Shown here piece after piece: positions 1-64,000 of a stretch of 64,000 nt of DNA. This DNA is from an uncultured Alphaproteobacteria bacterium (GTDB lineage Bacteria > Pseudomonadota > Alphaproteobacteria > CACIAM-22H2): positions 445,993-509,992 of the forward strand of contig CAVVJD010000014.1 in assembly GCA_963748455.1 (NCBI GenBank). Direction: 5' to 3'. The translations under genes and the position numbers were made by a program. The notes beneath the pieces are model-generated. The model saw only the letters and a list, made by a program, of their open reading frames with translations, did not search any database and was not told where the DNA came from. How positions within the stretch are numbered: position 1 is the first letter of the stretch; the number at the start of each line of letters is the position of its first letter.

Positions 1-1087
1 AGCATAGTACTTCTCGATCATCTCCACGCTGGTGCGACAATTCTTTGCGATTTGATAGATGTCAGCCCCTTCCATCAGGCGCAGGCAAATATAGGTGTGG
101 CGTAAGCTGTATGCGGTACGCCGGTTGCCTTCGCGATCGATTTTGAGTTCCTGCTCATCAAGGATCGCGTTGAAGAGCTCGTGATGGCTCTTCGGAAAGA
201 TGAGGTCAGTTGGCTGCGGCTTGTTGCGTTCCTTCAGTCTCTGAAACGGCCGCACGGCGCCCATCGTGCTCTTGCAATATCCGACGCCGCGCTTGCCGCG
301 CACTTCAATTTCCAGAATTGTTTCGCGCGTGGCGTCGTCGCGGACGACGCTCACGTCGCGGTACTGAAGCCTTGCGGCCTCGTCAGGCCGCAGGCCGGTA
401 TTGGCCATAAACAGCACGTAGTCGTGCAACTGCTCGGATTGCCACATCCAGCGTTTCTTGAGCGGCTTGGCCGCCCTTCGGCGGGTCGCCACATAAAGCC
501 GCTTGTATTCTTCCGGCGAAAACCATGCACGGTGCGTAATTTTTCCGGAACGTCGGAAGGGTTCCGACAGATCAGGCAGATATGGAAGCCAACCGTGGCG
601 GTTGGCTGCTCTTAGGACTTGTCGGAGCGTGACGATCTCCTGGTGGATCGTCTGTCGCGCGGGTGGCTTGCCCCAGCGGGCAAGCGCCTTTTCGCGTCGG
701 TGAATACGATACTCCTGCACTAGGCCCGGCGTGATCTCCAAAACCGTCTTTTCACCGAAGAATGGCAGAAGGTGGTTGTCCAACCTGCGGCGGTGATCTT
801 GGACATAAACCGGGCTGCGATGCCCCTCCGTCATGACCTCGTATTCGCGCCAGAACGTCTCGGCAGCAAGGCGGAAGAGTTTTCCGTCTTTGATTTCACC
901 ACGCCGGTGTTTGCCCTTGAGTTCGAGATACCAATCCTCGGCAAATTCCTTGGCGAGCGCGAGGCTCTCTTCCTTCGTGCTGACACGACGATTCTTGCCC
1001 GAAAGAATAAGTGGAACACTGCCAATATCTGCTGTTCTCGCGGCGGTAGACGTGAAGCTTCCCGCCCATCAACTCATGGCTCTGCAT
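1..1087 (-). CDS. int: Tyrosine-type phage/island integrase, 3' end beyond window edge. The N-terminal ~20 codons are in a different frame, so there is an apparent frameshift near 1010.
   Basis: Reverse-strand translation reads continuously from about 1068 to 1: ...FMANTGLRPDEA...RTAYSLRHTYICLRLMEGADIYQIAKNCRTSVEMIEKYYA. This is the classic R..HxxR..Y catalytic C-terminus of tyrosine recombinases. An N-terminal YRRENSRYWQ motif in the adjacent frame (ORF 896..1087) implies a shift. No stop before position 1. Confidence 0.8.
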
Positions 1088-1117
1088 TTAACGTGGACCC
1101 CGCCGGCTCGCCGCTAA

Positions 1118-1236
1118 ACGAGCTGGTTTGTGTAAGTGTTGTGTAAGCGGATTCTAGGGGGTCCCGAGGCGCCAAAATCAAATACAAACTATTGATTTTA
1201 ATAAGAGAATTTTAACGAAAAATTATTTCCTTTTTC
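1118..1236. mobile_element. Element-end/att arm region: direct TGTGTAAG repeats (1121-1148) plus an AT-rich about 90-bp stretch between the integrase start and the tRNA fragment.
   Basis: Local GC drops sharply (aatcaaatacaaactattgattttaataagagaattttaacgaaaaattatttcc). Two copies of TTGTGTAAG sit 11 bp apart immediately upstream of int, a typical position for arm-type recombinase/IHF sites. Confidence 0.45.
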
Positions 1237-1276
1237 GACTTTAAGTCCAGTGCGTCTACCATTCCGCCACGCCCCC
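1237..1276 (-). pseudogene. tRNA-Leu(UAA) 5' fragment (acceptor, D-arm, anticodon loop CTTAAAG) truncated in the 3' anticodon stem. Putative attachment-site remnant of the integrated element.
   Basis: Minus strand reads GGGGGCG-TG-GCGG-AATGGTAGA-CGCA-C-TGGAC-TTAAAGT-C followed by AT-rich non-tRNA sequence. It aligns to bacterial tRNA-Leu 5' halves (GGTGGCGGAATTGGTAGACGC...). No T-arm (GTTCGAATC-like) or CCA-end follows. Confidence 0.6.
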
Positions 1277-1362
1277 GCCCTCGGCCTCACAGTGACGGCG
1301 AAGCTAGACGGCACGCCGCCAGCGCGCAACCTTTGTCGGCCCGGGCAACGGGCGCAAAAAAA

Positions 1363-1400
1363 CCCGGCCGGCGTCGGGACGCCAGCCGGGCTATGTCTCT
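1363..1400 (-). terminator. Rho-independent terminator (minus strand).
   Basis: Minus strand reads agcccggctggcgtcccgacgccggccggg followed by ttttttt: GC-rich hairpin plus T-run. Confidence 0.5.
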
Positions 1401-1649
1401 GCGGAGAGCGGGTCGCAGAGCGGGTCAATTCCCGTGCGGAACGCGGTCGAAATCGGGTCGTCTCAAAACACGCTGCTTTACAATTCCGGTCGGTGCGGGC
1501 CTATCAATGTCTGTTCTATGATCCCAGCATACCCCCGGATCCAGGCCGCCACTGTGACGTCGATCACCGACCGAACACTCTGATTCAGCGCGCTTTTTTG
1601 CGGCGGCTTGGCTAGGATGCGACGGTCCCGTCCTCGACCACTATGAGAC

Positions 1650-2486
1650 TTGCCCGTGGCCCGTACCGATCCCTACAACGCCACACGATACTGGCGCACC
1701 AAGCTGGTCCCCGGTCTGAGCTGCCTGCACGCCGATTTCACCCGCCACGACTACGCCCCGCACATGCACGATGCGATCGTCATCGCGGTGACGGAGGACG
1801 GTGGGGCAGAATTCAAGAGCCGCGGGCGCACCGACGAGGCCCGCAGCGAGCGTCTGCTGGTGTTCAACCCGGCCGAACCGCATTCGGGGCGCATGGCGCG
1901 CAGCCGGCGCTGGCTCTATCGCTCGCTCTATCTCGATGAAGCCGCTATCGCCGCGGTGACGAACGCGCTGGGCCACGACTCAGTCCCCTATTTCCTGTCC
2001 AACTGCTTTGCCGACCGCGACCTGATCGACCAATTCCTGGCGCTGCACCGCGCGCTGGAGATCGGCCAGGATCCGCTGTTGCAAAGCGAGCTGCTGGTCT
2101 CGACCTTCGGCCTGCTGTTCCAGCGTCACGCTAGTGCGGGTGCGAGAATTCCCCCCGCCCCGCGCAGCCGCGCGTTGACTCAGCGCGTGGTCGCCGAGAT
2201 GCGCGCGCGCCATAACGAAGGCCTGACGCTGGAAGAGCTGGGCCGTGGTGTCGGCCTGACGCCGTTCCAGCTCGTCGGGCTGTTCAAGCGGACGACCGGG
2301 CTCACCCCGCACGCCTATCTCACCCAGATCCGGCTGCAGACCGCGAAGGACGCGCTGACAACCGGCGCGCCGATTGCCGAGGTGGCGGTCGATGCCGGCT
2401 TCTACGACCAGGCGGCGCTGACAAACCACTTCAAGCGAGCCTACGGTATCACGCCATTTCAATATGTTAAGGCCCATTGCGGATAA
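1650..2486 (+). CDS. AraC-family transcriptional regulator.
   Basis: C-terminal HTH_18 signature (LTLEELGRGVGLTPFQLVGLFKRTTGLTPHAYLTQIRLQTAKDAL...). N-terminal AraC-type ligand-binding region. Confidence 0.85.
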   Translation: MPVARTDPYNATRYWRTKLVPGLSCLHADFTRHDYAPHMHDAIVIAVTEDGGAEFKSRGRTDEARSERLLVFNPAEPHSGRMARSRRWLYRSLYLDEAAIAAVTNALGHDSVPYFLSNCFADRDLIDQFLALHRALEIGQDPLLQSELLVSTFGLLFQRHASAGARIPPAPRSRALTQRVVAEMRARHNEGLTLEELGRGVGLTPFQLVGLFKRTTGLTPHAYLTQIRLQTAKDALTTGAPIAEVAVDAGFYDQAALTNHFKRAYGITPFQYVKAHCG

Positions 2487-2567
2487 GACGGATCGGCCCG
2501 CAATTTTGACCAATAAGCGACGGTGCCGTGGCGGCGACACTCGGCCCCCATTCCCTCGAGGCCGCAT

Positions 2568-3284
2568 ATGTCGCGCTATTACTGCAATGAGCATCCGGAA
2601 ATCCTGACGCTGACGAGCGAGGTCGTCGAAGCCCGCCCGGGCGCCGTGCGGCTGGCCCAGCACCCGTTCTATCCCGGCGGCGGCGGACAGTTGCCCGATC
2701 GCGGCGTGCTGCGCTGGTCGGGTGGTGAAACGGCACTCACGGGAGTCGAGGTTTTTGCGGGCAAGCAATGGCTGCTGCTGGCCGACCCGATCGAGATCAG
2801 CGGCACGGTCGAGTCCGTGGTCAACGCCGAATTCCGCCGCATGATGCGCGAGCTGCACACAGATCTGCATATCGTGAACGCGCTGGTCTTTCAGGCGTTC
2901 GACGGGGCGCTCGTCACCAGCGCGCAGATGAACGATGACGGCACGGCGCGCGTCGATTTCGATCTGCCCGATGCCGATAACGACCGGCTGCGCGCCCTCG
3001 AGCCCGCGATCAACGACGTGATCCGCCAGGACTTGGCGGTGCGCGACAGCTATATGGCGATGGACGACGCGGTCGAGGAAAAGGGCCTGCTGCGCTCGCG
3101 CTCGGTGGCACCGCCGCCCACCGCCGACGGACAGGTGCGGATCGTCGAGATCGTCGGTCTCGACCGCCAGGCTTGCGGCGGCACGCATGTCGCCTCGACC
3201 GGCCAGTCGCGGCCGGTACGCATCCTCAAAATCGACAACAAGGGCCGGCACAATCGCCGGGTCAAGATCGGGCTCGTCGGCTGA
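2568..3284 (+). CDS. AlaX-like alanyl-tRNA editing domain protein (Ser/Gly-tRNA(Ala) hydrolase family).
   Basis: Zinc-binding editing motifs HTDLHIVN and QACGGTHV are present. The length, about 240 aa, fits AlaX-M. Confidence 0.7.
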   Translation: MSRYYCNEHPEILTLTSEVVEARPGAVRLAQHPFYPGGGGQLPDRGVLRWSGGETALTGVEVFAGKQWLLLADPIEISGTVESVVNAEFRRMMRELHTDLHIVNALVFQAFDGALVTSAQMNDDGTARVDFDLPDADNDRLRALEPAINDVIRQDLAVRDSYMAMDDAVEEKGLLRSRSVAPPPTADGQVRIVEIVGLDRQACGGTHVASTGQSRPVRILKIDNKGRHNRRVKIGLVG

Positions 3285-3289
3285 CGTCC

Positions 3290-4192
3290 TTGCGCCGCAT
3301 TTGGGAGCGGCCGCTGCTGCTGCTGTGGCTGCCCCCGCTGTTCTGGGCGGGCAATCTGGTGTTGGGCCGCGCGCTGAGCACGTCGTTCCCGCCTGTCTCG
3401 CTGGCGGTCGGGCGCTGGCTGGTGGCGCTGATCGCCCTCCTGCCCTTCGTGATCGGTGATGTGCGGCGGCAATGGCCGCAGCTTCGCGCGTCGTGGCGCC
3501 TGATCCTCGCCTGCGGCGCGTTCGGGATTGCGGGCTATAACGCGCTCGCCTACGTGGCGCTGCAGACCACGCCGGCCGCCAGCGTCGCGTTTTTGAATTC
3601 GACCCTGCCGCTGATGGTGCCGGTGGCAGCGGCCTTGCTGGGCGTCGAGCGCATCGCGGCACGCACGATCGCCGGCATCGTCATTTCCTTCGCCGGCGTT
3701 ACCTGGATCGTCGCGCGCGGCGATCTGGGTTCGCTCGCGGGTCTGTCGCTGGCCGGCGGCGAGATGCTGGTGATCGTCGCGGTCGCCAATTACGCGCTCT
3801 ACTCCGTCCTGCTCCGGCGCAAACCCGGCGCCATCGAGCCGCTGGTGTTCCTGGCGGCAACGATGGCGAGCGGGCTCGCCGTGCTGGCTCCGTTCTGCGC
3901 TTATGAGCTTGCGCGCGGCGCGCATATTCCAACCGATGCCGCATCGATCGGAGCGGTTCTCTATATCGGCCTGTTCGCGTCGCTCTTCGCGTTCATCCTA
4001 TGGAACCGCTGCGTGGCGACACTGGGCGCCAGCGTTACCGGCGTCTCATTCCACCTGGTCGCGGTCTTCACGGCACTCCTCGCCTTCGCCGTGCTGGGCG
4101 AAACGGTGCACGCCTTTCACTTGGTCGGGATCGCCTTCATCCTGACGGGATTCTTCATCGCCACAACGCGAAAGCGCACCGCTCCCGCGTGA
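3290..4192 (+). CDS. DMT-superfamily (EamA-like) transporter.
   Basis: Ten predicted TM helices with duplicated EamA-like halves. TTG start at 3290 in frame just after the alaX-like stop. Confidence 0.75.
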   Translation: MRRIWERPLLLLWLPPLFWAGNLVLGRALSTSFPPVSLAVGRWLVALIALLPFVIGDVRRQWPQLRASWRLILACGAFGIAGYNALAYVALQTTPAASVAFLNSTLPLMVPVAAALLGVERIAARTIAGIVISFAGVTWIVARGDLGSLAGLSLAGGEMLVIVAVANYALYSVLLRRKPGAIEPLVFLAATMASGLAVLAPFCAYELARGAHIPTDAASIGAVLYIGLFASLFAFILWNRCVATLGASVTGVSFHLVAVFTALLAFAVLGETVHAFHLVGIAFILTGFFIATTRKRTAPA

Positions 4193-4396
4193 TAAACCTC
4201 GACGCCCGCGGAGCTCTGCCACGCGAGCCCGGCTTCCGCAGCGCTGCGAGATGATGCTAAGTGCCATGGACGGATTCATGCAGTGCATGCAACGCCCAGC
4301 CACAAAAAATCTTGTCGTGTCCATCTTTGGATGTTTCTGCAAGACTTCCCTGGCGTTAAAGAGATCATCGAGGCTGAACTCATTTTGGACAGAAAA

Positions 4397-5473
4397 ATGA
4401 GCCGTTTCTGGAGTCGCCTGACGCACGACCTGAGGCCCTATGTGCCGGGCGAACAGCCCCGCATGGCGGAGCTGGTCAAGCTCAACACCAATGAAAGTCC
4501 ACTTGGTCCTTCCCCACGCGTGTTGGACGCGATCCGCGGCGAGGCGTCCGATACGCTGCGTCTCTATCCGGACCCACAGGCCACCGCGCTGCGGGATGCT
4601 TTGGCCACCTACCACCACGTGCGACCCGAACAGGTGTTCGTCGGCAACGGCTCGGACGAGGTGCTGGCCCACGTCTTCGCCGCTCTGCTGAAGCATGATG
4701 CGCCATTGCTCTTCCCGGACATCACTTACAGTTTCTACCCGGTCTATTGCCGCCTGTTCGGAATCGCCTACGAGACGGTGCCGCTCGATCAGGTCATGCA
4801 GATCCGCGTTGCCGACTATCGCCGGCCGGCCGGCGCACTCATCCTACCCAATCCGAATGCGCCAACAGGGGTTGCGCTGTCACGGAGCGAGATCGTCACC
4901 CTGCTGGAGAACCATCCTGACGCTCCCGTGGTGATCGACGAGGCTTATGTTGATTTCGGCGCCGAGACCGCGATTGCGCTCGTCGCCGCCCACCCGAACC
5001 TTTTGGTCGTTCAAACAATGTCCAAGTCCCGGGCCTTGGCCGGGCTGCGGGTTGGCTATGCAATCGGCGACGCGGACCTGATCGAAGCGCTTACCCGGGT
5101 GAAAGACAGCTTCAACTCCTATCCGCTTGGCCGGCCCGCCCAGGCTGGCGCCATCGCCTCCCTGAAGGACGAAGCCTATTTTCAACAGAGCCGCGTTCGC
5201 GTGATCGAAGGCCGAGAGCGGCTAAACCGCGGACTGGTCCGGCTTGGCTTCGAAGTGCTGCCGTCCGCCGCCAACTTCGTCTTCGCGCGTCATCCGGCGC
5301 AGGAGGGCGCGGCGCTGGCCGCCGCGCTGCGCCAAAGGGCGGTGATCGTCCGCCATTTTCCCGCGCCTCGCATCTCCGACTATCTGCGGATAACCGTGGG
5401 CACAGACGAGCAAATCGATCGGCTATTGTCGGCCCTCTCGGACATCTTGGGCGGCGAGCCTGCAGCTGCCTGA
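4397..5473 (+). CDS. hisC: Histidinol-phosphate aminotransferase.
   Basis: Class II aminotransferase. PLP-lysine context [19 protein letters not shown] and N-terminal [15 protein letters not shown] are typical of HisC. Confidence 0.9.
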
Positions 5474-5496
5474 TTGCGCCGCGCTTTGCTTTAGGA

Positions 5497-6255
5497 TCAA
5501 GGTGCGGGCTCTTCGGTCGGCTTGCCGCCGAAGGAGATCATCAGGGTCTTCAACTCGTCCGCGGCACTCGCCAGCGTCGCGCGCGTGTGGCCGCGCATGA
5601 CGATCGAGGTGCCGACCTGGCCCATGCGGAAATACGGGTACGAGCCGATCTCAAGATCGTTGTATTTGCTTTGCAGCGCGGTCAGGCCCTCGGCGAGCTT
5701 GCCTTCGGGTACTTCGGAGGTGACGGTCCAGGACAGCATCGGCTTGCCGCCCTTGAGGCGGTGCGCGATCCCCTCGAACATGGCGTTCATGATGCGTGGC
5801 ACGCCCGCCATCACGAAGACATTGCCGATCTGGAAGCCCGGCGCCTTGCTGACCGGGTTGTCGATCAGGATGCCGCCCTCGGGCACATTGGCCATGCGCA
5901 GCCGCGCCTCGTTGAGGTCGGCCGGATTGAGGTAGTGGCTCTGCAGGCGCGCGACCGCCTCCGGGTGGCGCAACAGGGGCACGCCGAAGGCCTTGGCGAT
6001 GCATTCGGCGGTGATGTCGTCATGGGTGGGCCCGATGCCGCCGGTGGTGAAGACGTAGTCGAATTTGGCGCGGACCTCGTTGATCGTGGCAATGATCGTC
6101 GCCTCGATGTCGGGAATCACGCGGCCCTCCATCATGCGCACGCCGATGGCATTCAGCTTCTCGGCCAGCCAGGGCAGATTGGCGTCCTTGGTGCGGCCGG
6201 ACAGGATCTCGTTGCCGATGATGATGATACAGGCGGTGACAGGCTTGTCGGTCAT
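5497..6255 (-). CDS. CinA-like / molybdopterin-binding (MoCF-biosynthesis domain) protein.
   Basis: CIIIIGNEILSGRTKDANLPWLAEKL...TTGGIGPTHDDIT is the canonical CinA N-terminal/MoaB-MogA fold signature. Confidence 0.85.
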   Translation of the reverse strand: MTDKPVTACIIIIGNEILSGRTKDANLPWLAEKLNAIGVRMMEGRVIPDIEATIIATINEVRAKFDYVFTTGGIGPTHDDITAECIAKAFGVPLLRHPEAVARLQSHYLNPADLNEARLRMANVPEGGILIDNPVSKAPGFQIGNVFVMAGVPRIMNAMFEGIAHRLKGGKPMLSWTVTSEVPEGKLAEGLTALQSKYNDLEIGSYPYFRMGQVGTSIVMRGHTRATLASAADELKTLMISFGGKPTEEPAP

Positions 6256-6359
6256 GGGGTTCTCGTGCAACCGGGCGGCGGGGCGCTCACCATATCCTGG
6301 TATGCGCCGCGTTCAAGCCGGGCTTTCGCTGGCGGGCCGCATCGGCGACAATCGCGGCC

Positions 6360-7109
6360 ATGAATCGGCCCTCCGCCACACCGCCGCGCAGCTTCACGGC
6401 AGCCGACGTCGCCAAGACCGTGCACCATGCGGCCACGCAGGTGTTGCGTCAGGGGCGTGCGCCGGCGCAGCTCGCCGAGGCGGTGGCGGCGGCCAAGGCG
6501 ACGGCCGAGCGGTTCTGGGGACTGGTCCAGAAATCGGTCGAGCGCGACGGCGCCATCGCGTGTCGCAGCGGCTGCGCCTGGTGCTGTTACCAGGGCGTGG
6601 CCGTCATCCCGATCGAGGCGGTGGCGATCGCGCGACATGTCGAGGCCCGGTTCAGTGCCGCCGAGCGTGGCGCCCTCGACGAGCGCCTGGCGCGCACCCA
6701 GGCGCAGACGGCGGGGCTCAGCGTGCATGAGCGCGCGCGGCTGATGCTGGCCTGCCCGTTCCTGGTCGAGGGACGGTGCAGCATCTACGAGGTGCGGCCG
6801 TTTCGCTGTCGCGGTATTCATTCGCGCGACGCCGATTACTGCAAATGGAAGCTGGAGAATATCGACGAGGCGGTCGCGGACCCCCGCCGCGGCACTCCGG
6901 CCGACCCGCTTTTGCAAGCCCCCGTGCAGATCATGGACGCGGGCCTGGCGGGGCTGGGCGTGGCCGCCCAGGAGGCTGGCCTCGGCGGTGTCGGGCTGGA
7001 GCTGACGGGGGCCATCCAGATCGCACTCGCCACGCCCGATCGGGATCAACGATTTGCCGCCGGCGACGATCTGTTTGCCGCCGCAGCACTACCTGCGAGC
7101 GAATCTTAA
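6360..7109 (+). CDS. YkgJ-family cysteine-cluster (putative Fe-S/zinc) protein.
   Basis: CRSGCAWCCYQG ... ACPFLVEGRCSIYEVRPFRCRG matches the CxxCxxCC...C...C pattern of UPF0153/YkgJ proteins. Confidence 0.6.
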   Translation: MNRPSATPPRSFTAADVAKTVHHAATQVLRQGRAPAQLAEAVAAAKATAERFWGLVQKSVERDGAIACRSGCAWCCYQGVAVIPIEAVAIARHVEARFSAAERGALDERLARTQAQTAGLSVHERARLMLACPFLVEGRCSIYEVRPFRCRGIHSRDADYCKWKLENIDEAVADPRRGTPADPLLQAPVQIMDAGLAGLGVAAQEAGLGGVGLELTGAIQIALATPDRDQRFAAGDDLFAAAALPASES

Positions 7110-7150
7110 ACACTCTGGTAAGAGGTGGCGTGAGAGCCTAAATTTAGACC

Positions 7151-7978
7151 ATGAACGACATGCTCGCCGACCCCTGGGCGGACTCCAACAGCCGCTCCGT
7201 CAAGCTGCACAAAGCCGATGCCTTCGCCGCCATGCGCCGGGCCGGACGGCTCGCGGCCGAAGTGCTCGATTTCATCACGCCGCACGTCAAGCCGGGCGTG
7301 ACGACGGTCGAGCTCGACCGCCTGTGCCATGACTACATCATCGACCGCAAAGCCGTGCCCGCACCGCTGGGCTATCGCGGCTTTCCCAAGTCGATCTGCA
7401 CCTCCGTCAATCACGTCGTCTGTCATGGCATCCCCGGCGACAAGAAACTGGTCGACGGCGACATCATCAATATCGACGTCACCGTCATCCTCGACGGCTG
7501 GCATGGCGACACCAGCCGCATGTATTTCGTGGGCGATGTCGGCGTGCGCGCACGCAAGCTGGTCGACATCACCTACGAGGCGATGATGCGTGGCATCGAG
7601 GTGGTGAAGCCCGGCGCCACGCTGGGCGATATCGGCTACGCCATCCAGAGCTTCGTCGAGGCCAATCGCTTTTCCGTGGTGCGCGATTTCTGCGGCCATG
7701 GCCTGGGCCGCATTTTCCACGATGCGCCTTCGGTGCTCCATTACGGCGATCCGGGCACGGGCATGGCGCTGCGCGAGGGCATGTTCTTCACGGTGGAGCC
7801 GATGGTGAATGCCGGACGCTTTGAAGTGAAGGTGCTCTCCGACGGCTGGACAGCGGTGACCAAGGACCGCTCGCTGTCCGCGCAGTTCGAGCACTCGGTG
7901 GGCGTAACTGCCGATGGCGTCGAGATTTTCACACTGTCGCCGACGGGGTTGCATCGGCCGCCCTATAAGCCGACGTGA
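7151..7978 (+). CDS. map: Methionine aminopeptidase type I.
   Basis: Full-length MetAP-I: metal ligand context DGDIINIDVTV..GWHGD, FCGHGLG, FTVEPM. Confidence 0.95.
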   Translation: MNDMLADPWADSNSRSVKLHKADAFAAMRRAGRLAAEVLDFITPHVKPGVTTVELDRLCHDYIIDRKAVPAPLGYRGFPKSICTSVNHVVCHGIPGDKKLVDGDIINIDVTVILDGWHGDTSRMYFVGDVGVRARKLVDITYEAMMRGIEVVKPGATLGDIGYAIQSFVEANRFSVVRDFCGHGLGRIFHDAPSVLHYGDPGTGMALREGMFFTVEPMVNAGRFEVKVLSDGWTAVTKDRSLSAQFEHSVGVTADGVEIFTLSPTGLHRPPYKPT

Positions 7979-8075
7979 CAGCCAACGCCTCGCGCTGACC
8001 ACTGCCGTCCGGCGGGCTTTGCAAATTTTGAGAAACGTCTAGACTACACGGCCTCACGCGGACCGGAGGCCGACG

Positions 8076-8963
8076 ATGGACGCGAGCGACCTAAGAGTGT
8101 TCGAGGCGGTGGCGCGACTGGGCGGCATGAACCGCGCGGCCGCTGAACTTCACACCGTGCAGTCGAATGTCACGGCGCGGGTGCGCCAACTCGAGGACAA
8201 GCTCGGTGCGCCGCTGTTCGAGCGACACAGCCGCGGCGTCGCCCTCACCGAAGCGGGCCGTCGCCTCCTTCCCTACGCACAACAGATCCAGCTCCTCCTC
8301 GACGACGCGCGCCGCGCCGTCGCCGACAATGGTACGCCGAGCGGCAAGCTCACCATCGGGTCGCTCGAGACGACGGCCGCGATGCGGCTCTCGCCGCTGC
8401 TCTCGCAATACATCGCGATCTATCCGCAGGTCGATCTGGTGCTGCGCACCGGAACGACGTGCGAGCTGATCGACCACGTGCTCGACAATCGCGTCGAGGG
8501 CGCGTTCGTGTGCGGGCCGGTCGACCATCCGGAGCTCGACAGCGAAATCATGTTCCGCGAAGAACTCGTGCTGTCGACCGCGCCGAATTCGGGCGGGCTC
8601 GACGCGCAGGTGGCGGCGGGCGAGATCAAGCTCGTGGTGCTGCGCGCCGGCTGCTCCTACCGCCAGCGGCTGGAGGCTATCCTTGCCGCGCGCGGGGCCC
8701 TGACGACGCGTGTCCAGGAATTCGGCACGCTCGATGCAATCATTGGGTGCGTCGCCGCGGGGCTGGGCGTGACCCTCCTGCCGCGCAGCGTGGTCAGCGC
8801 GCCGTGGCGCGACGGGCGCATTGCCATCCACGATCTGCCCGACGGCGGCGGCAAGGTCGAGACGCTGTTCATCCGCCGGCGCGACCGGTTCGCCTCCAGC
8901 GCGCTCGCGGCGTTCCTCGCCCATGTGCGGCCCACCCCAATGCGGGCGGCGGCCGCTGAATAG
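8076..8963 (+). CDS. LysR-family transcriptional regulator.
   Basis: N-terminal HTH (LRVFEAVARLGGMNRAAAELHTVQSNVTARVRQLEDKLGAPLFER) and LysR substrate-binding domain. Confidence 0.9.
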   Translation: MDASDLRVFEAVARLGGMNRAAAELHTVQSNVTARVRQLEDKLGAPLFERHSRGVALTEAGRRLLPYAQQIQLLLDDARRAVADNGTPSGKLTIGSLETTAAMRLSPLLSQYIAIYPQVDLVLRTGTTCELIDHVLDNRVEGAFVCGPVDHPELDSEIMFREELVLSTAPNSGGLDAQVAAGEIKLVVLRAGCSYRQRLEAILAARGALTTRVQEFGTLDAIIGCVAAGLGVTLLPRSVVSAPWRDGRIAIHDLPDGGGKVETLFIRRRDRFASSALAAFLAHVRPTPMRAAAAE

Positions 8964-9044
8964 ACCAAGCTATCTGCTTTGCAGATAGGCCATATCAAGT
9001 AAAAGCGTTATTCGGCGCTTCGGCCACGCTCTAGTCTCGCGGGA

Positions 9045-10274
9045 TTGACGCCCCCGGAGTCCTGGATGAGCACGCCCGCCCCTGCTGACGCCCCACCGGT
9101 CTGGCGGCCCGTGCTGTCCGGGCTGTGCGCGAGCCTGGTCGGTATCGGCTTGGCGCGCTTCGCCTACACCCCGCTCCTGCCCGCCCTGATTGCGGATGGC
9201 TGGTTCTCGGCCGCCGATGCCGCCTATCTGGGAGCTGCCAATCTCGCCGGCTATCTCGCCGGCGCCGTGCTCGCGCGGCAGATGGCGAGCCTGGCGCCCG
9301 CCCGTCACGTTCTGCGCGCGATGATGCTGCTGGCCGCCGCGAGCCTGCTCGCCTGCGCCTGGCCGCTCTCGTTCCTGTGGTTCTTCGTCTGGCGCTTCGC
9401 GGCCGGGATCTCGGGCGGCGTGCTGATGGTGTTGGCGGCCACCACCATCCTGCCGCATGTGCCGGCGGGAAGGCGCGGCCTCGCCAGCGGCGCCATCTTC
9501 ACCGGGGTCGGGATCGGTATCGCCGCGTCGGGCACGTTGGTGCCGCTGTTGATGCGCATCGGCCTCATGGAAACCTGGCTAGGGCTGGCGGTCCTCACAT
9601 TCGCTCTCACGCTCCTCGCCTGGAGCGGCTGGCCGCGCGGGGCCGCGCGGCCGCAGAGGGCCGAGCCGGCGACGCCGTTGCGCTCAGGCCCGGTGCTCGG
9701 TGCGCTGCTGATCGAATACGCGCTCAACGCCGTCGGGCTGGTGCCGCACATGGTGTTCCTGGTCGATTTCATCGCCCGCGGTTTGGGCCAGGGCCTGGAG
9801 ATCGGCTCCGTGTACTGGGTCTTGTTCGGGCTGGGCGCCAGTGTCGGCCCGCTCAGCGCCGGCATGCTCGCCGACCGCATCGGCTTCCGTATCGCGCTGC
9901 GCGCCGCCTTCGTCATTCAGGCCGTAGCAATAGCGGCCCTTGCGGTGTCGTCGCACGCGGTCAGCCTAGTCGTGTCGAGTTTTATCGTCGGCGCCTTCGC
10001 GCCCGGGATTGTGCCGCTGGTGCTGGGCCGCCTGCATGAGCTGATCGCCGACGTGAAGGGTCGCACCGCTGCCTGGGGCTTCGCGACGACAGCGTTCTCC
10101 GTCGGCCAAGCGGGGGCGGCTTACGGATTTTCATATCTGTTTGCCCACAGCGCCGGAGGTTACGCCCTGCTCTTCGCGCTCGGTGCCGGGGCGCTGTGTG
10201 TGGCCCTGGCGATCGATGTCGCCGCCGGCGCCGTTGTCTCCTCCCTCAAGCCCAGCACGGACCGGCCGTCATGA
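9045..10274 (+). CDS. MFS transporter, YbfB/YjiJ (DUF1228) family.
   Basis: 12 TM helices. The N-terminal LARFAYTPLLPAL motif is typical of the YbfB family. Sits downstream of LysR on the same strand. Confidence 0.75.
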   Translation: MTPPESWMSTPAPADAPPVWRPVLSGLCASLVGIGLARFAYTPLLPALIADGWFSAADAAYLGAANLAGYLAGAVLARQMASLAPARHVLRAMMLLAAASLLACAWPLSFLWFFVWRFAAGISGGVLMVLAATTILPHVPAGRRGLASGAIFTGVGIGIAASGTLVPLLMRIGLMETWLGLAVLTFALTLLAWSGWPRGAARPQRAEPATPLRSGPVLGALLIEYALNAVGLVPHMVFLVDFIARGLGQGLEIGSVYWVLFGLGASVGPLSAGMLADRIGFRIALRAAFVIQAVAIAALAVSSHAVSLVVSSFIVGAFAPGIVPLVLGRLHELIADVKGRTAAWGFATTAFSVGQAGAAYGFSYLFAHSAGGYALLFALGAGALCVALAIDVAAGAVVSSLKPSTDRPS

Positions 10275-10846
10275 AGCTCTACTACAACAAGCCTTCGCCT
10301 TACGCGCGCAAGGTGCTGGTGATCGCGCATGAGAAGCGCGTGTTCGACAAGCTGGAGCGCCACGAGGTCGATCCGTGGAGCGATCCGCCGGAGCTGCTGG
10401 CGGTCAACCCGATCGGCAAATTGCCGGCGCTGATCGCCGATGACGGCACGCTGATCACCGAGAGCACGACGATCGGCGAATATCTCGATGATGTCGGATC
10501 GGGCCCCCGCCTCATCAACACGCCGCGCCGCGACGTGATGGCGCGCGCGGCCCTCGCGCAAGGGCTGATCGATGCGGCGTTCATCAGCGTGATCGAGCGG
10601 CGGCGGCCGGCGGACAAGCAATGGCCGGATTGGATCGCGCGCCAGCGCCGCGCCATCGAGCGCACGCTGCCGCGGCTCAGCGTGGCGACGGGGCGGTTCG
10701 ATTTCGGCGATATCGCGACGGCGTGCGCGCTCGCGTATCTGGATTTTCGGCTGCCGGATGTGGGGTGGCGGGCGGTGCATCCAGCATTGGCGGCGTGGCT
10801 GGATGAGATAAGTTTGCGGCCGTCGATGGTGGCGACGCGGCCGTAG
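10271..10846 (+). CDS. Glutathione S-transferase.
   Basis: MKLYYNKPSPYARKV...NPIGKLPAL thioredoxin-like GST N-domain. ATG overlaps the MFS stop as ATGA. Confidence 0.85.
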   Translation: MKLYYNKPSPYARKVLVIAHEKRVFDKLERHEVDPWSDPPELLAVNPIGKLPALIADDGTLITESTTIGEYLDDVGSGPRLINTPRRDVMARAALAQGLIDAAFISVIERRRPADKQWPDWIARQRRAIERTLPRLSVATGRFDFGDIATACALAYLDFRLPDVGWRAVHPALAAWLDEISLRPSMVATRP

Positions 10847-10857
10847 ACGTTGCCCTG

Positions 10858-11010
10858 CTGCATCACCCCCCACCCTAACCCTCCCCCTCAAGGGGGGAGG
10901 GCATTCCATCGCAAAGGTGGCGTCGGTCTGTCTCAGAAATAGAACAGCCCTAAATCCGCTCACATTCTGATTCCCTCCCCCCTTGAGGGGGAGGGTTAGG
11001 GTGGGGGGTG
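10858..11010. repeat. Hairpin-forming intergenic palindromic element (MITE/REP-like), GGGAGGGTTAGGGTGGGGGG family.
   Basis: CACCCCCCACCCTAACCCTCCCCCTCAAGGGGGGAGGGC ... CCCTCCCCCCTTGAGGGGGAGGGTTAGGGTGGGGGGTG are inverted arms around a 60-bp spacer. Located between convergent genes. Confidence 0.8.
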
Positions 11011-11052
11011 ACACAGGCGCAGTGCCTCAAGCCGAAGCGCGTGCAGCCACCC

Positions 11053-11433
11053 TCACTCCCACACATTCCCCTTCTCCTGCAGATCCGGTCGCTGCGGCTT
11101 CACCACGCAGAACCGATGCCCGCTGGGCGCCTCCAGCACCACCCAGCGCGGGAAATCCTGCACGCGCTTGGCGCCGAGTTTCTCCAGCCGCGCCACTTCC
11201 GCCGCCTGGTCGTCGGTCTCGATGTCGAGATGCACGCGGCTGTCATGGTCGACACGTTGCAGCTGGATCGTGGCTTCGTCCTCGGGCCCGATGAGGGTGA
11301 TGTATTTCCCGGCATCACCGGGCTTGGGCGGCTGGATCTTGTAGCCCAGCGCCTCGCTCCAGAATTTGGCCTGCTTGGGCAAATCATCGGTCCGGCAGTC
11401 GATGATCAGCGTGCCGAGACGGCTCTTGTGCAT
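11053..11433 (-). CDS. VOC-family (glyoxalase/bleomycin-resistance fold) protein.
   Basis: About 125 aa with a glyoxalase-like beta-alpha-beta-beta-beta pattern (GTLIIDCRTDDLPKQAKFWSEALGY...). ATG at 11433 with GGAGAG RBS. Confidence 0.65.
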   Translation of the reverse strand: MHKSRLGTLIIDCRTDDLPKQAKFWSEALGYKIQPPKPGDAGKYITLIGPEDEATIQLQRVDHDSRVHLDIETDDQAAEVARLEKLGAKRVQDFPRWVVLEAPSGHRFCVVKPQRPDLQEKGNVWE

Positions 11434-11555
11434 GTCCCTCTCCTTCCAAAGTCCCGACGCATTAATAGCCAACCGTCTGGGCATCGTCATGTGACAATGA
11501 GGATGCTATGCTCGAACAACCTGCAGGGGAATGTACCAGCGCCGCCACAGCCGAC

Positions 11556-12273
11556 GATGTCCGATCCGAAAAAATCTCCCGATGAGAAAGGCGGGCTCGA
11601 CGAGGCGCCGCATTATCTGGGGCACCGGCAGCGGCTGCGCGAGCGCTTCCGCGCGGCCGGCGGCGCCGGGCTCCCCGATTACGAGCTGATCGAGCTGCTG
11701 CTGTTCGCCGCGATCCCGCGGCGCGACGTCAAGCCGCTGGCGAAGACGCTCGAGAAGAGCTTCGGCGGGTTTGCCGGACTGATTTCAGCGTCGCGCGAGC
11801 GCCTCGAAGCGGCGGGGCTCGGCGACAGCGCCATTGACCTGCTCAAAATCGTGCGCGAGGCGGCGGTGCGGCTGGCGCGGGAGGAAATGACGGAGCAGCC
11901 GGCGATGGGCTCGTTCCAGAAGGTGCTCGATTACTGCCGCACCGACATGGCGCATGCCGGCGTCGAGCATTTCCGCCTGCTCTTCCTCGACCGCAAGAAC
12001 AAGGTGATCGGCGACGAGGTGCAGCAGCGCGGCACGGTCGATCACACGCCGGTCTATCCGCGCGAGGTGGTGAAGCGCGCGCTGGAGCTTGGCGCCTCGG
12101 CCATCATCATGGTGCACAATCACCCGAGCGGAGATCCCTCACCTTCCAAGGCCGATATCGAAATGACGCGCGAGGTGGTGAAAGCGGCAGCCGCGCTCGG
12201 CGTGGCGGTGCATGACCACCTGATCATCGGCAAGCGCGGACACTCCAGCCTCAAGAGCATGGGGCTCTTGTGA
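11556..12273 (+). CDS. radC: RadC-family JAB-domain protein.
   Basis: HNHPSGDPSPSKADIEMTR JAMM motif. N-terminal HhH-like region LPDYELIELLL. Confidence 0.85.
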
Positions 12274-12344
12274 TCCGTCACCGGTTCGGGCTAATTCCCG
12301 GACCCTGCCATGCCGCTTCCCTTCCCGCTTCAGGAGGACGGTCT

Positions 12345-12992
12345 ATGCCCAAGCTTCGCGTTCACGGCTTTTCCATTTCCCTCGACGGCTACGGCGCCGG
12401 CCCCAACCAGAGCCTCGACAACCCGCTCGGCGTCGGCGGTGAGGCGCTGCATGAATGGACCGTTGCCACGTGCACCTTTCAGAAAATGGTCGGCAAAGAC
12501 AGTGGTACAACGGGGACAGATGACGATTTCACAGCGCGTGGGTTTGAAGACATCGGCGCCTGGATCCTGGGCCGCAACATGTTCGGGCCAGTGCGCGGAC
12601 CGTGGCCCGACGAGAGATGGAAAGGCTGGTGGGGCGACAATCCGCCTTATCACGTGCCCGTCTTCGTGCTGACCCATCACGCCAGGGCGCCGATCACCAT
12701 GGAGGGCGGCACCGTTTTCCATTTCGTGACCGACGGCATCCACGCCGCGCTGAAGCGCGCCAGCGAGGCCGCGAAAGGTCAGGATATCCGGCTGGGCGGC
12801 GGGGCTGCGACCATCCAGCAATATCTGCGCGCGGGTCTCATCGACGAGATGCATCTGGCGATCTCGCCGATCCTCCTGGGATCAGGCGAGGCGCTGTTTG
12901 CGGGCATCGACGCCCACACGCTCGGCTATCGATGCATCGAACACGTTGCCACGGCGAGCGCGACGCATGTCGTTCTCGCCATGCGCGGATGA
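12345..12992 (+). CDS. Dihydrofolate-reductase-family (RibD C-terminal domain) protein.
   Basis: MPKLRVHGFSISLDGYGAG... and GGGAATIQQYLRAGLIDEMHLAISPILLGSG are typical of the RibD_C/DHFR-like family. Good RBS AGGAGG. Confidence 0.75.
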   Translation: MPKLRVHGFSISLDGYGAGPNQSLDNPLGVGGEALHEWTVATCTFQKMVGKDSGTTGTDDDFTARGFEDIGAWILGRNMFGPVRGPWPDERWKGWWGDNPPYHVPVFVLTHHARAPITMEGGTVFHFVTDGIHAALKRASEAAKGQDIRLGGGAATIQQYLRAGLIDEMHLAISPILLGSGEALFAGIDAHTLGYRCIEHVATASATHVVLAMRG

Positions 12993-12998
12993 AGGCTC

Positions 12999-14214
12999 TT
13001 CAGCGCGTCGCATTCTTGACAAGAGGGCACTTGCTCTCGGACAGCGGCCATACGGTTTCCTCGGGCGCGATCTTGCGCACGATCTCGAAGTAGTCCCACG
13101 GATACTTGGACTCCGCCGGTTTCTTCACCCGCGCGAGATACATCGTGCGCGTGACACGGCCGTCCTCGCGGATGCGCGCGTTCTCCGAAAAGATGTCATC
13201 GATCGGATCGCGCGCATCGCGGCCGCAACCTTGTCGGCATCGTCGGTGCCGGCCTTGGCGATCGCCTTGAGATAGTGGCGCACCGCGCCATAGACGCCCG
13301 CGTGCAGCATCGAGGGCATGATGCCGGTCTTGGCCATGAACTGCTTCGACCAGGCGCGTGTCGCGTCATTCGTGTCCCAATAGGACGCGGTGGTGAGATA
13401 CGTGCCCTGCGCGGCGCTAAGCCCGAGCGCGTGCACGTCCTGGAGGAAAAAGATCAGCGCCGCGAGGCTTTGTCCGCCTTGCACGAGGCCGAACTCGGCC
13501 GCCTGCTTCATCGCGGTGATGGTGTCGTTGCCCGCATTGGCGATGCCGATCACCTTGGCGCCGGACGATTGCGCCCGGAGCAGGAACGAGGAGAAATCCG
13601 CGGTGTTGAGCGGGTGGCGCGCGGCGCCCAGCACCTGGCCCCCCGCTGCGGTGATGACTTTGGTCGCATCGCTTCTGGAGCTGATGCCCGAACGCATAGT
13701 CCGAGGCGAGGATGAACCACGACGTTCCGCCCGCCTTCACCACTGCCGAGGCCGTCCCGTGCGACACCGCATAGGTGTCGTATGTCCAATGGAAGCCGTA
13801 GGGCGAGCACTGCTCGTTCGTAAGCGCGGTCGTGCCCGCGCCGGAATAGAGCACGATCCGCTTCTGCTCGCGCGCAAGATTCTGGATCGCGAGCGCCACG
13901 CCCGAATTCGGCACGTCGACAATCGCATCGACGCCTTCGACATCGAGCCAGCGCCGCGCGATCGAGAGGCCGACATCGGCCTTGTGCAGATGATCCGCCG
14001 AGATCACCTGCACCGGCTTGCCGAGCACCATGCCGCCGACTTCCTGGATCGCCATCTCGGCCGCGACGACCGATCCCTTGCCGGTGATGTCGGCGGTCAC
14101 GCCCGCAAGGTCGGTCAGGACGCCGATCTTGACGACATCGCCGCTGATCTGGGCCTGTGCCGCGATGGGAAGCATTGCGGCGAACAGGGCCGCGCCGAAC
14201 ATGTTCAGCCTCAT
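12999..14214 (-). pseudogene. Branched-chain amino acid ABC transporter substrate-binding protein (LivK-like), two frameshifts (near 13210 and 13700).
   Basis: Three consecutive minus-strand frames encode the N-terminal (signal + VKIGVLTDLAGV...), middle (IGIANAGNDTITAMKQAAEFGL...) and C-terminal (RIREDGRVTRTMYLARVKKPAESKYPWDYFEIV) parts of one LIV-binding protein. A single missing G in gcgcgcgatcc restores the last junction. Confidence 0.7.
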
Positions 14215-14245
14215 CTCTCGTTTCCTCCGATGTCCGTATCGTTGT

Positions 14246-15193
14246 TCAGCAGTTGTTCGCGTCGAGCCAGGCGAGGATCATCGCGGCGAGGTCGTCGCTG
14301 TTGTCCTCGATCATCATCATGTGGCCATTGCCGTGGACGCCGCGGTCGGGCAGCCACGTGAAATCGGCGCCGAGATAGTTGGCGGTGGCTCCATCGACCG
14401 CGCGTGGATGGCGCGGGTCGTGGTCGCCCGTGACGATCAGCACGCGGTGGCCGCTGAGGTTCTTGGGATCGCGGATCTTCAGTCCACGTCCACCGATATT
14501 GAAGCGCTCGTTCAGGATACGCGCGCTCTCCGGCACGATCGAGCGGCAATAGTTTTCAAACGTATGCCGGGGGAAGCGCGGTGCGTTCGCCCAAAAGCTT
14601 GCCGCGAATTCTGTGCCCAGCCAGACCGGCTTGTCTTCGACGGAATAGACTGGGCAGCCCGCGCCCGCGTCGTCGCGCAGCGCCAGGATGGCGGCCGGAT
14701 CGTCTGGCAGGTCTCTCAACAGGTTCGCCGGCGGGCCGGGCGCGATGCCGATAACCGCTGCCACGAGGTCGGGGCGTTGCTCCGTCATCCACCACGCCAT
14801 CGGGCCGCTCGCCGAATGCGCGAGCAGTACCGCGGGTCCGATCTCCTCAAGAAGAGCGAGGAGCGAGGCGGCGACATCCGCGGCCCCAAGCTTCGGAAAG
14901 TCCGGACGCATGGGCGAGCGGCCATGGCCGGGCCAATCGGGCACAAACACGTCGCGGCCGCTTGCCGCGAAACGCGGCGCCCAGCCAGGCCGAAGGTCCG
15001 GGGTCGCCATATAGCAGGTGCCCGTATGGCCCCCGCCGTGCACCATCACGACCGGCGTCTTGTTCGCGATGTCTCCACGCGCGCGCACATGATCCACATA
15101 GATCGGATGGGCGTCCGTTCCGGAATATAGACACAGTGGCGCATCCTCGGGCGATGCGCGCAGGCGCCCATGCCAAGCCGGCACGGCATCCAT
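14246..15193 (-). CDS. Alpha/beta-hydrolase fold protein.
   Basis: VVMVHGGGHTG ... LLAHSASGPMAW (GxSxG nucleophile elbow) ... catalytic His near the C-terminus. Confidence 0.8.
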   Translation of the reverse strand: MDAVPAWHGRLRASPEDAPLCLYSGTDAHPIYVDHVRARGDIANKTPVVMVHGGGHTGTCYMATPDLRPGWAPRFAASGRDVFVPDWPGHGRSPMRPDFPKLGAADVAASLLALLEEIGPAVLLAHSASGPMAWWMTEQRPDLVAAVIGIAPGPPANLLRDLPDDPAAILALRDDAGAGCPVYSVEDKPVWLGTEFAASFWANAPRFPRHTFENYCRSIVPESARILNERFNIGGRGLKIRDPKNLSGHRVLIVTGDHDPRHPRAVDGATANYLGADFTWLPDRGVHGNGHMMMIEDNSDDLAAMILAWLDANNC

Positions 15194-15286
15194 GCGATCC
15201 TCCCAAACCGACGGTGTTGATCGTTCTTGCGTTGTAGGGGGCGATGCTAAGATGGCGGCCCCAGAGATGCAAGCAGAAAGTCACAT

Positions 15287-15817
15287 ATGAGACTATCTCG
15301 GAAAGCGAAGAAAACCGCGTCCACGCCAGACGCGCGGAAAAGCACGGCGAACGAAGTCGCCGGCGTGCTCAACGGCACGGAGATCAAGATCGCCTACAAG
15401 ATGGGCTATGTGCTGAACTTCTACCGGGAACCGTCGTTCCGAAAGATCGAAATGGAGCTCGGCCTGACACGGCCCGAGATCGTCACGCTGATCTTCCTGA
15501 ATTTCCGCGAGGGCGTGACCGCAAGCGACATCTGCGAGTTCACCGGTCACCTCAAGGCCAATATCAGCCGCGGGATCATTGCGCTGGAAAACAAGAAACT
15601 GTTGCGCCGTGAGGCTGACCCAGCCGACAACCGGCGCCAGCACCTGTTCATCACGCCGGCCGGCCGCGCCCTCTATGCGCAGTACATCCCGGCCTTGCGC
15701 GAGCGCGAGCGCGCAATGCTGGCGTGCCTCACGCGATCCGAGTGCAAGGCGTTCGAGCGCCTGCTCGACAAGCTCGCCGGCCACGTGCCGATCTGGGCGG
15801 CACCCAGCGAGCTGTGA
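15287..15817 (+). CDS. MarR-family transcriptional regulator.
   Basis: Winged-HTH region TRPEIVTLIFLNFREGVTASDICEFTGHLKANISRGIIALENKKLLRRE. Confidence 0.8.
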   Translation: MRLSRKAKKTASTPDARKSTANEVAGVLNGTEIKIAYKMGYVLNFYREPSFRKIEMELGLTRPEIVTLIFLNFREGVTASDICEFTGHLKANISRGIIALENKKLLRREADPADNRRQHLFITPAGRALYAQYIPALRERERAMLACLTRSECKAFERLLDKLAGHVPIWAAPSEL

Positions 15818-15887
15818 CCGCGCCCCGCGTATCGCGTTCCGTCAGCGCGGATATTTGCGCCTTATACGCATGGGAATTGTTGGATGA

Positions 15888-15975
15888 TCAGCCCGTGGCC
15901 GATGCCGATGCGGCGCGCGCCACGAGGAAGGCCGCAATCAGCAGCGGCGCCAGGCACTCGATCGGTGCCACACAC
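15888..15975 (-). pseudogene. Remnant: 3'-terminal about 88 bp (last about 29 codons) of a GAF-domain gene, paralogous to the 3' end of the intact GAF gene at 20461..20961.
   Basis: Encodes ...EECVAPIECLAPLLIAAFLVARAASASATG*, versus ...EEHVAPIERLAPLLIPAFLVARAASSSTRR* in the intact gene. Nucleotide identity is about 80% over the block, with no similarity beyond it. Confidence 0.75.
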
Positions 15976-15991
15976 TCCTCACGCCTCCGCT

Positions 15992-17632
15992 TCACTCCGG
16001 TATCCCGGCTCTGCGCAGCCCCTCTATGTAAAGCTCCAGTTGCTCCGGGTTTTTTACATAGAAGAGGCGCTTGCGCGCGAAGTTGCAGGCGAAATCCGGC
16101 TTGCGCTGCAGCAGGTCGCCGATTGCCACGCGCAAGTCTTCCGAACATTCCAAGTGCCCCAGGGCCGCGACACGGTGGGCGAACGCCCAATAATGCGCAT
16201 TGGGCACCCGCGTGGCTTTCTGGGCCCATTCGCTGGCCAGCTCGAATTCCCGCGCAAAAATGTGCGCAAGCGCTCCATAAGAGTAGAACGCCCAACGCAA
16301 GGGATCATAAGGGCTCAGCTCGATCGCCCTCTGGAAATAGGGGATCGCCTCGCTGATGCGCCCCTCGTAAACCAGCGAGTCGCCGAGACCGCAATAGCTC
16401 GCCGCAAGACACGGGTTCAGCTCGACCGCCGTTTCCAGCTCGGCTAGCGCGTCTCCATATGCCTTCCCGGCAAGCAGCGCGCGCCCGTACATGAACCGGA
16501 TCAATCCATCCTGGTCGTCGAGCTCGACGCCTTTCCTCCCAATCGCAATGGCCTCGGTGAGCCGCTCTTCGTTCGGCTCGGCCTCGAAATAAACCATGCT
16601 CAGGACGATCGCATAGGACAGGTACCCATAAGCCTCAGCCAGATTGGGGTCGAGTTCCATGGCGCGGCGAAACAGCCGCTGCGCTTCCAGATTGTCCGCA
16701 GGAGTTGATTTGTAAAAGTGTTTCGTCCCAAGCCGGAAAAAGTCCCACGCGTGCAGCGCCGGCACAGCTTTTCGCTCGACGCGCTGCCGCTCGGCCGCGC
16801 CAATCTCGGGCTCGATCCGCGCCGCGATCGTGGTTGTGATTTCGTCTTGTACCTGGAAGAGATCCTGCAGATCGCGGTCGTACCGCTCCGCCCAGAGTTG
16901 CCGGCCGCCTTCGGTCTCCACCAGCTGCGCGGTCATGCGCACGCGCTGCCCGATCTTGCGCACACTGCCCTCGACCAGGTACTCGGCGCCGAGCGTCAAG
17001 CCGACGCGGCGCACATCGCCCCCGCCGCCCTTGAAAGCGAAGCTCGAATTGCGGGCGATCACCACCAGGGACCGGTACTTGGACAAAGCGGTAATGATGT
17101 CTTCCGCGATTCCGTCAGAGAAATATTCTTGCTCTGGATCGCCGCTTAAATTGTTGAACGGCAGTACCGCAACGGACGGCCGTCCGCTCCAATTTAGGGG
17201 AGCGCCTGAGTTGACGGCGCCGAGAGCTTTGTCCGCGACGGCGTCGCCCCCCGCTCCGGGAATAGGTTCAGCGGACACTGCTCGAGTTTGTTCTGGCGAG
17301 CGGCCATTTCCATCTGTCTCAACTCCGCTGCGAACCTCGCCCACAAATCGGAAGCCCTTTCGGGCATAGGTCTTGATCAGAGACTGCTGCTCGCCGCTGT
17401 CCCCCACAGCCTTGCGGGCCGCGGTGATCCGACTGGTCAGGGTTGAATCCGATATGATCCGGCCATCCCAGACCGCCGCGATCAGGTCGTCCTTGGTCAC
17501 CACGCGTTCTCGGTTCTGCACCAAAAAGAGCAGCACATCGAACACCTGCGGCTCGAGCGAGATCGGCTCCTCGCCCCGCCGAAGCTCTCGCCTTCGGCCG
17601 TCCAGGACATAGCCACCAAAACAGAGTTGCAA
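15992..17632 (-). CDS. Winged-helix (OmpR/CadC-type) DNA-binding protein fused to a TolB-N-like domain and TPR repeats.
   Basis: N-terminal trans_reg_C-like region (LEPQVFDVLLFLVQNRERVVTKDDLIAAVWDG...KGFRFV), central VAVLPFNNLSGDPEQEYFSDGIAEDIIT domain, C-terminal TPR-like helices. Confidence 0.8.
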   Translation of the reverse strand: MQLCFGGYVLDGRRRELRRGEEPISLEPQVFDVLLFLVQNRERVVTKDDLIAAVWDGRIISDSTLTSRITAARKAVGDSGEQQSLIKTYARKGFRFVGEVRSGVETDGNGRSPEQTRAVSAEPIPGAGGDAVADKALGAVNSGAPLNWSGRPSVAVLPFNNLSGDPEQEYFSDGIAEDIITALSKYRSLVVIARNSSFAFKGGGGDVRRVGLTLGAEYLVEGSVRKIGQRVRMTAQLVETEGGRQLWAERYDRDLQDLFQVQDEITTTIAARIEPEIGAAERQRVERKAVPALHAWDFFRLGTKHFYKSTPADNLEAQRLFRRAMELDPNLAEAYGYLSYAIVLSMVYFEAEPNEERLTEAIAIGRKGVELDDQDGLIRFMYGRALLAGKAYGDALAELETAVELNPCLAASYCGLGDSLVYEGRISEAIPYFQRAIELSPYDPLRWAFYSYGALAHIFAREFELASEWAQKATRVPNAHYWAFAHRVAALGHLECSEDLRVAIGDLLQRKPDFACNFARKRLFYVKNPEQLELYIEGLRRAGIPE

Positions 17633-17894
17633 GCACCCCTCCTCAGGGCCGCAAGGCAGTTCTCGGGCGAAAATCAGGCCCGTCTCGCGAGCAAATCAAG
17701 CGTCTCTTCAGGCTTTCGGCCCGGCGCTGCGGCATCCTGCCTCGGATCGGTCGCGCGTCGCGTGACCGGCTTCACATGACTGGCGCTGAAGGGAGGATAC
17801 CATGTTCGATGCCCACAGTCCGGCCCGCCTCAAGAACACCGTTATCGATGTCGAATTCCATTGTAGGCAGCCAAGGGCGCTCGGCTGCGCGGCG

Positions 17895-18413
17895 ATGTGG
17901 GACGCGCTCAAACCGCTAGCCGCGGCGTTCAGAATCGGGTTGAGCACCTTGGCCCTCGGACTCGCCATTGCGGCCACCACTTCCGCTCCGGAAGCACGGG
18001 CCCAGGCCGCTGATGGGCATACCATTCTGACCGCCGGCGACATCAAATGGTCGCCCGCCCCGCCCTCATTACCTGCGGGGGCGCAGGCGGCCGTGCTGTA
18101 TGGAGACCCGGGCAAAGACGGTCTATTTGCCCTTCGGCTCAGGCTCCCCAAGGGTTACGCCATCGCGCCGCATACGCACCCAAAACCAGAAATCGTCACC
18201 GTAATTTCGGGGACGTTCCGGCTGGGTATGGGGGAGCGTGCCGACGCAAGCAAGGGCCAGCCTCTTACGGCAGGCAGTTTCTTTGCACTTCACCCAGGCA
18301 TGGCGCATTTCGCCTTCGCCGACGAGGATACGGTCATCCAGCTCAACAGCGCCGGGCCGTGGACACTCGTTTACGTCAATCCAAACGACGATCCGCGCAA
18401 GAAGACCCAGTAG
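17895..18413 (+). CDS. Secreted cupin-domain protein.
   Basis: Signal peptide (LAAAFRIGLSTLALGLAIAATTSAPEARA) followed by the cupin motif G..AIAPHTHPKPEIVTVISG. Confidence 0.75.
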   Translation: MWDALKPLAAAFRIGLSTLALGLAIAATTSAPEARAQAADGHTILTAGDIKWSPAPPSLPAGAQAAVLYGDPGKDGLFALRLRLPKGYAIAPHTHPKPEIVTVISGTFRLGMGERADASKGQPLTAGSFFALHPGMAHFAFADEDTVIQLNSAGPWTLVYVNPNDDPRKKTQ

Positions 18414-18504
18414 ACACATCCGCGAAGCTGCCCGTCTGCAGTTCATCGGGTCGAGCGGCGCTGTCCATATCGCCTCAACAAGCAATTCAAACAGGAGAAA
18501 CCAC

Positions 18505-18873
18505 GTGCCTGAATCCTCACGAGAGCTGGTCGTACTTATGACACATGGCGCCGATCATGAACTCTCCTCGGTCGCCTTCACGATCGCGAATGGCGGCATG
18601 ACGGCGGGCCTAAGGGTTTCCGCATTCTTGACCAGCGCCGCGGTCGATCTGGTGCGAAAGCGCGCCATCGACAGCACGGTCGTGCCCCCGCTCGAACCGC
18701 TCGCATCCTTGGTGAAGGACTTTCTCGCGCGCGGCGGCCGCCTGTGGGCATGCACACCTTGCGTGAAGGCCCGCGGCTACGAGCAGAGCGACCTCATCGA
18801 GGGCGTGGAGATCGCCGGGTCCAGCAAAATACACGAGCTGATCAAGGCCGGAGCCGCGACGCTCAGCTTTTGA
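18505..18873 (+). CDS. DsrE/DsrF-like (YchN-fold) sulfur-carrier family protein.
   Basis: About 122 aa. GTG start 6 nt after AGGAG. DsrE-like core with conserved Cys context LWACTPC. Confidence 0.65.
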   Translation: MPESSRELVVLMTHGADHELSSVAFTIANGGMTAGLRVSAFLTSAAVDLVRKRAIDSTVVPPLEPLASLVKDFLARGGRLWACTPCVKARGYEQSDLIEGVEIAGSSKIHELIKAGAATLSF

Positions 18874-18960
18874 CGCTCGAATTGCCGCCTCACGGCTCCA
18901 AAGGCGTGCGGCACTCACGGACGGGAAATCCACCCAGATTCACAATAAGGAGCTCCGACA

Positions 18961-19737
18961 ATGACCACGATCTCGGCTTTCGATCCAAAGGAACTCGAAT
19001 CCAAGGTGAAAGCGATGTACCGCAGCGTCGCCGAGGACCCGCACGGAGAGTTCCACTTCGAGATGGGCCGCGCGATGGCAGAACGTCTCGGCTACGTACC
19101 AGCAGACCTCGACCGCATACCCGCCGAGGCGATCGAGTCATTTGCCGGCGTCGGCTACTACTTTCATCTCGCCGATCTCAAGCCGGGCGAAATGGTCGTC
19201 GATCTCGGTAGCGGATCGGGGATGGACACGTTCATTGCCGCGCTGAAAGTGGGCTCCCGCGGAAAAGTCACCGGCGTCGATATGACGGACGAGCAGCGAG
19301 CAAAGGCAGAGCGGCTGCGGGACCGGGACGGCTTCCTCAATGTGACTTACGTCAAGGGCTATATCGAGGAAGCTCCCCTGCCGGACGGCCTCGCCGACGT
19401 TGTGATCAGCAACGGCGTCATCAATCTCGCCACGGACAAATCGAAAGTGTTCCGCGAAGCCGGGCGGCTGCTGAAATCAGGCGGCCGGTTCGCGATCTCC
19501 GATATCGTGACGGAGGTGCAGCTGCCCGAAAGCATCGTGTGCAATTCAACCCTCTGGGCCGCCTGCATCGGAGGCGCCGCGCAGCAGGACAATTATCGCC
19601 AGATGATCGAGGCGGCCGGACTACGTCTGGTCAAGGTGGAAGACAATCCGCAATATCAGTTCATCTCCGACAACGCCAAGGGCGCGAGCAAAAAGTTCGG
19701 CGTGAAGAGCATCTCGTTGCTGGCCGTCAAACCTTAA
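18961..19737 (+). CDS. ArsM/UbiE-like class I SAM-dependent methyltransferase; ArsM homolog lacking the As(III)-binding cysteines.
   Basis: Strong resemblance to arsenite methyltransferase cores (GEMVVDLGSGSGMD...VDMTDEQ...VISNGVINL...GGRFAISDIV). The ArsM cysteines are replaced (NGVINL instead of NCVINL) and there is no N-terminal CC pair. Confidence 0.7.
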   Translation: MTTISAFDPKELESKVKAMYRSVAEDPHGEFHFEMGRAMAERLGYVPADLDRIPAEAIESFAGVGYYFHLADLKPGEMVVDLGSGSGMDTFIAALKVGSRGKVTGVDMTDEQRAKAERLRDRDGFLNVTYVKGYIEEAPLPDGLADVVISNGVINLATDKSKVFREAGRLLKSGGRFAISDIVTEVQLPESIVCNSTLWAACIGGAAQQDNYRQMIEAAGLRLVKVEDNPQYQFISDNAKGASKKFGVKSISLLAVKP

Positions 19738-19752
19738 AGGATCGAAGGAAAA

Positions 19753-20439
19753 ATGCGCCAGGCGGAGACGACAGACGTCAACTTGATGCGGTTGTCGTCG
19801 GATCGAGGCCGAATGACCCTACCCGGCTTTTTCGAAGGGACTGGCATGCCCGATCCCGGTTGGTGGGAGGCACTTTTTCCCGATCCGGCCCGGGTGATCC
19901 GCGACGTCGGGGTCGCGCCGGGCATGAGGGTTGTGGACCTATGTTCCGGTGACGGCTGGTTCACGTTGCAATTGTCAAAGATTGCGCGAGCGGTAACCGC
20001 CATCGACATAGACGGCAAGATGCTTGAGAGGGCACGCGTCCGGCTGACCGAAATCGGCCTTACCAACTGCGTCTTCGTTGAGGCCAATGCTTACGACGTT
20101 GCCAAGGTCGTGCACGATCGTGTTGACCATGTGTTTCTGGCAAACGCATTCCACGGGGTGCCAGACAAGTCGCGGCTTGCACACGCCGTCCACGACGTTC
20201 TGAAGCCTGGCGGGACGTTTGCCGTCGTGAATTGGCACGCCCGGCCACGCGAGGAAACGACAATTCTAGGCGAACCCAGGGGGCCAGCGACGGAAATGCG
20301 GATGCGACCTGAAGAAACGATCGCAGCTATGCAGTCGAGCGGGCTTACATTTATGAGGCAAATCGAGGTCCCACCCTATCACTACGCGGTGGTGTTCAGG
20401 CGCAGGCATCCTTGCTTGAGAAGTATGGGAATCTTGTGA
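19753..20439 (+). CDS. Class I SAM-dependent methyltransferase.
   Basis: Motif I VVDLCSGDGWF and post-I acidic residue AIDID. Sits 15 nt after the previous methyltransferase gene, so likely co-transcribed. Confidence 0.75.
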   Translation: MRQAETTDVNLMRLSSDRGRMTLPGFFEGTGMPDPGWWEALFPDPARVIRDVGVAPGMRVVDLCSGDGWFTLQLSKIARAVTAIDIDGKMLERARVRLTEIGLTNCVFVEANAYDVAKVVHDRVDHVFLANAFHGVPDKSRLAHAVHDVLKPGGTFAVVNWHARPREETTILGEPRGPATEMRMRPEETIAAMQSSGLTFMRQIEVPPYHYAVVFRRRHPCLRSMGIL

Positions 20440-20460
20440 GCGAAAAATTCTGACGAGGGC

Positions 20461-20961
20461 TCAGCGCCTTGTCGAAGATGACGCGGCGCGAGCAACAAGG
20501 AAAGCCGGAATCAGCAGCGGCGCCAGGCGCTCGATCGGCGCCACATGCTCCTCGCGATAGTGGAATTCCGGGGCGAGCAGGTTCGCGGTGCCGATGACCT
20601 GGCCGTCATAGACCACCGGCACGTTGATGACCGAGCCCAGGCCCATGCTCTCGATCAGCGCGTGGTCGAAGAAGGCCCAGCGGATCGCCGCCTTGTCGCG
20701 GCCGAGGAAGGATTTCTGGCCTTTCATCACATGCTCGCCCCAGGGCGTGGGGCCCATCGGCTTGCGGCCGAAGACCGGATATTCCGCCGGGCGGTTGGAA
20801 TAGATGCGCGCCACTTCCTGGCCGTCGACATAGAGGAGCGTGAAAAGCTCGTGCCCAACGAGCCGCTTGGCCGTGGCGTCGAGGGCGCGGAAGAACGTCT
20901 CGGGCTGACCGGGCTCAGCCAACAGGCGCGACAAGGCGGCAAAGTCTTCAGGCATGGACAC
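20461..20961 (-). CDS. GAF-domain protein.
   Basis: About 165 aa single GAF-like domain. Its last about 29 codons are duplicated (diverged) at 15888..15975. Confidence 0.75.
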   Translation of the reverse strand: MSMPEDFAALSRLLAEPGQPETFFRALDATAKRLVGHELFTLLYVDGQEVARIYSNRPAEYPVFGRKPMGPTPWGEHVMKGQKSFLGRDKAAIRWAFFDHALIESMGLGSVINVPVVYDGQVIGTANLLAPEFHYREEHVAPIERLAPLLIPAFLVARAASSSTRR

Positions 20962-20968
20962 TCTCTTG

Positions 20969-21884
20969 TCAGGAATTGGAGGAAGCGGGCGTCGGTGCTT
21001 TGGGGATGCGCTCCGGCAGGAGACCTTGCGGGCGCAGATGCAGCACCAGGATGAGCGCCAGGCCGATCAGGATCTCGCGCAAGGCGGCGAGTTGCACGGG
21101 CTGGAGGCCGGGCAGCCACTCCGTAGCGAAACGCGTTGCCTCGAGGAAGATCACGACGATGTAAGCCCCGAACACGGCGCCGCTCGGGCGCCCGACGCCG
21201 CCGGCGGTGACCGCGAGGAAGATATAGATCGTGATCAGCGGCTGGAAATGATCGGGTGAGACATAGGACTGGAAATGCGCGTAGAGCGCGCCGGCCAGCG
21301 CCGCAATCGCCGCCGACAGCGCGAAAGCCTGCCATTTGAAGCGCAGCACCGGCTTGCCGGCGAAGGCGGCGAGCTGCTGATCCTCGCGGATCGCCTTCAT
21401 CGCGCGGCCATAGGGGGATCGGTCGAGCCGGCGCAGCAGCAGCCAGACCAGCACGACGATCGCCGTCACCAGAGCGAGATAGAACAGATTGAAGCCCTGC
21501 AGGCCGATCTGCGGCCTTGAAGGGCGCCTTGATGCCGGAGATGCCGTCCGAGCCCTTGGTCAGCCAGCGCTCGTTGAGCGCGATCAGGCGGATCACCTCG
21601 GCAAAGCCGAGGGTCACGATGGCCAGATAATCGTCGCGCAGGCGCAGCGTCGCGAAGGTGACGCAGAGCCCGACGACGGCGCCGACGACGAGGGCCGCGC
21701 CCCAGCCGAGCAGAACCGGCGCGCCCGCACCAGTCGCGATCGCGGAGGCATAGGCGCCGACGGCGAAGAAGCCAGCGAGGCCAAGATTGACCAAGCCCAC
21801 ACCACCCCAAATCAAATTGAGGCTGAGCGCCAGCAGCGCGTAGATGCCGCAGATCGTCAGGGTGAAAATCGCGTAGGACAGCAT
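20969..21884 (-). pseudogene. livM: Branched-chain amino acid ABC permease LivM-like, frameshift near 21500.
   Basis: N-terminal part (MLSYAIFTLTICGIYALLALSLNLIWGGVG...) and C-terminal part (TAIVVLVWLLLRRL...LHLRPQGLLPERIP) are in different frames. The junction reads IKAPFKA|PQIGLQGFNLFYLA after a 1-nt correction. Confidence 0.7.
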
Positions 21885-22747
21885 CAGGCCGCCCGCTCGC
21901 CGAGGATGCCGCGCGGGCGGAAGGTCAGCATGATCAGGATAGCGACGAAGCCGACCGCGGTTCGATAGGTGGCGGGCACGGCGATCAGCGCCAGCTCTTC
22001 CGCCACGCCCAGCGCGAGTGCCCCGACCACAGCGCCGGGGATCGAGCCTAGGCCGCCGAGCACGGCCGCCGCGAAGACCGACAGCAGCACGCGATAGCCG
22101 GTCAGCGGATCGATCGAGGTGTCGAGGCCGATCAGCACGCCGCCGATGCCGGCGAGGCCGGCGCCGAGAAAGACGGTGACGATGGCGATGCGGGCCGGAT
22201 CGATGCCCTTCAGCCGCGCCAAATCGGGATTGTCGGCGACGGCGCGCATCGCCTTGCCGAAGCGGGTGTAGAACAGGAAACGCGAACATCGCGGCCATGA
22301 TCGCGACCGCGAGGCCGAGACTCTGCAATTGCTGCGGCCCGATGCGCAGCTCGCCGAAGCGCAGATCGCGCAGCAGCGGCAAATCGTAACCCTTCATGTC
22401 GTTGCCGAAGACAAAGCGCACGATGTTCTCCAGCACGAGGTTGAGCGCGATCGAGGCGATGGCGACGATCAAGGCCCCGCTCCCGCGCAGCCGGCGCAAC
22501 GCCGTCTCCTCCGCGCCCACGCCGACGAACCCGGCGATTGCAAACGCGACCAGCAAGGCCGGAACGACGGCCAGGCCCAGGCTCGTATTGGCCCACCAGG
22601 CGGCGAAGGCGCCGATGGTGGCGTAGGACGCGATGGCGAAGTTGGGATAGCGCAGCACCGCGAAAATCGCGGTGAAGCCGATGGCCGGGACAGCGATCAG
22701 CGTCCCGGCCATCACGCCGTTGATCAGCGCCTGCAGCAGCAAAGTCA
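21884..22747 (-). pseudogene. livH: Branched-chain amino acid ABC permease LivH-like, frameshift near 22265.
   Basis: N-terminal part (VTLLLQALINGVMAGTLIAVPAIGFTAIFAVL...) and C-terminal part (FGKAMRAVADNPDLARLKGIDP...TFRPRGILGERAA) are in different frames. Stop overlaps the livM ATG. Confidence 0.7.
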
Positions 22748-22767
22748 CGTGCGAGCGATCCCCTTGC

Positions 22768-23980
22768 TCAGGCGATCTTGACGAACGCGATCTTGCCCCC
22801 TTGCACCTGCTCGTAGCGGAACTTGCAATCGCTGATGTCGCCGATGTCGGTGAAATCGCAGGGGCCGCTGGCGCCGTCGTAATCGACCGCCTGCTTGGCG
22901 GCGATCGCCTTGAGCCCGTCGACGGCATTGTCGATCTTGGCGCCGCCCGGCGCCTGGCTCACCTTACGGATATTGTCCTTGATGGCGCTGCCCGAGGCAT
23001 CCCCGGCCACGGCGATCGCCATCAGCACGAGATTGATGTGGTCGTAGATCTGCGTGGTGTAGGGATCGGGCGAGGCCACGCCGATCATCTTGACCAGCCG
23101 GTCATAGGCCTTCGAGCCTTCCGCCGGCGAGGGCGAGATCGTGAAGGTCTTGTCGACGACCTCGGCCGGCACGCTTTCGACCAGCTTCTGGTTGACGGAA
23201 TAGCCGAAGGCGATCTTCGTGCCCGGCGAAGCCGGCGCGGAACAGGTCTTTCAGCATCACGGCCGTGTCCGTGGTGTAGCCGCCGAGCACGACCGTATCG
23301 GGCTTGAAGCGCAGCAGCTCGTCGATCTCGGTGCGGTAGGCCGGCTTCTTGTCGTCGTAGATCAACGACGCGGTCTCGCCGCCGCCCTTCTTCATCGCCT
23401 CGGTGATGTTGTCGAACTGGCTCTTGGCGAACGGTGTTTGCGGCGAGAGGAAGAAGACGCGCTTGGCGCCCTGGGCCAGCGCGAACTCGCCGAATTTGCG
23501 GCCCTGCAGCGTGGTGTTGGGCTGCGTGCGGACGAGATAGCCCTGATGCGGCAGCAAGGTGATCGAATCAGCGCCCGAGACGGTGCAGAGGAAGGTCTTC
23601 GATTCCCAGCACAGCGGTGCGACCGCTGTCGTCACCGACGAGGCCCAGGTGCCGAGAATGGCCGAGACCTTGTCGACGTCGATGAGCTTGCGCGCGGCGC
23701 GCACGCCCGCTTCCGGATTGGTCTGGTCATCCTCGGAGATCAGCTCGACCTTGCGGCCGAGCACGCCGCCGGCCGCGTTGACCTCGTCCACCACGGCCTT
23801 GACCGCCTTCACCATGACCGGGCCATAGGGGCCACCCGAGCCGGTAAGCGGCGTCAGCGTGCCGATTTTGATCGGAGCACCTTGCGCGAGACCGCGCATC
23901 GGCATTGTGGAAACTCCGGCAAGGGCCGCGGCCCCGCCCAGCAGGAGGCGGCGATTGAGTGTCAGGTCGGTCATGGTCAT
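22768..23980 (-). pseudogene. LIV-type ABC transporter substrate-binding protein, frameshift near 23215.
   Basis: Signal peptide plus GAPIKIGTLTPLTGSGGPYG... in one frame; ...KIAFGYSVNQKLVESVPAEVVDKTFTISPSP...FRYEQVQGGKIAFVKIA in another. Removing one G from gccgggcacgaag restores AGTKIAFGY. Confidence 0.7.
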
Positions 23981-24016
23981 CCCCTCTTCGTTGCGTTTTG
24001 CTTGGTCAAGTCGTTG

Positions 24017-24730
24017 TTAGCCGCCCAGGAAGAGCCGGCGGATTTCAGGATCGGCAGCAAGATCGGGGCCAGGCCCCTCGCGGCTGTTGCGGCCGGATAC
24101 GAGTACATAGCCGCGCGCCGAGATTGCGAGTGCCTCGACCGCGTGCTGCTCGACCATCAGGATCGGCAGGCCGCCACGATTGAGGGCCACGATGGCTTCG
24201 AACAGCTCGTCCGCCGCCTTGGGCGAGAGTCCCGCCGTCGGCTCGTCGAGCAGCAGCAAGGCGGGCGCGTTCATCAGCCCCATCGCCATGGCCAGGATCT
24301 GGCGCTGCCCGCCCGACAGCGTGCGCGCGAAGGCGCGGCGCTTCTCGGCCAGCATCGGATAGCGGGCGTAGAGTTCTTCGCTGCGGGCGCGGGCGTTCTT
24401 GGGATCCTGGAAGCCGCTGATCTCGAGGTTCTCGGCGACCATCATCGCACCGAAGACATTGCGCTCCTGCGGCACGAAGCCGATGCCATGGCGCGCGCGG
24501 CCGAGCGCGTCGGCCGCCGTCACATCCGTGCCGTTCAGAACGATGCGGCCCTTCTTGGCGGCGATGAGCCCGGCGATCGCCTTGAGCAGCGTCGACTTGC
24601 CCGCACCATTGGGACCGATGATCGAGACGATCTCGCCCGGCTCGACCCGGATCGACGTGCCCTTGAGGATTTCCTCGGCCGCGCCATAGCCCGCGACGAT
24701 CCCCTCGACGGCCAGCACACCGGCGCTCAA
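24017..24730 (-). CDS. livF: Branched-chain amino acid ABC transporter ATP-binding protein LivF-like.
   Basis: Walker A GPNGAGKST, signature LSGGQRQ, Walker B LLLLDEP. TTG start overlaps the livG stop as TTGA, with GGAGG upstream. Confidence 0.85.
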   Translation of the reverse strand: MSAGVLAVEGIVAGYGAAEEILKGTSIRVEPGEIVSIIGPNGAGKSTLLKAIAGLIAAKKGRIVLNGTDVTAADALGRARHGIGFVPQERNVFGAMMVAENLEISGFQDPKNARARSEELYARYPMLAEKRRAFARTLSGGQRQILAMAMGLMNAPALLLLDEPTAGLSPKAADELFEAIVALNRGGLPILMVEQHAVEALAISARGYVLVSGRNSREGPGPDLAADPEIRRLFLGG

Positions 24731-25491
24731 TGGCGCCTCCCGAGATAGGCTTCCTGCACGCGGGCGTCGGCCGCGACCGTTTCGAACGAGCCCTGCGTCA
24801 GCGTTCGTCCTCCGACCATAACGATGACGGGGTCGCAGAGCCGCCGGATCAGCGCCATGTCGTGCTCGATCAGGCAGATGGTGATGCCGTCGCGGTTGAG
24901 GGCGGTGAGGTGTGCTGCGATTTCGTCGGCCAGGCTCGGATTGACGCCGGCCATCGGCTCGTCGAGCAACAAGATCTTCGGCTCCGCCATCAGGGCGCGG
25001 CCGATCTCGACGAGCTTCTTCTGGCCGCCGGAGAGTGCGGTGACCGGGTTGTCGAGGACGTGGTCGAGCCTGAGCCGGCGCGCGATCGCGTGGGCGCGCT
25101 CGGCCAGCTCCGCTTCGCGTCGGCGGCCGGCACGTGCACCCATAAGCGCTGCCAGCAGCCCCTCGCCCGGCTGCGCGCGGCCGTAGAGCATCAGGTGCTG
25201 GAAGACGCTGAGCTTGGGAAAGCCGCGCGCGAGTTGGAAGCTGCGCACCAATCCGCTCGCGACCAACTTTTCCGGCGGCAGGCCGGTCGTATCGGCCTCG
25301 CCCAGCCGGACGCTGCCGCCATCGGGCCGGAAAAGACCGGAGATCGCGTTGAACAGCGTCGATTTGCCAGCCCCGTTGGGCCCGATCAGCCCGGTCAGGC
25401 GGCCCGCACCGACCACGAGATCGACGCCGCGCAGGACCGGCACGCCATAGAAGCCGAGCGTGAGACCGCTCACCGTCAGGGCCGCACTCAT
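24727..25491 (-). CDS. livG: Branched-chain amino acid ABC transporter ATP-binding protein LivG-like.
   Basis: Walker A GPNGAGKST, LSGGQKK signature, ILLLDEP. ATG overlaps the TetR stop as ATGA. Confidence 0.85.
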   Translation of the reverse strand: MSAALTVSGLTLGFYGVPVLRGVDLVVGAGRLTGLIGPNGAGKSTLFNAISGLFRPDGGSVRLGEADTTGLPPEKLVASGLVRSFQLARGFPKLSVFQHLMLYGRAQPGEGLLAALMGARAGRRREAELAERAHAIARRLRLDHVLDNPVTALSGGQKKLVEIGRALMAEPKILLLDEPMAGVNPSLADEIAAHLTALNRDGITICLIEHDMALIRRLCDPVIVMVGGRTLTQGSFETVAADARVQEAYLGRRH

Positions 25492-26192
25492 CGACGCCGT
25501 CCCGAAGCCGCGCGGCGCTCGCGGTGCGGCGCCTGATCCTCGACATTGGGAAAATGCTGCCGAATTTGCGTCTTCCAGAACCGCAGAAGGGCGGCGAAGT
25601 ATGGCGGATCGTCGCGCAGGACGGTCTGGGCGATCATGCCGCGCACCAGGCACATGGTGGCGTTCATGACGATGCGGGTGTGGTCGGGATCGGCACCCGT
25701 GCGGCTGGCGAGCGCGGTCCAGACGGCGTCGAGGCCGGCATGGAACTCGCGCACCACGGCCACGAGATCGGCCCTGAAATCGGGGTTGTGCCGCGCTTCG
25801 GGCAGATACTCCATCGTGACGTAGAAGAGCCGGTCCGACATCATCGTCCAGATGTAGTCGACGATCTCCTCGCTGGAGCCGCCGCGCGCCATGAAATCCT
25901 CGGCGAAGCGGTGCAAGTCGCGGGTCGTGCGGCCGAGCAGATCGGCCACGGACGCGCTGATGATCGCTTCGCGGCCGGCGAAATGATGGGTCAACGCGCC
26001 GCGCGACACGCCGGCCAGGCGCGCGATCTCCGGCGTGGAGGTGCGAGCCAGCCCGCGATCGTGCAGCAGGTCGATGGTCGCGCGCATCAGCCGCGCGGAA
26101 GTCTCCGCGCTGCGCTCCTTCTGCGATCGCCGCCCAACCGAACTCGCCACGCCCTGCCCCCTCCGCGCGAGGTGGCAGGAACGCTGCGGCAC
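25488..26192 (-). CDS. TetR-family transcriptional regulator, first gene of the liv-like operon.
   Basis: N-terminal TetR HTH (RSAETSARLMRATIDLLHDRGLARTSTPEIARLAGVSRGALTHHF). Confidence 0.8.
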   Translation of the reverse strand: MPQRSCHLARRGQGVASSVGRRSQKERSAETSARLMRATIDLLHDRGLARTSTPEIARLAGVSRGALTHHFAGREAIISASVADLLGRTTRDLHRFAEDFMARGGSSEEIVDYIWTMMSDRLFYVTMEYLPEARHNPDFRADLVAVVREFHAGLDAVWTALASRTGADPDHTRIVMNATMCLVRGMIAQTVLRDDPPYFAALLRFWKTQIRQHFPNVEDQAPHRERRAASGRRR

Positions 26193-26305
26193 AACTTACA
26201 AACAGTCAAGTTTGTTTCTGCTGGATTGTGCGCAAAGGCGCACGTCAGACGACGCACGCCGACTTGTCGGGCAGTGCGCGAAGCCGCCGACCGGCTAAAT
26301 GATGG

Positions 26306-26798
26306 TCATTTCGCCGGCGCGTGGTGATGGCAGGTCACATTGGGGTTCATGTCCGCGAACGCCCCGCGCGGGTTCGGCCGCCAGGCCCACACGTGCAACT
26401 CGTAGAACGGGCCAAGGCCGTAGCGATTGGGGGCGCCGGTGAAGCTGAACAGCTGGCCTTCCAATGCGGCCGGTCCCTTGAACGTGATGTACTCGACCGC
26501 GATCAGCGTCATTTTGCCGTCGGGTTGCGGCTCGTACATGACCGCTTGCGGGCGCTTGATATCAGGGACCTCCTCCTTCAGATACTCCCCGTGGACGTAG
26601 TGGACGCCCATCGCGCCGCCATCGATGCCGCTCGCGCAGGGGATGGGTGCGTAGCCTTCCGCGACCGCGACCTTCACGTCCTCGAAGCGGCTATTCGCGG
26701 CACGCACACGGTCCACCAGCGGGTTGGAGACCGCTATCCGCGACCGTTGCGCAACCGGTCACGAGGAACGACAAGAGAGCCAGACTCCCGGCTCGCGA
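26306..26798 (-). pseudogene. Small lipoprotein of unknown function. The signal peptide and mature part are in different frames, with an apparent frameshift near 26745.
   Basis: ATG at 26798 with GGAGA RBS encodes MKVVSRAGSLALLSFLVTGCATVAD (lipobox LVTGC) and then stops. The 136-aa body (ORF 26306..26716) continues in the +1 frame. Confidence 0.5.
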
Positions 26799-26865
26799 TA
26801 CGACTTTCATTCTGTTCTCCGTTTCATGATCATGTGGCGGCTTGATGCCGTGGACGAGCCCGTCG

Positions 26866-27306
26866 TTATTCGGCTATGGCCTCGCCGGAGCCGCCAAACT
26901 CAGCCGGAAAATCTTTCAGCTTCGGCAGGCCATCGCGCATGCGCAGCACCGTCTCGGCGTAATTGATGTGAACGCCGGGCCTAAACGCGAGCGTCGGGAG
27001 CGTTGCCGCGAACACGTCCACGAGGCCGATCGGCGGGTGATTGGTCATCAGATGCCCGCCGCACTTGCCGCAATATTGACGCTGACTGAACTTTGTCCTC
27101 TGGAAGGTCGCGACGTGCTCGGCGCCCGCGGTGACCCGCACCGTGCCCGGCTTCCACAGGCTGAATGCGTTCACGGGGCCGCCGGACCAGGAACGGCAAG
27201 AGCTGCAATGGCAATAGCCCATCGCCTCCGGCGCGCCGGTGACCTCCACTTTGACGGCGCCGCAAAAGCAGCTTCCTTTGTGAGTCAAGGTCACCCTCCC
27301 CTTCAA
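26866..27306 (-). CDS. GFA-family (glutathione-dependent formaldehyde-activating / CENP-V-like) protein.
   Basis: Cys-rich zinc motif CFCGAV...CHCSSCR...CGKCGGHL characteristic of GFA domains. Confidence 0.85.
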   Translation of the reverse strand: MKGRVTLTHKGSCFCGAVKVEVTGAPEAMGYCHCSSCRSWSGGPVNAFSLWKPGTVRVTAGAEHVATFQRTKFSQRQYCGKCGGHLMTNHPPIGLVDVFAATLPTLAFRPGVHINYAETVLRMRDGLPKLKDFPAEFGGSGEAIAE

Positions 27307-27374
27307 ATGCGATGAACCACCCGAACCCGGCCACGCTAGGCGTGGCGGGTCGCGCGTGCATCGGGAGGTGCTCC

Positions 27375-30039
27375 CTATTTTAGGGACGCGTGTTCCCTAT
27401 CTTGCGCTAGGAGATGCTGCTCGCGGGCGATCCGGGCCGCCTCGCCGCGTGTGGGCGCACCGAGCTTGGCCAGCACGGACGACACATGGTGATCGACGGT
27501 CTTGGGCGAGACGTGCAGGCGCATGCCGATACGGCCGTTGCTGAGCCCATCGGCCAGGCAGCCCAGGATCTCCAATTCGCGCGTTGTCAGCCCGAACGGG
27601 TTCTGGCGCGTGGTGGCTCTGGGCCCCCGCGGAATCCGGCGCATCCCTTCGCCGCGCATCCGCTGGCGCAGCGAAGCGGCCGCGGGCGCCGCGCCAAGTT
27701 TGTCGAAGATTTCCAGGGCGGATAATTGCGCCGATGTGTCGCCATCGGCCAAAGCGCGCGCTTGTTCATACGGACAGCCGAGATTCGCCCAGGCATCCGC
27801 CGCGCACCGCCACTCGCCCTTGATCTGCAGGAGGAAGGGTGCTGCACTCCATTTCGGCACGATGACAGCGTCACCAGCGCGCCAGCGCCAAAATGAAAAT
27901 TCGCCTGTGTGCCATTGATGGTCATGGCGCGTGGCGAGTTCGTATGCGGCCCTCGCCTCCACGATGACGCGCTCGCGATCGCCGGCGAGCCATGCGGCCT
28001 CCGCGCGCGCGGCGCGGACGGGCGCGATGCGCTGCAGCGTGTTCGTCTGCAGCGCCAGTTCAAGGGCTTCATCGAGCGCCGCGGCGGCGGCCGAGATCGC
28101 CGCGCCTGGCACGCACACGCCCCAAGGCGACAAGTGCCATGATTCTGCTGATGGCTGCGACACTGGGTAGTCCGACGAGCGAGGTTGCGATGTCGCTGGC
28201 TTCGCTCCATTGCCCCTGATAGAGCCGCGTCAACGCGAGCCACGCGCGCATGTAATGGTTCGCGTGATCGAGATCGCGATCGGCCGTATAAGCGATGCCC
28301 GCGGCAAGATGGCGATCGGCTTCGGCGAATTGATACTGCTCGCCGTAAGAAGAGCCCAAATTCAAATGAGCGAGGCCGACGAGCGCATCCAGCCCCGCCT
28401 GGTGCGCGAGGGCGAGGCTTCGGTCCAAATGCGGGCGACCTTTTGCGTCGCCGGTCACGAGCATCGCCGACCCGACGACGATTTCCGCTGCGACGAGTGT
28501 GGCATCGTCTTGAAAATGCGTGGCCAGCTCGATCGCCTTGCGGCCCCAACGCACGGCCACCGGGCGATCGCGATCGAGCATCCGCAGATGCGCCTGAATC
28601 CGATAGGCGACGGCCAATTGGCGCGTCGGCGGCATGGATTCCAGCACCTCGATCGCGCGGCGGCTTACATCTTCGGCGGCGGCATTCTGGCCGCTGCGCA
28701 CGAGAGGCCAGGCGAGCTCCGCGAGATTTTCGCCTTCCTTCAGGCGATCGCCCGCCTGCCGCCAGAGTTCGATCGCCTCCCGGCGCGCCCGGCTCGCCTC
28801 AGCGAGTTCATCGACAATGGCGCATTCCTCGGCGTAGGCCTCGTAGAGCTGCGCTCGTTCGGCGGGCGGTCGATCGCCGGCGGCTCCCAAGACGCGGAGG
28901 TACTGCGCGGCCGCCGCCCGGTGAGCGCCAACAGCAGCGGCAGCGCGGGCCGCCTCCGGCCCGTATTCGAGGACGGCCGCGCTGTCGCGTGCACCCTCGG
29001 CGAAATGCGCCAATTGCGCCAGGTCGCCTCGGCCCGCGCCTGCAGTCCGTAACCCCTCAAGCGCCCGGCGGTTGAGCTCGCGATAGCGTCCGGGATCGAG
29101 ATCGGTCAAGATCGCATCGCGAACCAGCTCATGGCGGAACGCGATGATATTGCCGGCGCTCTCAAGCATTCCCCCCTTGATGCATTCGGCGAGGCCCTCG
29201 GCCGTGCCATCGAGAATCCGCTCCAGCGTGGCGTGTTCGAACCGGCTGCCGATCACGGCAGCGGCCTCCAGGACAGCGCGGCCGGCGGGGGCCAGTTTCG
29301 CCGCCCGTGCCAGCACGGCGTCGCGCACCGTCTTGGGAATGCCGCGGCCGGCATTCGACAGGATTTCGGTGAGGAAGAACGGATTGCCAGCGGTCTGGCC
29401 GTGCAGCGCCTTGGGATCGAACGGCCGACCCGCAACCAGGATGCGCACAGCATCGACCGTCAGGCGCGCCAGCTCGATACGGATGGTCGCCCGCGACGTC
29501 GCCAGGTCGCCCAGCAGCAGGCGCAAGGGGTGATGTCCGCCGACCTCATCGTCGCGATAGGTGACAGCGAGAAGAACCCTGGTCTGGGCGATGCGGCGGC
29601 CCAGGAATTTGATGAGATCGAGCGTGGCCTCGTCGGCCCAATGGATATCCTCGATGATCAGAAGCGTGGGCTGGGCGCAGCCGCGCAATTCATCGAGCAT
29701 GGTCGAGAAAATTGCGGCGCGCGGCGTGGCACCCTCGAGCTGCGCGAGCATCCGTCCGCTGGTCTGACGGGCGATGTCGTAGAGCGGCCCGAGCGGCGAC
29801 GGAGTGAACAGTGAATCGCACTGACCTTTGAGGATGCGCAGCGTCTGGCCGCGCAGCGCCATGAAGCGCTCGACAAAGGATGTCTTGCCGATGCCGGCCT
29901 CGCCGCTGATCAGCGCAATACGGCCATGACCGGCCACTGCTTCGTTAAGAGCAGTCGCCAGGATCCGCAGGTCATGGTCGCGTTCGAGCAGGTCCATCGG
30001 CAACCCGGCCAGAGTGTGGGCGCACACGGGTCTGTACAT
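27375..30039 (-). pseudogene. MalT/LuxR-type large ATP-dependent transcriptional regulator (AAA/NB-ARC-like N-terminus, TPR-like middle, LuxR HTH C-terminus), frameshift near 28130 in a GCC-rich tract.
   Basis: 28069..30039 encodes the P-loop (ISGEAGIGKTSF) NTPase and helical repeats. 27375..28163 continues in another frame into the LuxR HTH (LTTRELEILGCLADGLSNGRIGMRLHVSPKTVDHHVSSVLAKLG). Junction is at gatctcggccgccgccgcggcgctc. Confidence 0.75.
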
Positions 30040-30149
30040 AGACCGATAGACATAGGTCCGCTAGTTCTCCGGAAGCGTTATCGGCGTCACACCTCGGCCG
30101 AGATCACGGAAGCGTGAACAACGGGTTATGCCGGCGTCGGCAATTCGGA

Positions 30150-32473
30150 CTATTGCAAGGCCGCCCAAACCTTTGCCGGCGTCAGCGGCATCTGGATCCG
30201 GCTCGCGCGATCGGCCCGGCTGGCGCGGACGAGCGCATCGGCCACGGCGTTGACGACCGCCGGGGTGGCGCCGATCGTGCCGAGCTCGCCCACGCCTTTG
30301 ACACCGAGGGGGTTGTTCAGGCACGGCGTTGATTGATCGAGCACGTGCACGAAGTCACGAATGATGTCGGCGCGCGGCATTGTGTAGTCCATCAGGCTGG
30401 CGGTGATCGCCTGCCCGGACTCACGGTCGTACAGCATCCGCTCGCCGAGCGCCTGGCCGATGCCCTGGACCGCCCCGCCGTCGAGCTGGCCGCGCACGAT
30501 CATCGGATTGACCACGCGGCCGACATCGTTCACCGACACGTAGGAGACGATTTCGACCGTCCCGGTTTCCGGGTCGATTTCGACCTCGCAGATGTGGGCG
30601 CCATTGGGCCAGCTCGGCCCGTTCACCTTGGTTGTCGCATCGATGAAGATGCGTTGCTCCGGTTGACGCCCCGCCAACTCGAAAAGCCCGATGCGGCGGT
30701 CGGTGCCCGCGACCTGGAAGACGCCCTCGGCATATTCGATATCGGCCTCGGCGGCCTCGAGCGCGTCGCCGGCAAGATTGCGGCCGGTCTTGAGCGCCGT
30801 CTCGGAGGCGTGCCGGATGGCCGAGCCTGCCGTGAACAGCGAGCGCGAGCCGGCACTGCCGAAGCCCTGGCCGCGATCCGTGTCACCCATGACAATGCGG
30901 ATCTTGTCGAGCGGCACGCCGAACACATCAACGACAAGCTGCGTATAGGACGTCGCAATCCCCTGCCCCATCGGCATCGTCGCGGCAAAGACCTCGATCT
31001 CGCCGGCACCGGTGACCGCGACGGTGACGCGCTCCTCCAGCGCGTTGCCGCCGGTCCATTCGAGAAACGAGGCGAGGCCGCGGCCGCGCAGCTTGCCGCG
31101 CTGGCGCGAATTGCTTTCACGGGCCGCGAAATCCTGCCACTTCCCCAATTCCAGCGCCTGTTCGAGGATCGAGCCGAACTTCCCGCTGTCGTACACCTGC
31201 CCCATGGCGTTGGTGTAAGGCATCTGCTCCGGCTTGATGAGATTGCGGCGCCGGATCTCGGCCGGATCGAGGCCGAGCTTGCGTGCCGCGGTATCGAACA
31301 GACGCTCGATGATGTAGATCGCTTCGGGCCGGCCGGCGCCGCGATAGGCGCCGGTGGGTGCGGTGTTGGTCAGAACCGCGCGGAGATCGAAGTCAATCGT
31401 GCGGATGTCGTAGATGCTGGTCGAGACCCAAGGGCCGATCATCAACTGGATGATGATCGCCCGCCGTACTGCCATAGGCGCCGACATTGGCAAAGGAGCG
31501 GACGCGATAGGCCAGCACCTTGCCTTCGGCATCGAGGGCGAGTTCGGCGTGGCTCTCGACATCGCGGCCGTGCGTCGCGGCCAGAAATTCGTCGATCCGC
31601 TCGGCCGTCCACTTGACCGGGCGTTTTAGCTGCCGCGCGGCGAACGCCGCGACGATGTCCTCCGGATAGAGGCCGGTCTTCATGCCGAAACCGCCGCCGA
31701 CATCGTCGACAACGACGCGCACTTTCTCCGGCGGGATGCCGAGCACGGCATTGCAGAGCGTATCGCGCGCACCGGACGGCATCTGGCTCGACAGGCGTAG
31801 CGTCAGCCGGTCATCGCCCGAAATCGTAGCTGGCGAGCGTGCTGCGCGGCTCCATCGGGGTCGGCGCCAGGCGCTGGTTGACGAGATCGAGCGAGACAAT
31901 GTGCGCGGCGCTCTTGAACGCGGCATCGGACACCGCGGCGTCGCCGTGCTTCATCTGGGCGGCGATATTGCCGGTGGCGGCCGGCCAGATCAGCGGCGCA
32001 TCGGCGGCGGTCGCTTGCGCCACATCCATCACGACGGGCAGTGGGTCGAATTCGACCTCGATCGCCTCAGCCGCGTCCTTCGCCTGCTCGCGCGTTTCCG
32101 CGACCACCGCGGCGATGGCCTCGCCGACGAAGCGCACGATCTCGTGCGCCAGCGCCGGGCGCAGCGGCGTGGCGCCGGGCGAGCCGTCGGGACGCTTGAA
32201 GATCGGCGCCACCGGTAGCGGCTTGACCCCGGCCTTGACCAGATCGGCGCCGGTGAGGACCGCAACCACCCCGGGCATCGTCAGGGCCGCGGCGACATCA
32301 ACCGAGACCAGACGCGCATGGGCGTGCGGCGAGCGCAGGAAGGCGAGGTAGGTCTGGGCGGGCAGCGAGACATCGTCGGTGAAGCGGCCGGCGCCGGACA
32401 GCAGGCCCTTGTCCTCGATCCGAAGGACCTCGCGGCCGCTGCCAAAACGCCCGATCGTCGAATTGCCCGTCAT
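30150..32473 (-). pseudogene. Xanthine dehydrogenase/aldehyde oxidase-family molybdopterin-binding large subunit (CoxL-like), two frameshifts.
   Basis: Three consecutive ORFs (31811..32617, 31393..31926, 30150..31562) encode the N-terminal, middle and C-terminal parts of one about 770-aa Mo-hydroxylase. Shifts lie within 31811-31926 and 31393-31562. No adjacent small or medium subunit genes. Confidence 0.75.
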
Positions 32474-32712
32474 TAGCTTTTCCTCGATTTGCCAAACAGA
32501 ATCCCAGGACGCGCCCGCAAACCGGTCGCGCCGTGGCGCCCAAACGACCACGGCGCCTTGCCGCTGTCTACCCCCGCCCTTGCCCCGCGTTACATTTGGC
32601 TGCGGAACCGCCTGCAAAAGCGGCAGGACGTCGCCGGGCCGCCCTTGTGAGCGGGCGGGCGTTGGGTTACTCCCAGAGGGTCCGCACTCCTGGTGAAAGG
32701 TGCCGCGCGCCC

Positions 32713-33351
32713 GTGACCCCGAATGTTCCCAAGCACGGCAATGTCCTGCTCACCTTCCCCACGCCCGTCTGCGCGCGGGTGTGGCCCAATGCGGAAAAGG
32801 TCAACGCGGCGCTGCGCGCCCATGTGCTGGCGCTCGAGGCCAAGAGCGGAGGGATAACTCGCACCAATGTCGGCGGCTGGCATTCCGACGACGACCTGTT
32901 TGCGTGGCCGCTGCCGGAGATCGCCACGCTGCGCGAGTGGGCGATCGAATCCGTGCGCGAGGCAACGTCGATGTTGTGCGGGCCGGCGCTGCAAAATCTC
33001 AAGGCCAATGTCGAGCTCGAGGGCTGGGCCAACATCTCGCGCGACGGCAACTACAACAAGATCCACAATCACAGTGAATGGACGTGGTCGGGCGTCTATT
33101 ACGTTGCGACCGGCGAGGCGGATCCGAGCGTGCGCGAGAGCGGCATGATCGAGTTCCTCGACCCGCGCATGGGTGTCGATTCCGTCAAGCTGCCGGGCAA
33201 TCCCTATGGCGCGCAGATGCACATCACACCGCTCCCTGGGATGATGCTCGTCTTCCCGAGCTGGCTGCAGCACTGGGTGCATCCGTTCCGCGGTACGGGC
33301 GAGCGGATTTCACTGGCGTTCAACGTCCGGCTGGCGTTCTCGCCGACGTAA
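32713..33351 (+). CDS. Putative 2OG-Fe(II) oxygenase-like protein of the TIGR02466 conserved-hypothetical family.
   Basis: About 210 aa with a C-terminal His-rich double-stranded beta-helix pattern (IHNHSEWTWSGVYYV...GMIEFLDPR...VFPSWLQHWVHPF). Start uncertain; GTG at 32713 chosen. Confidence 0.5.
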   Translation: MTPNVPKHGNVLLTFPTPVCARVWPNAEKVNAALRAHVLALEAKSGGITRTNVGGWHSDDDLFAWPLPEIATLREWAIESVREATSMLCGPALQNLKANVELEGWANISRDGNYNKIHNHSEWTWSGVYYVATGEADPSVRESGMIEFLDPRMGVDSVKLPGNPYGAQMHITPLPGMMLVFPSWLQHWVHPFRGTGERISLAFNVRLAFSPT

Positions 33352-33715
33352 GCGCCGCGGCGCTGGTGACTTTTTGAGCGCAGTGTGATAGCGTTCTTCC
33401 AACGTCGGTTACGCGAATTCAGGCTGCGCCAGTCAGCCATGCGATCCGACCCAATTTAGCAAATCACTTCTCGATCGCGCCGGACCCTGTCCTCTGTTCG
33501 GCTCGACCATACGGGATCGGCCCTCATGCTGCGTGTGAGGGCGTCGTCCTGGCGGTTCCGTCATGGGCGGCCGCGAGTGCTGTGATTTGCAATTTTGACT
33601 GCAGCGCGACTTGGATTGCACAGCCGGGATTTATTTGACGCCGCTTCGGGCGTATCGCGCCGCGATTTGTCGGACGTGGCTTCGGCGAAGGCTAGCTTCT
33701 GAGCGGGAGGCGATG

Positions 33716-34522
33716 ATGAAAGCCATCCATCACACAAGTTTCCACGCGATCTGCTGCGGCCTGTGCCGCGGCGCGGGTCGGATATTCATAGCGATTCTTC
33801 TGGCCGTGCTCGGATTGGTGTTGAGTGCGGGTAGCGTACGGGCCGGCGCGCTGACCTTCGTGGTCACGCCGCCCCACGCAATGTTGGATGGCGATCCGAT
33901 TCTCGATATCGAAGTTCAACCCGGAGACCGGGTGGAGTATTTCGTGAGCCTCAGCACGATCAATCTCGCCAACGCGAGAGGGGGGCCATTTCCCGGCGTG
34001 CCGTTAATCCCGCTTGTGAATTTTTCGTACAAAGTCATCTACGATCCGGTGGAGCTGGACCTGGACAGGACGTTGGTGACGGGCTTCAAGCTCGATCTCC
34101 TGGATGATCCGGCCACAATGCCGGGCGGCCTTTTTCCCGGCGGCGATGCTCTTCAGGAAAATGTGAAGGGCACGCTGGAAGTAACGCATGTCGGGGGCAA
34201 TTTGGCGGCCGGTAGCGTCCGCCCGCTCGACTTCTTCCCCTTCAAAGTTCTGGCCCCCAACAACGACGGCAATGCGGATTTCAAGTTCACCAACGTGTTG
34301 ATCAATGGCGTGACGCCCGCAGCGCGTGATTTCACATCCGATCTGGAGGACGAGGTGCAGCCACGGCCCGTGCCCGAGCCGTCCACCTTGCTTCTCATCG
34401 GCGGTGCCATCATCGGGCTGTTGGCTGTGCTGCGCTGGGGCGGCGCTGCCCGGACATGGCCTTTGAAACGATTCAAGCCCTCGTCCGTTCGGCTTCTTAC
34501 GAGGCGTCGGTATAGAGGTTGA
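33716..34522 (+). CDS. PEP-CTERM sorting-domain secreted protein.
   Basis: N-terminal signal/TM segment. C-terminus PVPEPSTLLLIGGAIIGLLAVLRWGGAAR is a canonical PEP motif plus TM helix plus basic tail recognised by exosortases. Confidence 0.8.
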   Translation: MKAIHHTSFHAICCGLCRGAGRIFIAILLAVLGLVLSAGSVRAGALTFVVTPPHAMLDGDPILDIEVQPGDRVEYFVSLSTINLANARGGPFPGVPLIPLVNFSYKVIYDPVELDLDRTLVTGFKLDLLDDPATMPGGLFPGGDALQENVKGTLEVTHVGGNLAAGSVRPLDFFPFKVLAPNNDGNADFKFTNVLINGVTPAARDFTSDLEDEVQPRPVPEPSTLLLIGGAIIGLLAVLRWGGAARTWPLKRFKPSSVRLLTRRRYRG

Positions 34523-35201
34523 GCGCCAGCTTGGAGATCATGCGCACCATCGTGACGCTGTTCTGCACGCCCTTGTGCGGCTCGAGCAGGCTCAGGAGCT
34601 CGAAGGCGTGGAAGGAGTTCGTCGCCTGGGCGAGCTTGAGCTGGTTCAGGTAGAACTGGCCCTGCAGATTGGTCACCAGCGAATGGATCAGCAGCAGCCC
34701 GCCATTGGGGTCGATCAACTTCCAGTACTCGTTCTGGAAGGCCATGTAGTTGGGCAAGCCGCCGCAATCGAGCCACACGAAATCGAGGGGCAGCTCCGCC
34801 GCCGGAAGCTGGGCCGCGTAGCCTCGGAAATCGGCGTTGTGCAAACGTAACGGACCGGCAATGCCCAGCGCCTTGGCCTTGGCCTCGCATTTCTGCGCGG
34901 TCGAGTCAGGATGGGCGAAAGTGTCGACGGCGTGCAGCATCGGGCGGTACTCGGTGCGATAGTATTGCGGTAGGTATGTCGTCTGGCCCGTGGCCATCGC
35001 CGTCTTCTCGGCCTCGACCGACCGCATGTTGTCGGCGAGCGCCTTCAGGATGAACAGCGTCGTGTAACCCGCCCCCACCTCCAGCACGCGGCGCGGGCGC
35101 GTGGTGCGCACCAGCGTGTAGAGCAGCGGCCCCACCACTTCCGTCCCCATCGATGGGTGGTAGAGCTCGTTGACCTGGTCGAGAAAATCCTGGCCGAGCA
35201 T
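34497..35201 (-). CDS. Class I SAM-dependent methyltransferase (TylF/MycF/CmcI-like O-methyltransferase fold).
   Basis: RVLEVGAGYTTLFILKAL (motif I) ... DFVWLDCGG (acidic/post-II). ATG at 35201 with AAGGGA RBS. Confidence 0.65.
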   Translation of the reverse strand: MLGQDFLDQVNELYHPSMGTEVVGPLLYTLVRTTRPRRVLEVGAGYTTLFILKALADNMRSVEAEKTAMATGQTTYLPQYYRTEYRPMLHAVDTFAHPDSTAQKCEAKAKALGIAGPLRLHNADFRGYAAQLPAAELPLDFVWLDCGGLPNYMAFQNEYWKLIDPNGGLLLIHSLVTNLQGQFYLNQLKLAQATNSFHAFELLSLLEPHKGVQNSVTMVRMISKLALNLYTDAS

Positions 35202-35280
35202 GCGGTCCCTTTCGTCGCTCTGGTGAGGGGGATATAGCGCATTTTCCCCGATACATCCGTTTTTTGATTGTGATGCACGT

Positions 35281-35410
35281 CCCCTCTCCCCTCTGGGGAG
35301 AGGGTTAGGGTGAGGGGGTGGCGCAGGTGTCAAACACGCACGGGCAGGGCGGTCTCTTCGCCCCCTCACCCGGCTCGGCTTCGCCTCGCCACCCTCTCCC
35401 CCGAGGGGAG
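35281..35410. repeat. Hairpin-forming REP/MITE-like element, GGGAGAGGGTTAGGGTGAGGGGG family.
   Basis: CCCCTCTCCCCTCTGGGGAGAGGGTTAGGGTGAGGGGGTG ... CCCCCTCACCC ... CCACCCTCTCCCCCGAGGGGAGAGGGTT. Same family as 10858-11010 and 39401-39560. Confidence 0.8.
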
Positions 35411-35454
35411 AGGGTTTGATTGCCTCGTTGGCCGAATTGCGCTACGGCGTGACG

Positions 35455-36489
35455 ATGGCGTCGGATCCCGCCACCATCCTGGTCTATCCCGGTGTCGAGA
35501 TCGACGACGCGCTGGGCGAGTGCATCCTCAAGGTGCCGTTCCTGCGCGCCTTGCGCATCGCCTACCCGCACGCGCGCATTTCATGGGTGCACGGGATCGG
35601 GGCGGCTTTCTTCGCCGGCCCCCTGCAGCCGCTGGTCGCCGACCTGATCGACGAGATCATTCCCGGCATCATCCTGCCGCAGCGGCCCTCGCCGCTCGAC
35701 CTGCTGCGCAATCCAATCCCGGCGCGCGACTTCGACCTGATCATCGACACCCAGAAATACATCCAACGCACGCTGATGCTGCGCCATGTGCGGCATAAAC
35801 GCTTCATTACGTCGGCTTGGCGCTACCGGTTCTTCTCCGACGCGCTGCCGCCGCCGGAACTGGTCCTGCCCAAGCACCTGGTCGACAAGCTACTTGGTCT
35901 CGTCGCCGCTTCTGCCGGCCGGGTGATCCGGCCGTCGCCGGTCGCCAAGCTGGCGCCGGAATGGGCGGCCTTGGCGCACAGCCTGCTGCCGCCGGGGCCG
36001 GTCTATGTCGGGATCGCGCCCGGAGCCGGTAACAAGACCCGCGGTAAGGTCTGGCCGCTCGAGCGCTTCGTGGCGCTGGCAAGCGACCAGCACGGCAAGG
36101 GCCGCACGCCGGTCTTCCTGATCGGGCCGGGCGAGGCCGGCTGGATCGAGACGATCCGCGCCGGCGTGCCGGGTGCGGTGCTGCCGGGCTGGGAGAACGG
36201 GCCCCCGCGTGGGCCTGCCGCCGCTCCGGCCGCCACGGTGGCCATGGGGGCGCTGCTCACGGCCGCGATCGCCAATTGCTCGGGCACCGGGCACATGCTG
36301 GCCGCGGGCGGCGCGCCGATGGTCTCGCTGTTCGGCCCGACCGATCCCGAGAAATATGTTCCCTACAGCAAGGACCCGATCATCGTCAGCAGCTTCGCCA
36401 CGACGCGCAAGATCGAGGATGTAGCGCTGAGCGACGTGATCGCCGCCGTCGATCGGCAAATCGCGTCAGGAACCTCGCGCGCGGCCTGA
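35455..36489 (+). CDS. Glycosyltransferase family 9 (heptosyltransferase-like).
   Basis: GT9 architecture: N-terminal ILVYPGVEIDDALGECILKVPFLRALRIAYPHARISWV, C-terminal CSGTGHMLAAGGAPMVSLFGPTDP. Confidence 0.7.
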   Translation: MASDPATILVYPGVEIDDALGECILKVPFLRALRIAYPHARISWVHGIGAAFFAGPLQPLVADLIDEIIPGIILPQRPSPLDLLRNPIPARDFDLIIDTQKYIQRTLMLRHVRHKRFITSAWRYRFFSDALPPPELVLPKHLVDKLLGLVAASAGRVIRPSPVAKLAPEWAALAHSLLPPGPVYVGIAPGAGNKTRGKVWPLERFVALASDQHGKGRTPVFLIGPGEAGWIETIRAGVPGAVLPGWENGPPRGPAAAPAATVAMGALLTAAIANCSGTGHMLAAGGAPMVSLFGPTDPEKYVPYSKDPIIVSSFATTRKIEDVALSDVIAAVDRQIASGTSRAA

Positions 36490-36566
36490 AATAAATTGAA
36501 ATAATCGTCACAAAGTTTCCGTATCGGCGACATAGAGCCGACACGCCGGGCGCCTACAACGGCGTC

Positions 36567-36690
36567 ATGAACATGATCAAACATCTCATCGAACGCGTGC
36601 GCGACCTGATCGAGGAACGCCACGACGTCCGGCTCTTCGAGACCTGGCGCGACGAGCGCCTGGCCTTGCGCCACAGATCGCATGCGTGAC
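36567..36690 (+). CDS. Small ORF (40 aa) of unknown function immediately upstream of the nitrile-hydratase-like cluster.
   Basis: ATG at 36567; MNMIKHLIERVRDLIEERHDVRLFETWRDERLALRHRSHA*. Ends 4 nt into the next ORF. No recognisable family. Confidence 0.25.
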
Positions 36691-36745
36691 GATTAGGGTC
36701 GGCGGCCTTGCCGACCCCGGGCGGGCGGGATTAGCCTCTGATCCC

Positions 36746-37081
36746 ATGTCCCCACCCAAGCCAGCCACGCACGATCTGGGCGGCGTTGAGCCGCACGCCT
36801 CGGCCGCCATCGACCGGCGCGAGCACGCGCTCACGCAATTCGACAAGAATGTCGATGCGCTCATGTACCTGCTGTCGCACCCGTCGCGCCGGCTGATCCG
36901 GGTCGATGAGCTGCGCCGCTCGATCGAATCCCTGAGCCCCGCCGATTACGCCCGCCTCAGCTATTACGAAAAATGGCTGACAGCGATGCACGACCTGCTG
37001 ATCGAAAAGGACGTGCTGGGCGAGGAGGAAATTCTCCTCAAGATCGCCGAGCTGCGCGCCCGCGATGAGGGCGCGGCATGA
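36746..37081 (+). CDS. Nitrile hydratase beta-subunit N-terminal-half homolog (SCNase beta-like).
   Basis: ATHDLGGVEPHASAAID...DKNVDALMYLLSHP...YYEKWLTAMHDLLIEKDVLGEEEI matches the helical N-domain of NHase beta (HDLGG start, YYE.W motif). About 111 aa. Confidence 0.7.
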   Translation: MSPPKPATHDLGGVEPHASAAIDRREHALTQFDKNVDALMYLLSHPSRRLIRVDELRRSIESLSPADYARLSYYEKWLTAMHDLLIEKDVLGEEEILLKIAELRARDEGAA

Positions 37082-37380
37082 AATTCAAGGAAGGCGACAA
37101 GGTGCGGGTCGCCGCACGCTGGCCGGAGACCGGGCTTGCGCGCGTGCATATTCGCACGCCGCATTTCCTGCGCGGGCAGGCCGGTGTGGTCGAGCGCGTG
37201 CTGGGGGAGTTTCCCAATCCCGAGGATCTCGCCTTCGGTAAGCCGGGCCTGCCCAAAGTGCCGCTCTACATGGTCAAGTTCCAGGAGAGCGCTTTGTGGG
37301 CGCGCGGCGGTGGGTTCAGGCCGCAGGACACGTTGACCGCCGACATCTACGAACACTGGCTGGAGCCCGACCATGGCTGA
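37078..37380 (+). CDS. Nitrile hydratase beta-subunit C-terminal (SH3-like barrel) homolog (SCNase alpha-like).
   Basis: MKFKEGDKVRVAA...HIRTPHFLRGQAGVVERVLG...LYMVKFQESALW matches the NHase beta C-domain (FKxGDxVRV ... RxPxYxRGKxGxV ... LYxVxF). Start overlaps the previous stop. Confidence 0.75.
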   Translation: MKFKEGDKVRVAARWPETGLARVHIRTPHFLRGQAGVVERVLGEFPNPEDLAFGKPGLPKVPLYMVKFQESALWARGGGFRPQDTLTADIYEHWLEPDHG

Positions 37381-38023
37381 TCGCCACCATCACCACGACC
37401 ATGTTCATGCCGACCCGCATGCCCATGACGAGATTGTCACGCACGAGCCATCGCGCGAATTCATGCTGATGGAGCGCGCGATCCGCGAGCTCCTGATTGC
37501 CAAGGGCGTGTTCCCGGCCGACGATGTGCGCCGGCAGATCGACCTCACGGATTCGCGCAGCGAGGCCACGGGGGCGAAGCTGGTGGCGCGCGCGTGGGTC
37601 GACCCTGAATTCAAGAAGCGCCTGATCGCCGACCCCAAGGCGGCGGCGACGGAGATGGGGATCGACGTCTCCAACACGCCGGCCCTGGTGGTTTTGGAGA
37701 ACACGCCCAAGCTCCACCACCTGGTCACCTGCACGCTGTGCTCGTGCTACCCCAAGGCGATCCTCGGCATCCCGCCAGCCTGGTACAAAAGCGTCGAATA
37801 CCGGGCGCGCGCGGTGGTCGACCCGCGCGGCGTGCTGAAGGAATTCGGCACCGAGCTGGGCGACGATGTCGAGCTGCGCGTGCTGGATTCGACCGCGGAT
37901 ATGCGCTATCTGGTGCTGCCATTGCGGCCCGACGGCAGCGAGGGCATGAGCGAAACCGCCCTCGCCGGCCTGGTCACACGCGACAGCATGATCGGTGTCA
38001 CCAATCCGCGGCGGCCCAACTGA
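37373..38023 (+). CDS. Nitrile hydratase alpha-subunit / thiocyanate hydrolase gamma-like catalytic subunit, Co-type CTLCSC motif, His-rich N-terminus.
   Basis: VTCTLCSCYPKAILGIPPAWYKSVEYRARAVVDPRGVLKEFG at about nt 37728-37850 is the NHase alpha metal-binding claw (Co-type CTLCSCY). The N-terminus MADRHHHHDHVHADPHAHDE is His-rich. Confidence 0.8.
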   Translation: MADRHHHHDHVHADPHAHDEIVTHEPSREFMLMERAIRELLIAKGVFPADDVRRQIDLTDSRSEATGAKLVARAWVDPEFKKRLIADPKAAATEMGIDVSNTPALVVLENTPKLHHLVTCTLCSCYPKAILGIPPAWYKSVEYRARAVVDPRGVLKEFGTELGDDVELRVLDSTADMRYLVLPLRPDGSEGMSETALAGLVTRDSMIGVTNPRRPN

Positions 38024-38039
38024 AAGAAGCCGACCCACC

Positions 38040-39359
38040 GTGATCCCTCGTTACAGCCGCCCGGAGATGGCCGCCATCTGGGCGCCCGAAAACCGTTTCC
38101 GCATCTGGTTCGAAATCGAAGCCCATGCCTGCGACGCGCAAGCCGCGCTGGGCGTCATCCCGAAAGCGGCCGCGCAGGCCGTGTGGAAGCGCGGCAAGTT
38201 CGAGATCGACCGCATCGACGAAATCGAGCGCGAGACCAAGCACGACGTCATCGCCTTTCTGACCAACCTCGCCGAGCATGTCGGGCCCGAGGCGCGGTTC
38301 GTCCACCAGGGCATGACCTCGTCGGACGTGCTCGACACGTGCCTCGCGGTACAGCTCACCCAGGCCTCGGACATCCTGATCGCCGATGTCGAGCGTGTGC
38401 TGGCGGCGCTGAAGAAGCGCGCGTTCGAGCACAAGCTGACGCCGACCATCGGCCGCAGCCATGGCATCCATGCGGAGCCGGTGACGTTCGGGCTCAAGCT
38501 CGCCGGGTTCTATGCGGAGTTCTCGCGCAATCTCGAACGTCTGTGCACGGCGCGGCGCGAGATCGCGACCTGCGCCATCTCGGGCGCTGTCGGCACGTTC
38601 GCCAATATCGATCCGCGCGTCGAGGAGCACGTCGCCGAGAAGCTCGGCCTCGAAGTCGAGCCGGTGTCGACCCAGGTCATCCCGCGCGACCGCCATGCGG
38701 CGTTCTTTTCAGCACTCGGCGTGGTCGCGGCGTCGATGGAGCGCGTGGCCATCGAGATCCGCCACCTGCAGCGCTCGGAAGTGCGCGAGGCGGAGGAGTA
38801 TTTCAGCCCGGGCCAAAAGGGCTCGTCGGCGATGCCGCACAAGCGCAATCCGGTGCTGTCGGAGAATTTGACCGGCTTGTCACGCATCGTGCGCGCCGCG
38901 GTGGTGCCGGCGCTGGAGAACGTGGCGCTGTGGCATGAGCGCGATATCTCGCATTCGGCGGTCGAGCGCGTGTTCGGGCCCGATGCGACGGTCACGCTCG
39001 ACTTCGCGCTCAACCGGCTCGCCGGCATGCTGGAGAAGCTGGTTGTCTATCCCGAGGCCATGCAAGCCAATCTCGACGACCTCGGCGGCCTTGTGCATTC
39101 GCAGCGCGTTCTTCTGGCTCTTACGCAAGCCGGCATGAGCCGCGAGGACAGCTACAAGACCGTGCAGAAGCACGCCATGGAGACATGGTCGAACGGCGGC
39201 TCCTTCCTCGACCGCCTCAAGGGCGATCAAGCGGTCGCCAAGCTGCTCAAGCCCAAGCAGCTCGAGGCGCTGTTCAACCTCGACTACCATTTCAAGCACG
39301 TCGATACGATTTTCGATCGCGTGTTTGGGAAGACGGCCGCGAAGAAGCGCGGCAAGTAG
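38040..39359 (+). CDS. purB: Adenylosuccinate lyase.
   Basis: Full-length fumarase/ASL family with PurB N-terminus (IPRYSRPEMAAIW) and the SSAMPHKRNP catalytic loop. Confidence 0.9.
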   Translation: MIPRYSRPEMAAIWAPENRFRIWFEIEAHACDAQAALGVIPKAAAQAVWKRGKFEIDRIDEIERETKHDVIAFLTNLAEHVGPEARFVHQGMTSSDVLDTCLAVQLTQASDILIADVERVLAALKKRAFEHKLTPTIGRSHGIHAEPVTFGLKLAGFYAEFSRNLERLCTARREIATCAISGAVGTFANIDPRVEEHVAEKLGLEVEPVSTQVIPRDRHAAFFSALGVVAASMERVAIEIRHLQRSEVREAEEYFSPGQKGSSAMPHKRNPVLSENLTGLSRIVRAAVVPALENVALWHERDISHSAVERVFGPDATVTLDFALNRLAGMLEKLVVYPEAMQANLDDLGGLVHSQRVLLALTQAGMSREDSYKTVQKHAMETWSNGGSFLDRLKGDQAVAKLLKPKQLEALFNLDYHFKHVDTIFDRVFGKTAAKKRGK

Positions 39360-39400
39360 TCTTCGCTGAGCGGAGCATTAAGAAGCGGCGCGATCGCAAG

Positions 39401-39560
39401 TCCCTCTCCGCCCTTCAGGGCGGAGAGGGATTTAGGGTGAGGTGGGTATCGCCGCTGAAAACTTTTTGGCGTCGCTTGCGCGGAGCCACCACCTCACCCT
39501 TCCCATCGCTTCGCGCTGGGGCCCCTTCCCTCTCCCCCGCTTCGCGGCGGAGAGGGAAAA
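39401..39560. repeat. REP/MITE-like palindromic element (GGAGAGGGATTTAGGGTGAGGTGG family).
   Basis: CCCTCTCCGCCCTTCAGGGCGGAGAGGGATTTAGGGTGAGGTGG ... CCACCACCTCACCCTT ... CCCTCTCCCCCGCTTCGCGGCGGAGAGGGAAAAG. Confidence 0.75.
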
Positions 39561-39564
39561 GACG

Positions 39565-40923
39565 TTACGCCGGCAAGCCGGTCTCGAAGCAGTAATACAG
39601 CGTGCGGAAGCCTGAGCGCAGCGCCAGCGCGTCCTTCTTCACGCTCTCCGGGCTTTCGCGGCGCACGATGACGCGGGCGATGAGGTCGGCGATTTGCTCC
39701 ATCTCGCGTTCTTTCATGCCGTAGCGCGTCATCTCGATCGTGCCCATGCGCAGGCCGCCCGGATAGTCCCAATCCTTGGGCGCGTCGGTCGGGATCAGGT
39801 TCTTGTTGACGATGATGTTGGCGCGCTCGAGTGTCTGCGCGCATTCGAGGCCGCGGCCGAATTTGCGCGCATCGGCGATCGCCTGGTGCGTGGTGGTGAA
39901 GCCCTTGTGGCGACCGAGCATCGGCAGGCCGCGCTCGTCAAGCGCCTTGGCCAGCGCCTGGGCGTTCTTGACGATCTGCGCCATGAATTTTTCGCCAAAG
40001 GCGATCGCCTCGGCGGTGGCCAACGCCAACGCGGCGACACGATTGACCTGATGGGTGGCGGCCCAGATCGGGAACACGGCCGTCGTCACCTTCTCCGTGA
40101 TCGTCGGGTCGTCCCAGACGATGATGCCCGATTGCGGGCCCGCGAAGGTCTTGCCGGCGGAACCGGTCATGATATCGGCCCCCTCCTTCAACGGATCCTG
40201 GAACTGCTTGCCGCCGATCAGGCCGAGCTGATGGGCGGCATCAAAGAACAAGCGCCCACCCCACTCGCCGATCGCCGCTTTCATTTCGGCGACCGGCTGC
40301 GGGAACAGGGTCATCGACAGGCCGAGCGCCACCAGCGGCGGACGCACCGCCGGCGCGACCTTGCGAAACGCGTCGATATCGACGACGAGTTCATGCGGGT
40401 CCATCGGGATGTCGACGATCTTGCGGCCCATGGCGCCGGCCGGCCCATCGATGCGGTTGGAGGAATGGCCGCCGACCGGCTGCGCCGCGCTCATGATCAC
40501 GTCGCCCGGCGCCGACAGCGCCGTATAGACCACGGCATTGCCGACCATGCTCGCGCACATGCGGTGGTCGGCGTAGTTGCAGCGGAAGTAGCGCTTCATC
40601 AGCTCGACGCACAGCGCTTCGACTTCATCGATGTGCCGCGTGCCGGCGAACCAGCGATTGACCTTGCCGATATGACCCTCGGCGGCGCGCGTGCCGATTT
40701 CGGCGCCGAGCAGCGCACGCACGCCCGGGCTGGTCGGCGCTTCGGGCGCGAGCAGGTTGATGCAGTCCTGGCCGCGCCATTGCGCGTTGCGCGCGACCGC
40801 GGCCTTGACCGCCTCGCCCATGTCGCGCACCTCGGCACAGGCATCGAGAATGGCGCTGGCCGCGGCCAGCGCGTCGCGGTCGTGAATTTCGATCCGGTTG
40901 TGGGATACGGCCATGGCGGTCAT
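39565..40923 (-). CDS. Serine hydroxymethyltransferase-family PLP enzyme (divergent GlyA-like aldolase).
   Basis: SHMT-fold hallmarks (…NAVVYTALSAPGDVIMSAAQPVGGHSSN…, PLP-lysine region GSAGKTFAGPQSG) on a divergent sequence about 450 aa long. Confidence 0.65.
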   Translation of the reverse strand: MTAMAVSHNRIEIHDRDALAAASAILDACAEVRDMGEAVKAAVARNAQWRGQDCINLLAPEAPTSPGVRALLGAEIGTRAAEGHIGKVNRWFAGTRHIDEVEALCVELMKRYFRCNYADHRMCASMVGNAVVYTALSAPGDVIMSAAQPVGGHSSNRIDGPAGAMGRKIVDIPMDPHELVVDIDAFRKVAPAVRPPLVALGLSMTLFPQPVAEMKAAIGEWGGRLFFDAAHQLGLIGGKQFQDPLKEGADIMTGSAGKTFAGPQSGIIVWDDPTITEKVTTAVFPIWAATHQVNRVAALALATAEAIAFGEKFMAQIVKNAQALAKALDERGLPMLGRHKGFTTTHQAIADARKFGRGLECAQTLERANIIVNKNLIPTDAPKDWDYPGGLRMGTIEMTRYGMKEREMEQIADLIARVIVRRESPESVKKDALALRSGFRTLYYCFETGLPA

Positions 40924-41040
40924 GGAGAGGCTCCTTCTGGCGAATTCCCGCAGAATCTGCCACGTAATCTATGGCAATAGATTTCGTTCTGGCATTCCGT
41001 TATTTTCATACTGGAATGGGCCAGAGAGGAGTTCTTGAAA

Positions 41041-41567
41041 TGAATGAAAAGAACAGGGCGAAGTCGGGCCCACCCGAAGAGGCGGCGCCGGTGGCTCTCG
41101 ACCCAATCGACCGCAAAATTCTCGACATCCTGCAGGAGAACAACCAGGTCACGAACCTGGAGCTCGCCGAGCGGATCGGTCTTTCGCCCCCACCCTGCCT
41201 GCGCCGCGTGCGCCAGTTGCACGAGCGCGGCGTCATTGCCAAAGATGTGGCCATCGTCGATCCGGCCAAGGTCGGCCGCACCATCACCGCATTTGTCGGC
41301 GTCGAGTTGGACCGCCAACGCGAGGACGTGCTGGCGAGCTTCGAGCGCAAGATCCGTGCCGAACCTGAAGTGCAGCAATGCTATTTCGTCTCGGGCGATA
41401 TCGACTACCTGCTGGTTGTCACGTGCGTCGACATGCCGAGCTACAACGCTTTCGCACGGCGCGTGCTGGCCAACGAGCATAACATCAAGCGCTTCCGCAC
41501 CAGCTTCAACCTGTCGCGGATCAAATACGAAACCAAGGTGCCGCTGGGGGCGGCGGCTTCGGACTGA
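41041..41567 (+). CDS. Lrp/AsnC-family transcriptional regulator.
   Basis: LDPIDRKILDILQENNQVTNLELAERIGLSPPPCLRRVRQLHERGVI (HTH_AsnC) plus a RAM domain. Divergent from the SHMT-like gene. Confidence 0.85.
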
Positions 41568-41676
41568 TCGCAAGCAGCGCATTTTTTGCAGGGACGAACT
41601 CTCAAGCCACGCCTAGAATGCGATCTTGGTGAGTCCTCCGAGTGCGCCGAGCCCGGCCGGGATGGGACCTCAACCA

Positions 41677-44600
41677 TGCGCTGCGCCGCCTGTGATGCAG
41701 ACAACCCTGCCGCTGCCAAGTTCTGCGCGGCCTGCGGCGCGAGTTTGGGCGTGCCGTGTCCCCGCTGCGGTCATGGCAACCGCCCGAGCAGCCGCTTCTG
41801 TGTCGAGTGCGGCGGACAATTGACCGGGCCGACGCCGGCTGCCGGATCGTGACATGACGTCGCGCCCGCTCGCGCCGTCGTCCTACACGCCCCCGCATTT
41901 GGCCGAAAAGATCCTCGCGTCTCGCGACGCCGGTCGAGGGCGAGCGAAAGCAGGTCACGGTGCTCTTCGCCGATATCAAGGGCTCGACCGAGCTTATTCA
42001 AGCCTTGGACACCGAGGAGGCCCAACAAGCTTCTCGACGGCGCGGTCAAAGTGATGATGGACGCCGTGCATCGCTACGAAGGGACGGTGAGCCATGCGCT
42101 GGGCGACGGGATCATGGCGCTGTTCGGGGCGCCGATCGCCCACGAAGACCACGCCGTTCGCGCCTGCTATGCCGCGCTGGCGCTCCAGGACGGGATGCGC
42201 CGCTACGCCGAACAGGCGCGGCGGACCCACGGGGCGTTGGTCCAGGCGCGGGTCGGGCTGAACAGCGGCGAGGTGGTCGTGCGGTTGATCAGCGATGATC
42301 TGCACATGGACTACACGGCCATGGGCCCGACCGTCCATCTCGCGTCGCGCGTGGAGCAGCTGGCGCGCGAAGGCACCTGCCTGCTCACCGCCGAAACGCT
42401 CAGATTGGTGGAAGGCTATGTGCAGGTTCGCACGATCGGCGCGGTCGCGATCAAGGGGCTGGATCGCACCGGCCGAGCTGTTCGAGCTGCTGGGCGCCGG
42501 TGCGGCGCGGACGCGCCTGCAAGCTATGGCGGTGCGCGGCCTGACCCGGTTTGTCGGACGTCAGGCCGAGCTGGTCGCCGATCCACCGCGCCCTCGAACG
42601 TGCCCAGCCCGGCCACGGCCAATTGGTGGCCTTGGTGGGGGAGCCGGGCGTCGGCAAGTCGCGCCTGGTCTGGGAGGTCACCCACTCTCACCGCACGCAG
42701 GGCTGGCTGGTGCTGGAGAGCGGCTCCGTCTCCTACGGGAAGGCGACATCCTGGCTGCCGGTGATCGACCTGCTCAAGGCCTATTGCGGGATCGGGCCCC
42801 GCGATGACGCACGCTCCATCCGCGAGAAGCTCACCGGCAAATTGCTCACGCTGGACCGCAAATTGGAGCCGAGACCTGCCGGCCTTTCTGTCTCTGCTCG
42901 ACGTGCCGATCGACGAGGAATCCTGGCAGGCTCTCGATCCGCCTAAGCGCCGGCGGCAGACGCTCGATGCCCTCAAGCGCCTGCTGCTGCGCGAGAGTCG
43001 CGAACAACCGCTCCTGCTGATCTTCGAGGACGTGCACTGGATCGACTCGGAGACGCAGGCCCTGCTCGACGGCCTTGTCGAGGGTCTCCCCACGGCCCGC
43101 ATCCTCCTGCTCGTCAACTATCGGCCGGAATACACGCATGCCTGGGGGAGCAAGACCTACTACACGCAGATCCGGATCGACCCTCTTGGAGAGGACAGCG
43201 CCGAGGCGCTGCTCGATGCGCTGTTGGGGACGGCCCGCCCGGTCGACGATGATGGCAGGGCCGAGGACGCGCAAGAAAGCCCACCGCTGCACGACCTGAA
43301 ACGGCTCCTGATCGAGCGGACCGAGGGCAATCCGTTCTTCCTGGAGGAAAGCGTCCGCACGCTGGTCGAAACCGGCGCACTCGTCGGCGAACGAGGGGCC
43401 TACCGGCTGGCCGCGGAGGTTGCGGGCATTCGTGTGCCGGCGACGGTCCAGGCGGTCTTGGCAGCCCGCATCGACCGGCTCCCCGCAGAGGAGAAGCGGC
43501 TGCTGCAGACAGCGGCGGTGATCGGCAAGGATGTGCCATTTGCCCTGTTGCGGGCGATCACCGTCGAGGCCGCGGACGCAGCGCACGCGCGATCTGTTCA
43601 CGGAGGAAGACCTGAGGGCCGGCCTGGCGCATCTTCAAGCGGCGGAATTCCTCTACGAGGCGAGCCTGTTTCCCGTAGCTGGAATACACATTCAAGCACG
43701 CCCTGACGCATGAGGTGGCCTATGGCAGCCTTCTGCAAGAACGCCGCAAGGCGCTGCACGCGCGCATCGCTCGCCGCGATCGAGACGCTGTATTCCGACC
43801 GCCTGGCCGAGCATGTCGAGCGGCTGGCCCACCACGCCCAGCGTGGCGAGTGCTGGGAGAAGGCGCTGAGCTACTCCCGTCAGGCAGGACTCAAGGCCGT
43901 GGCCCGCTCGGCCAATCGCGAGGCCGTCGTCTTTTTCGAACAGGCCCTCGCCGCCCTTGGGCACCTTCCGGAGACCCGCGACACGCTGGAGCAAACCGTC
44001 GATCTGCGGCTTAACCTTCGACAGGCGCTTCTCCCGCTCGGGGAATTTGAACAGATCCTGGACCACATCCGTAAAGCCGAGACCATTGCCGAGACCCTGA
44101 ACGATCAGCGCCGGCTGGCCCGTACCCTCTGCCTGGATGGCGTATTCATACTGCTTCACGCTCGGCGACAATGAGCGAGCCATAGCGACCGGGCAGCGCG
44201 CCCTCGCAATCGGTCGCGCGCTCGATGACCTCCCGCTCCAAGTCCTCGCGACGTTCTATCTGGCCTATGCGCACTGGCAGCGGGGTGACTATCGCCAAGC
44301 GATCGACGGTCTCAGATGGATCGTGGTCAATCTCCAAGGCGAGTTGATCCGCGAGCGCTTTGGCATGGCCGGCTATCCGTCGGTGCTCGCGCGCGGCTTG
44401 TTGGCTTGGTGCCTGGGCGACACTCGGCGAATTCGCCGAAGGGAGGGCCTATGCGCAGGAGGCGATCAGTCTGGCGGACGCGCTTGACCAACCCTTCAGC
44501 CAGAGCGTCTTGAGAACGTGGCTGGGCCATTTCTATGTCGCTCAGGGTGATCTGCGCACCGCGATCTCTCTGCTCGAGCAATGCTGTGCGCTCGTCGAGC

Positions 44601-45178
44601 GCTGGGACATCCCGCGCCTTGGCGCCATCGCCGCCTCGCTGCTCGGCGTCGCACATGCCCTGAATGGGCTGCCCCACACGAAGGCGTGCCGTTCCTGGAG
44701 ACAGCAGCAGTCCAGCTTAAATCCGAGAAAGGAAGCTCCGAGACCCGCCTGATCATTCCCATATGCGAGGGATATTTGCTGGCCGGCCGGATTGAGGACG
44801 CGATCCGGCTCGCCGACCGCGCCCTCCACGGCTCCCGGACGCGCAAGGAACGCGGATACGAGGCGCAGGCATCTGCGCCTCCTCGGCGACATCGCCGCGC
44901 GCCGCGATCCACCGGACGGCGACGAAGTCCGAATCCCGCTACCGCCAAGCGCAGAAACTGGCCGAGGACTCTTGGCGATGCGGCCGCTCCAGGCCCATTG
45001 CCATCTCGGCCTTGGCAAGCTCTACCGGCGCATGGAAAGAGCGCACGAGGCGCATTTTGAACTTTCCACGGCCGTCGACATGTTGCGGACAATGGAGATG
45101 ACGTTCTGGCTGCCAGAGGCAGAGGCCGAACTGGCGGAGGCGATAGCATCGCCATCGGCGAAGCGAGTCGGATTATAG
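41677..45178 (+). pseudogene. Heavily decayed class III adenylate/guanylate cyclase - AAA ATPase - TPR regulatory protein, about 10 frameshifts.
   Basis: N-terminal zinc-ribbon (CAACDADNPAAAKFCAACGASLGVPCPRCGHGNRPSSRFC), cyclase core (VTVLFADIKGSTEL...GDGIMALFGAP), P-loop (LVGEPGVGKSRL), DUF/AAA_16 region and C-terminal TPR helices. These are spread over at least 10 different overlapping ORFs in three frames. Confidence 0.8.
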
Positions 45179-45227
45179 CCCCCTCCTTCACCGCCGACCT
45201 TCCTACAACGACCACGCCGATACCCGC

Positions 45228-45325
45228 CAACGAGCAAAACATCAAGCGCTTCCGCACCAGCTTCAACTTGGCACGGGTCAAATACGAGACCAAGGTGCCA
45301 CTGGAGGAGAACGCCACGGCCTGAC
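45228..45325 (+). pseudogene. Remnant: diverged 3' end (last about 31 codons) of an Lrp/AsnC-family gene.
   Basis: Encodes ANEQNIKRFRTSFNLARVKYETKVPLEENATA*, versus ANEHNIKRFRTSFNLSRIKYETKVPLGAAASD* at the end of the intact lrp (41470..41567). About 85% nucleotide identity over about 95 bp. Confidence 0.75.
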
Positions 45326-45417
45326 GAGGTACATCCCTGCCGCTTGATCTTCACGGAACCTTTGCGAGAAATCACCGGTTTAGGTTGTAAAACCACCCTT
45401 GCGCAGGAGATAGTGCC

Positions 45418-45786
45418 ATGGCTGTGCGCGACGATCTTCTCAAGCTGGAAAGGCAATTCTGGACCGGCGACGCGGATTTCTATCGCGAGCATCTGGACGA
45501 CAAATGCCTCGTGGCCTTCACGGACATGGCGGGCGTCATGGGCAAGGAGGATATCGCCCAGATGGTGAAGAAGGACCCGCCGCGGTGGAGCGACCTAAAA
45601 TTCGAGGACAAGGGCATGGTCACGCCCGCCGACGGAATCGCTATTCTGAGCTATCAGGCCAGCGGCAAGCGCGGTACCGGCGCGGCGTACAAGGCGGTCG
45701 TCAGCAGCGGCTATGTGAAACGCGATGGCGCGTGGAAGATGGCCTTTCATCAGCAGACGCCGCTTGGAACCGACGCCGGAAAATAG
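45418..45786 (+). CDS. SnoaL-like / NTF2-like (DUF4440-type) small protein.
   Basis: 122 aa. LERQFWTGDADFYREHLDDKCLVAF...DGAWKMAFHQQTP pattern of the NTF2-like superfamily. AGGAGA RBS. Confidence 0.6.
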   Translation: MAVRDDLLKLERQFWTGDADFYREHLDDKCLVAFTDMAGVMGKEDIAQMVKKDPPRWSDLKFEDKGMVTPADGIAILSYQASGKRGTGAAYKAVVSSGYVKRDGAWKMAFHQQTPLGTDAGK

Positions 45787-45962
45787 TCCAAGGGAGCTCA
45801 AGCGTGCATCGGTGGAGGTCGCAGACAGACTATTCTGCAAGCTACGCAATTGTTCCTTGTGCTCGCCGCTGGCGAAGTCCGCCGTTGGATGCGATATAGA
45901 CACTGCTCTACTCTTATAGGTTTTAGTCGCGAGCAGAACCGTCCGGGCGATCCAAGGGATCC

Positions 45963-48455
45963 ATGCGCAAGACTTTCTTCTATGCCGGCGTGTTCCTCAC
46001 ATGCCTGGCGACATTGATGCTGCAGATCATCGAGACGCGCCTGCTCTCGGTGACCGCGCATTATCATCTCGCCTTCTTCTCGATCAGCATGGCAATGTTC
46101 GGCATGACGGCCGGTGCCGTCTGGGTTTACTACAACAGTGCGCGCATCACCGCTGAAACTCTAGCGTCCACCCTGACCAAATTCGGGTCCGCTTTTGCCC
46201 TTGGCACCGTCGCCTCGGTCCTGCTGCAAGTCACGCACGCCCCGGTCCTGGTTCTGTCCGCCACCACGATCCTGACCTGGGCCGAACTCGCCATCGTCAT
46301 GGCGACGCCGTTTTTCTTCTCGGGCGTGGTTGTCAGCATCGCCCTGACGCGCAGTCCCTTCCCCGTAAATCAGATCTACGCCGTCGACCTGATCGGTGCC
46401 TCGCTCGGATGTCTGGGCGTGCTCGCTCTCCTGGATGTCCTCGATGCCGTTTCCAGCATTTTCGCGGTTGCGGCCGTCGGCGCCGCGGCGGCGGGCTGCT
46501 TTGCCGCGTCCGCGGCCCGGCCTGCACGACGCAATTCCCGGCTTCTGGATCGCGTCCTGTTCCGCCCGTGGACGATCTGCGCGGTGCTGATCGCAATGGC
46601 CGTGGCGAATGGCGCCACGATCCGGGGTATCCAGCCGATCGTCGTCAAGAACACGGTCGACCGCCGCGAGAACCTGTCGTTCGAGCAATGGAACTCCTAT
46701 TCCAGAATCATCTCGCGAAAGCCGTATGTCGACGAGCCGCTGCTGTGGGGCCCCTCACCGACAATGCCGGCGGATTTGAAGGTCGAGCAACGCCGCCTCA
46801 ACATCGATGGCGACGCCGCGACGAGCATGTTCCGGTTCAATGGCGATGTCGCCAGCGCCCGGTTCCTGGCCCATGACGTGACAAACCTCGCCTACGCCAT
46901 CCGCAATTCGGGACGCGCCGCGATCATCGGCGTCGGCGGCGGCCGCGACATGTTGTCGGCCTGGATGTTCGGCTTTCGCGACATCACGGGCGTCGAGCTC
47001 AATCCCATATTCATCGATCTCCTTACGACTCATCCGAATTTTCGGAACTTCGCCGGCCTCGCGTCGCTGCCGGGTTTGCGTTTCATCGTTGACGAGGCTC
47101 GCAGCTGGTTCGCGCGATCGACCGACAGTTTCGATCTCATCCAGATGAGCATGATCGATACGTTCGCGGCGACCGGTGCCGGCGCGTTCTCGCTCTCCGA
47201 GAACGGGCTTTATACGATCGAAGGATGGCAGCATTTCCTGAACCGTCTTGCGCCGAACGGCGTGTTCACGGTCAGCCGATGGTATTCCGCAGGTGAGGTC
47301 AATGAGACCGGCCGGATGATCAGCCTCGCGGTCCGCACGCTGTTGGACAACGGCGTGCACGACCCGTCACGCCACATCTTTCTCGGCGCGACCGGAAATC
47401 TTGCGACGCTGGTGCTGTCACGCACCCCACTCACCGCTGCCGAGATTGCAGCATTGCACAAGACTTCGAGCGATCGGGAGTTTCAGATCCTGCTCAGTCC
47501 CGGACGTCCGGCAGCGTCGCCGCTTCTGGCGTCCATCACCGCCGCGAAGAGTCCTGCGGAACTCGCGCGCGCGACGTCGGGGTATCTCCTCGATCTCAGT
47601 CCACCCACCGACGACCGCCCGTTCTTTTTCAATCAACTGCCGCTGACACGGGCCCACATGGCTCTCAACGTGCAGAGTTTCGAGAAGCCCGGCGTTCTGA
47701 GCGGCAACATCATCGCGTCGGCGACGCTGCTGCTGATCGTCGTCCTGGCGTCGATCCTGGTGCTGGCGACGATCGTGATCCCGATGCGGCCGGCGATCCG
47801 GCAATCCGATGCGCGCCTGATCGCCGCCGGCACGGTTTATTTCGTCCTGATCGGCCTCGGCTTCATGTTTGTCGAGATCGGGTTGTTGCAGCGGCTCTCG
47901 GTCTTTCTCGGCCACCCGATCTATTCGCTCAGCATCGTGCTGTTCAGCATCATTCTCTTTACCGGCCTCGGCAGCTTCGCCTCCGCGCGCCTTGCCCTTG
48001 ACCAGTCCGGCCGGTTTGCGGCCTGGGCGATCGGGCTCGCGGCCTATGTCTTTGTCCTGCCGATCATGCTGCCGGCGTTCATCGAGTCCTTCGCGGGGGC
48101 CGACACATTTCAGCGCGCGATCGTCGCTATCGGCCTGATCGCGCCCGGTGCCATCCTGATGGGGTTCGGCTTTCCCGCGGGCATGCGTCTGGTCATGCAG
48201 ATCGATGCCCGCCCCGCGCCATGGTTCTGGGGCATGAACGGGGCCGCGGGCGTGCTGGGCTCGGCCATCGCGGTCGCCATCAGCATCTCATTCGGAATCG
48301 ATACGACGCTTCGCCTGGGTGCGTTGTGCTACCTGGGGCTGCATCCCCGCCGCCTATCTGCTCGTCGGCGAGCGCCGGGCACAGATCGAAGCCGCCATCC
48401 TGCCGCCATCGGTGACGGCTACCGATTGACCACCATGCGATTGTCCGAGGCGTAG
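45963..48455 (+). CDS. Membrane-embedded spermidine/spermine-synthase-like fusion protein (N-terminal multi-TM, central aminopropyltransferase-like SAM fold, C-terminal multi-TM). Possible frameshift in the last about 35 codons.
   Basis: About 7 N-terminal TM helices. SAM-fold motifs AIIGVGGGRDM and DLIQMSMIDTFAATGAG. About 7 C-terminal TM helices. An alternative frame near 48345 gives a hydrophobic tail ...GLIPAAYLLVGERRAQIEAAILPPSVTATD*. Confidence 0.7.
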   Translation: MRKTFFYAGVFLTCLATLMLQIIETRLLSVTAHYHLAFFSISMAMFGMTAGAVWVYYNSARITAETLASTLTKFGSAFALGTVASVLLQVTHAPVLVLSATTILTWAELAIVMATPFFFSGVVVSIALTRSPFPVNQIYAVDLIGASLGCLGVLALLDVLDAVSSIFAVAAVGAAAAGCFAASAARPARRNSRLLDRVLFRPWTICAVLIAMAVANGATIRGIQPIVVKNTVDRRENLSFEQWNSYSRIISRKPYVDEPLLWGPSPTMPADLKVEQRRLNIDGDAATSMFRFNGDVASARFLAHDVTNLAYAIRNSGRAAIIGVGGGRDMLSAWMFGFRDITGVELNPIFIDLLTTHPNFRNFAGLASLPGLRFIVDEARSWFARSTDSFDLIQMSMIDTFAATGAGAFSLSENGLYTIEGWQHFLNRLAPNGVFTVSRWYSAGEVNETGRMISLAVRTLLDNGVHDPSRHIFLGATGNLATLVLSRTPLTAAEIAALHKTSSDREFQILLSPGRPAASPLLASITAAKSPAELARATSGYLLDLSPPTDDRPFFFNQLPLTRAHMALNVQSFEKPGVLSGNIIASATLLLIVVLASILVLATIVIPMRPAIRQSDARLIAAGTVYFVLIGLGFMFVEIGLLQRLSVFLGHPIYSLSIVLFSIILFTGLGSFASARLALDQSGRFAAWAIGLAAYVFVLPIMLPAFIESFAGADTFQRAIVAIGLIAPGAILMGFGFPAGMRLVMQIDARPAPWFWGMNGAAGVLGSAIAVAISISFGIDTTLRLGALCYLGLHPRRLSARRRAPGTDRSRHPAAIGDGYRLTTMRLSEA

Positions 48456-48545
48456 CGATTCAGGCCGCGATCGAAGACGAAAATCGCCAGCGCGCCATAG
48501 ACCAGCGCCGCGGCCATCACGGCCATCGCCTTGAATACGACCCAA
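48419..48545 (-). pseudogene. Remnant: diverged 3' end (last about 35-40 codons) of an ABC-2 permease gene, paralogous to the 3' end of 50509..52092.
   Basis: Encodes ...AMAVMAAALVYGALAIFVFDRGLNRYASDNRMVVNR*, versus ...FAAVIAAACIYGALAVFIFERGLRHYASGNRMVVNR*. About 78% nucleotide identity over about 125 bp, none beyond. Confidence 0.75.
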
Positions 48546-48618
48546 GGTGCCGCTGGCGGCGAGTGCCGCGGGCTGACAGGCCAAAGATCGTAAAGGGAGT
48601 CACACCGAGTCTTCGCCA

Positions 48619-49262
48619 TCAATAGGCAAGGCGACCATAGAGCTCCTCGAACGGAACCATCACGTGCTGTTGATAGGCGCGACGATCCTGGAGGCGCTGA
48701 TACCAGGCCTTCACGTTGGGAACCGACGGGCGCTCAATCTCAAGATTGAAATAGCGATAGAGACAGGTTCCGGCCGGAATGTCGGCCAGCGTCAGGGCGT
48801 TGCCGAGGAGGAAATCGCGCCCCGCGAGCTGACGATCGAGCAATGTGAAATGCCGCGCGCAGAGATCGATCTTCTTGCGCACTGCCGCCGTGTCGCGCTG
48901 CCGCGCCGGGGTGCAATAGAAGCCCCAGAAAACGCCCATCAGGAAATCGGGCTGCAGCGTGGTGTGCGCCCAATCCATCCAGCGATCCGATTGCGAGCGT
49001 TCGGCCGGCGCATCCTGCCAAAATGCGCCCCGCCTATAGTGAGCCGCCAGATATCGCAAGATTGCGTGCGATTCCCAGACGACCGTGCCGTGATCGTCGA
49101 TCACCGGCACCTTGCCGTGCGGGTTCATGGCGCGAAATTCGGCGCGTCCAGGCCACCGAAGGAACCGCCGGCCTCGATATGCCGGTGCTCGAGCCCAAGC
49201 TCGTCGACCATCCACATGACCTTCTGCACATTGAATGAGCTGCGCCGCCCCCAGATCGTCAG
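48619..49262 (-). pseudogene. Glutathione S-transferase, frameshift near 49140.
   Basis: N-terminus MLTIWGRRSSFNVQKVMWMVDELGLEHRHIEAGGSFGGLDAPNF is in one frame. The continuation MNPHGKVPVIDDHGTVVWESHAILRYLA... (ORF 48619..49353) is in another. Confidence 0.7.
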
Positions 49263-49294
49263 CATTCAATACCCCTCTCGCATGCACGCGTCGG

Positions 49295-49891
49295 TCAGCA
49301 GGTCGGAAAACCGAGATGCGCGCGGAGCCGGTTCTTGACATGCACCGCATCACGCGGCGGCAACGAGCGCGGCGGATTCTCCGCCTTTATCTTCAGGACA
49401 AAGAGTCGCGGACCCACGGCGGGCTGGCGCAGAACATCGCAAAGCGCGTCGACCTCCGCGAGGGTGCGGACAATGCCGGCCTCGGCGAAACCGCAAGACG
49501 CGGCGACAGCGGCGAAATCGAGGCCCTTCGCCGTGTGGCTTGCCTGCATTCCGGTTTCACCGAAATGCTCGTTGTCGAGGATGATCAGAGCAAGGTTCTT
49601 TGGCTTTGCAGCCGAAATCGTGGCCAGGCTGCCGAAGGCCATGAGCTGCTCCCCGTCGCCGGTGATGACCATGACGCGGCGCTTGGGCTGAGCCTGCGCA
49701 AGGCCAAGCCCGACGAGTGCGGCCGCGCCCATGGCACCCCATAGGTAGTAATTGTCGTCACGATCACCGGCGGCATGGACATCGTAGCTTGGCGATCCAA
49801 GACCGGTGACAACCAGAGCCTGATCGCGGCCGGCCAAGAGCGTGCGGACAGCATCGCGACGATCCATCGTAATCGGGGCTTGAACGTTCAT
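49295..49891 (-). CDS. comE: Sulfopyruvate/phosphonopyruvate decarboxylase-like TPP enzyme, beta subunit (ComE-like).
   Basis: TPP-binding motif GDGEQLMAFGSLATI...ILDNEHFGETG (GDG-X24-NN-like). Confidence 0.7.
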   Translation of the reverse strand: MNVQAPITMDRRDAVRTLLAGRDQALVVTGLGSPSYDVHAAGDRDDNYYLWGAMGAAALVGLGLAQAQPKRRVMVITGDGEQLMAFGSLATISAAKPKNLALIILDNEHFGETGMQASHTAKGLDFAAVAASCGFAEAGIVRTLAEVDALCDVLRQPAVGPRLFVLKIKAENPPRSLPPRDAVHVKNRLRAHLGFPTC

Positions 49892-49895
49892 GATG

Positions 49896-50477
49896 TCACC
49901 ACTTCTTCTCGCCAAGCAGGCGCTGGCCGATCAGCACCGCGATCTGCTGCTCCGCCTCGTAAGCCTGCGTTGCCGCCGACGCGACGGTTGCGATCAAATC
50001 CTCTGCCGTCTCGGCACGCATCACCCGCAGGCCGATCGCTTCGAGCGACGGCTGTGTCGCCCGGCTCATCGGCATCTGCCAGGGATTGAACTCCGCCCAC
50101 TCCCCGCGCATCGTGACCAGGATCAGCAAGGGGAACCGCGCCAGCACCGGCAGCGATAGCATATTGATGCAGTTGCCCACACCGCTCGACTGCATGAGCA
50201 GCACGCTGCGCTGCCCGCCGAGCCAGGCGCCCGCCGCAATCGCCACGCCCTCCTCCTCCGTCGTCAGCACGTTCGAAACGACGTCGAGATCCGCCAGGAA
50301 CAGATTGATCAGGGCCGAATGGCCTGCGTCCGGGACATAGGCCATGTGCTGAACGCGCGCGGCCTTCAGCAGCCTATAAAGCTCGGTCGGCCATTCACTC
50401 GTGGTTTCGGCTCCGGCATGAGCCACGGGATGCTGGTCGGCACCGGCCACGGTCACCCTCCTCTGGGTCGATTGCAC
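49896..50477 (-). CDS. comD: Sulfopyruvate/phosphonopyruvate decarboxylase-like TPP enzyme, alpha subunit (ComD-like).
   Basis: TPP pyrimidine-binding domain (YVPDAGHSALINLF...TTEEEGVAIAAGAWLGGQRSVLLMQSSGVGN). Sits 4 nt upstream of the beta subunit. Confidence 0.7.
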   Translation of the reverse strand: MQSTQRRVTVAGADQHPVAHAGAETTSEWPTELYRLLKAARVQHMAYVPDAGHSALINLFLADLDVVSNVLTTEEEGVAIAAGAWLGGQRSVLLMQSSGVGNCINMLSLPVLARFPLLILVTMRGEWAEFNPWQMPMSRATQPSLEAIGLRVMRAETAEDLIATVASAATQAYEAEQQIAVLIGQRLLGEKKW

Positions 50478-50508
50478 TGCCTCAACGACTATAACAGATC
50501 AGTCCGTT

Positions 50509-52092
50509 CTATCGATTGACGACCATCCGGTTGCCTGATGCGTAGTGGCGCAGTCCACGCTCGAAGATGAAGACCGCAAGCGCGCCATAGATGCAAGCTG
50601 CCGCAATCACAGCAGCGAACTTGCCAGGATCAGACTCGCGTATGGCCTCAACGGGCACCTGTGAGATGAACGCGACCGGCAACAGCGTGAACAGCAGGAT
50701 GCGCATGCCGGCCCCGAAGACGTGCTGGGGATAGACCGAGATCATCAGCACGACATTGACCAGCTCCTCGCCCAGGCGCACGGCGCGCGGCCACCAGAAG
50801 ACCAGGCACTGGCCCATCACGAAGGTGGCCAGCATCACGATGCCGCCAGCGGTGGCGAGCGCGATCAGCAGCGGCAGATCGGCAACGCTGCGCCCGCCCA
50901 GCACCAGCCACATCACGGGCGCACTGGCGAGATCGCCGAAGCCCGATGGGATCGAGCGCGACAGCAGCAGGCTGGGCAGCGGATGACGTGGCCGGCCGAG
51001 ATGGACATCGAGCCCGCCATCGGCGATGGCGCGGCCCATGTCGCGGAAGCCGCCGGCCATCGTCACGCTCAGGCCGAACGCCCAGGCCGCCATGCCGTAG
51101 AGCAGCGCGACATCCTGCTGCTGCCAGCCGGCCAACTCGCGAAAGCGCGCGAAATAGATCATCCAGATGATGAAGAAGACGAGGTTGTTGGCGAACATCA
51201 GGACGACGGAAACCAGCGCCTCGCCGCGCCGCGCGAAACCGGCCTTGATGTTGGTTGCCAACAGGGCGCCGAGATAGGTCAGCATGGCTGAGACTTCGTC
51301 GCGCACGAAACGGCGTGTCGCCGCGGCCGCAAGCAACGCCACGGCGATACCGACGATCGCCAGCCAGAAGACCTGCCAGGCGAAGACGCGCGCAATCGCG
51401 TGCGCGCTTGAGTCAAAGACCAGGCTCGCCGGGTGGAACATGATGGCGGCGAATGGCGACACCTCGCCGATGGCGCGGATGGCCGGCGGATAGAGGGTGA
51501 GCGGGATCAGCAGCCCGCCGAAGATGAACGCCAGCTTCTGCCAGACCCAGAAGAACGGTGCGGGCGTGCTGAGCCAGGCGGTCAGCAAGCCGGTGCCGAG
51601 CTGGAGCAGCAGCATGAGCACGGCGCCGACCGCCACGGTCAGCACCAGGACCGGCACCGTCACGAGGGCAAACGGCACCGTTCCCGTCGCCAGCGCGGTG
51701 ACGAGCGCGCCGATGGCACCCAGGGTCAGCAGGCGATAGGCGCCGCCGCCCAGCCACTCGGCGAAGACCGCCAGCGCATAGGGCAGCGGGCGCGTGAGGG
51801 AAGCTTCGACGGCGCCGGAGCGGATCTCGTCTTCCACTTCGCGGAAGGCGTGGCCGCCGATGAACACCACCCATTCCGTCACCATCACGTACCAGGCGAT
51901 GCTGGCTGCGTCGTAACCGGGCAGATCGACCAGACCCAGCGGTGTTGCCGCCCAGACCGCGACGAAGACGAGGACGGGCACAACGAACAGCAAAGCCCGC
52001 GCCGCCATGCCGACGCGATCGGCAGCGGCCTCGCGCCAGCCCAAGCGCGCGAAGGCGCCGAGAGCGGCGACGATGCGCGCGACTTCGCTCAT
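50509..52092 (-). CDS. ABC-2-type exporter permease (two fused ABC-2 membrane domains).
   Basis: 527 aa, about 12 TM helices, with duplicated ABC-2 family architecture. Translationally coupled (overlap) with the upstream ATPase. Confidence 0.75.
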   Translation of the reverse strand: MSEVARIVAALGAFARLGWREAAADRVGMAARALLFVVPVLVFVAVWAATPLGLVDLPGYDAASIAWYVMVTEWVVFIGGHAFREVEDEIRSGAVEASLTRPLPYALAVFAEWLGGGAYRLLTLGAIGALVTALATGTVPFALVTVPVLVLTVAVGAVLMLLLQLGTGLLTAWLSTPAPFFWVWQKLAFIFGGLLIPLTLYPPAIRAIGEVSPFAAIMFHPASLVFDSSAHAIARVFAWQVFWLAIVGIAVALLAAAATRRFVRDEVSAMLTYLGALLATNIKAGFARRGEALVSVVLMFANNLVFFIIWMIYFARFRELAGWQQQDVALLYGMAAWAFGLSVTMAGGFRDMGRAIADGGLDVHLGRPRHPLPSLLLSRSIPSGFGDLASAPVMWLVLGGRSVADLPLLIALATAGGIVMLATFVMGQCLVFWWPRAVRLGEELVNVVLMISVYPQHVFGAGMRILLFTLLPVAFISQVPVEAIRESDPGKFAAVIAAACIYGALAVFIFERGLRHYASGNRMVVNR

Positions 52093-53066
52093 GACGGCAC
52101 CGCGGCGGTGCGATAGATCGCGCGGATGATGTCGTCGAGCGGCGGGTTCTCGATGGCGAGATCGCGCACGGCGAAGCGGTCCAGTGCTGCGGCCACGACG
52201 CGCTCGACCGGCGTCACGTCCAGATCGACGGCGAAACTGACGCGATGCGGTTCGCGGCTGGCGACGGTGACGCCAGCAAGGTCGAGGACGGGCTGCTCTT
52301 CCTCGGTCATCAGCGTCAGCACGCGCTGGCGCAGATGTTGCGCGCGCAAGGCCGCCAAGGGCTGATCCATCAGCAGGCTGCCGCGGTCAATGACGATGGC
52401 ACGCTCGCAGATGCGCTCGATGTCGCCGGTGTCGTGCGAAGTGAGCAGGATGGTCGTGCCCTCCTCCGCCGACAGCGCCATCAGGTGATCGCGCAGGCTC
52501 GCCTTGGCCGACACGTCGAGGCCGATGGTCGGCTCGTCGAGCAGAAGGATCGGCGGCGCGTGCAGCAGCGACGCCGCAATCTCGCAGCGCAGGCGCTGGC
52601 CCAGCGAGAGCTGCGCCACCGGCCGGTCGAGCAGATCCGCAATCGCGAACTTGGCGGCGAGCAGTTCCAACCGCGAAGCGGCGGCCGCGCGATCGAGGCC
52701 GTAGATGCGCGCGATCAGGCGCAGGCTGTCGCGCACCGGCAGATGATACCAAAGCTGCGAGCGCTGCCCGAACAGGATGCCGATGTGGTGCGCGAGAGCG
52801 CGGCGCTGGCGCCACGGCACCAGACCCGCCACCTCGGCATGGCCCGAACTGGGTGTCAGGATGCCGGTCAGCATCTTGAGGGTGGTCGATTTGCCCGCAC
52901 CGTTGGGCCCGATGAAGGCCACGCGCTCGCCTGCCCGAATGGCGAAGGAAATGCCGCGCACCGCGGCGACCTCGGTCGGCGGCGATGAGCGGAAAAGCCC
53001 GCGAAGCCCCCGACGGCCGCGCAGCCGGAAGCTCTTGCTCAGGTTTTCGACCTTGATTGCAGCCAT
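52089..53066 (-). CDS. ABC transporter ATP-binding protein (ABC-2 / DrrA-like exporter ATPase).
   Basis: Walker A GPNGAGKST, signature LSLGQRLR, Walker B ILLLDEP, H-loop TSHD. Confidence 0.85.
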   Translation of the reverse strand: MAAIKVENLSKSFRLRGRRGLRGLFRSSPPTEVAAVRGISFAIRAGERVAFIGPNGAGKSTTLKMLTGILTPSSGHAEVAGLVPWRQRRALAHHIGILFGQRSQLWYHLPVRDSLRLIARIYGLDRAAAASRLELLAAKFAIADLLDRPVAQLSLGQRLRCEIAASLLHAPPILLLDEPTIGLDVSAKASLRDHLMALSAEEGTTILLTSHDTGDIERICERAIVIDRGSLLMDQPLAALRAQHLRQRVLTLMTEEEQPVLDLAGVTVASREPHRVSFAVDLDVTPVERVVAAALDRFAVRDLAIENPPLDDIIRAIYRTAAVPS

Positions 53067-53283
53067 AGCCCTGCCCCCAAATGCCAAGGGCCCCGAACCG
53101 TCGCCGGTCGGGGCCCCTGGGATCGCACACGATGTCGGACCTGCTCTCAGCCCACGACGTCTCCCAGGAGCCCGCGCGAAGCGGCTGCCATAAGCGTGAC
53201 GGCGTAAAGCGGATTGCGGCGCGACATGGCGTTATGCGTAACCGAAGTTGCGGGGCGCTGTCAATTGCAGGGCGTCGTACGGG

Positions 53284-53520
53284 CTACAAGATGCAATCGT
53301 AGATCGCGTCGCGGTCGCCCGAATTGGAATTGCTCGCATTGCGAAAGCGGGCGCGACGATTATATCGGGCGCACTCGTCCGCCGCCTTGCGCGCGGCCGC
53401 GTCTTCCTGACCGTCGAAATAACGCACCGTCACCACGTCCACGGTGCTGCTCCGCACGTCAGGCTCGCGCTGGCATGCCGCCAGAAGGACGAGCGCACTC
53501 AGGGCCAAAAATTTTTTCAT
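53284..53520 (-). CDS. Small lipoprotein of unknown function.
   Basis: MKKFLALSALVLLAACQ has the lipobox LLAAC. 78 aa. Confidence 0.5.
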   Translation of the reverse strand: MKKFLALSALVLLAACQREPDVRSSTVDVVTVRYFDGQEDAAARKAADECARYNRRARFRNASNSNSGDRDAIYDCIL

Positions 53521-53685
53521 GATTTGCGTTCTCCCATGCGAGGGCAAAAGCGGGCGTGGGCCCGCTTTATGATCTGCACAGTGGAACGTCGGGAGGACAA
53601 ACCGGTTCCGCGACCCGAATCAGCTCCGACGTGTACGGAGCAATTGCGTCTCCGGCGGTCCGATATATAAAGTTGTGCAACCGCG

Positions 53686-54033
53686 TTGGCCTACGCGACG
53701 ATCGCGCAGACGCGCCTGACGTTGTGGGGCGACGCGTCGCTGTCGATCGGCGCGCTGGTTGCCCTGGCCGTGCTGGCGATCGGGATTTTCCTGGTGCACG
53801 GCACCGCGTTCGGACGCACGGTGTATGCGATCGGCGGCACACTACTCACCGGCGGTGTCGGCTATGTCGCCCGCACGCTATTCGGGGTGCTTATCCTGGG
53901 CACCATCCAGACGCTGATCAATTTCGACGGGTCGCTCAGCTCGTGGTGGACGCGGATTGTCATCGGCGCCTTGCTGTTCGCCTTCTGCCTGTTACAACGG
54001 GTGTTCGAGGCCGGGCGCGGCCGCGCGCCATAA
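53686..54033 (+). pseudogene. Remnant: C-terminal about 100 aa of a sugar (ribose/xylose-type) ABC transporter permease.
   Basis: TVYAIGGTLLTGGVGYVARTLFGVLILGTIQTLINFDGSLSSWWTRIVIGALLFAFCLLQR resembles the conserved C-terminus of RbsC/XylH-type permeases (…AIGGN…A…SGI…). No N-terminal 200 aa present. Confidence 0.5.
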
Positions 54034-54083
54034 GGGCGCGGGGCGCCCCTGGCCTCGTCGAGCCCGCAGCAACAAAAGGGGTC

Positions 54084-54407
54084 TCACCCCTGCTTCATGA
54101 GCTGTTCTTTGGCGAGCGTCAGCAGGCGGTCCATTTCCTTGCGGATATCGCCCGCGGAAATCGCCACTTTCTTGGCCGTCAGGTCGGCGAGCACCTTCTC
54201 GGCGACATCCTCATCGCCCGGGCGGTTGAAATCCGCCGACACGACTTCCTTGGCATAATCCGCCGCCGCTTGGCCGGTGAGGCCCATCTTAGCGGCCGCC
54301 CATTCGCCGAGCAGGCGGTTGCGCCGCGCCGTCACCTTGAACTGCAGCTCGTTGTCGCGCTTGTATTTAGCTTCGAAAGCTTTCTCGCGTTCGTCAAAAG
54401 TCGTCAT
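54084..54407 (-). CDS. F1Fo-ATPase inhibitor zeta subunit (DUF1476).
   Basis: MTTFDEREKAFEAKYKRDNELQFKVTARRNRLLGEWAAAKMGLTG...SADFNRPGDEDV closely parallels the Paracoccus zeta subunit (MTTFDDRERAHEAKF...ARRNRLLGEWAA). Confidence 0.8.
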   Translation of the reverse strand: MTTFDEREKAFEAKYKRDNELQFKVTARRNRLLGEWAAAKMGLTGQAAADYAKEVVSADFNRPGDEDVAEKVLADLTAKKVAISAGDIRKEMDRLLTLAKEQLMKQG

Positions 54408-54547
54408 TCGGTCGCATTCTCCTCAGCAGTCGGCGCATGGCAGATGTGCTGCCGCGCTGCTTATATAGTCCCTCCGGAATAAAGTACAAAGGCTCGCCGA
54501 ACCGTCCCTCCCCCCCGTTTCAGCCCCCGACAAGCAAGCCGCCGTCC

Positions 54548-55304
54548 ATGTGCACTGTCATCGTCCTGCGCCGTCCCGACCATGCTTGGCCCCTGCTGTT
54601 TGCGGCCAATCGCGATGAAATGGCCGACCGACCGTGGAAGCCGCCGGGACGGCATTGGCCCGATCGCAAGGAGGTGACCGGCGGTCAGGACGAGCTCGCG
54701 GGCGGATCATGGCTGGGGCTCAACGACGATGGCGTCCTGGTGGGGGTGCTGAACCGGCCCGGAACACTGGGGCCGATCCCGGGCCTGCGCTCGCGTGGCG
54801 AGCTGGTGCTGGAAGCGCTGGATCATGCCGATGCGATTGCCGCCGTCGCGGCGATGCGCGACCTCGATTCTCGCGCCTATCGGGCCTTCAACCTTGTTAT
54901 TGCCGATAACCGCGATGCCTTCTGGATCCGTTCCTTGGGCCGCGCCGGCCCGATCCGCCCGACCGTCGCCGAAATCCCGACCGGGTTGTCGATGATCACG
55001 GCCCATGACCGCGACGACCCGGAATCCCGCCCGGATCCGCTTCCATCGCCCCCGTTTTGCCGCTGCCAAGACCCCCGACCCCGACAAGGGCGACTGGGCC
55101 GCCTGGGAGAAGCTGATGGCCAGCCGCGAGAGCGAGCCTGGGGCCGGCCCGCACGGGGCCATGACGATCGTCACGGAGACCGGCTTCGTCACCACCAACT
55201 CGTCGCTGATCGCCCTTCCGAGCCCCGGCAGCGGCCGCAAGCCGCTCTGGCGCTTCGGCAGCGGCCACCCGGATTCGATCCGCTATGAGCCGGTAAGTCT
55301 TTGA
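54548..55304 (+). pseudogene. NRDE-family (DUF833/TANGO2-like) protein, frameshift near 55025.
   Basis: MCTVIVLRRPDHAWPLLFAANRDE... has the NRDE motif in the frame of 54437..55288. The C-terminal part (RIRFHRPRFAAAKTPDPDKGDWAAWEKLMAS...) is in frame 55005..55304. Confidence 0.65.
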
Positions 55305-55459
55305 TCTGACAAATATCGGCCGCTGGATTGCAGGACCGGACCTGAACCGGTATATAGGCGGGAAAATCGGAGTGGTTCTCATGCGCGCCTCGCCGGGGCG
55401 TGCCCGCTTCCCTTTGCGGCTCCTCCCTGCCGCGCCTCCCCCAGTCCCGGTGAATTGAC

Positions 55460-56224
55460 ATGGCCCGTCGCAGACAGATTTACGAAGGCAAGGCCAAGAT
55501 CCTGTATGAGGGCCCGGAGCCGGGCACGCTCGTCCAGTACTTCAAGGACGACGCCAGCGCCTTCAACAACCAGAAAAAAGGCGTCATCACCGGCAAGGGT
55601 GTGCTCAACAACCGCATCTCCGAATATCTGATGATGCGCCTCGAGGAAGTGGGCGTGCCCACGCACTTCGTGCGCCGGCTCAACATGCGCGAGCAACTCG
55701 TGCGTGAAGTTGAGATTATTCCGATCGAAGTCGTGGTCCGGAACGTCGCCGCCGGCAGCTTCTCGCAGCGCTTCGGCGTGCAGGAGGGCCAAGCGCTGCC
55801 CCGCTCCATCGTCGAGTATTATTACAAGAACGACGCGCTGGGCGACCCGATGATCTCGGAAGAGCACATCACCGCCTTCGGCTGGGCCTCGACGCAGGAC
55901 CTCGACGACATCATGGCGCTAGCGCTGCGCATCAACGATTTCCTGTCCGGGCTGTTCTTCGGCGTCGGCCTCAGGCTCGTCGATTTCAAGGTCGAGTTCG
56001 GGCGGCTGTGGAACGACGAGGAGATGCGCATCATCCTCGCCGACGAGATCAGCCCGGATTCGTGCCGGCTGTGGGACCTCAAGACCAACGAGAAGCTCGA
56101 CAAGGACCGCTTCCGCCGCGACCTCGGCAATGTCGAGGAAGCCTATCGCGAAGTGGCGCGGCGGCTTGGTATTCTGCCCGAGGGCGGCCCGCAGGACCTG
56201 AAGGGCCCGGCGACGCTACAATAG
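55460..56224 (+). CDS. purC: Phosphoribosylaminoimidazole-succinocarboxamide synthase.
   Basis: Full-length SAICAR synthetase ([12 protein letters not shown]...[10 protein letters not shown]). Confidence 0.95.
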
Positions 56225-56249
56225 TTCACTGACCAAACGAGAGACACGG

Positions 56250-56492
56250 ATGAAGGCGCGCGTTCACGTCACCCTCAAGTCAGGCGTTCTCGACCCCCAG
56301 GGCCAGGCGATCGGCCACGCACTGGCCAATCTCGGCTTCACCGGCGTGGGCGATGTGCGCCAGGGCAAGTTCATCGAGATCGATCTCAAGGAGCAGGACC
56401 GCAACGCCGCGCAGGCGGCGGTCAAGCAGATGTGCGAGAAGCTGCTCGCCAATACGGTAATCGAGAATTACGCGATCGAGCTGAAAGAGTAG
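56250..56492 (+). CDS. purS: Phosphoribosylformylglycinamidine synthase subunit PurS.
   Basis: 80 aa. VHVTLKSGVLDPQGQAIGHALANLGF...VRQGKFIEIDL matches the PurS family. Confidence 0.9.
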   Translation: MKARVHVTLKSGVLDPQGQAIGHALANLGFTGVGDVRQGKFIEIDLKEQDRNAAQAAVKQMCEKLLANTVIENYAIELKE

Positions 56493-56504
56493 CTCTCGCG
56501 CAAG

Positions 56505-56551
56505 CAGCCTCACCCTTCGACAAGCTCAGGGTGAGGCTTTTTTCTTGAGTT
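56505..56551 (+). terminator. Rho-independent terminator of purC-purS, formed by a REP-type palindrome (CCTCACCC...GGGTGAGG) followed by a T-run.
   Basis: cagcctcacccttcgacaagctcagggtgaggcttttttctt: stem CCTCACCCT/AGGGTGAGG then TTTTTTCTT. Confidence 0.65.
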
Positions 56552-56585
56552 CCTCATCCTGAGCTTGTCGAAGGATGAGGGCGTT
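56552..56585. repeat. REP-type palindrome, CCTCATCCTGAGCTTGTCGAAGGATGAGG family.
   Basis: cctcatcctgagcttgtcgaaggatgagg. A second copy of the same family sits at about 63075-63120 (catccctcgcttgtccaaggatgagg). Confidence 0.7.
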
Positions 56586-56588
56586 GCG

Positions 56589-56954
56589 TCACTCGACCAC
56601 GACGATCTTCGCTTCCATCTCCTCGTGGCCCTCGCCGCAGAAGACGTCGCAGGTCACTTCAAAGCTGCCTTCCTTGTCCGGCGTCACGCGCAGGCGCACG
56701 GTTTCTCCTGGCAAGGCCTCCACGCGCCAGCCAAGGGCCGGCACCTTGAAGCCATGACTGCGATCGAGCGTCGTCAGCTCGATGATCACCGCCTCCCCTT
56801 TCTTGAGGGTGATTTCCGCGGGCTCGAACTCGAACTTCTTGGCGGTGATGTGGACCACCTTGTCCGCGCGCGCGACACCGCGATCGCCGACGCCGAAGGC
56901 CACGCCAATCGCCAGCGCCGGCGCTAGGACAAGCATCGCAAAGCGACGGCTCAT
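56589..56954 (-). CDS. Secreted cupredoxin-fold (putative copper-binding) protein.
   Basis: Signal peptide, then a type-1 copper-like ligand pattern (H...C..F.C..GH..M: SHGFKV...TCDVFCGEGHEEM). Confidence 0.7.
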   Translation of the reverse strand: MSRRFAMLVLAPALAIGVAFGVGDRGVARADKVVHITAKKFEFEPAEITLKKGEAVIIELTTLDRSHGFKVPALGWRVEALPGETVRLRVTPDKEGSFEVTCDVFCGEGHEEMEAKIVVVE

Positions 56955-57040
56955 ACGGGTCCAAGCGGCGTTTCCGCGACGGCGAGGTCATCCGAGCCGG
57001 CCTTGGCGCCGACGCGCCGCCAGCCCAGCCCCTTGTTGGG

Positions 57041-57850
57041 CTATGCGGGATCCCAGGCCACGGGGGGCGTGCGCTTGGGCTGCGAGCCGGGAGACGGCTG
57101 CGGGAAGATCAGCGACAGCGCCGCGTGATGGGCGATGTGGCCCGTCTTGTGGTGATGCTCCTGGTGGATGTGGCCGTAAAACACCGTCACGTGCTCGAAG
57201 GGCATCAACAACACGACCGCCGCGGCGCCGTCTTTCGTCGCCCAATCCCATTGCGGATAGAGATCGAAGAGCGGCCGGTGGGCGAGCACCACGATCGGCG
57301 TTTCCCGATCCAGCTGCGCGAGGTCGGATTTGAGCCAGGCCAGTTGCTCGTCGCCGATCGCCGCGGCCGGATCGGAAACGTTGTCGAGCGCAATGAAGTG
57401 AATGCCCTTGTGGTCGAAGGTGTAGTGGGTCTTGCCGAAGAACTCCTGGTAGGCAACGCCGCCGTCGAGCGCCGCATCGTGCTCGCCCGGCATGAAGCGC
57501 AGCGTCTTCACCTTGAGCTCGGCGACGATGGCGCGAAATTCGGCCATGCGCTTGCGCCGCTCGGCGGCATCGTCGGTGGTGTGCGTCAGATCGCCGGTGA
57601 AAACGATGAAATCCGGTTGCTGCGCCAGGCCGTTCACCGCCGCGACCGCCTTTTTGAGCGTGTTGGCGGCATCGGGGTTGGGCGGGCCCCTGAAGCCCCA
57701 ATGCGTGTCGGTGAGCTGAAGGAAGAAAAAATCCTGCGTTGCCGTCTTGGCCTGCGCGAAACGGTGCGGCCCGGCGAGGCCGGAGGCGAAGGCCACCCCA
57801 CCCAGCCCGGCCAGCCTGGCGAAGTCGCGGCGATCGATCTTGAGGGTCAT
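57041..57850 (-). CDS. Tat-secreted metallophosphoesterase (calcineurin-like).
   Basis: Twin-arginine signal DRRDFARLAGLGGVA. Metallophosphatase motifs LTDTHW, VFTGDLTH, LAHRPL..., YGHIHQEHH. Confidence 0.8.
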   Translation of the reverse strand: MTLKIDRRDFARLAGLGGVAFASGLAGPHRFAQAKTATQDFFFLQLTDTHWGFRGPPNPDAANTLKKAVAAVNGLAQQPDFIVFTGDLTHTTDDAAERRKRMAEFRAIVAELKVKTLRFMPGEHDAALDGGVAYQEFFGKTHYTFDHKGIHFIALDNVSDPAAAIGDEQLAWLKSDLAQLDRETPIVVLAHRPLFDLYPQWDWATKDGAAAVVLLMPFEHVTVFYGHIHQEHHHKTGHIAHHAALSLIFPQPSPGSQPKRTPPVAWDPA

Positions 57851-58052
57851 CGTGATCTCCCTTGGCGTGCATGAACTCGCACCGGCCAAGACCCAAGGCC
57901 GGCCGCTTTTATTCACGCGCGGCCATGAGATTTTTCCGGGAATAAAAACAAAGGTTCGGCGGTATTGTGCAGTCAGGACCCGCGAGCGCGGACCGTCCAG
58001 CGCGAAGGACACGCCTTTGGGCGACAACGACAGAACCCGGCGGTTCGAGGCG

Positions 58053-58577
58053 ATGGCACTGCCGCATCTCGATGCGGCCTATAACCTGGCGCGCTGGCTG
58101 ACGCGCGCCGACCAGGATGCGCGCGACGTGGTGCAGGATGCTTATTTGCGGGCGTTTCAGTTCTTCGACGGGTTCAAGGGCGGCGACGGCCGCGCCTGGC
58201 TGCTGACGATTGTGCGCAACACGGCCTTCAACTGGCTCAAGCGCAACCGCAAGAGCGCGATCGAGACGGTGTTCGACGAAGCCATGCATGGCGGCGCTAG
58301 CGTGAGCGCGATCGGTCCCGCACCGGCGGCCAATCCGGAGACACTGCTGTTGCAGCGCGCGGATTCAGAGGCGATCGATCGCGCCATCGCTGACCTGCCT
58401 TTGCCGTTTCGCGAGGCGATCGTTCTGCGCGAATTGGAGGAGCTCTCGTACGCCGAGATTGCCGAGATTGCCGGCGTGCCGATCGGAACCGTGATGTCGC
58501 GCCTGGCGCGCGCGCGCGAGTTGTTGCGCCGCGCCCTGACCGACGGGTCCAACCGGGAGCGCCGCCATGGCGGATGA
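58053..58577 (+). CDS. ECF (sigma-70 group IV) RNA polymerase sigma factor, start uncertain.
   Basis: Region 2 (ARDVVQDAYLRAFQFF) and region 4 (LSYAEIAEIAGVPIGTVMSRLARARELLR). Confidence 0.8.
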   Translation: MALPHLDAAYNLARWLTRADQDARDVVQDAYLRAFQFFDGFKGGDGRAWLLTIVRNTAFNWLKRNRKSAIETVFDEAMHGGASVSAIGPAPAANPETLLLQRADSEAIDRAIADLPLPFREAIVLRELEELSYAEIAEIAGVPIGTVMSRLARARELLRRALTDGSNRERRHGG

Positions 58578-59262
58578 AGACACGACCGGCGCCGACGCCA
58601 TCCTGAGCGCTGCAATCCGCGGCAAGGCGACCTATCACCCCGCACCGCCGGCCCTGAGTGGAAGCGTGCGCGCGGCCATTGCCGATGCCGACGCCAACGA
58701 TGCGGCGTCACCACCGCCGTCGGCTGGCCGCGCATCGTCGCCGGTTTGGCGGCCAGTGGCGCTGGCCGCGTCGTTCGCCTTCGTGACGCTGCTGAGCTGG
58801 AATGTGTGGACCGGAACGATGATGCCGGGGCGCAGCGCCGGCCAGGCACCGGAGATCGTGGCCGCCCATGTGCGCTCGCTAATGGCCAATCACCTGACCG
58901 ATGTGTCGTCGTCGGACCAGCACACGGTCAAGCCGTGGTTCAACGGCAGGCTCGACATCTCGCCGCCGGTCCGCGACCTGACGGCGCAGGGCTTCGCGCT
59001 GGTGGGCGGGCGCCTCGACTATCTCGATCAGCGGCCGGTGGCGGCGCTGGTCTATCGCCATCGCCAGCACATCATCAATCTGTTCGTCTGGCCAACGGGG
59101 AGCGAAACCAGCCCCACACCCACGGCCGCGATGACGCGGCAGGGCTATAACCTGCTCCACTGGCATGACAACGGATTGGCGTACTGGGCCGTTTCGGATC
59201 TGGCCGCCGTGGATCTGAACGAGTTCGAGCGCCTTGTCCGCACGCACTCAAAAGCGCCGTGA
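58567..59262 (+). CDS. Anti-sigma factor (single-pass, RskA/ChrR-like).
   Basis: Start overlaps the sigma gene end. N-terminal cytoplasmic segment, TM helix (VALAASFAFVTLLSWNVW), periplasmic domain. Confidence 0.7.
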   Translation: MADEDTTGADAILSAAIRGKATYHPAPPALSGSVRAAIADADANDAASPPPSAGRASSPVWRPVALAASFAFVTLLSWNVWTGTMMPGRSAGQAPEIVAAHVRSLMANHLTDVSSSDQHTVKPWFNGRLDISPPVRDLTAQGFALVGGRLDYLDQRPVAALVYRHRQHIINLFVWPTGSETSPTPTAAMTRQGYNLLHWHDNGLAYWAVSDLAAVDLNEFERLVRTHSKAP

Positions 59263-59275
59263 GCGCACGCCCGGC

Positions 59276-61678
59276 TCAACTGCCATCGAGCACGGCGCGG
59301 ATTTTGCGGGCCATGTCGGCCATACGATAGGGCTTGTTGAGCAATTGCACGCCGGGATCGAGCCGGCCGTGATGGACCACCACGTTCTCCGTATAGCCCG
59401 ATGTGAACAGCACCTTGATGCCGGGGCGCAATCTCTTGACCTCCTCGGCGACTTGCCGGCCGTTCATTCCGCCCGGCATGACGACATCGGTGAACAGCAG
59501 ATCGATATGCTTGTTCTCGTTGAGCTCGGCCAGCGCCGATGGCCCATCGGGCACGGCGATCACGGTGTAGCCGAGACGGGCCAGCTGCGCGCCGACATGG
59601 CTGCGCACCAGCTCCTCGTCCTCGACCAGCAAGATCGTCTCGGTCCCGGTCGCCGCGACCTTGGCTTCCTCGGGCGCCAGCGCTTCCTGCTCGGTGCCGG
59701 TCCCGCGCGGCAGATAGAGGCGGACGATCGAGCCGTGGCCGAGCTCGCTGTAGATATTCACGTGTCCGCCCGATTGCTTGACGAAACCGTAGACCATGCT
59801 GAGCCCGAGACCCGTACCTTTGCCGAGGGCCTTGGTCGTGAAGAACGGCTCGAAGGCGCGCGCGATGACTTCCGGCGTCATGCCGGTTCCGGTATCCGCC
59901 ACGGCGACCATGACGTACTGACCCGGACGCACGTCGCCGCGGCTGTCGGCGTAGTTCTGATCGACATAGGCGTTGCCAGTCTCGATCGTCAATTTACCGC
60001 CCTGGGCCATGGCATCGCGACCATTGATCGCAAGATTCAAGATCGCGCTTTCGAGCTGGCTTGGATCGATGAAGGTCCGCCACAGGCCCGCGGCACGAAC
60101 AAGCTCGATCTCGATCTCCTCACCGAGCGCGCGGCGCAGCAACTGGTCCATATTGGCCAGCAGAACGTTGACGTCGACGAGGCGCGGCCGCAGCGCCTGG
60201 CGGCGCGAGAACGCGAGGAGATGGCGCGTCAGATCGGCGCCGCGCTCCCCAGCCGTGCCGATCAACGCCGCCAGGCGGCGCTGGCTCTCGTCGGGTAGTT
60301 GCTCCGTCAGGGCGTCGGCGTTGCCGATGATGATGGTCAAAAGATTGTTGAAGTCGTGGGCGATCCCGCCGGTGAGCTGGCCGATCGCGTCCATCTTTTG
60401 CGACTGACGCAGCCGCTCCTCGGCCTCACGCTGCTCGGTTATGTCGCGTGCCGTGCCGCGGTAGCCGATAAATCGCCCCTCCGCATCAAAGATCGGTTGG
60501 CCATTGACGCTGAGATGACAAATGCGACCGCTTGAATCGGGACGCTTGTACTCGAAATTGCGGAACGGCTCGTGGCGCTCGAGCGTCGCCATATGGTCGC
60601 GCCACTTCTCCGGCTCTGTTTCCAAATCTATTGCCACATCGGTGCGACGCTGACCGGGGACGGGCGCCGGGCGGTCGATGCCAAACGCCGTGATCTGGTC
60701 GGAGATGTAGGTGAAGACATGATCGGCGTCGCTTTCCCAGAACCAATCGGAGGAGCTTTCGGCGTAGTCGCGGAACTTTTTCTCACTCTGACGCAAGGCC
60801 TCTTCGGCACGCCGGCGCGCTACGATATCGTTCTCAAGCTCGGCATTGGTCTCGCGCAAATCGTCGTAGGCGCGCTGCAAGCTGGCAAACAGGTCGTTGA
60901 AGGCCACGACGACCTTGTCGAGCTCATCTTGTGTCTTGGGCGGCCGGCGCTGCAGGGTGAGTGCCGGTGGCCGCCGGGCCAGATCGTAACCGCCGACGAA
61001 CCCGGCGATGGCCGTCAGGTGACGCGTCACGAGCCAGTGAACGATGTAGAGGATGAACAGCGACACCAGAAAGGTCTTTGCGGCCTGGTTCAGCAAGATG
61101 ATCGACGCCCGGTTCAGCAACTCCTCGTAGACCTCGGTCAGCGTGGCGACGACGGAGAAGACGCCGATCGACTGCTTGCGCCCCTGGATCGTGCGGACCA
61201 GCGGAAATTCGCGGGTGATGGCCGAATGCGTTGAGCGATCGCCCGCGACGAGGATGAGTGGGCTCTGGCTTGCGGTGGTCTCGTGAACGGCGGCGCTGCG
61301 AATAGCCGGCAGACGGAGAATTCCGTTCAGCTGGATCTCCAGCTGGTTCTTATCCAAGTTCCATAGGCTCTCGCTGAGGCTGCCGAGATAGCTGCGCTCG
61401 ATCTCCGAGAGCCGGGTCTCGATGTGCCGGACCTCGCGGTTGTAGTCGAGATAAAGCTGGAGTGCCGTCAGGATCAGCGTCACGACCGAGCTGAACAGAA
61501 GGACACTTCCCAGCAGACGCAGACCGATACCGCCGCGCAACCGCGACAGCATCGGCCAGCGCATGTCATCCGCGGCAGCCTGAATTTCGCCACGGCGAGC
61601 GCCGCTCAACGCCGCCGCATGCAGCCTGCCCCCGGCCGGATGGGGCGACGCCGCCTCGTCATGTCGCGACGACTCCAT
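59276..61678 (-). CDS. Hybrid sensor histidine kinase (TM/sensor region, PAS, HisKA, HATPase_c, C-terminal receiver).
   Basis: H-box [14 protein letters not shown] boxes ([27 protein letters not shown]), receiver [11 protein letters not shown]...[15 protein letters not shown]...K. Intact 800-aa ORF. Confidence 0.9.
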
Positions 61679-61912
61679 ACAATGCCCCCTCAGACGTTGG
61701 CTCGCGCCCGCCTCTCGGGGCGCTGGGCAGAATTCGGCGAGGATGTCGACAGTAAGGCTGTGTCGGTCGCGGCGGACGATTGTTGTTCGGGTTTGCGTCC
61801 GCTCGGCGCCGTGCTGATCAATATCTTAGAGCCGGCAAGCGGCACCGCCAAGACCGCATCGACGCCCGCGCGTATTCGCCGACCGTCCCGTCGAAATCCC
61901 GGGCAGGCCCCA

Positions 61913-62859
61913 TCAATCGTTGTGGTGACTCAGTCTCAGACGGATGTCGGGATCATTCACGTTGGCGGCGCTCACGACCAGGAAGTCGACCATGATCTGC
62001 GCGGGAATTTGCCGGCCGGACTGGGCCTGAACGGCCCGCTGGACCGCTTGATAGCCCATCTGGTAGGCGTCCTGCACGACCATCAGGTAGAGATCTCCGC
62101 GGCGCAGATCGTCCTCGAAACTGGGCCGGTAGTCGAAGCTCAGCAGGAGCGGCCGCTTCGCCGGCGCCCAGTCCTGCAAAACTCGCATCGCGCTGATGCC
62201 GATCTTGCCTGTCGGCGTGAAGACGGCGTCCAGGGCGCCTTGATGCGGCGCCAGGATGACGGCGGCAATCGCCTGCGCCTCGCGCAAATCGTGACCGACA
62301 TAGCTATCGACAACGACGTTGAGGCCCAACTCCTTGGCCGTGTCGATGAACCCCGCCTCGCGCGCCGAGGTCGAGACGACATACGGCGCCAGGCGCAGTA
62401 CGCCGACCTTCGCGCCCTTCGGCAAGCGCCCTTGCAAGGACAGGGCGGCCGCACGTCCGCCGCCGTAATTGTCGGTCGCAATCGTCGAGAGGGATTTGAA
62501 AGCGTCGCTTGAGCCGATCGACGAAGATCACCGGCACCGGAAATTCGATCGGCGTCGGGACACCGACAACCGGCATCGGCGCCAGGATCAGCGCCTTCGC
62601 CCCGGCCGACAACATGATACTGGACCATCTTGAGCTGCAGATTCTGCTCGACGCTGGTCGGATTGTCGTCGACGGGGCTGCGGATCAGGACATGGACGCC
62701 GAGATCATTGGCGGCCTGGACAATGCCCTTCTCCATCACATTCCAGAAGGGCCCGCGCGTTCCCGCCAGGACGGCACCGATATCCTGGGCGTGGGCGACG
62801 TGCGGCGATAGAGAAACTATTGTCAGAAACAGCGACAGCAGAATGAGCCTTGCGCGCAT
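61913..62859 (-). pseudogene. Periplasmic binding protein (sugar-binding/LuxP-like PBP domain), two frameshifts.
   Basis: Signal peptide plus N-domain in 62140..62859. Middle segment is in 62304..62615 and C-terminal domain in 61913..62437, so shifts lie within 62437-62615 and 62304-62437. Adjacent to the hybrid kinase. Confidence 0.65.
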
Positions 62860-63126
62860 GGCGCGGCCTTTCCGCTTGCGCGATCACCGGCGCGCTCGCG
62901 CAAACCAATGGTCGATCGCCAGGGGCATGGAGCAAACTGAGCGCGACGGCACGATAGCCCCCGAGCATCCAATGCTCATCGCAGCATAAGCCGGACGTCG
63001 AGACTGAACAAGATAGCGGCGCATTGGCATGCTGCCGGCGTGTTCGCCTCGCCCTTCGACAATCTTAAGATGAGGTAGGTGAAGACATCTTCATCCCTCG
63101 CTTGTCCAAGGATGAGGATGTCGCGC

Positions 63127-63912
63127 TCAGCCGATGCCGTACTTGGTGATGACTTCGGCCAGATCGTCGCTGAGCTTGTCGCCGGTGCGGATGGTCGGCA
63201 GGCCGGCGGGCAGGCCCTGCTTCACCAACTCCGATTCAGTGAAGCTGGTGAGGATCGCCATCGGGATCTTGTTGGTGGACGCCATCGCCGCGAGAGCGCG
63301 CGCGAGGTCGATGCCCGAGAGCTCGGCCATCGTCGCCGAGGCGATGATCAGATTGGGCTTCATGCGGATCGCCAGCGTGAACGCCTCGGTCGGCGACTGA
63401 GTCAGCACGGTGCGGATTCCGCAGGCGGCGAGATCGCGCGCGACCAGGCGGCCGGCGACGCGCGAGGACGTCACCAACAACGCCTCGACGTTGCGCAGTT
63501 CAATGTCGTTCGGATTGAAGGTGCGCGGCATCGGCAGCGCGCGCAGGACTTTGGCGGTGGTCGCCTCATCGGCCGGCGCCTTGCGGCCGATCGCGTCGTT
63601 CATCGCATCGAGATGCGCGCGGATATCCATGAGCGAGAGTTCGACGCGATGGGCGTCGAGATCGTCGAGATAATTCTCGAGACGGTGCGCCACCATCGAA
63701 ACCAGCGGGAAACCGGAGGCCTCGCCCATACCTTTCAGCGTGTGCGCATCGCGGCGCAACTGCGGCAACGCCGCTTCGAGTCGCGCGCCACCTTCGAGGC
63801 ACTTCTGAACGACCGTATCCATGCCTTCGAGCCGCTCGGCCAAATCCTCGCGAAAGGACTGACGGAGATTCTCAAGCGGGTCGTCCCCGTGCGGCTTCGT
63901 ATGCTCGTTCAT
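63127..63912 (-). CDS. Hpt-domain protein fused to a receiver-like (CheY-fold) domain.
   Basis: N-terminal Hpt motif (LRRDAHTLKGMGEASGF). C-terminal alpha/beta receiver-like segment (PNLIIASATMAEL...). Confidence 0.6.
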   Translation of the reverse strand: MNEHTKPHGDDPLENLRQSFREDLAERLEGMDTVVQKCLEGGARLEAALPQLRRDAHTLKGMGEASGFPLVSMVAHRLENYLDDLDAHRVELSLMDIRAHLDAMNDAIGRKAPADEATTAKVLRALPMPRTFNPNDIELRNVEALLVTSSRVAGRLVARDLAACGIRTVLTQSPTEAFTLAIRMKPNLIIASATMAELSGIDLARALAAMASTNKIPMAILTSFTESELVKQGLPAGLPTIRTGDKLSDDLAEVITKYGIG

Positions 63913-64000
63913 GAGCGTGTCCTATCAATAGGTTACAGCTTATTCCTGAGCCAAATTCTGGCTTTATGCCCCGGTCGTACCATAGGTGGGCCAGCCTAAA

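Follow-up and report, generated by a model that had tools for sequence, protein, structure and literature searches.

An ArsM-derived methyltransferase group beside sulfur-carrier-fold proteins and its possible role in the methylation of reactive sulfur

Sulfide and persulfide can be detoxified by dedicated operons such as BigR-Blh of Xylella/Agrobacterium and the cst operon (CstR-CstA-CstB) of Staphylococcus aureus, in which sulfane sulfur is oxidised to sulfite or thiosulfate. Methylation offers a different chemistry. The bacterial enzymes MddH, MddM1 and MddM2 methylate H2S and methanethiol; expression of the MddM genes rises under H2S, methanethiol or oxidative stress, and metal-resistance genes adjoin MddH (PMC11445057, PMC12904073). 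In mammals, TPMT detoxifies reactive sulfur species through methylation (PMC13089183). Arsenite methyltransferases (ArsM) are recognised in surveys by at least three of four conserved cysteines (PMC5552862).

The locus described here, in a 64-kb window (the whole stretch of DNA that was analysed), places an ArsM-derived class I SAM methyltransferase, MT1, beside a protein of the DsrE/YchN fold. The neighbours of MT1 relatives share with the BigR-Blh and cst systems a tool-kit of sulfur-sensing ArsR-type regulators, MBL hydrolases (Blh/GloB-like), rhodanese, TusA, DsrE and YeeE-like proteins, to which MT1 loci add, or in which they substitute, a methyltransferase; the window itself holds only the DsrE-like gene of this set. 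The reaction we propose would be of the same type as that of MddA, MddH, MddM1 and MddM2, in which SAM-dependent methylation detoxifies sulfide or methanethiol. Those enzymes, however, are UbiE, UbiG or ICMT family members that take H2S or methanethiol in free form and have no reported DsrE or TusA partners, whereas MT1 derives from ArsM and has a conserved active-site cysteine. Mammalian TPMT and TMT1A/B (METTL7A/B) embody the same concept, SAM-dependent inactivation of reactive sulfur or H2S (PMC13089183; bioRxiv 10.1101/2020.03.06.979542), but are eukaryotic, come from other methyltransferase families and have no carrier proteins.

Organisation and recurrence of the locus

Four intact open reading frames lie on the plus strand, divergent from a regulator gene on the minus strand (15992..17632), as the preliminary description had reported. 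They encode a cupin (17895..18413; 172 aa), the DsrE/YchN-fold protein (18505..18873; 122 aa, with the motif C83-x-x-C86), MT1 (18961..19737; 258 aa) and a second, small class I SAM methyltransferase, MT2 (19753..20439). Intergenic distances of 92, 87 and 15 nt had been given. The 87 nt between the DsrE-like gene and MT1 stands; the first gap is 91 nt, because the start codon of the DsrE-like gene is GTG 18505, which has an AGGAG Shine-Dalgarno sequence upstream and yields the 122 aa found in all close homologues. The third depends on the start of MT2, which is ambiguous: ATG 19753 has a Shine-Dalgarno sequence and gives 228 aa and a gap of 15 nt, and ATG 19813, where conservation among homologues begins, gives 208 aa and about 75 nt. 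The MT2 homologues listed are mostly about 200-208 aa long, with a few longer, and the closest, P0391, has 228 aa. No Rfam elements or plus-strand terminator-like sites were found in the intergenic gaps, and the cupin-DsrE-MT1-MT2 arrangement is plausibly an operon.

The regulator (546 aa) joins an N-terminal OmpR/CadC-type winged-helix DNA-binding domain (Pfam Trans_reg_C, 54.3 bits) to a C-terminal half of TPR repeats matched by several Pfam TPR families. It is not a full-length CadC; NCBIfam NF007540 covers residues 16-107 only and scores 61.9 bits there, where its cut-off is 400. The intergenic region between regulator and operon contains a direct repeat, AATCAGG-N15-AATCAAG (17672..17700), whose two heptamers are invariant in all six aligned loci, where the coding DNA is only about 73-95% identical, and which occurs once in the window when both strands are scanned. 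We infer that the regulator probably binds this candidate operator and controls the operon.

The preliminary description had singled out a neighbourhood conserved in no other genome as one outcome that would speak against it, and the opposite was clearly found: regulator, DsrE-like gene, MT1 and MT2 recur together in five differing flanking contexts (loci L001-L003, L084 and L085), with the regulator divergent and MT2 after MT1. Among the loci compared, the regulator and MT2 are confined to a Bradyrhizobium-like lineage. The cupin is not a core gene: it is missing from L001-L003, and L085 retains just a remnant of its 5' region, although homologues with signal-peptide-like N-termini adjoin MT1 orthologues in eight distant loci (L005, L009, L012, L038, L044, L051, L052 and L056). 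It matches Pfam DUF4437 (34.8 bits), with Cupin_2 and Cupin_7 marginally under cut-off, and an HxHxxxE motif and a distal histidine can be read from its sequence. The start at 17895 agrees with homologues that have a signal peptide straight after the start; an alternative ATG at 17802, with a strong Shine-Dalgarno sequence, would give 203 aa. The gene encodes a predicted secreted, periplasmic metal-cupin and is an optional accessory first gene of the operon.

A direct repeat of 96 nt (15888-15983 and 20461-20556, 81% identical) brackets positions 15984-20460 exactly. The left copy, on the minus strand, is a 3'-terminal fragment of a GAF gene that translates to a GAF C-terminus (phmmer, 29 bits); the right copy is the last 96 nt of an intact GAF-domain gene (20461..20961, minus strand; Pfam GAF_2, 43.2 bits) that converges with MT2. 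The bracketing noted earlier is therefore real, but the bracketed segment does not hold up as the mobile unit: in L084, the nearest relative (95% identical over 15983-22729), the cassette and the right GAF gene are present but the left repeat is missing, along with the 3-kb stretch 12978-15982 in which it lies. An intact GAF gene occupies the position at 20461 only in the window and L084 and belongs to the flank, outside the conserved cassette. The region as a whole may be a regulated, portable module.

MT1 and its separation from ArsM

MT1 aligns with the solved ArsM/AS3MT structures (E 1e-26 to 3e-28), which bears out the claim that its core is ArsM-like. The 13 best Foldseek matches of its AlphaFold2 model (pLDDT 93.4) in the PDB are all ArsM/AS3MT, with query TM-scores of 0.59-0.73. 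It shares with CmArsM (4FR0, 4FSD, 6CX6) and human AS3MT (8XT7) the fold and the SAM motif, here DLGSGSG ('vvdlgsgsgmd' aligned to 'ildlgsgsgrd' of 8XT7), at about 30-34% identity, and the NxVINL and WxxCxxGA motifs remain recognisable. Its C-terminal part is shorter (258 aa overall, against about 320-380 in ArsM), and it scores 221.1 bits on the NCBIfam ArsM model NF008823, under the cut-off of 263. PGAP calls its orthologues 'methyltransferase domain-containing protein', and JGI names many members of the group arsenite methyltransferase.

The difference from ArsM is concentrated in the cysteines. In a set of 84 orthologues from across phyla (58-100% identity), in which G83, G85 and G87 of the SAM motif are kept in at least 97%, the position of CmArsM Cys72 is always valine (V64 in MT1, 'FAGVG' aligned to ArsM 'xGCG'; the CrArsM row reads w-G-C-G-n) and that of Cys174 always glycine (G152, NGVINL aligned to NCVINL). 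MT1 has no cysteine before residue 194, and Cys44 is absent. It had been called Cys-less on these grounds, and while the loss of arsenite-binding cysteines is upheld, that label is not: C202 ('LWAACIGGA'), which aligns with CmArsM Cys224, is cysteine in all 84 orthologues and also in 15 members at greater distance (38-62% identity), and C194, an addition relative to ArsM, is cysteine in 80 of 84. MT1 thus retains one of the four canonical ArsM cysteines, or one of the three As(III) ligands.

The three ligand positions covary, reading V/G/C in the MT1 group and C/C/C in ArsM, and canonical ArsM proteins form a clean clade of 38 that does not mix with the MT1 group. MT1 evolved from ArsM, with two of the three arsenic-binding cysteines lost. 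The group is present in at least 598 species genomes from many bacterial and archaeal phyla, and it is highly abundant in soil metagenomes, which hold at least 8,000 candidates, all at E <= 1e-10, of which the best 120 are at least 88% identical. Cultured carriers include Aromatoleum tolulyticum ATCC 51758, A. evansii KB740, Chelativorans xinjiangense, Halomonas sp. HK25 and Halalkalicoccus paucihalophilus DSM 24557; we found no characterised member of the clade in the literature searched.

Partner proteins and gene neighbourhoods

The small protein encoded upstream of MT1 belongs to the DsrE family (Pfam PF02635, 57.8 bits against a cut-off of 22.7). Its AlphaFold2 model (pLDDT 86.9) is closest in Foldseek to the DsrE-like structures 3pnx, 2qs7 and 3mc3, followed by YchN (1jx7), DsrEFH (2hy5) and TusBCD (2d1p); in a profile search 3mc3 scores 51 bits and E. 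coli YchN 43 bits, 'CKTC' of YchN pairing with 'CTPC'. Both cysteines are invariant in 20 aligned MT1-adjacent homologues, and the CxxC motif is present in 27 of 28 rows of a wider set, the remaining row being a truncated ORF. In the model C83 closes strand 79-83 and precedes helix 84-90. It aligns with the cysteines of 3mc3 and YchN, and this strand-helix junction is the position of the DsrE/TusD active-site cysteine; in DsrE itself (2hy5_A, query 9-95 matched to chain 5-90) C83 would fall near residue 78, as estimated from the match range.

The protein shares its fold, and a conserved cysteine at that junction, with the DsrEFH, TusBCD and DsrE3/TusA relays and with E. coli YchN. It differs from the DsrEFH and TusBCD trios in being encoded by a single gene, with no DsrF/H-like genes beside it in the window or in related loci, and in having a CxxC motif as in YchN rather than the single cysteine of DsrE or TusD. 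The proposed acceptor is also different, a methyltransferase here and DsrC, MnmA or sHdr in known TusA-DsrE relays. To our knowledge, a role as sulfur carrier has not been proven for YchN. A redox partner is as fitting a description as a sulfur carrier, given the CxxC motif, the selenoprotein relatives of DsrE with UxxC (PMC2398784) and the family's old name, 'predicted peroxiredoxin'.

Neighbouring genes were counted, as raw numbers from gene calls made in this analysis, at 83 MT1 loci; the sole control is internal, in that matches concentrate next to MT1. The suggestion that MT1 pairs with a sulfur-carrier protein is sustained across genomes. Of the 83 loci, 27, drawn from many phyla, have a CxxC-type DsrE/YchN gene on the strand of MT1 and no more than 1.5 kb away; in 21-22 the distance is at most 300 nt. 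TusA, the partner in Bacteroidota loci, is found at eight loci, adjacent to the methyltransferase or, in three of them, fused to it, with further fusions in the database proteins P0243 and P0337. ECF sigma factors (24/83) and zf-HC2 anti-sigma factors (22/83), whose best NCBIfam models are SigH and RsrA, are frequent neighbours, as are ArsR-rhodanese regulators (18/83) and GloB/Blh-like MBL hydrolases (16/83), and TlpA, DsbD_N, OsmC and YeeE-like membrane proteins also recur. At least one of the listed types occurs within 1.5 kb in 63 loci and none in 13. In 31 loci another methyltransferase gene is found no further than 2.5 kb away. PGAP annotation likewise gives cupin-MT-sigma-zfHC2-MT in Chelatococcus and OsmC-MT in Haladaptatus. 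Association with ars genes is typical of the ArsM family, if not obligatory; arsR, arsC, acr3/arsB and arsH were absent both from the recurrent neighbour clusters and from a Pfam census of 129 further neighbours.

MT2 matches Pfam Methyltransf_25, Methyltransf_11, Methyltransf_31 and Ubie_methyltran and reaches no NCBIfam cut-off; its nearest solved structure, 3dh0, is of unknown function. A plus-strand terminator-like site falls inside the 5' region of its gene. One MT2 homologue lies beside a transposase, in L086. In its size and its annotation as UbiE-type, MT2 is similar to MddH and MddM2. MddH is reported to be 37% identical to E. coli UbiE, and the 44 bits that MT2 scores on the UbiE model TIGR01934 speak weakly against its being an MddH-type enzyme; the criterion applied for MddH is more than 45% identity to a validated MddH (PMC11445057).

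Possible substrates of the MT1 group

Because the relatives of MT1 adjoin sulfur-carrier and thiol-stress genes, MT1 most likely acts on reactive sulfur (or selenium) rather than arsenic. We favour, tentatively, a function in which reactive sulfane sulfur, sulfide or a small thiol is methylated and so disposed of without oxidation. MT1 retains the SAM site and C202, the cysteine beside the SAM methyl group, and its other As(III) ligands have turned into valine and glycine. We infer a possible substrate, route and products. The DsrE/YchN-like carrier, or TusA in other phyla, would pass persulfide sulfur to C202, where the terminal sulfur would occupy the place that arsenic takes in ArsM. Methylation by SAM would then give Cys-S-S-CH3, thiol-disulfide exchange by C194, the carrier CxxC or both would free methanethiol, and MT2 could methylate methanethiol to dimethylsulfide. 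It counts against this reading that a DsrE gene is found at only about a third of the loci, that 13 of 83 carry none of the listed neighbours, that some fusions, described below, suggest soft metals, and that C194 and C202 might together bind a metalloid. That MT1 is the founding 'persulfide methyltransferase', taking sulfane sulfur from TusA or DsrE/YchN proteins onto its own cysteine and releasing methanethiol after methylation, is a doubtful proposition in this specific form. The broader suggestion made earlier, that a persulfide, selenide or thiol may be methylated to volatile products, fits all the data.

Selenium is the main alternative. The same chemistry and carrier proteins would serve selenium or tellurium: the CxxC carrier, or else a TusA/YedF-like protein, would hold selenide or Cys-S-Se(-) as a selenotrisulfide, which MT1 and then MT2 would convert to methylselenol and dimethylselenide, or the tellurium analogues. 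TusA-like neighbours weakly match the selenium-linked YedF model (24.8 bits), both the DsrE-like and the ArsM-like families include selenoproteins (PMC2398784, PMC9312934), MT1 scores 161-181 bits on the NCBIfam selenoprotein ArsM models, and selenite or tellurite would trigger thiol-stress regulators. We nevertheless consider this unlikely: selD, selA/B and selU do not recur among MT1 neighbours, selA being found in one locus; rhodanese-ArsR, GloB/Blh-like MBL and YeeE-like partners are hallmarks of sulfide and persulfide handling; and great abundance in ordinary soils suits sulfur better than a trace element.

It is similarly improbable that MT1 is a thiol-stress methyltransferase for an organic molecule, for example a xenobiotic or low-molecular-weight thiol or some other nucleophilic metabolite, with the DsrE/YchN protein, TlpA and OsmC as redox partners rather than sulfur donors. 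SigR/RsrA-like pairs, OsmC, TlpA and DsbD_N are indeed general thiol-redox genes, a CxxC at a helix N-terminus is oxidoreductase-like, YchN offers no precedent as a carrier, and MT2 relatives occur alone, away from any sulfur context (as in Pseudorhodoplanes sinuspersici). A strictly conserved cysteine descended from an As-S ligand, the TusA fusions and the rhodanese regulators point instead to a cysteine-bound inorganic atom, and biosynthetic genes for a specific metabolite do not recur among the neighbours.

A substrate such as As(III), MAs(III) or Sb(III) is very unlikely, in line with the earlier doubt about arsenite, for which two of three ligands are gone. In CmArsM two thiolates are enough for MAs(III), and C194 and C202 could conceivably form a new site, or the DsrE/YchN-like protein could act as a metallochaperone whose CxxC completes one in trans. 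The nearest solved and curated relatives are all ArsM/AS3MT, the JGI labels concur, and a MerC-like membrane tail on the methyltransferase in 13 loci, together with a weak HMA domain fusion, suggests soft metals rather than sulfur. Yet no member has kept Cys72 or Cys174, the NCBIfam score is under cut-off, PGAP withholds the ArsM name, ars genes do not recur, and in the one adjacent ArsR-type regulator inspected (L065) a rhodanese domain is present but the CVC motif that senses As(III) is missing. Most MT1 loci have no DsrE gene, so completion in trans would not be general. The group also falls short of the three of four cysteines that ArsM surveys require (PMC5552862).

Highly improbable, too, is a regulatory or capping modification in which MT1 would methylate a partner-protein cysteine (in DsrE/YchN, TusA or an anti-sigma factor), despite the close adjacency or fusion of MT1 to small cysteine proteins and the conserved cysteines in a predicted interface region. 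To methylate a carrier stoichiometrically and irreversibly would be wasteful, such a partner is missing from many loci, and the frequent second methyltransferase suits sequential methylation of a small molecule better.

Our findings bear on how arsenic genes are counted in the environment. Because the active site and gene context of the MT1 group argue against arsenic, surveys of arsM homologues could overestimate abundance wherever the cysteine test is not applied, and if the persulfide methyltransferase reading is true, part of the KO- or JGI-style 'arsM' signal in soil metagenomes does not come from arsenic genes. For enzymology, MT1 would represent an arsenic-binding site re-purposed with one ligand cysteine retained, and a relay-fed methyltransferase would be an acceptor of a new type for the TusA/DsrE relay. 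MddA, MddH and MddM explain only in part the production of methanethiol and dimethylsulfide in soils and sediments. If MT1 is indeed a relay-fed persulfide methyltransferase, the group would be a new, phylogenetically broad and soil-abundant source of these compounds and would provide a non-oxidative route for the detoxification of reactive sulfur species.

An arsenite methyltransferase fold with a changed cysteine set

MT1, the ArsM-like SAM methyltransferase of the window (18961-19737, + strand; 258 aa), has arsenite methyltransferase as its top curated match in NCBIfam (221 bits against a cut-off of 263), and its closest solved relatives are CmArsM, CrArsM, and human AS3MT (E values 1e-26 to 3e-28). 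Its structure model reached a pLDDT of 93.4, and fold matches 1-13 were all ArsM or AS3MT. ArsM itself binds arsenic through Cys174 and Cys224, next to the methyl group of SAM. Residue-level alignment places MT1 Val64 at CmArsM Cys72 and Gly152 (NGVINL) at Cys174; Cys224 is kept as Cys202 (LWAACIGGA), and Cys44 has no counterpart. The core of the preliminary description, an ArsM-like protein without the As(III)-binding cysteines, is upheld by these replacements, but the protein is not "Cys-less", having cysteines at 194 and 202 only.

These changes characterize a group. The substitutions covary among 150 cluster representatives, opposing V/G/C to C/C/C at the Cys72, Cys174, and Cys224 positions, and the canonical C/C/C proteins form one clean, unmixed clade of 38 in a distance tree of 97 full-length domains. 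Among 84 orthologues at 58-100% identity, V64, G152, and C202 are each present in all 84 and C194 in 80; C202, and not C194, is invariant in 15 more distant members (38-62% identity). No feature of the clade is more conserved than C202, the counterpart of the thiol with which ArsM binds arsenic close to the methyl group of SAM. Because published ArsM surveys admit only proteins with three or more of the four cysteines (PMC5552862), MT1 falls outside ArsM as they define it. PGAP names the haloarchaeal orthologues 'methyltransferase domain-containing protein' and applies 'arsenite methyltransferase' only to matches at 42% identity or less; the latter label is frequent among JGI annotations of MT1-group members.

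The cassette and its boundaries

Five intact genes occupy 15,992-20,439 of the window. The regulator (15992-17632, - strand) combines an OmpR/CadC-type winged-helix domain (Trans_reg_C, 54 bits) with TPR repeats, the NCBIfam CadC model covering its DNA-binding domain only. On the + strand, a cupin (17895-18413; DUF4437, with Cupin_2 and Cupin_7 just below cut-off) carries an HxHxxxE metal motif and a signal-peptide-like N-terminal stretch. It is followed by the DsrE-family gene (18505-18873), which has a GTG start with AGGAG as Shine-Dalgarno sequence upstream and whose product shares its length of 122 aa with all close homologues. After MT1 comes MT2, a generic class I methyltransferase ending at 20439, whose start is ambiguous: a Shine-Dalgarno sequence precedes the ATG at 19753, and similarity to homologues of ~200-208 aa runs from 19813 on. 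Of the spacings first reported (92, 87, and 15 nt), that between the DsrE-like gene and MT1 is indeed 87 nt, the cupin-DsrE gap is 91 nt, and 15 nt separate MT1 from MT2 only if MT2 starts at 19753, the gap otherwise being 75 nt.

In the DsrE-like protein, a proposed sulfur carrier, C83 and C86 form a CxxC motif that lies at a strand-helix junction in the structure model, aligns with 'CKTC' of E. coli YchN, and is invariant in 20 of 20 aligned DsrE-like neighbours and present in 27 of 28 rows of another listing, the exception being a truncated ORF. A PDB match to enoyl-CoA hydratase from a single-sequence search was dismissed as chance, profile and fold searches having given the real relatives.

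The intergenic region between regulator and operon holds a direct repeat, AATCAGG-N15-AATCAAG (17672-17700), which occurs once in the 64-kb window and whose heptamers are unchanged in six loci that are elsewhere ~73-95% identical; as a candidate operator, it may be bound by the winged-helix regulator. Within 15-21.5 kb, an Rfam search found no element and promoter and terminator signals did not exceed shuffled expectation, so that we no longer consider a riboswitch or an attenuator; no + strand terminator-like site fell in the intergenic gaps, and one weak site (19854) lay within the MT2 5' region. Farther along the same intergenic DNA (17788-17894), a strong Shine-Dalgarno sequence (GGGAGGA) and an ATG at 17802 are kept at the DNA level in loci L084 and L085 and align with the Shine-Dalgarno sequence and start codon of DsrE in L001-L003. 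The 31-codon extension from this ATG lacks protein-level conservation in L085 and may represent either a leader or a relic.

The lack of conservation that would have refuted the preliminary description is not seen: regulator, DsrE, MT1, and MT2 recur with differing flanks in L001, L002, L003, and L085, and together with the cupin in L084, the nearest relative of the window. DNA homology of these loci to the window starts at ~15983-16002, the 3' end of the regulator, and ends in MT1-MT2 (19737-20406). Integrase and recombinase genes lie beside the L003 cassette, the MT2 copy of L086 adjoins a transposase, and Pseudorhodoplanes has a solitary MT2 homologue next to recA. Because a remnant of the cupin 5' region persists in L085, the cupin was lost there; cupins also stand beside MT1 orthologues in eight distant loci, including Halomonas and Hyphomicrobiales, and on Chelatococcus pCO-6 by PGAP annotation. 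Two independent contexts have PEMT/ICMT-family membrane methyltransferase genes, a family that includes MddA (L001 10421-10894; L085 12445-13107), and CsoR-type (Trns_repr_metal) regulators (L001 23-277; L085 10255-10530) ~3-7 kb from the cassette, along with CDF, HMA, and YHS metal-handling genes.

As had been described, a GAF repeat brackets the cassette; the bracketing is exact, with copies of 96 nt that are 81% identical. L084, however, 95% identical to window 15983-22729, has no left copy. That copy sits within a 3-kb stretch (12978-15982) absent from L084. A target-site duplication was rejected on these grounds, the low identity of the copies, and the occurrence of the cassette elsewhere without a GAF gene; the repeat is instead a trace of GAF paralogues having rearranged locally. 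In L084, the regulator directly adjoins the RibD_C gene (window 12335-12977); between these two genes, the window has a fragment of a substrate-binding protein gene, genes for an alpha/beta hydrolase (14246-15193) and a MarR regulator (15287-15817), and the GAF 3' fragment. Beside the GAF gene, two ABC permease genes of BPD_transp_2 type (20975-22730, - strand), intact in L084, are each spread over two frames, with breaks near 21489-21529 and 22239-22279, and are pseudogenes or assembly indel errors. The same frameshift pattern fits the broken or truncated look of two periplasmic substrate-binding protein genes on the - strand, one split (22768-23980; ORFs 23102-23980 and 22768-23172), the other a 265-aa fragment (13417-14214).

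Sulfur-relay and thiol-redox neighbours

Neighbours of MT1 were surveyed in 83 loci by our own GC3-guided gene calls and clustering, followed by a search of all ORFs with family representatives (phmmer rescue) and confirmation by Pfam and NCBIfam. This replaced a stop-to-stop ORF clustering that, in GC-rich DNA, built false 'families' out of antisense and alternative-frame ORFs; the calls are imperfect, DsrE in L001 being mis-called, for example. The counts carry no genome-wide background, their sole internal control being that matches concentrate beside MT1, and give the following numbers of loci with each family within 1.5 kb: DsrE/YchN-like 27, all on the same strand (21-22 within 300 nt); ECF sigma 24; zf-HC2 anti-sigma 22; ArsR-rhodanese fusion regulator 18 (25 within 5 kb); MBL hydrolase 16 (23 within 5 kb); DUF4395 9; TusA 8, three of them fused to MT1; cupin 8; TlpA 6; DsbD_N 6; and OsmC 5. 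The DsrE/YchN and TusA counts bear out the supposed link of the MT1 group to a sulfur carrier. At least one sulfur-relay or thiol-redox neighbour lies within 1.5 kb in 63 of the 83 loci. In 31, another class I methyltransferase is found within 2.5 kb; many of these are V/G/C paralogues that carry a MerC-like membrane tail. Top NCBIfam models were SigH (TIGR02947; 129 bits, below cut-off) for the sigma factor, RsrA (TIGR03988; 55.5 bits, below the cut-off of 62.5) for the anti-sigma factor, and GloB and the sulfur dioxygenase Blh for the MBL hydrolase. Fusions among database proteins join MT1 relatives to TusA (P0243, P0337), a DsbA-like thioredoxin domain, MerC, and a weak HMA domain.

A recurrent proteobacterial architecture (L038, L043, L051, L052, L056, L005, L009, L012, others, and L090 on Chelatococcus pCO-6) comprises an optional cupin, an MT1-like gene, ECF sigma, RsrA-like zf-HC2 anti-sigma, and a second V/G/C paralogue, often with a MerC-like C-terminal membrane domain of ~150 aa. 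Loci with TusA, mostly from Bacteroidota, follow the order Crp-type regulator, MT1, TusA, CxxC DsrE, MFS; TusA is free (78 aa) in L042, L048, L058, and L063 and fused to the MT1 C-terminus in L032 (a Candidatus Dadabacteria MAG), L072, and L073, with the motif 'GMAC(V/A)NLTP' rather than the canonical 'CPxP'. The only other window match to the neighbour-family queries is an ECF-type sigma ORF (57720-58574, + strand) with no MT1-like gene near.

Proposed chemistry and spread of the clade

SAM methylates nucleophiles, and a persulfide on C202 would bring its terminal sulfur roughly to the place of arsenic in ArsM. Methylation would yield Cys-S-S-CH3, from which methanethiol could be released by thiol-disulfide exchange through C194 or the CxxC of the carrier; MT2, or the second methyltransferase of other lineages, might then convert methanethiol to dimethylsulfide. 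The carrier and fusion partners, the thiol-stress regulators, and the repeated pairing of methyltransferases all agree with this mechanism, and functional precedents are MddH with MddM (PMC11445057, PMC12904073) and mammalian TPMT, for which reactive sulfur species are substrates (PMC13089183). We tentatively propose that MT1 may methylate sulfur, as persulfide, sulfide, or thiol. With the corrections given above, most of the preliminary description stands, and comparative genomics supports its interpretation, methylation of a persulfide, selenide, or thiol, as a hypothesis.

Selenium or tellurium would be an unlikely substrate, and we likewise doubt that MT1 serves a thiol-stress regulon by acting on an organic nucleophile. 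That chemistry on arsenic or antimony persists is quite improbable; when 129 neighbours not classified otherwise were assigned to Pfam families, no ars family recurred. Methylation of a protein cysteine is hardly to be expected. Mercury methylation, an idea from the MerC and HMA fusions, is rejected on chemical grounds, since the methyl group of SAM is electrophilic and needs a nucleophile as acceptor, which Hg(II) is not.

A protein search returned at least 8,000 scored candidates, all with E ≤ 1e-10, the best 120 all being at least 88% identical and from soil metagenomes. No database record matches the MT1 sequence exactly, and the nearest homologues carry names that indicate Xanthobacteraceae, Pseudolabrys, or Rhizobiales. 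In a pattern scan with one genome per species, relatives were encoded in at least 598 of at least 599 stretches; the best 80 of these show 58-86% identity and span Alpha-, Beta-, and Gammaproteobacteria, Myxococcota, Acidobacteriota, Gemmatimonadota, Bacteroidota, and Actinomycetota, as well as Haloarchaea, Methanosarcinales, and one Pacearchaeote. Identity this high between domains implies that the clade spread horizontally and is strongly constrained. Archaeal orthologues 58-62% identical to MT1 occur in L057 (Pacearchaeota), L068, L070, L082, and L089 (a Haladaptatus megaplasmid); the haloarchaeal context is an OsmC-methyltransferase operon, with DUF1059 immediately upstream in Haladaptatus. 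Matches in PLSDB, a plasmid collection, lie on replicons of 0.36-1.6 Mb (megaplasmids or secondary replicons), and together with the archaeal orthologues they suggest inter-domain transfer. Literature searches found no studies on this clade. The group is a widespread, uncharacterised sister group of ArsM that is tied to sulfur-relay proteins.

Follow-up and report, generated by a model that had tools for sequence, protein, structure and literature searches.

The 64-kb window, by which we mean the whole stretch of DNA analyzed, carries a genuine cluster of three genes for a nitrile hydratase (NHase)-type enzyme of the cobalt kind, in which the beta subunit consists of two separate proteins. This cassette likely encodes an activator-independent, three-subunit (betaN + betaC + alpha) Co-type enzyme of the NHase family, with the architecture of the Streptomyces canus enzyme ScNHase and a place in an alphaproteobacterial clade.

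Gene organization and conservation of the split beta subunit

All three genes lie on the plus strand. The first (positions 36746 to 37081) encodes betaN, a 111-aa, 12.6-kDa homolog of the NHase beta N-domain, ScnB of thiocyanate hydrolase (SCNase), and AnhD of ScNHase; the second (37078 to 37380) encodes betaC, a 100-aa, 11.3-kDa homolog of the NHase beta C-domain, ScnA, and AnhE; and the third (37373 to 38023) encodes the catalytic, Co-type alpha subunit (216 aa, 24.0 kDa). An earlier note, made from the sequence alone, had recognized these three open reading frames (ORFs) as NHase homologs. Pfam searches bore this out, with matches to NHase_beta_N (2e-15), NHase_beta_C (1.7e-17), and NHase_alpha (4.8e-77), and the combined Pfam and NCBIfam check placed both short ORFs in the NHase beta family. 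The betaN stop and betaC start share 4 nt (ATGA), while the betaC stop and alpha start share 8 nt. Canonical NHase beta is a single chain of ~220 to 230 aa with a ~40-residue linker (model positions ~98 to 137), whereas the cassette beta is divided between two ORFs, of which betaN covers positions 4 to 97 and betaC positions 138 to 225 of the 226-position NCBIfam beta model. From this missing span, the ~40-residue linker is absent rather than frameshifted. Both halves have proper starts and a coding GC3 of 0.82, and the ATG start of betaN at 36746 is backed by cluster lengths, as 17/17 betaN members measure 107 to 111 aa.

Among 80 related loci, which span many phyla, 66 have the betaN-betaC-alpha order, and at none are the two beta halves joined in one ORF. 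At locus L083, a REP-like element of ~165 nt lies between intact betaN and betaC genes; since this insertion is tolerated, betaN and betaC are true separate cistrons. Additional betaN copies are present at L028 and L043, in keeping with a further, chaperone-like function of betaN.

The window probably comes from a metagenome-assembled genome, so that the split might be suspected to be artefactual, through a frameshift in beta, its decay to a pseudogene, or an assembly error. Against this stand the identical place of the split at the 66 loci, the loss of the linker, the GC3 and starts of the two halves, and the insertion tolerated between them. The alpha-like ORF might instead be an NHLP-type RiPP precursor, as it matches NHLP leader models (TIGR03793, 3.6e-20). 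NHLP leaders descend from NHase alpha, which accounts for these matches; moreover, they span residues 68 to 118 only, whereas the window alpha has its full length, retains an intact claw, and is accompanied by beta partners. With the comparative data in hand, we regard the artefact and RiPP readings as already refuted and their residual probability as minute.

Flanking sequences and absence of a nearby activator gene

Upstream of betaN, a 40-aa ORF (MNMIKHLIERVRDLIEERHDVRLFETWRDERLALRHRSHA; 36567 to 36689, plus strand) has a coding-like profile (GC1/2/3 = 0.66/0.34/0.83). Its eight protein variants are all 40 aa. It is also found at L083 (98% alpha identity) and at the P0014 locus (91%, 39 aa), was not found at L001, L081, or L084, and had no match in Pfam or NCBIfam; its DNA is 99% identical to that of L083, which is too close to be informative. 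Judging by codon profile and distribution, it is probably a real, lineage-restricted micro-protein outside the conserved cassette. The earlier note had described this ORF as translationally coupled to the cassette. It ends 56 nt upstream of betaN, so the two are not coupled. Coupling would require betaN to start at GTG 36686, and the resulting 60-nt extension has a noncoding profile (GC1/2/3 = 0.75/0.65/0.70) and disagrees with the 107 to 111 aa of betaN members. The spacer (36696 to 36757, plus strand) contains a 9-bp GC-rich hairpin (36696 to 36717) and then a second stem over the betaN start region. Its predicted RNA fold (−37.4 kcal/mol, z = −2.2) is of weak significance, with 6 of 200 shuffles equally stable. 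The hairpin has no U-tract, and a scan for promoter-like and terminator-like sites gave none. When the whole window was scanned with Rfam and for tRNAs, no riboswitch or leader emerged ahead of the operon.

Downstream, purB (adenylosuccinate lyase; 38040 to 39359, plus strand; TIGR00928, 3.5e-150) begins 16 nt after the alpha stop and is probably cotranscribed with the cassette. The same adjacency is seen at L083, at the P0014 locus, and at L001 of Tagaea, and it is shared by three lineages of Alphaproteobacteria. At L081 and L084 (80 to 81% alpha identity), purB is not next to the cassette, and in Rhodobacteraceae it is separated from betaN by a FliG-like gene. With the linkage lost or interrupted in this way, we dropped purB as a functional partner and consider it a positional neighbor.

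The note had also stated that purB follows directly and that no activator is nearby, and we came to the same result. Canonical NHases have a dedicated activator gene downstream, whereas here that place is taken by purB, and no activator, metallochaperone, CobW, cobalt transporter, or amidase gene was detected within about 15 kb on either side of the cassette. The 64-kb window contained no betaN paralogs and no accessory-protein matches. Across the family, the cassette has no conserved accessory neighbor, the commonest noncore cluster being present at no more than 9 of 81 loci. Classical nitrile-catabolic operons differ from this locus in having an amidase nearby, an observation that counts against our main reading, as does the chance that an activator lies elsewhere in the genome, given that the analysis covers 64 kb.

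A rival explanation is an ordinary catabolic NHase whose activator and amidase are encoded elsewhere and whose split beta is functionally irrelevant. The 64-kb view leaves room for such genes, the catalytic residues match NHase, and NCBI labels relatives plainly as "nitrile hydratase subunit alpha." However, the 81 loci, from many phyla, share no activator-like or amidase gene next to the cassette, and ScNHase, the single tested enzyme of the same architecture, matures without an activator. We therefore hold this explanation to be quite unlikely.

Metal claw, active-site residues, and relation to canonical NHases

Alpha residues 118 to 128 read VTCTLCSCYPK and contain the Co-type claw VTCTLCSCYP that the earlier note had pointed out. 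The claw itself, C120-T-L-C123-S124-C125-Y-P-K128 (37730 to 37756, plus strand; motif table), falls in invariant columns of alignment A1, and so does the Co-type signature VCTLCSCY with its Thr and Tyr; the Cys, Ser, and Arg claw-site residues all aligned. In betaN, we identified HDLGG (residues 9 to 13), D54-E-L56-R57-R58, and S-Y-Y-E-K-W (72 to 77). In the family alignment, the R57 equivalent is the same in 76/76 rows and is followed by Arg in 73/76, and YYErW (the betaTyr68 region) is conserved. betaC contains H24-I-R26-T-P-H-F-L-R32-G (family consensus H.RtP.y.rGk.G), including the betaArg157-type arginine. Thus, by alignment, both beta residues that hydrogen bond to the oxidized cysteines (the betaArg52 and betaArg157 equivalents) are present in the cassette, and alignments across the family show the catalytic Arg/Tyr residues to be conserved together with VCTLCSCY.

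The best PDB sequence and fold matches were canonical Co-NHases (Pseudomonas putida 3qxe, B. smithii 1v29, and P. thermophila 1ire), with 46 to 48% alpha identity; they share with the cassette the claw, the catalytic Arg/Tyr residues, and a hydrophobic residue at the betaPhe51 position. For alpha, Co-NHases matched at 1e-55 to 5e-60 and SCNase gamma at 1.4e-51; the best betaN match was 3qxe_B (4e-8), and betaC matched 3qyg_B (2.5e-9) and 2dd4_A (9e-6). When alpha alone was modeled with AF2 (mean pLDDT, 72.6), the fold was confirmed and the N-terminal tail came out disordered, and every confident Foldseek match was an NHase alpha or SCNase gamma. Since the pocket is formed together with the beta halves, this alpha-only model says nothing about the pocket.

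The cassette nonetheless differs from canonical NHases. All three subunits score under the equivalog cut-offs of TIGR01323/TIGR03888: alpha with 240.0 bits (NCBIfam nitrile_alph) versus 249.85, and betaN and betaC with 52.2 and 56.3 versus 152.2. Canonical NHase beta has R-H/F where betaN has R-R. Lys128 stands where canonical NHases have Trp116 after CSCYP (alphaTrp116 of PtNHase) and SCNase has gammaArg136, and none of the 80 relatives has Trp after CSCYP. The position has already been probed experimentally, as PDB entries 3vyg (SCNase R136W) and 3vyh (NHase alphaW116R) attest. That alpha falls just under the NHase cut-off and carries Lys in place of Trp116 is a further observation against our main reading.

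Comparison with thiocyanate hydrolase

In SCNase of Thiobacillus thioparus THI115 (ScnB/ScnA/ScnC; PDB 2dd4), beta is likewise made as two proteins, and the scn gene order is reportedly the same as that of the cassette. The earlier note had likened this order to that of SCNase rather than to a canonical NHase. The resemblance is real, but the order does not discriminate, because it recurs at 66/80 loci and in AnhD-AnhE-AnhA of S. canus.

On other grounds, too, the cassette might be a genuine thiocyanate hydrolase (SCN− to COS and NH3), functionally orthologous to ScnBAC. In addition to split and order, both have a His/Asp-rich N terminus on the catalytic subunit, a double Arg in ScnB or betaN, and a claw CTLCSCYP followed by a cationic residue (gammaArg136 or Lys128), and JGI labels some of the relatives "thiocyanate hydrolase subunit gamma." Several results, however, make this improbable. 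Alpha scored 215.8 bits with NCBIfam thiocyan_alph (TIGR03887), under the equivalog cut-off of 291.45, and identity to ScnC, ScnB, and ScnA is only 45, 27, and 33%, respectively. The N-terminal extensions of ScnB and ScnA build the (alpha-beta-gamma)4 dodecamer of SCNase. Both are missing here, with HDLGG found from betaN residue 9 versus ScnB residue 48 (~47 aa before HDVGG) and betaC aligning from ScnA residue 36 (an extension of ~35 aa). The 11-residue ScnC insertion is likewise missing from alpha, which has a gap opposite ScnC residues ~101 to 111. Moreover, gammaArg136 and betaArg90 are said to be the two substrate-pocket arginines of SCNase. Neither is matched in the cassette, where Lys128 of alpha replaces gammaArg136 and Leu56 of betaN aligns with ScnB Arg90, and an Arg pair at these two sites is seen in none of 73 relatives. 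Finally, real scn operons are flanked by genes for a P15K-like protein, a NitT/TauT transporter, SQR, TusA/DsrE, cyanase, and a cobalt transporter (PMC5328954). This combination of P15K with a sulfur, cyanate, and transport island is absent from the cassette surroundings, as no NitT/TauT ABC transporter, DsrE/TusA, SQR, cyanase, cobalt transporter, or P15K-type gene was found at 20 to 53 kb of the window. Given the sub-cut-off score, the missing extensions and insertion, the pocket residues, and the missing P15K and island, we do not take the cassette for a Thiobacillus-type SCNase.

The His-rich tail of alpha

The alpha N terminus (MADRHHHHDHVHADPHAHDE) has 8 His among its first 22 residues, and residues 1 to 25 (MADRHHHHDHVHADPHAHDEIVTHE; 37373 to 37447, plus strand) form a His/Asp-rich tail that is predicted to be disordered (pLDDT < 50). 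Such tails are nearly universal among the alphas of the family: His accounts for 19% of tail residues versus 1.5% of the remaining protein, and 68/80 loci have at least 3 His in the tail. The earlier note was right about this His-rich N terminus; its explanation of the tail by the missing activator did not hold. P. putida NHase alpha, from an enzyme with P14K, bears HTHDHHHD, and genuine SCNase gamma, from an enzyme with P15K, begins MSADHDHDHDHDHDH. Since activator-bearing enzymes have similar tails, the His-rich tail does not track the absence of an activator. A role of the tail in cobalt capture is plausible; a role in Co delivery is doubtful. Deletion of a His17 stretch from Monosiga NHase reportedly still allowed the metallocentre to assemble.

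Eukaryotic beta-alpha fusion NHases (Monosiga brevicollis and others) have a His-rich stretch directly N-terminal to the alpha domain (PMC3323583). Like the cassette, they have no activator, but they are single polypeptides with an intact beta, whereas the His tract in the window is a free N-terminal tail.

Relation to other three-subunit enzymes

S. canus CGMCC 13662 ScNHase (AnhD-AnhE-AnhA; Guo et al. 2019/2020) is a three-subunit, activator-less, self-maturing Co-NHase that hydrates acetamiprid, thiacloprid, and benzonitrile; Co is inserted directly, and the betaN-type AnhD is a swapping chaperone (PMC7329996). ScNHase and the cassette have in common the split beta, the gene order, the cobalt type, and the lack of an activator gene, with subunits of 10.4/11.4/21.3 kDa versus 12.6/11.3/24.0 kDa; ScNHase is actinobacterial, whereas the window cassette is alphaproteobacterial. 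The toyocamycin NHase ToyJKL of Streptomyces rimosus, also of three subunits, groups with ScNHase (PMC13243292). A passage of PMC7329996 that cites Nelp 2014 has the ToyJKL alpha alone able to build the metallocentre. ToyJKL belongs to a nucleoside-antibiotic biosynthetic cluster and has a defined substrate, unlike the cassette, which is not so placed. In ToyJKL, alpha comes first in the gene order. We liken the cassette to ScNHase and ToyJKL by architecture and subunit size, not by sequence orthology. One locus, L040 ("uncultured Streptomyces sp."), was tried as a proxy for S. canus ScNHase and dropped; all its named relatives are Burkholderiales/Betaproteobacteria, and the contig is probably mis-binned.

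In a neighbor-joining (NJ) tree of alphas, built from simple distances with no bootstrap, the split-beta alphas, the window alpha among them, formed one clade, with canonical NHases outside and SCNase gamma on a long basal branch. The nearest named relatives of the window alpha are from Rhodospirillales and other Alphaproteobacteria metagenome-assembled genomes, and the cassette belongs to a clade restricted to Alphaproteobacteria. Azospirillum, Tagaea, and roseobacters are among the Alphaproteobacteria that have the cassette. Database names for the relatives are inconsistent and include "nitrile hydratase," "thiocyanate hydrolase gamma," and "hypothetical."

Proposed mechanism and significance

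For the activator-independent three-subunit enzyme that we favor, the three overlapping cistrons would be translated together to give a (betaN-betaC-alpha)n complex. Cys120, Cys123, and Cys125 of alpha, with claw backbone amides, would bind noncorrin Co(III), and oxidation would convert Cys123 to the sulfinate and Cys125 to the sulfenate. Arg57 of betaN and the Arg26/Arg32 region of betaC would hydrogen bond to the oxidized cysteines, Tyr73/Tyr74 of betaN would complete the site, and a C-N triple bond would be hydrated at the metal. Cobalt could enter without a dedicated activator gene, by direct insertion and betaN-assisted alpha swapping as in ScNHase, and the disordered His/Asp-rich tail may raise local Co(II) availability. 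Judged from aligned residues, the pocket would be a hybrid of a hydrophobic, NHase-like Leu56 in betaN and a cationic, SCNase-like Lys128 in alpha, which points to a small or polar nitrile, and not thiocyanate, as the most likely physiological substrate. The earlier note had left the substrate unassigned among thiocyanate, a nitrile, and an isonitrile; that caution stands, and the isonitrile option found no specific support.

A bolder proposal, which we offer tentatively and consider rather unlikely as a whole, is that the alphaproteobacterial "CSCYPKAILGIPPAWYKS" clade is a distinct specificity class, with a Lys128/Leu56 pocket for a common C-N triple-bond metabolite (such as a small nitrile that is polar or anionic), and that the His/Asp tail and betaN replace the activator family-wide as an intrinsic cobalt-delivery device.

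The three-subunit design has been described for a few studied enzymes and is very widespread among bacteria; the window holds an uncharacterized member, not a new system, and its locus adds nothing beyond the known design. Cobalt hydratases of this kind occur very commonly in bacteria of many phyla from soil, freshwater, and the sea, and in the literature that we found, only SCNase, ToyJKL, and ScNHase have been studied biochemically. Simple sequence rules that separate the family from true SCNases and canonical NHases are provided by the residue that follows CSCYP, by the one at the ScnB-Arg90 position, and by the subunit extensions, and these rules would prevent over-calling of thiocyanate degradation in metagenomes. 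If self-maturation holds family-wide, compact activator-free cassettes would be convenient biocatalysts.

Results

Three plus-strand genes encode a split-beta cassette. Three open reading frames (ORFs) were present where the earlier note had placed them: betaN (36746-37081) and betaC (37078-37380), separately encoded N- and C-halves of the nitrile hydratase (NHase) beta subunit, and alpha (37373-38023), the catalytic subunit with the metal claw. As anticipated, profile searches assigned both putative beta ORFs and alpha to NHase families (Pfam NHase_beta_N, 2e-15; NHase_beta_C, 1.7e-17; NHase_alpha, 4.8e-77). On the 226-position NCBIfam beta model, betaN spans 4-97 and betaC 138-225; thus, the linker of a canonical beta (~40 residues) is missing, not frameshifted. 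betaN and betaC overlap by ATGA and betaC and alpha by 8 nt, and the GC3 of the three genes (0.82-0.86) is of coding type, as in their neighbours. The proposed Co-type claw was read directly in alpha as VTCTLCSCYPK (Cys120/123/125, Ser124). The window alpha, whose N terminus is MADRHHHHDHVHADPHAHDE, scored just below the NCBIfam equivalog cut-offs for both nitrile hydratase (240; cut-off, 249.85) and thiocyanate hydrolase gamma (216; cut-off, 291); in a PDB comparison it was about equidistant from solved Co-NHases (E ~1e-55) and the gamma subunit of thiocyanate hydrolase (SCNase) (1.4e-51). No paralogs of the three genes were found elsewhere in the 64-kb window.

Upstream lies a 40-aa ORF (36567-36689, +) of coding-like composition (GC3, 0.83; GC2, 0.34) with a basic, helical product. 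It had been described as translationally coupled, a reading at odds with the gap: because betaN starts at ATG 36746, the ORF ends 56 nt short of it, and the spacer carries a GC hairpin of modest significance. Gene callers report the ORF in relatives whose alpha is 98% or 91% identical and that share the upstream GT9 gene, and its eight variants all have 40 residues with scattered substitutions. It was not found in Tagaea or in relatives at 80-81% identity, and had no family match in Pfam or NCBIfam. From these comparisons, we regard it as a lineage-restricted neighbour, not a coupled component. Downstream, purB directly follows alpha as stated, starting 16 nt after the stop, and is probably cotranscribed with the cassette in the window. 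This adjacency is seen in the window lineage and Tagaea, whereas relatives at 80-81% identity have lost it; in Rhodobacteraceae purB lies at a distance, with a FliG-like gene intervening. We read it as an inherited position with no functional tie.

A scan of one genome per species yielded 80 loci encoding close relatives of the window alpha from Alpha-, Beta-, and Gammaproteobacteria, Chloroflexota, Binatia, Actinomycetota, Spirochaetia, Nitrospinota, and others. The order betaN-betaC-alpha was found in 66 of them, betaC-alpha-betaN in 4 (L017, L022, L026, and L038), and a betaN-alpha fusion in 3; the remainder were cut by contig ends or had undetected partners, and none of the 80 had a single ORF with both beta halves. 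At least 3 His residues precede the conserved core in 68/80 loci, with a His share of 19% there versus 1.5% in the rest of the protein. Judged by these sequences, the split beta, gene order, and His tail are traits of the family, not peculiarities of the window locus. In a simple neighbor-joining (NJ) tree, every split-beta alpha fell in one clade, with canonical NHases outside; the window alpha belongs to a tight subclade of Alphaproteobacteria, whose signature is CSCYPKAILGIPPAWYKS.

Several relatives depart from the common layout. In the metagenome contig L083, which encodes an alpha with 98% identity to that of the window, intact copies of betaN and betaC are separated by a REP-like element of ~165 nt (L083:2466-2628), so the two genes are independent cistrons. 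The element consists of GC-rich hairpins (CCCTCTCCCTTGGGGAGAGGG ... CCCTCTCCCTGCGGGAGAGGG) exactly at the site of the window's ATGA overlap (37078-37081), and a similar "PLPRGERG"-type repeat seems present in the window near 35300-35420. Two loci have betaN fused in frame to alpha via a His/Asp-rich segment (L020:~5360-6642 and L055:~5590-6573), and no betaC was detectable within ±6 kb of either; these are bacterial counterparts of eukaryotic beta-(His-rich)-alpha fusion NHases, possibly functioning without betaC. The named close relatives of the NHase alpha on L040 (CAZVDN010000040.1, labelled "uncultured Streptomyces sp.") are solely Burkholderiales/Betaproteobacteria, which suggests a mis-binned contig in that metagenome-assembled genome.

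The cassette had been likened to SCNase, and the split and gene order do agree; however, 66/80 family loci share them, and SCNase-specific features are missing. Likewise, SCNase and the whole split family have in common the His tail, a double Arg in betaN, and a positively charged residue following CSCYP; in the family this residue is Arg at most loci and Lys in the clade of the window, and at no locus is it Trp. By contrast, the window proteins are only 45/27/33% identical to Thiobacillus thioparus ScnC/ScnB/ScnA, alpha lacks the 11-residue insertion of ScnC, and betaN and betaC lack the extensions of ScnB (~47 residues) and ScnA (~35 residues). In the NJ tree, T. thioparus SCNase gamma formed a long basal branch. 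Reciprocal mutants at the post-CSCYP residue have been deposited in the PDB (3vyg, SCNase R136W; 3vyh, NHase alphaW116R), and the study behind them reportedly named gammaArg136 and betaArg90 as selectivity determinants. The aligned window residues are Lys128, which is cationic, and Leu56, which is hydrophobic; the pocket is therefore half SCNase-like and half NHase-like. An Arg pair at these positions occurs in 0 of 73 relatives. Profile searches of window 20-53 kb found no P15K-like gene, and the genes that flank scn operons (transporter, DsrE/TusA, SQR, cyanase, and cobalt uptake; PMC5328954) were likewise absent there. We judge that the cassette is most likely not a Thiobacillus-type SCNase.

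The reported lack of an activator held across the same 20-53 kb, where no candidate gene for an activator, a CobW-type GTPase, a cobalt transporter, or an amidase was detected. The commonest non-core neighbour family reaches just 9/81 loci; hence, the cassette is self-contained. The earlier note had tied the His-rich tail to activator absence. Residues 1 to 25 of the window alpha are predicted to be disordered (AlphaFold2), and the tail is not new: genuine SCNase gamma begins with MSADHDHDHDHDHDHKP (PDB chain 2dd4_C), the Co-NHase alphas of P. putida and B. smithii contain HTHDHHHD and PHHHP, and in eukaryotic beta-alpha fusion NHases a His-rich stretch occupies the same place, immediately preceding the alpha domain (PMC3323583). 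Since SCNase and P. putida NHase carry a tail and have activators (P15K and P14K, respectively) (PMC3511329), it is not a mark of activator-free enzymes.

Elsewhere in the window, a serine hydroxymethyltransferase (SHMT)-like gene (39565-40923, -), divergently paired with an AsnC/Lrp regulator (40971-41567, +), scored 320 against the NCBIfam SHMT cut-off of 335 and also matched a model for fluorothreonine transaldolase (217 bits); rather than housekeeping GlyA, its product may be a specialised paralog of the aldolase/transaldolase kind. The large subunit of a molybdenum hydroxylase (xanthine dehydrogenase/aldehyde oxidase type) appears split into two ORFs (30150-31562, -, and 31811-32617, -), with MoCoBD_1 partly missing between them, which could be a frameshift, pseudogene, or assembly error.

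Discussion

The Streptomyces canus enzyme ScNHase comprises AnhD (betaN-like, 10.4 kDa), AnhE (betaC-like, 11.4 kDa), and AnhA (21.3 kDa), with anhE and anhA downstream of anhD and no activator gene for it in the genome; under reducing conditions cobalt is inserted directly, and AnhD serves as both metal and swapping chaperone (PMC7329996). A 2026 review places it on one branch with the Streptomyces rimosus toyocamycin enzyme (PMC13243292). Compared by published description rather than sequence, the window cassette shares its three subunits, betaN-betaC-alpha order, and lack of an activator. The window betaN weakly resembles TIGR03889, the model of the NHase accessory protein (E = 0.002), and L028:4655-5618 and L043:4399-5492 carry, upstream, two or three betaN-like genes in tandem that could be dedicated chaperone copies; both observations are consistent with a second, chaperone-like function of betaN. 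The architecture-level reading of the earlier note was largely correct, and by analogy we consider the cassette an alphaproteobacterial representative of a Co-type NHase design that has already been described, with three subunits and no activator. The interest of the window itself is modest; the wider family has received little study, and its members are annotated inconsistently.

Follow-up and report, generated by a model that had tools for sequence, protein, structure and literature searches.

The window (the whole stretch of 64,000 nt that was analysed) contains an intact gene for a Lrp/AsnC-family regulator, here called lrp (41040..41567, + strand; 175 aa), whose product matches the Pfam families HTH_24, HTH_AsnC-type and AsnC_trans_reg and scores 116 bits on the NCBIfam model Lrp, short of its equivalog cut-off (233). 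Divergent from lrp lies an SHMT-family gene (39565..40923, - strand; 452 aa; Pfam SHMT). This gene is the conserved partner of lrp, as it adjoins lrp wherever the contig is long enough (at 25 loci from genomes and at 11 of the 14 from metagenomes).

A repeat search identified a single 99-nt direct repeat, with copies at 41469-41567 and 45226-45324 that lie 3757 nt apart from start to start, are in register, and both end in TGA. Copy A (41469..41567, + strand) is the functional last 33 codons of lrp, while copy B (45226..45324, + strand; ANEQNIKRFRTSFNLARVKYETKVPLEENATA*) is, according to the repeat search and comparison with orthologues, a displaced lrp 3' end, carrying Q at a site where H stands in 24 of 25 orthologues. 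The two copies are identical at 84 of 99 positions (85%), which agrees with the recurrence of the lrp tail at about 85% identity claimed in an earlier note on this DNA; the position given there for the second copy (45228-45325) was off by 1-2 nt. Chance similarity of the copies was ruled out by shuffles, in which the 19-nt core pattern of the repeat is expected 0.02 times (two matches in the window), and by counts of a 15-mer of the lrp tail (three occurrences versus none expected). Identity between the copies is uneven along the repeat (41/42, 30/36, and 13/21), a pattern that fits either two alleles or gene conversion. As to the suggestion that relatives might carry a functional lrp with the remnant-type 3' end, as the ancestral state, both tail types are equally near to orthologues (71/78 each to locus L002), and the functional lrp end of L054, a contig from a relative, has five states in common with the remnant against the functional end of the window.

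The 3658 nt between the copies comprise one gene, with leading and trailing stretches of about 100 nt and 47 nt. The gene (41676..45178, + strand) encodes a double zinc ribbon, a class III adenylate/guanylate cyclase domain, an AAA_16 ATPase and TPRs (Pfam DZR, Guanylate_cyc, AAA_16, and TPR). The earlier note was therefore right that a cyclase/ATPase/TPR gene is the sole cargo between the copies, and mistaken in having it begin at the lrp stop codon, from which its coding sequence is separated by 108 nt; its description of the gene as a pseudogene does not agree with the selection pattern presented below. The spacer 41568-41675 is 93.6% identical to L054, and most of it (41583..41675, + strand) is upstream sequence that moves together with the cyclase gene, since homology to L055, a locus of another relative, begins at 41583, 15 nt after the lrp stop. 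Because the cyclase stop codon lies at 45176-45178 and lrp-like similarity 5' of 45226 is weak and spans no more than ~40 nt (shuffle p ~0.03), copy B is not part of a second complete lrp, as had also been concluded from the sequence alone. In the spacer that separates copy B from the cyclase stop (45179..45225, + strand; 71% identical to L054), the lrp remnant may continue in degraded form, as the CTACAACG and GTCGAC motifs there suggest (shuffle p ~0.03).

Open reading frames and Pfam revealed no recombinase, transposase, or integrase within 41568-45225, and Rfam gave no match across 40-50 kb. The ends of the insert lack inverted repeats, and the duplication measures 99 nt, compared with 2-15 bp for transposons and IS elements. 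A transposon, an IS element, or an integron cassette was rejected on these grounds (no terminal inverted repeats, transposase, or integrase, and no Rfam match). Pycsar or another cyclase-based defence system was likewise rejected, the PADLOC PycC matches (E 2e-16 and weaker) reaching only the generic cyclase domain and no effector gene accompanying it.

The cyclase gene in related sequences

Intact homologues of the cyclase gene were found with a stitched query of 1162 aa, earlier matches having reached at most 387 aa. The contig L054, assembled from an independent sequencing run (SRR29271445), is 90% identical to window positions 41476-45255 and contains, in the same order, the lrp tail, a spacer of 109 nt, an intact cyclase gene (P0121, an ORF of 1161 aa), a spacer of 42 nt, and the initial 30 nt of the remnant. 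This contig ends in the repeat on both sides, so that both junctions are present without a link to the flanks. In L055, a cyclase gene that is 84% identical at the nucleotide level over 41583-45142 lies between unrelated genes. No repeat flanks the gene there, and a mobile mechanism specific to this gene was rejected on this ground. At 39 lrp orthologue loci, all more distant than L054, neither the cyclase gene nor a second lrp tail is present within 10 kb. The gene content 3' of lrp at these loci differs by clade, and none is common to the window; in genome and metagenome scans with Lrp, relatives did not exceed 82%.

That DNA was inserted behind lrp and a 3' end of this gene was thereby displaced, as the earlier note had proposed, is supported by the conserved order in L054, by the 39 loci that are empty of cyclase and remnant, and by the unrelated context in L055. 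That the insertion is old also holds, the event being common to the 90%-identical L054. The direct repeats in register, whose copies were possibly near-identical when the event occurred, could instead be the product of a rearrangement in place that involved no foreign DNA, in which a tandem duplication running from inside lrp through the cyclase was followed by loss of the second cyclase gene, or in which a template switch during replication had the same result. This is highly improbable: two precise events would be required, and both the lack of the cyclase at 39 orthologue loci and its occurrence elsewhere in L055 would be left unexplained, as would the permease-gene remnant described below, whose differences resemble those of a selected, diverged allele.

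Reading frame of the cyclase gene

The cyclase frame in the window is broken into about 16 segments. Compared with L054 and L055, it contains 17 single-base insertions (at 41844, 41930, 42029, 42465, 42581, 42869, 43586, 43680, 43771, 44131, 44423, 44670, 44678, 44871, 44925, 44969, and 44970), with no deletions and no stop codons. All 17 extra bases are missing from both relatives; they represent all four bases and lie mostly outside homopolymers. Candidate frameshifts elsewhere in the window were flagged by a GC3-phase HMM and confirmed with Pfam, a tblastn census with the ORFs of relatives being informative only for SHMT, lrp, and the cyclase. Frameshifts, mostly +1, also split at least seven further genes of the window, among them genes for a transporter, a GST, and a membrane protein. 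The window also contains a liv-type operon (20.9-24 kb).

Substitutions private to the cyclase copy of the window fall on codon positions 1/2/3 in the proportion 25/11/62 (63% at the third position), and comprise 63 synonymous and 35 non-synonymous changes (ratio 1.8). The branch leading to the intact L054 gene shows 40/27/117 and a ratio of 1.7. The window copy thus shows no period of relaxed selection, and purifying selection is still visible. The marks of a decayed pseudogene (an even distribution of substitutions over the codon positions, nonsense codons, and both insertions and deletions) are not seen. The decay of the cargo since its insertion, as read in the earlier note, is not supported, given this codon pattern, the exclusive presence of insertions, and the intact ORF in L054.

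An old insertion whose cargo has truly become a heavily frameshifted pseudogene is accordingly considered fairly unlikely. The 17 frame breaks do stand in the deposited sequence, an ORF of 300 aa from one of the fragments (P0001) is identical in public protein collections, and the gene is sometimes truly inactivated in relatives, since the fragment L053, from a separate metagenome and 84% identical, is interrupted by a TAG in frame and by an insertion of 2 nt, and the L055 gene has an internal stop at codon 965. Against this reading stand the third-position bias with a ratio close to that of the intact branch, the lack of any nonsense codon in the window copy, the uniformly +1 direction of all 17 events, and the similar splitting of other genes in the window. 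A frameshift near 43680 common to L053 and the window was considered and rejected, because a five-way alignment places the CT duplication of L053 10 nt upstream.

The 17 frameshifts, and the similar ones in other genes of the window, are probably consensus errors of the deposited assembly, those in the cyclase gene being single-base insertion errors, and the inserted cyclase gene is most likely functional. The density of frameshifts is very uneven (17 in the 3.5 kb of the cyclase versus ~9 in the other 60 kb), so that this reading needs an added assumption, such as low or mixed coverage between the repeats. It is very unlikely that the frameshifts are real, which would mean that a gene under recent purifying selection then underwent a burst of mutations consisting solely of insertions, outside homopolymers, and concentrated ~30-fold in the captured segment. 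Were this the case, an insertion-biased process of mutation or repair would be indicated (e.g., repeated breakage with error-prone end-filling), contrary to the usual deletional bias of bacterial pseudogenes. The example urges caution with calls of a heavily decayed pseudogene that are made from frameshifts alone; here, such a call is contradicted by the substitutions, and assembly quality is the probable cause.

The interval downstream of the remnant

Copy B is followed by a DUF4440 gene (45418..45786, + strand; 122 aa; Pfam), which adjoins a GST gene on the opposite strand in relatives, and by a gene for a membrane protein without a family match (45963..48429, + strand). The latter was listed as an ORF of 830 aa that extends to 48455; near 48335, a +1 frameshift alters its tail, and the corrected stop codon lies at 48427-48429. 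Overlapping this tail is remnant R (48419..48501, - strand), the 3' end of an ABC-2 permease gene beginning from its own stop codon, and beyond R lies copy C (48534..48576, + strand; E 8e-5), a third and shorter lrp 3' end with its TGA at 48574-48576. Next are a GST gene (48619..49265, - strand), split by a frameshift near 49140 and matching Pfam GST_N such that profile position 35 aligns at residue 3, and two genes for the C- and N-terminal parts of a TPP-dependent enzyme (49295..50477, - strand; Pfam TPP_enzyme_C). The intact ABC-2 permease gene (50509..52092, - strand; 527 aa; Pfam ABC2_membrane_6), whose own, functional 3' end corresponds to R, closes the interval. The gene order differs in relatives: L087 (from SRR22386052) has the membrane protein gene, DUF4440, and GST (- strand), and one other contig has ProCA, DUF4440, GST (- strand), and the TPP genes (- strand), which follow next after GST there too.

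R aligns to 50509-50591 over 83 nt with 78% identity (E 1e-14). Of the 19 differences from the resident permease end, 12 fall on third codon positions, and the amino-acid changes are conservative; R therefore derives from an allele that was functional and had diverged, as would be expected if the DNA came from a related donor. R and copy C are arranged head-to-head, their cut 5' ends facing each other. The lrp-tail pair around the cyclase is one of three such scars, with three lrp tails and one permease tail within 7 kb.

Alternatively, an integrase-mediated element of the e14/phage 21 type might have entered the 3' end of lrp, bringing a substitute end with it, and later been stripped down to the cyclase gene. 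The architecture resembles that of icd/icdC around e14, with repeats of the target-gene 3' end at both borders, and att sites are typically used more than once, as the site in lrp would have been (copies A, B, and C). Such an element is nevertheless quite unlikely here. No recombinase or mobile-element gene occurs in the 3658 nt, the cyclase upstream region starts as little as 15 nt past the lrp stop, all remaining island DNA would have to have been deleted cleanly, and an att site in lrp leaves the fusion of R to copy C unexplained.

Proposed capture of genes behind lrp and comparison with known systems

The lrp tail pair is an ordinary kind of recombination scar. The best model, held with moderate confidence, is that blocks of genes have been captured between two conserved genes, without an integrase, by recombination in the 3' ends of those genes. 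Donor DNA with the cyclase gene, the ~90 nt upstream of that gene, and its own version of the final ~100 nt of lrp would have recombined with the chromosome within the 3' end of lrp, with neither an integrase nor a transposase taking part. Most likely, a circular fragment, or one that had been circularised, would have entered by one (Campbell-type) crossover; alternatively, a homologous join at one end may have been combined with an illegitimate join at the other. Because the homologous segment extends through the stop codon, lrp would be kept intact (copy A), and the spare lrp tail would be left beyond the insert as a 5'-truncated remnant (copy B). At least one further event of the same kind in the interval would have produced copy C and R joined at their cut ends, and the interval from lrp to the ABC-2 permease gene would then be a mosaic of captured gene blocks.

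Several observations agree with capture of this kind. The locus displays the marks of insertion-duplication (direct copies that include the stop codon, an intact upstream gene, and a 5'-truncated downstream copy), of acquired DNA (absence of the cyclase at 39 orthologue sites and a different context in L055), and of serial tip displacement (copy C and the analogous permease remnant). The differing gene order in relatives agrees with it as well. The joint of R and copy C at their 5'-truncated ends would be the closure joint expected of a circularised fragment after a single crossover. A circular intermediate is suggested by this head-to-head joint and by a laboratory precedent (PMC3240628), and the insertion presumably depended on RecA. 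No empty-site relative, donor genome, or circular intermediate was found among the loci examined, and the route is consequently inferred from the scar alone. If correct, the locus would provide a clear case, free of an integrase, of a chromosome that captures whole genes behind a conserved gene and leaves that gene unbroken. The incoming DNA would supply the spare gene tail, older tails would accumulate as dated scars, and such scars could be used to reconstruct the order of acquisition in variable regions.

The closest known systems each share part of this arrangement. In E. coli K-12, the icd/icdC copies at e14 measure 165 nt, are identical at 153 positions, both terminate in the stop codon, and lack homology upstream. 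As at icd with e14 and phage 21, the insert at lrp lies in the 3' end of a gene that is completed by the upstream copy, the displaced 3' end (like icdC) is a 5'-truncated remnant on the far side, and the copies, which both reach the stop codon, resemble each other without being identical (153/165 there, 84/99 here). Unlike the 15-kb prophage e14, which carries intE, xisE, and phage genes, the insert here contains a single cellular signalling gene without a recombinase.

In E. coli, single crossovers of the chromosome with circular molecules that shared a short homologous segment left flanking direct duplications of that segment, of 109-950 bp in 56 of 60 recombinants (Amarir-Bouhram et al. 2011, PMC3240628). 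This Campbell-type insertion-duplication matches the lrp scar in size range and geometry, although the precedent consists of laboratory plasmid constructs. Homology-facilitated illegitimate recombination (HFIR) is characterised by 3-10 bp of microhomology at the illegitimate joint. Its classical products usually carry a deletion of recipient DNA and not a duplication (PMC3240628); the scar at lrp is a duplication and not a recipient deletion.

The rhs, CDI, and T6SS effector loci form arrays of C-terminal displacement, in which serial insertions behind a conserved gene body push older 3' ends downstream as orphan tips (Jackson et al. 2009, PMC2935791; Kirchberger et al. 2017, PMC5361080). Either homologous recombination that involves circular intermediates or HFIR has been proposed as their mechanism (PMC2935791; PMC5361080). 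The three lrp tails in series resemble these arrays and, like them, are free of an integrase. However, the tips at the rhs, CDI, and T6SS loci are different toxin domains with immunity genes, whose diversity is selected, whereas those at lrp encode a nearly identical Lrp C-terminus and accompany unrelated cargo, so that duplication of the lrp tail looks like a by-product.

The repeated 3′ end of lrp

An intact Lrp/AsnC-family gene encoding 175 aa (lrp, 41040-41567, plus strand; Pfam HTH_24, HTH_AsnC-type and AsnC_trans_reg) lies divergent from an SHMT-family gene identified by Pfam (39565-40923). A repeat search of the window shows that the final 99 nt of lrp (copy A, 41469-41567) recur directly at 45226-45324 (copy B), with 84/99 nt identical and both copies ending in TGA; the recurrence described in the earlier note is thus borne out, with coordinates that were 1-2 nt off. 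A 19-nt core pattern of the tail has two matches in the window, against 0.02 expected. Since lrp-like similarity 5′ of 45226 is weak and gapped, reaching at most ~40 nt (shuffle p about 0.03), and the stop codon of the preceding cyclase gene lies at 45176-45178, copy B is a 5′-truncated remnant rather than a second gene.

The tail is strongly conserved in DNA: copy A, copy B and the tail at a relative's locus (L002) match one another at 71/78 nt in every pairing. Because all three are equally far apart, the 85% identity is a poor guide to age and neither A nor B stands out as the ancestral form, so that looking in relatives for an lrp gene with the remnant-type end, as had been suggested, is uninformative. 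Mismatches between A and B pile up in the unconstrained tail (7 in the first 78 nt versus 8 in the last 21), and second codon positions show zero differences over the first 26 codons. This pattern would fit either gene conversion or the divergence of two alleles that were both in use at the time. The functional lrp tail of the related contig L054 has five states in common with B against the window's A.

Scans with Lrp recovered orthologues at 25 genome loci and 14 metagenome loci (68-82% identity), with the SHMT-family gene adjoining lrp wherever the contig extends far enough, and none of these loci carries the cyclase gene, a second lrp tail or any downstream gene of the window. Content downstream of lrp is common to sub-clades only, which places lrp at the border of a conserved segment. 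The divergent pair (39565-41567 in the window, plus 36 related loci) is kept in Inquilinus, Stellaceae-like and other alphaproteobacterial genomes, and its conservation suggests that the regulator controls the SHMT-family gene, a predicted role.

The gene between the copies

The 3658 nt separating copies A and B hold a single gene, with about 100 nt before it and 47 nt after it: a CDS (41676-45178) for a double zinc ribbon, a class III adenylate/guanylate cyclase, an AAA_16 ATPase and TPRs. The insert lacks a recombinase or transposase gene, has neither inverted repeats nor an attC-like site, and gave no match to any RNA family. The 3764-nt contig L054, from an independent run (SRR29271445) and 90% identical to window positions 41476-45255, carries, in this order, 92 nt of the lrp 3′ end, stop codon included, a spacer, an intact 1161-aa cyclase ORF (P0121), a 42-nt spacer and 30 nt from the start of the remnant, both contig ends falling inside the repeat. 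Given this shared order, the arrangement is older than the split of the two lineages. In another relative (L055), the cyclase gene (84% nucleotide identity over 41583-45142) is flanked by unrelated genes, with neither lrp nor the flanking repeat around it; the gene, accompanied by about 90 nt of upstream sequence, is thus found in more than one genomic setting. Against NCBIfam TIGR03903 (TOMM system kinase/cyclase fusion), the cyclase protein (P0121; window 41676-45178) reaches 349 bits, short of the 706-bit cut-off, and its matches to PADLOC PycC models are confined to the cyclase domain; genes that would partner it in a TOMM or PycC system are absent from its neighbourhood.

Further scars and their possible origin

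The window has three matches to the 15-mer CCAAGGTGCCRCTGG, all on the plus strand, against 0 expected by chance, and the 88 fetched loci have none. The third match marks a shorter lrp tail ending in TGA (copy C, 48534-48576, plus strand; blastn against copy B, E 8e-5); directly to the left of copy C is R, the 3′-end remnant of an ABC-2 permease gene (48419-48501, minus strand), which overlaps the tail of a membrane protein gene. R is 78% identical over 83 nt to the end of the resident minus-strand permease gene (50509-50591 of 50509-52092; E 1e-14), and each begins at its own stop codon. Their differences number 4/3/12 at codon positions 1/2/3 and change amino acids conservatively, and this mostly third-position pattern indicates that R was once part of a functional, diverged permease allele. 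The truncated 5′ ends of R and C face each other, fused.

The window's order is lrp with copy A, cyclase, copy B, DUF4440, membrane protein, R(−)|C(+), GST(−), TPP-C(−), TPP-N(−) and permease(−). A related contig (L087, 1-1059) has membrane protein, DUF4440 and GST(−), and of the JGI 3300078620 contigs with P0242 and P0244, one reads ProCA, DUF4440, GST(−), TPP(−) and the other follows the window's order, according to their gene lists. The lrp-to-permease interval is a mosaic variable region.

Such scars probably arose when a fragment of a related genome circularised and entered the chromosome by a single crossover within a short stretch common to both that contained a gene's stop codon, which would yield exactly the structure seen here, the intact gene, then cargo, then a 5′-truncated duplicate; the closure joint of the circle would fuse two cut gene ends, matching the R|C joint. 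The flanking gene would survive only if the shared segment reached the stop codon, hence duplicates that are 3′ ends only. In an E. coli selection for one-ended recombination, 56/60 recombinants were single crossovers with duplications of 109-950 bp (PMC3240628). One-ended homologous recombination with an illegitimate join would give a similar product, but its recipient usually carries a deletion. Integrase-driven insertion, as with e14, would leave a geometry identical to that of the window scar; however, no recombinase is present here, and R would be left unexplained.

The lrp-tail scar belongs to an already known kind. It resembles e14 at icd/icdC, where a displaced 3′ end marks a prophage att site within a gene (the icd and icdC copies of K-12 agree at 153/165 nt and each extends to the stop codon, with no homology 5′ of the repeat), as well as insertion-duplication scars and the arrays at rhs and T6SS loci described as 'C-terminal displacement' (PMC2935791, PMC5361080). 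Unlike in these systems, the window's tips encode a near-identical Lrp C-terminus and the cargo consists of ordinary cellular genes.

Frameshifts in the cyclase gene and beyond

The earlier note read the interval as an insertion with decayed cargo. The insertion is upheld by the L054 order, the absence at 39 lrp loci and the L055 context; the decay is not. The cargo is intact in L054, and the window copy, whose frame switches about 16 times, differs from L054 and L055 by 17 private single-base insertions and 0 private deletions, the inserted bases representing all four nucleotides and mostly lying outside homopolymers. Private substitutions were assigned by branch with L055 as outgroup. The window branch has 98 (25/11/62 over codon positions 1/2/3; 63 synonymous, 35 non-synonymous, 0 stop codons), and the intact L054 branch has 40/27/117 (115 synonymous, 69 non-synonymous). 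A neutral component, expected had 17 real frameshifts persisted for any length of time, is not visible in the window copy, and the frameshifts most probably arose as consensus errors in the assembly as deposited; their clustering between the repeats possibly reflects low or mixed coverage. Less probably, they are real and stem from a very recent insertion-only burst; genuine inactivation does occur in relatives, since an 84%-identical metagenome fragment (L053, 1-1055) has an in-frame TAG as well as a duplicated CT.

Close cyclase homologues are often interrupted (L053, L055, L052), with a stop at codon 965 in L055 (10001-13489) and three ORFs in L052 (7000-10500). Inserted bases 42465 and 42581 each make a GATC site (GGATGC to GGATCGC; GCCGTCC to GCCGATCC), and a third insertion adjoins one; this may be coincidence, the genome being rich in CGATCG.

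Frameshifts also reach beyond the cyclase gene, splitting Pfam domains in several other window genes. In a liv-type ABC transporter operon (20969-23980, minus strand), three genes are split: the binding protein retains only Peripla_BP_6 positions 1-216, BPD_transp_2 is divided between two ORFs in both permeases, and all three shifts are +1. In a second binding protein gene (13131-14214, minus strand), Peripla_BP_6 positions 2-174 lie in one frame and 148-321 in another; a Peripla_BP_4 gene (61916-62859, minus strand) retains only positions 117-257, and the membrane protein gene is +1 shifted in its tail (~48335) relative to L087. By frame arithmetic, the shifts appear to be mostly +1, with possibly one opposite shift in the binding protein gene near 13 kb; the one clear opposite case is the split minus-strand GST gene (shift at ~49140), whose N-terminal 44 codons lie in another frame.

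Follow-up and report, generated by a model that had tools for sequence, protein, structure and literature searches.

A 115-nt segment (p2') of the window, the whole 64-kb stretch of DNA analysed here, is identified by its sequence as the 3'-end remnant of an ABC-2 (PF06182-type) permease gene, and it is ordinary genome-rearrangement debris beside a regulator gene, not the footprint of an insertion of enzyme genes into a transporter operon. The permease-comD-comE-GST operon is an inherited unit that was left untouched. The explanation that is slightly favoured here is that the remnant is a junction scar of illegitimate recombination with a diverged variant of the locus, in which the permease gene stood tail to tail with the membrane protein gene P830. 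This recombination was probably homology-anchored, and the remnant probably originates from a version of the locus without the comDE-GST block.

Identity and divergence of the permease remnant

The remnant and the genes of the operon are arranged as follows:

48419..48533, minus strand: remnant p2', the last 37 codons and the TAG stop of the ABC-2 permease (P2) gene, in frame and with no indels
48619..49265, minus strand: GST gene with a 1-nt deletion near 49139 that breaks it into an N-terminal piece (49125-49265) and a C-terminal part reading to 48619
49295..49915, minus strand: comE-like gene, TPP_enzyme_C subunit, sulfopyruvate/phosphonopyruvate decarboxylase family
49896..50477, minus strand: comD-like gene, TPP_enzyme_N subunit
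50509..52092, minus strand: resident ABC-2 permease gene, an in-frame fusion of two PF06182 domains (P1 and P2); the remnant corresponds to its 3' end at 50509-50622
52089..53087, minus strand: ABC transporter ATPase gene of the same operon, 92% amino acid identity to the MAG locus L001

The repeated permease 3' end described by the first-pass annotation was recovered at its place and is far beyond chance. In a repeat search over 44-56 kb of the window, no direct repeat was larger than 48419-48523 against 50509-50613 (105 nt, 74% identity). A codon-by-codon alignment of 48419-48532/3 with 50509-50622/3, which is gapless and spans 38 codons including the stop, gave 81 of 114 identical nucleotides (71%); at least this many matches are expected by chance with p = 2e-19 (binomial, 30% background). 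At the protein level, 26 of the 37 residues are identical and 31 similar to the P2 protein of the window (BLASTP, E = 2e-15), and both copies share the C-terminal ending ...NRMVVNR*. The remnant was also recovered when the L001 permease was searched against the whole window with tblastn (E = 4e-8). The length and identity of the repeat had been overestimated at about 125 bp and 78%, since it measures about 115 nt with 71-74% identity and ends at 48533, where a fragment of an AsnC gene begins.

As the PF06182 membrane domain is complete at about 230-260 residues and the homology covers only 37, the remnant is a fragment and not a gene. It lies within a 67-aa ORF (48419-48622) for which no Pfam or NCBIfam match was found. 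This ORF overlaps the GST stop (TTGA) and has the last helix of the permease at its end, and its translation into a small membrane peptide is a more speculative possibility.

The remnant is about as far from the P2 end of L001 as from that of the window. It shares 26 of 37 residues and 79 of 114 nucleotides with the L001 P2, which in that locus (258 aa) is a separate gene from P1 (267 aa), and 19-24 of 37 residues with more distant orthologues. The resident and L001 P2 ends, for comparison, are identical at 90 of 114 nucleotides. Counted as differences, the remnant departs from the window at 33 sites and from L001 at 35, and the window from L001 at 24; by these distances the remnant is placed as an outgroup to the resident and L001 P2 ends. 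The outgroup distances, the distribution of differences from the window P2 over the codon positions (7/6/20), the absence of any indel in 38 codons and a GC3 of 0.84 suggest that the divergence of the remnant mostly accrued while the gene was functional. On the remnant's own branch, 19 changes (5/4/10 by codon position) were counted, for which the bias is not significant (p = 0.2).

Rearranged interval between regulator and operon

From the regulator gene to the GST stop, the following features were identified around the remnant:

40971..41567, plus strand: intact AsnC/Lrp-family regulator gene, the source family of two displaced 3' fragments
41568..45189, plus strand: 3.6-kb insert, absent from L001, with a 5'-truncated, multiply broken adenylate cyclase-AAA_16-TPR gene
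45190..45324, plus strand: asnC', about 135 nt that repeat the 3' end of AsnC with its TGA stop and lie 93 nt ahead of DUF4440
45418..45786, plus strand: DUF4440 gene, upstream of P830 in the window; in relatives convergent with GST and 25-30 bp away
45963..48455, plus strand: P830, gene for an 830-aa multi-pass membrane protein, with a +1 frameshift near 48342
48534..48576, plus strand: asnC'', 43 nt that repeat the 3' end of the AsnC/Lrp regulator gene with its TGA stop, joined directly to the remnant
48577..48618: 42-bp spacer between the stop of the 43-nt fragment and the GST stop, with no L001 homology except for the last 5 nt

The three AsnC 3' ends (41567, 45324 and 48576) are direct repeats on the plus strand and are in register with their stop codons. 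The 43-nt fragment matches 41533-41552 at 19 of 20 positions (E = 0.001 in the window) and 45290-45325 with 81% identity over 36 nt, and the longer fragment is 89% identical to L001 over 81 nt and was also recovered by tblastn (E = 4e-11). Together with the full AsnC 3' end, the longer fragment brackets the 3.6-kb insert. No microhomology was found at the junction of the remnant and the 43-nt fragment, as the P2 homology ends at 48533 and AsnC starts at 48534 with 0 shared bases. No integrase or transposase domains were detected among the scanned ORFs of the interval. Decayed genes near the remnant comprise the frameshifted GST gene, the broken cyclase gene and a truncated sugar-ABC permease gene.

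In L001 and the Logan contig L100, AsnC is followed by P830 and then by DUF4440, which is convergent with GST. In the window, the longer AsnC fragment is followed by DUF4440 and then by P830, which is convergent with the remnant. From these gene orders, the peculiarity of the window lineage is located on the far side of the remnant, where P830 is in a new position, and in the AsnC 3' fragment to which the remnant is fused. The homology of P830 to L001 extends to about 12 nt from the stop of the remnant, and in its ancestral frame P830 would stop at 48427-48429, overlapping the stop of the remnant by 11 nt. This overlap fits native tail-to-tail neighbours. Plasmid homologues of P830 are annotated as class I SAM-dependent methyltransferases, and a Pfam scan of P830 returned no match. 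Its four-fold-site divergence is higher than the pooled value (0.457 vs 0.296), which may reflect only weak constraint. The DUF4440 gene and the GST side are about equally diverged from the relatives (85.3% for DUF4440 and 83.8% for the ATPase-to-GST block against L001; 84.5% for DUF4440 and 84.4% for the GST side against L100), and the block is therefore not clearly foreign.

The favoured explanation would account for this arrangement as follows. An inert piece of 115 nt, the very end of a P2 permease gene that was a diverged allele or a close paralogue, would have arrived together with P830, its tail-to-tail neighbour, from a donor variant with the putative order AsnC, DUF4440, P830 and a convergent P2. 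Illegitimate recombination would have joined the remnant to the last 43 nt of an AsnC gene standing next to GST. The AsnC-GST interval would thus have been rebuilt at least twice, each time by placing DNA just downstream of AsnC and displacing an AsnC 3' fragment outward. The first event would have brought in DUF4440, P830 and the remnant, and the second the dead adenylate cyclase gene. An independent contig from JGI, whose DUF4440 gene is 95% identical, looks, from spacing alone, like an intermediate stage without the 3.6-kb insert. It has plus-strand genes 92 nt upstream and 176 nt downstream of DUF4440, compared to 93 and 176 nt in the window; its upstream reading frame covers at least 62 aa, and the flanking genes are assigned from this spacing only. 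An ABC-2 permease gene was found next to a P830 homologue in 0 of 80 loci, and neither putative parental arrangement (AsnC adjacent to and convergent with GST; P830 convergent with P2 without comDE-GST) was seen as DNA.

Alternatively, an in-situ (tandem) segmental duplication could have brought the 3' ends of the permease and AsnC genes together, followed by deletions and neutral decay. The exact junction, in the right order and orientation, would result if AsnC and P2 had crossed over unequally at 43 and 115 nt from their respective stops. The total divergence of the remnant (29%) roughly equals neutral decay since about the split of the window and L001, whose four-fold-site divergence is about 0.30, and is thus reachable. 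Nevertheless, at least three further deletions or moves would have to be assumed to bring DUF4440 ahead of P830 and P830 up to the remnant. The intact frame, the GC3, the share of similar residues and the third-position enrichment of differences also argue against decay in place, as do states that the remnant shares with more distant orthologues, such as ALVYGALA and FDRGL. This duplication is considered unlikely.

A source elsewhere in the same genome, with ectopic recombination with a paralogous ABC-2 operon supplying the remnant, is quite improbable. The permease family is large, with 2,621 representatives at E <= 1e-3, and the remnant resembles the end of a recently truncated functional gene. 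However, no second copy of the permease was found within the 64-kb window, and among the representative and metagenome homologues compared, the ending ...NRMVVNR* occurs, apart from the remnant, only in the P2 of the window and of L001, which makes a relative's orthologue a likelier source than an old paralogue.

Conservation of the transporter operon

The first-pass annotation correctly described the GST gene as frameshifted, the GST and both TPP-enzyme genes as lying on the permease strand, and the block as positioned between the remnant and the intact permease. The frameshift is a 1-nt deletion relative to L001, in which the orthologue is intact (215 aa). The naming of comD and comE held at the level of the TPP-enzyme family: the split two-subunit layout is present, with TPP_enzyme_N followed by TPP_enzyme_C. 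It did not hold at the equivalog level, as the proteins score below the NCBIfam cut-offs of TIGR03845 and TIGR03846 (109.6 vs 147.95 and 140.8 vs 221.5 bits). Homologues of both are annotated as 'thiamine pyrophosphate-dependent enzyme', and comDE is only a family-level label. Gaps within the operon are at most 31 nt, the gene order is conserved in relatives, and no convincing terminator was found. Judged from this layout, co-transcription of the GST-comE-comD block with the exporter is plausible.

The partial or complete relatives compared were L001, L100 and two JGI contigs. L001 carries ATPase-P1-P2-comD-comE-GST, followed after 25 bp by the convergent DUF4440. One JGI contig covers P2-comD-comE; the other covers comD-comE-GST, followed after 30 bp by the convergent DUF4440, and L100 has DUF4440 30 bp from the convergent GST. 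None of them carries a permease remnant. The window and L001 form a single unbroken alignment of 5,004 nt at the 83.8% given above, which begins upstream of the ATPase, extends 5 nt beyond the GST stop and has no synteny break at the boundary between permease and block. More distant ABC-2 operons (55-60% identity) are without comDE downstream, and more distant comDE pairs are located in another operon, so the linkage of permease and comDE is clade-specific.

These relatives contradict the earlier proposal that, in this lineage, the remnant arose and the operon was rewired through insertion of the block, as they have the block and lack the remnant. In its explicit form, the proposal holds that a comD-comE-GST block with its own permease 3' end was inserted into the permease 3' end, displacing the original end as the remnant and thereby joining the exporter operon. 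The block is indeed bracketed by two permease 3' ends, the clade-specific linkage must have arisen at some point, and the junction could, formally, just as well be the right end of a permease-anchored fragment ...P2-comD-comE-GST convergent with AsnC (43 nt). A donor with a permease 3' end, however, would already have had the block linked to the permease, and the event could therefore not create the linkage. The synteny comparison also turned out against the insertion, given the colinearity with L001 from ATPase to GST and, in every close relative examined, a block without a remnant and a DUF4440 gene that converges on GST at 25-30 bp. Moreover, the block contains only GST and the two TPP-enzyme genes, without mobility genes, and the bracketing repeat of 115 nt at 71% identity shows no defined att or terminal-repeat structure. 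Insertion of the block is distinctly unlikely as the origin of the remnant.

An assembly artefact, in which strain variants were chimerically joined during metagenome assembly, is highly improbable: the source is an assembly of an uncultured organism and the region has several single-base frameshifts, but mis-joins arise at shared identical sequence whereas homology is absent from this junction, an identity of 71-80% between the repeated pieces means that they are not collapsed or duplicated reads, and the DUF4440-P830 spacing recurs in an independent assembly.

Comparison with known systems

By analogy, the pattern of displaced AsnC ends is what one-sided homology-facilitated illegitimate recombination (HFIR) would produce. 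In HFIR, linear DNA that enters the cell is integrated one-sidedly and in a RecA-dependent manner. Experimental demonstrations in Acinetobacter, Pseudomonas stutzeri, Streptococcus pneumoniae and E. coli are described in PMC3240628 and in references given in PMC5361080. As in HFIR, an intact anchor gene, here AsnC, is followed by non-homologous DNA and a direct-repeat fragment of its own 3' end; the far junction, here between the remnant and the 43-nt fragment, has no homology, and there is no recombinase gene. In contrast to the experimental cases, the mechanism is deduced here from sequence, and the inserts in the window (3.3 and 3.6 kb) exceed the usually short experimental ones.

The attL/attR sites of integrase-mediated islands are comparable in that direct repeats of a gene's 3' end bracket the insert and the target gene stays intact. 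However, no integrase, excisionase or tRNA target was found in the interval, and the repeats are of unequal length (43 vs 135 nt), are 72-80% identical and have no fixed core site. The remnant itself belongs to the bacterial gene-fragment pseudogenes: it is a short promoter-less 3' fragment beside other decayed genes, with no essential difference from this category.

Successive insertions downstream of a conserved 5' region, with orphaned 3' fragments in direct orientation, are also found in the 3'-end (C-terminal) displacement arrays of Rhs and T6SS effector-immunity loci, as described in Kirchberger et al. 2017 (PMC5361080) and in Jackson et al. 2009 cited there. Unlike these arrays, the window has an ordinary Lrp/AsnC regulator as anchor, the pieces are 43-135 nt long, non-coding and without toxin or immunity cargo, and there is no sign of selection for diversity. 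A bolder reading, which is rather doubtful, is that the AsnC/Lrp 3' end is a recurrent landing site that captures foreign or relocated DNA by one-sided homologous recombination and pushes older AsnC tails outward, with the permease tail being part of an unseen 'empty' exporter-operon allele without comDE-GST. If this is true, the AsnC landing site would be a housekeeping-gene counterpart of the Rhs and T6SS C-terminal displacement arrays.

The inherited permease-comD-comE-GST operon

The following genes form the operon in the window:

52089-53087, minus strand: ABC ATPase
50509-52092, minus strand: permease of 527 aa with two PF06182 domains
49896-50477, minus strand: TPP_enzyme_N gene, comD-like
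49295-49915, minus strand: TPP_enzyme_C gene, comE-like
48619-49353 and 49125-49265, minus strand: GST, split over two reading frames

The comD ORF overlaps that of comE, and the permease is separated from comD by 31 nt. A terminator or promoter dividing the permease from comD was dropped as a candidate since the only promoter-like match in this gap is at chance level. Based on this layout, co-transcription of the permease, comD, comE and GST is plausible. The names comD and comE are used at the family level only because both proteins fall short of the NCBIfam equivalog cut-offs for sulfopyruvate and phosphonopyruvate decarboxylase. In Mesorhizobium sp. VK4C, the TPP pair is part of a LysR-regulated cluster with an aldehyde dehydrogenase, a short-chain dehydrogenase and a glyoxalase.

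Close relatives were found with the comE-like protein as query. A MAG contig (L001, GCA_024708825.1; comE identity 88 %) has the order zeta subunit, sugar-ABC operon, ABC ATPase, the permease halves P1 (267 aa) and P2 (258 aa), comD, comE and an intact GST (215 aa), followed after 25 bp by a convergent DUF4440 gene, an 813-aa gene, AsnC and SHMT. A single blastn alignment of 5004 nt (83.8 %) without a gap in synteny joins the window and L001; it starts upstream of the ATPase and ends 5 nt beyond the GST stop. The permease tail occurs only once in L001. A single JGI sample contributed two contigs, one with P1-P2-comD-comE (comE 92 %), the other with comD-comE-GST, 30 bp, a convergent DUF4440 and then a carbonic anhydrase gene (comE 90 %). 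The Logan contig L100 carries the 3' end of the 830-aa gene, DUF4440, 30 bp and a convergent GST. Since the operon arrangement is conserved in these relatives, it is ancestral.

This contradicts the first-pass annotation, which had proposed that a GST-comDE block was inserted between a permease remnant and the intact permease, thereby rewiring the operon. The synteny comparison it suggested found comDE-GST natively downstream of the permease in relatives, and L001, L100 and the JGI contigs have the native arrangement without the remnant, which is the outcome that the annotation itself had listed as a refutation. From that interpretation, the permease tail stands and co-transcription is plausible, while the insertion and the rewiring do not hold.

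ABC-2 operons at 55-60 % identity have no comDE-like genes downstream, and the Mesorhizobium comDE homologues (81 %) are flanked by a LysR regulator and an aldehyde dehydrogenase. Because the genes are unlinked in these distant operons and linked in the close relatives, the permease-comDE linkage is a trait specific to a small clade. It predates the arrival of the remnant. Exact-match look-ups of the permease, zeta-subunit and comE proteins of the window returned no record. A scan of genome contigs with the 527-aa permease as query returned no relative; a word-indexed protein search returned a single match (47 %), and a full HMMER search a large family with only two close representatives. A plasmid search in distant mode returned only P830 (see below) and comDE homologues at no more than 80 % identity in unrelated contexts. 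DUF4440 homologues at 73-79 % were likewise in unrelated contexts and uninformative.

Two further differences between the window and L001 were observed. P1 and P2 are separate genes in L001 (TGA, 2 nt, ATG), whereas a 1-nt insertion at about 51285-51295 in the window (...GTC TGA CC ATG to ...GTC TCA GCC ATG) removes the stop and fuses them in frame into one 527-aa protein. This fusion could be genuine or a sequencing error; fused homologues occur only at about 28-34 % identity (P0124, P0149). Moreover, about 4.2 kb of the sugar-type ABC operon (L001 2130-6313; two BPD_transp_2 permeases, an ATPase and a binding protein) are missing from the window, where only a 150-nt C-terminal permease fragment with a weak PF02653 match is left at 53609-53839 (ORF 53686-54033, plus strand), adjoining the zeta-subunit gene.

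Identity and age of the permease remnant

A 67-aa ORF (48419-48622) ends in 37 residues that match the permease C-terminus at 70 % identity (BLASTP E = 2e-15), which upholds the earlier identification of a permease tail. The NRMVVNR* ending reported for both copies is present in this ORF and in the resident permease. In a repeat search covering 12 kb, 48419-48523 against 50509-50613 was the direct repeat of top size. The repeat had been described as 125 nt at 78 %; it exists, but measures about 115 nt at 71-74 %. A codon-by-codon alignment with the resident permease end is gap-free over 38 codons with 81 of 114 nt identical, and the probability of such a match by chance is 2e-19. AsnC homology begins at the base after the permease homology ends (48533/48534), with zero shared bases. 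Because a 43-nt AsnC copy thus abuts the permease homology, the 67-aa ORF is chimeric, made up of two gene tails. The remnant lacks its own promoter and its coding content amounts to one helix; it is best regarded as inert.

Over 114 nt, the remnant differs from P2 of the window at 33 sites and from P2 of L001 at 35, whereas the latter two differ at 24. Being farther from both P2 ends than they are from each other, the remnant is the outgroup. Tandem-duplication routes are an unlikely origin for this outgroup copy, and a paralogue elsewhere in the same genome is a slightly less likely source still. The differences from the window P2 fall on the three codon positions as 7/6/20 and the changes unique to the remnant as 5/4/10, with six additional third-position sites at which all three sequences differ. 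The remnant has no indels, 31 of 37 residues are similar to the resident permease end, and its GC3 is 0.84 versus 0.65 in the resident copy and 0.81 in L001. Its residues ALVYGALA and FDRGL agree with more distant orthologues, and among the compared homologues the NRMVVNR* ending occurs only in P2 of the window and of L001. In this small sample, the comparison favours the remnant being the putative end of a functional, diverged orthologue that was truncated recently. Its 29 % divergence could also have accrued by neutral decay over roughly the time since the window and L001 diverged; four-fold sites differ by about 0.30 between these two.

At four-fold sites, P830, the gene of an 830-aa membrane protein next to the remnant, differs from L001 by 0.457, compared to 0.296 for the pooled neighbours. 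The divergence of DUF4440 does not exceed that of GST in comparison with L001 and L100. Since P830 is more diverged but DUF4440 is not, the view that the whole DUF4440-P830-remnant block is clearly foreign was weakened, and a foreign origin is possible.

The rearranged interval between AsnC and GST

P830 (45963-48455, plus strand) lies between DUF4440 and GST in the window and upstream of DUF4440 in L001. Compared to L001, the window has an additional 3.6-kb segment (41568-45189), and an 81-nt AsnC piece recurs at 45226-45305 (blastn). Junction alignments revealed three plus-strand AsnC 3' ends, each terminated by TGA:

40971-41567, plus strand: intact AsnC gene
45190-45324, plus strand: AsnC 3' copy of about 135 nt, separated from the downstream DUF4440 by 93 nt
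48534-48576, plus strand: AsnC 3' copy of 43 nt, matching 41533-41552 at 19 of 20 nt and 45290-45325 at 81 % over 36 nt

A fourth AsnC tail upstream of P830 (45865-45891, repeat D14) was discarded because its alignment is too weak. The additional segment holds a 5'-truncated adenylate/guanylate cyclase-AAA_16-TPR gene in at least five reading-frame pieces and lies between two copies of the AsnC 3' end in direct orientation (gene end 41567; fragment 45190-45324). In L001, the last codons of AsnC (about 14371-14400) contain an extra A, ACCAAGAGTGCC versus ACCAAGGTGCC in the window copies, and the public gene call (14233-14898) disagrees with the gene defined by tblastn (14967 down to about 14371). 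This mismatch is probably an indel or annotation fault in the MAG.

P830 extends right up to the remnant. Near 48342, it has one added G in comparison with L001 and L002, another locus with a P830 homologue. In the ancestral frame, it would end in ...PAAYLLVGERRAQIEAAILPPSVTATD* with its stop at 48427-48429, overlapping the stop codon of the remnant, and no part of the P2-comD spacer is recognisable next to the remnant. Given this overlap and the absent spacer, the remnant looks like a native tail-to-tail neighbour of P830 in another version of the locus. That P830 normally stands beside an ABC-2 permease was dropped: none of 80 P830-homologue loci has one as a neighbour, and only L001 has one nearby, set apart from the P830 homologue by comDE-GST-DUF4440.

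P830 is a multi-pass membrane protein without Pfam or NCBIfam matches. Its homologues (loci L002-L081; 37-78 % identity) occur in varying contexts in Alphaproteobacteria, Acidobacteriota, myxobacteria and others, and those on Microvirga plasmids carry the annotation class I SAM-dependent methyltransferase. GST has a 1-nt deletion at about 49139 and P830 the 1-nt insertion at about 48342 when compared with L001 and L002, neither within a long homopolymer. Along with the fused P1 and P2 and the split cyclase gene, these indels point to either true gene decay or an assembly with an appreciable rate of indel errors.

A proposed two-step account and its implications

The simplest account consists of two steps, each anchored in AsnC. 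First, a locus with AsnC near GST would have received ...AsnC-DUF4440-P830 tail to tail with the last 115 nt of P2 by a homologous crossover in AsnC and an illegitimate join at the far end, which would have fused the permease tail to the last 43 nt of the resident AsnC. Second, a 5'-truncated adenylate cyclase-AAA_16-TPR fragment, its gene now multiply broken, would have entered likewise, displacing about 135 nt of what was by then the AsnC tail. Homology-facilitated illegitimate recombination (PMC3240628) has the same pattern as the AsnC-GST interval, and the AsnC tails match the displaced-3'-end arrays of T6SS effector/Rhs loci (PMC5361080). An integrase-type island was dropped since the scanned ORFs of the interval contain no recombinase domain.

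Neither parental arrangement was seen directly. A 931-bp JGI contig carries a DUF4440 gene 95 % identical to that of the window, with plus-strand genes ending 92 nt upstream and starting 176 nt downstream of it; the spacings in the window are 93 and 176 nt. Its upstream frame, cut off by the contig edge, has a length of at least 62 aa and exceeds the homologous part of the displaced AsnC fragment in the window (about 135 nt, 45 codons). The contig fits the order AsnC > DUF4440 > P830 without the 3.6-kb insert, which would be an intermediate stage, the flanking genes being identified by spacing alone.

The remnant is an ordinary rearrangement scar in a decaying, heavily rearranged interval. For annotation, the pitfalls are the chimeric 67-aa ORF, the roughly 30 final out-of-frame codons of the 830-aa ORF and the broken GST. 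The main value of the finding is a correction: the exporter-comDE-GST operon is inherited and clade-wide rather than recently rewired. Therefore, no regulatory novelty is to be inferred from the remnant. Gene tails provide a record of the order of rearrangements; the four at this locus, three of AsnC and one of the permease, mark what would be two events in succession. Scars of this kind can help to reconstruct the history of a locus and to spot homology-anchored illegitimate recombination in uncultured bacteria.
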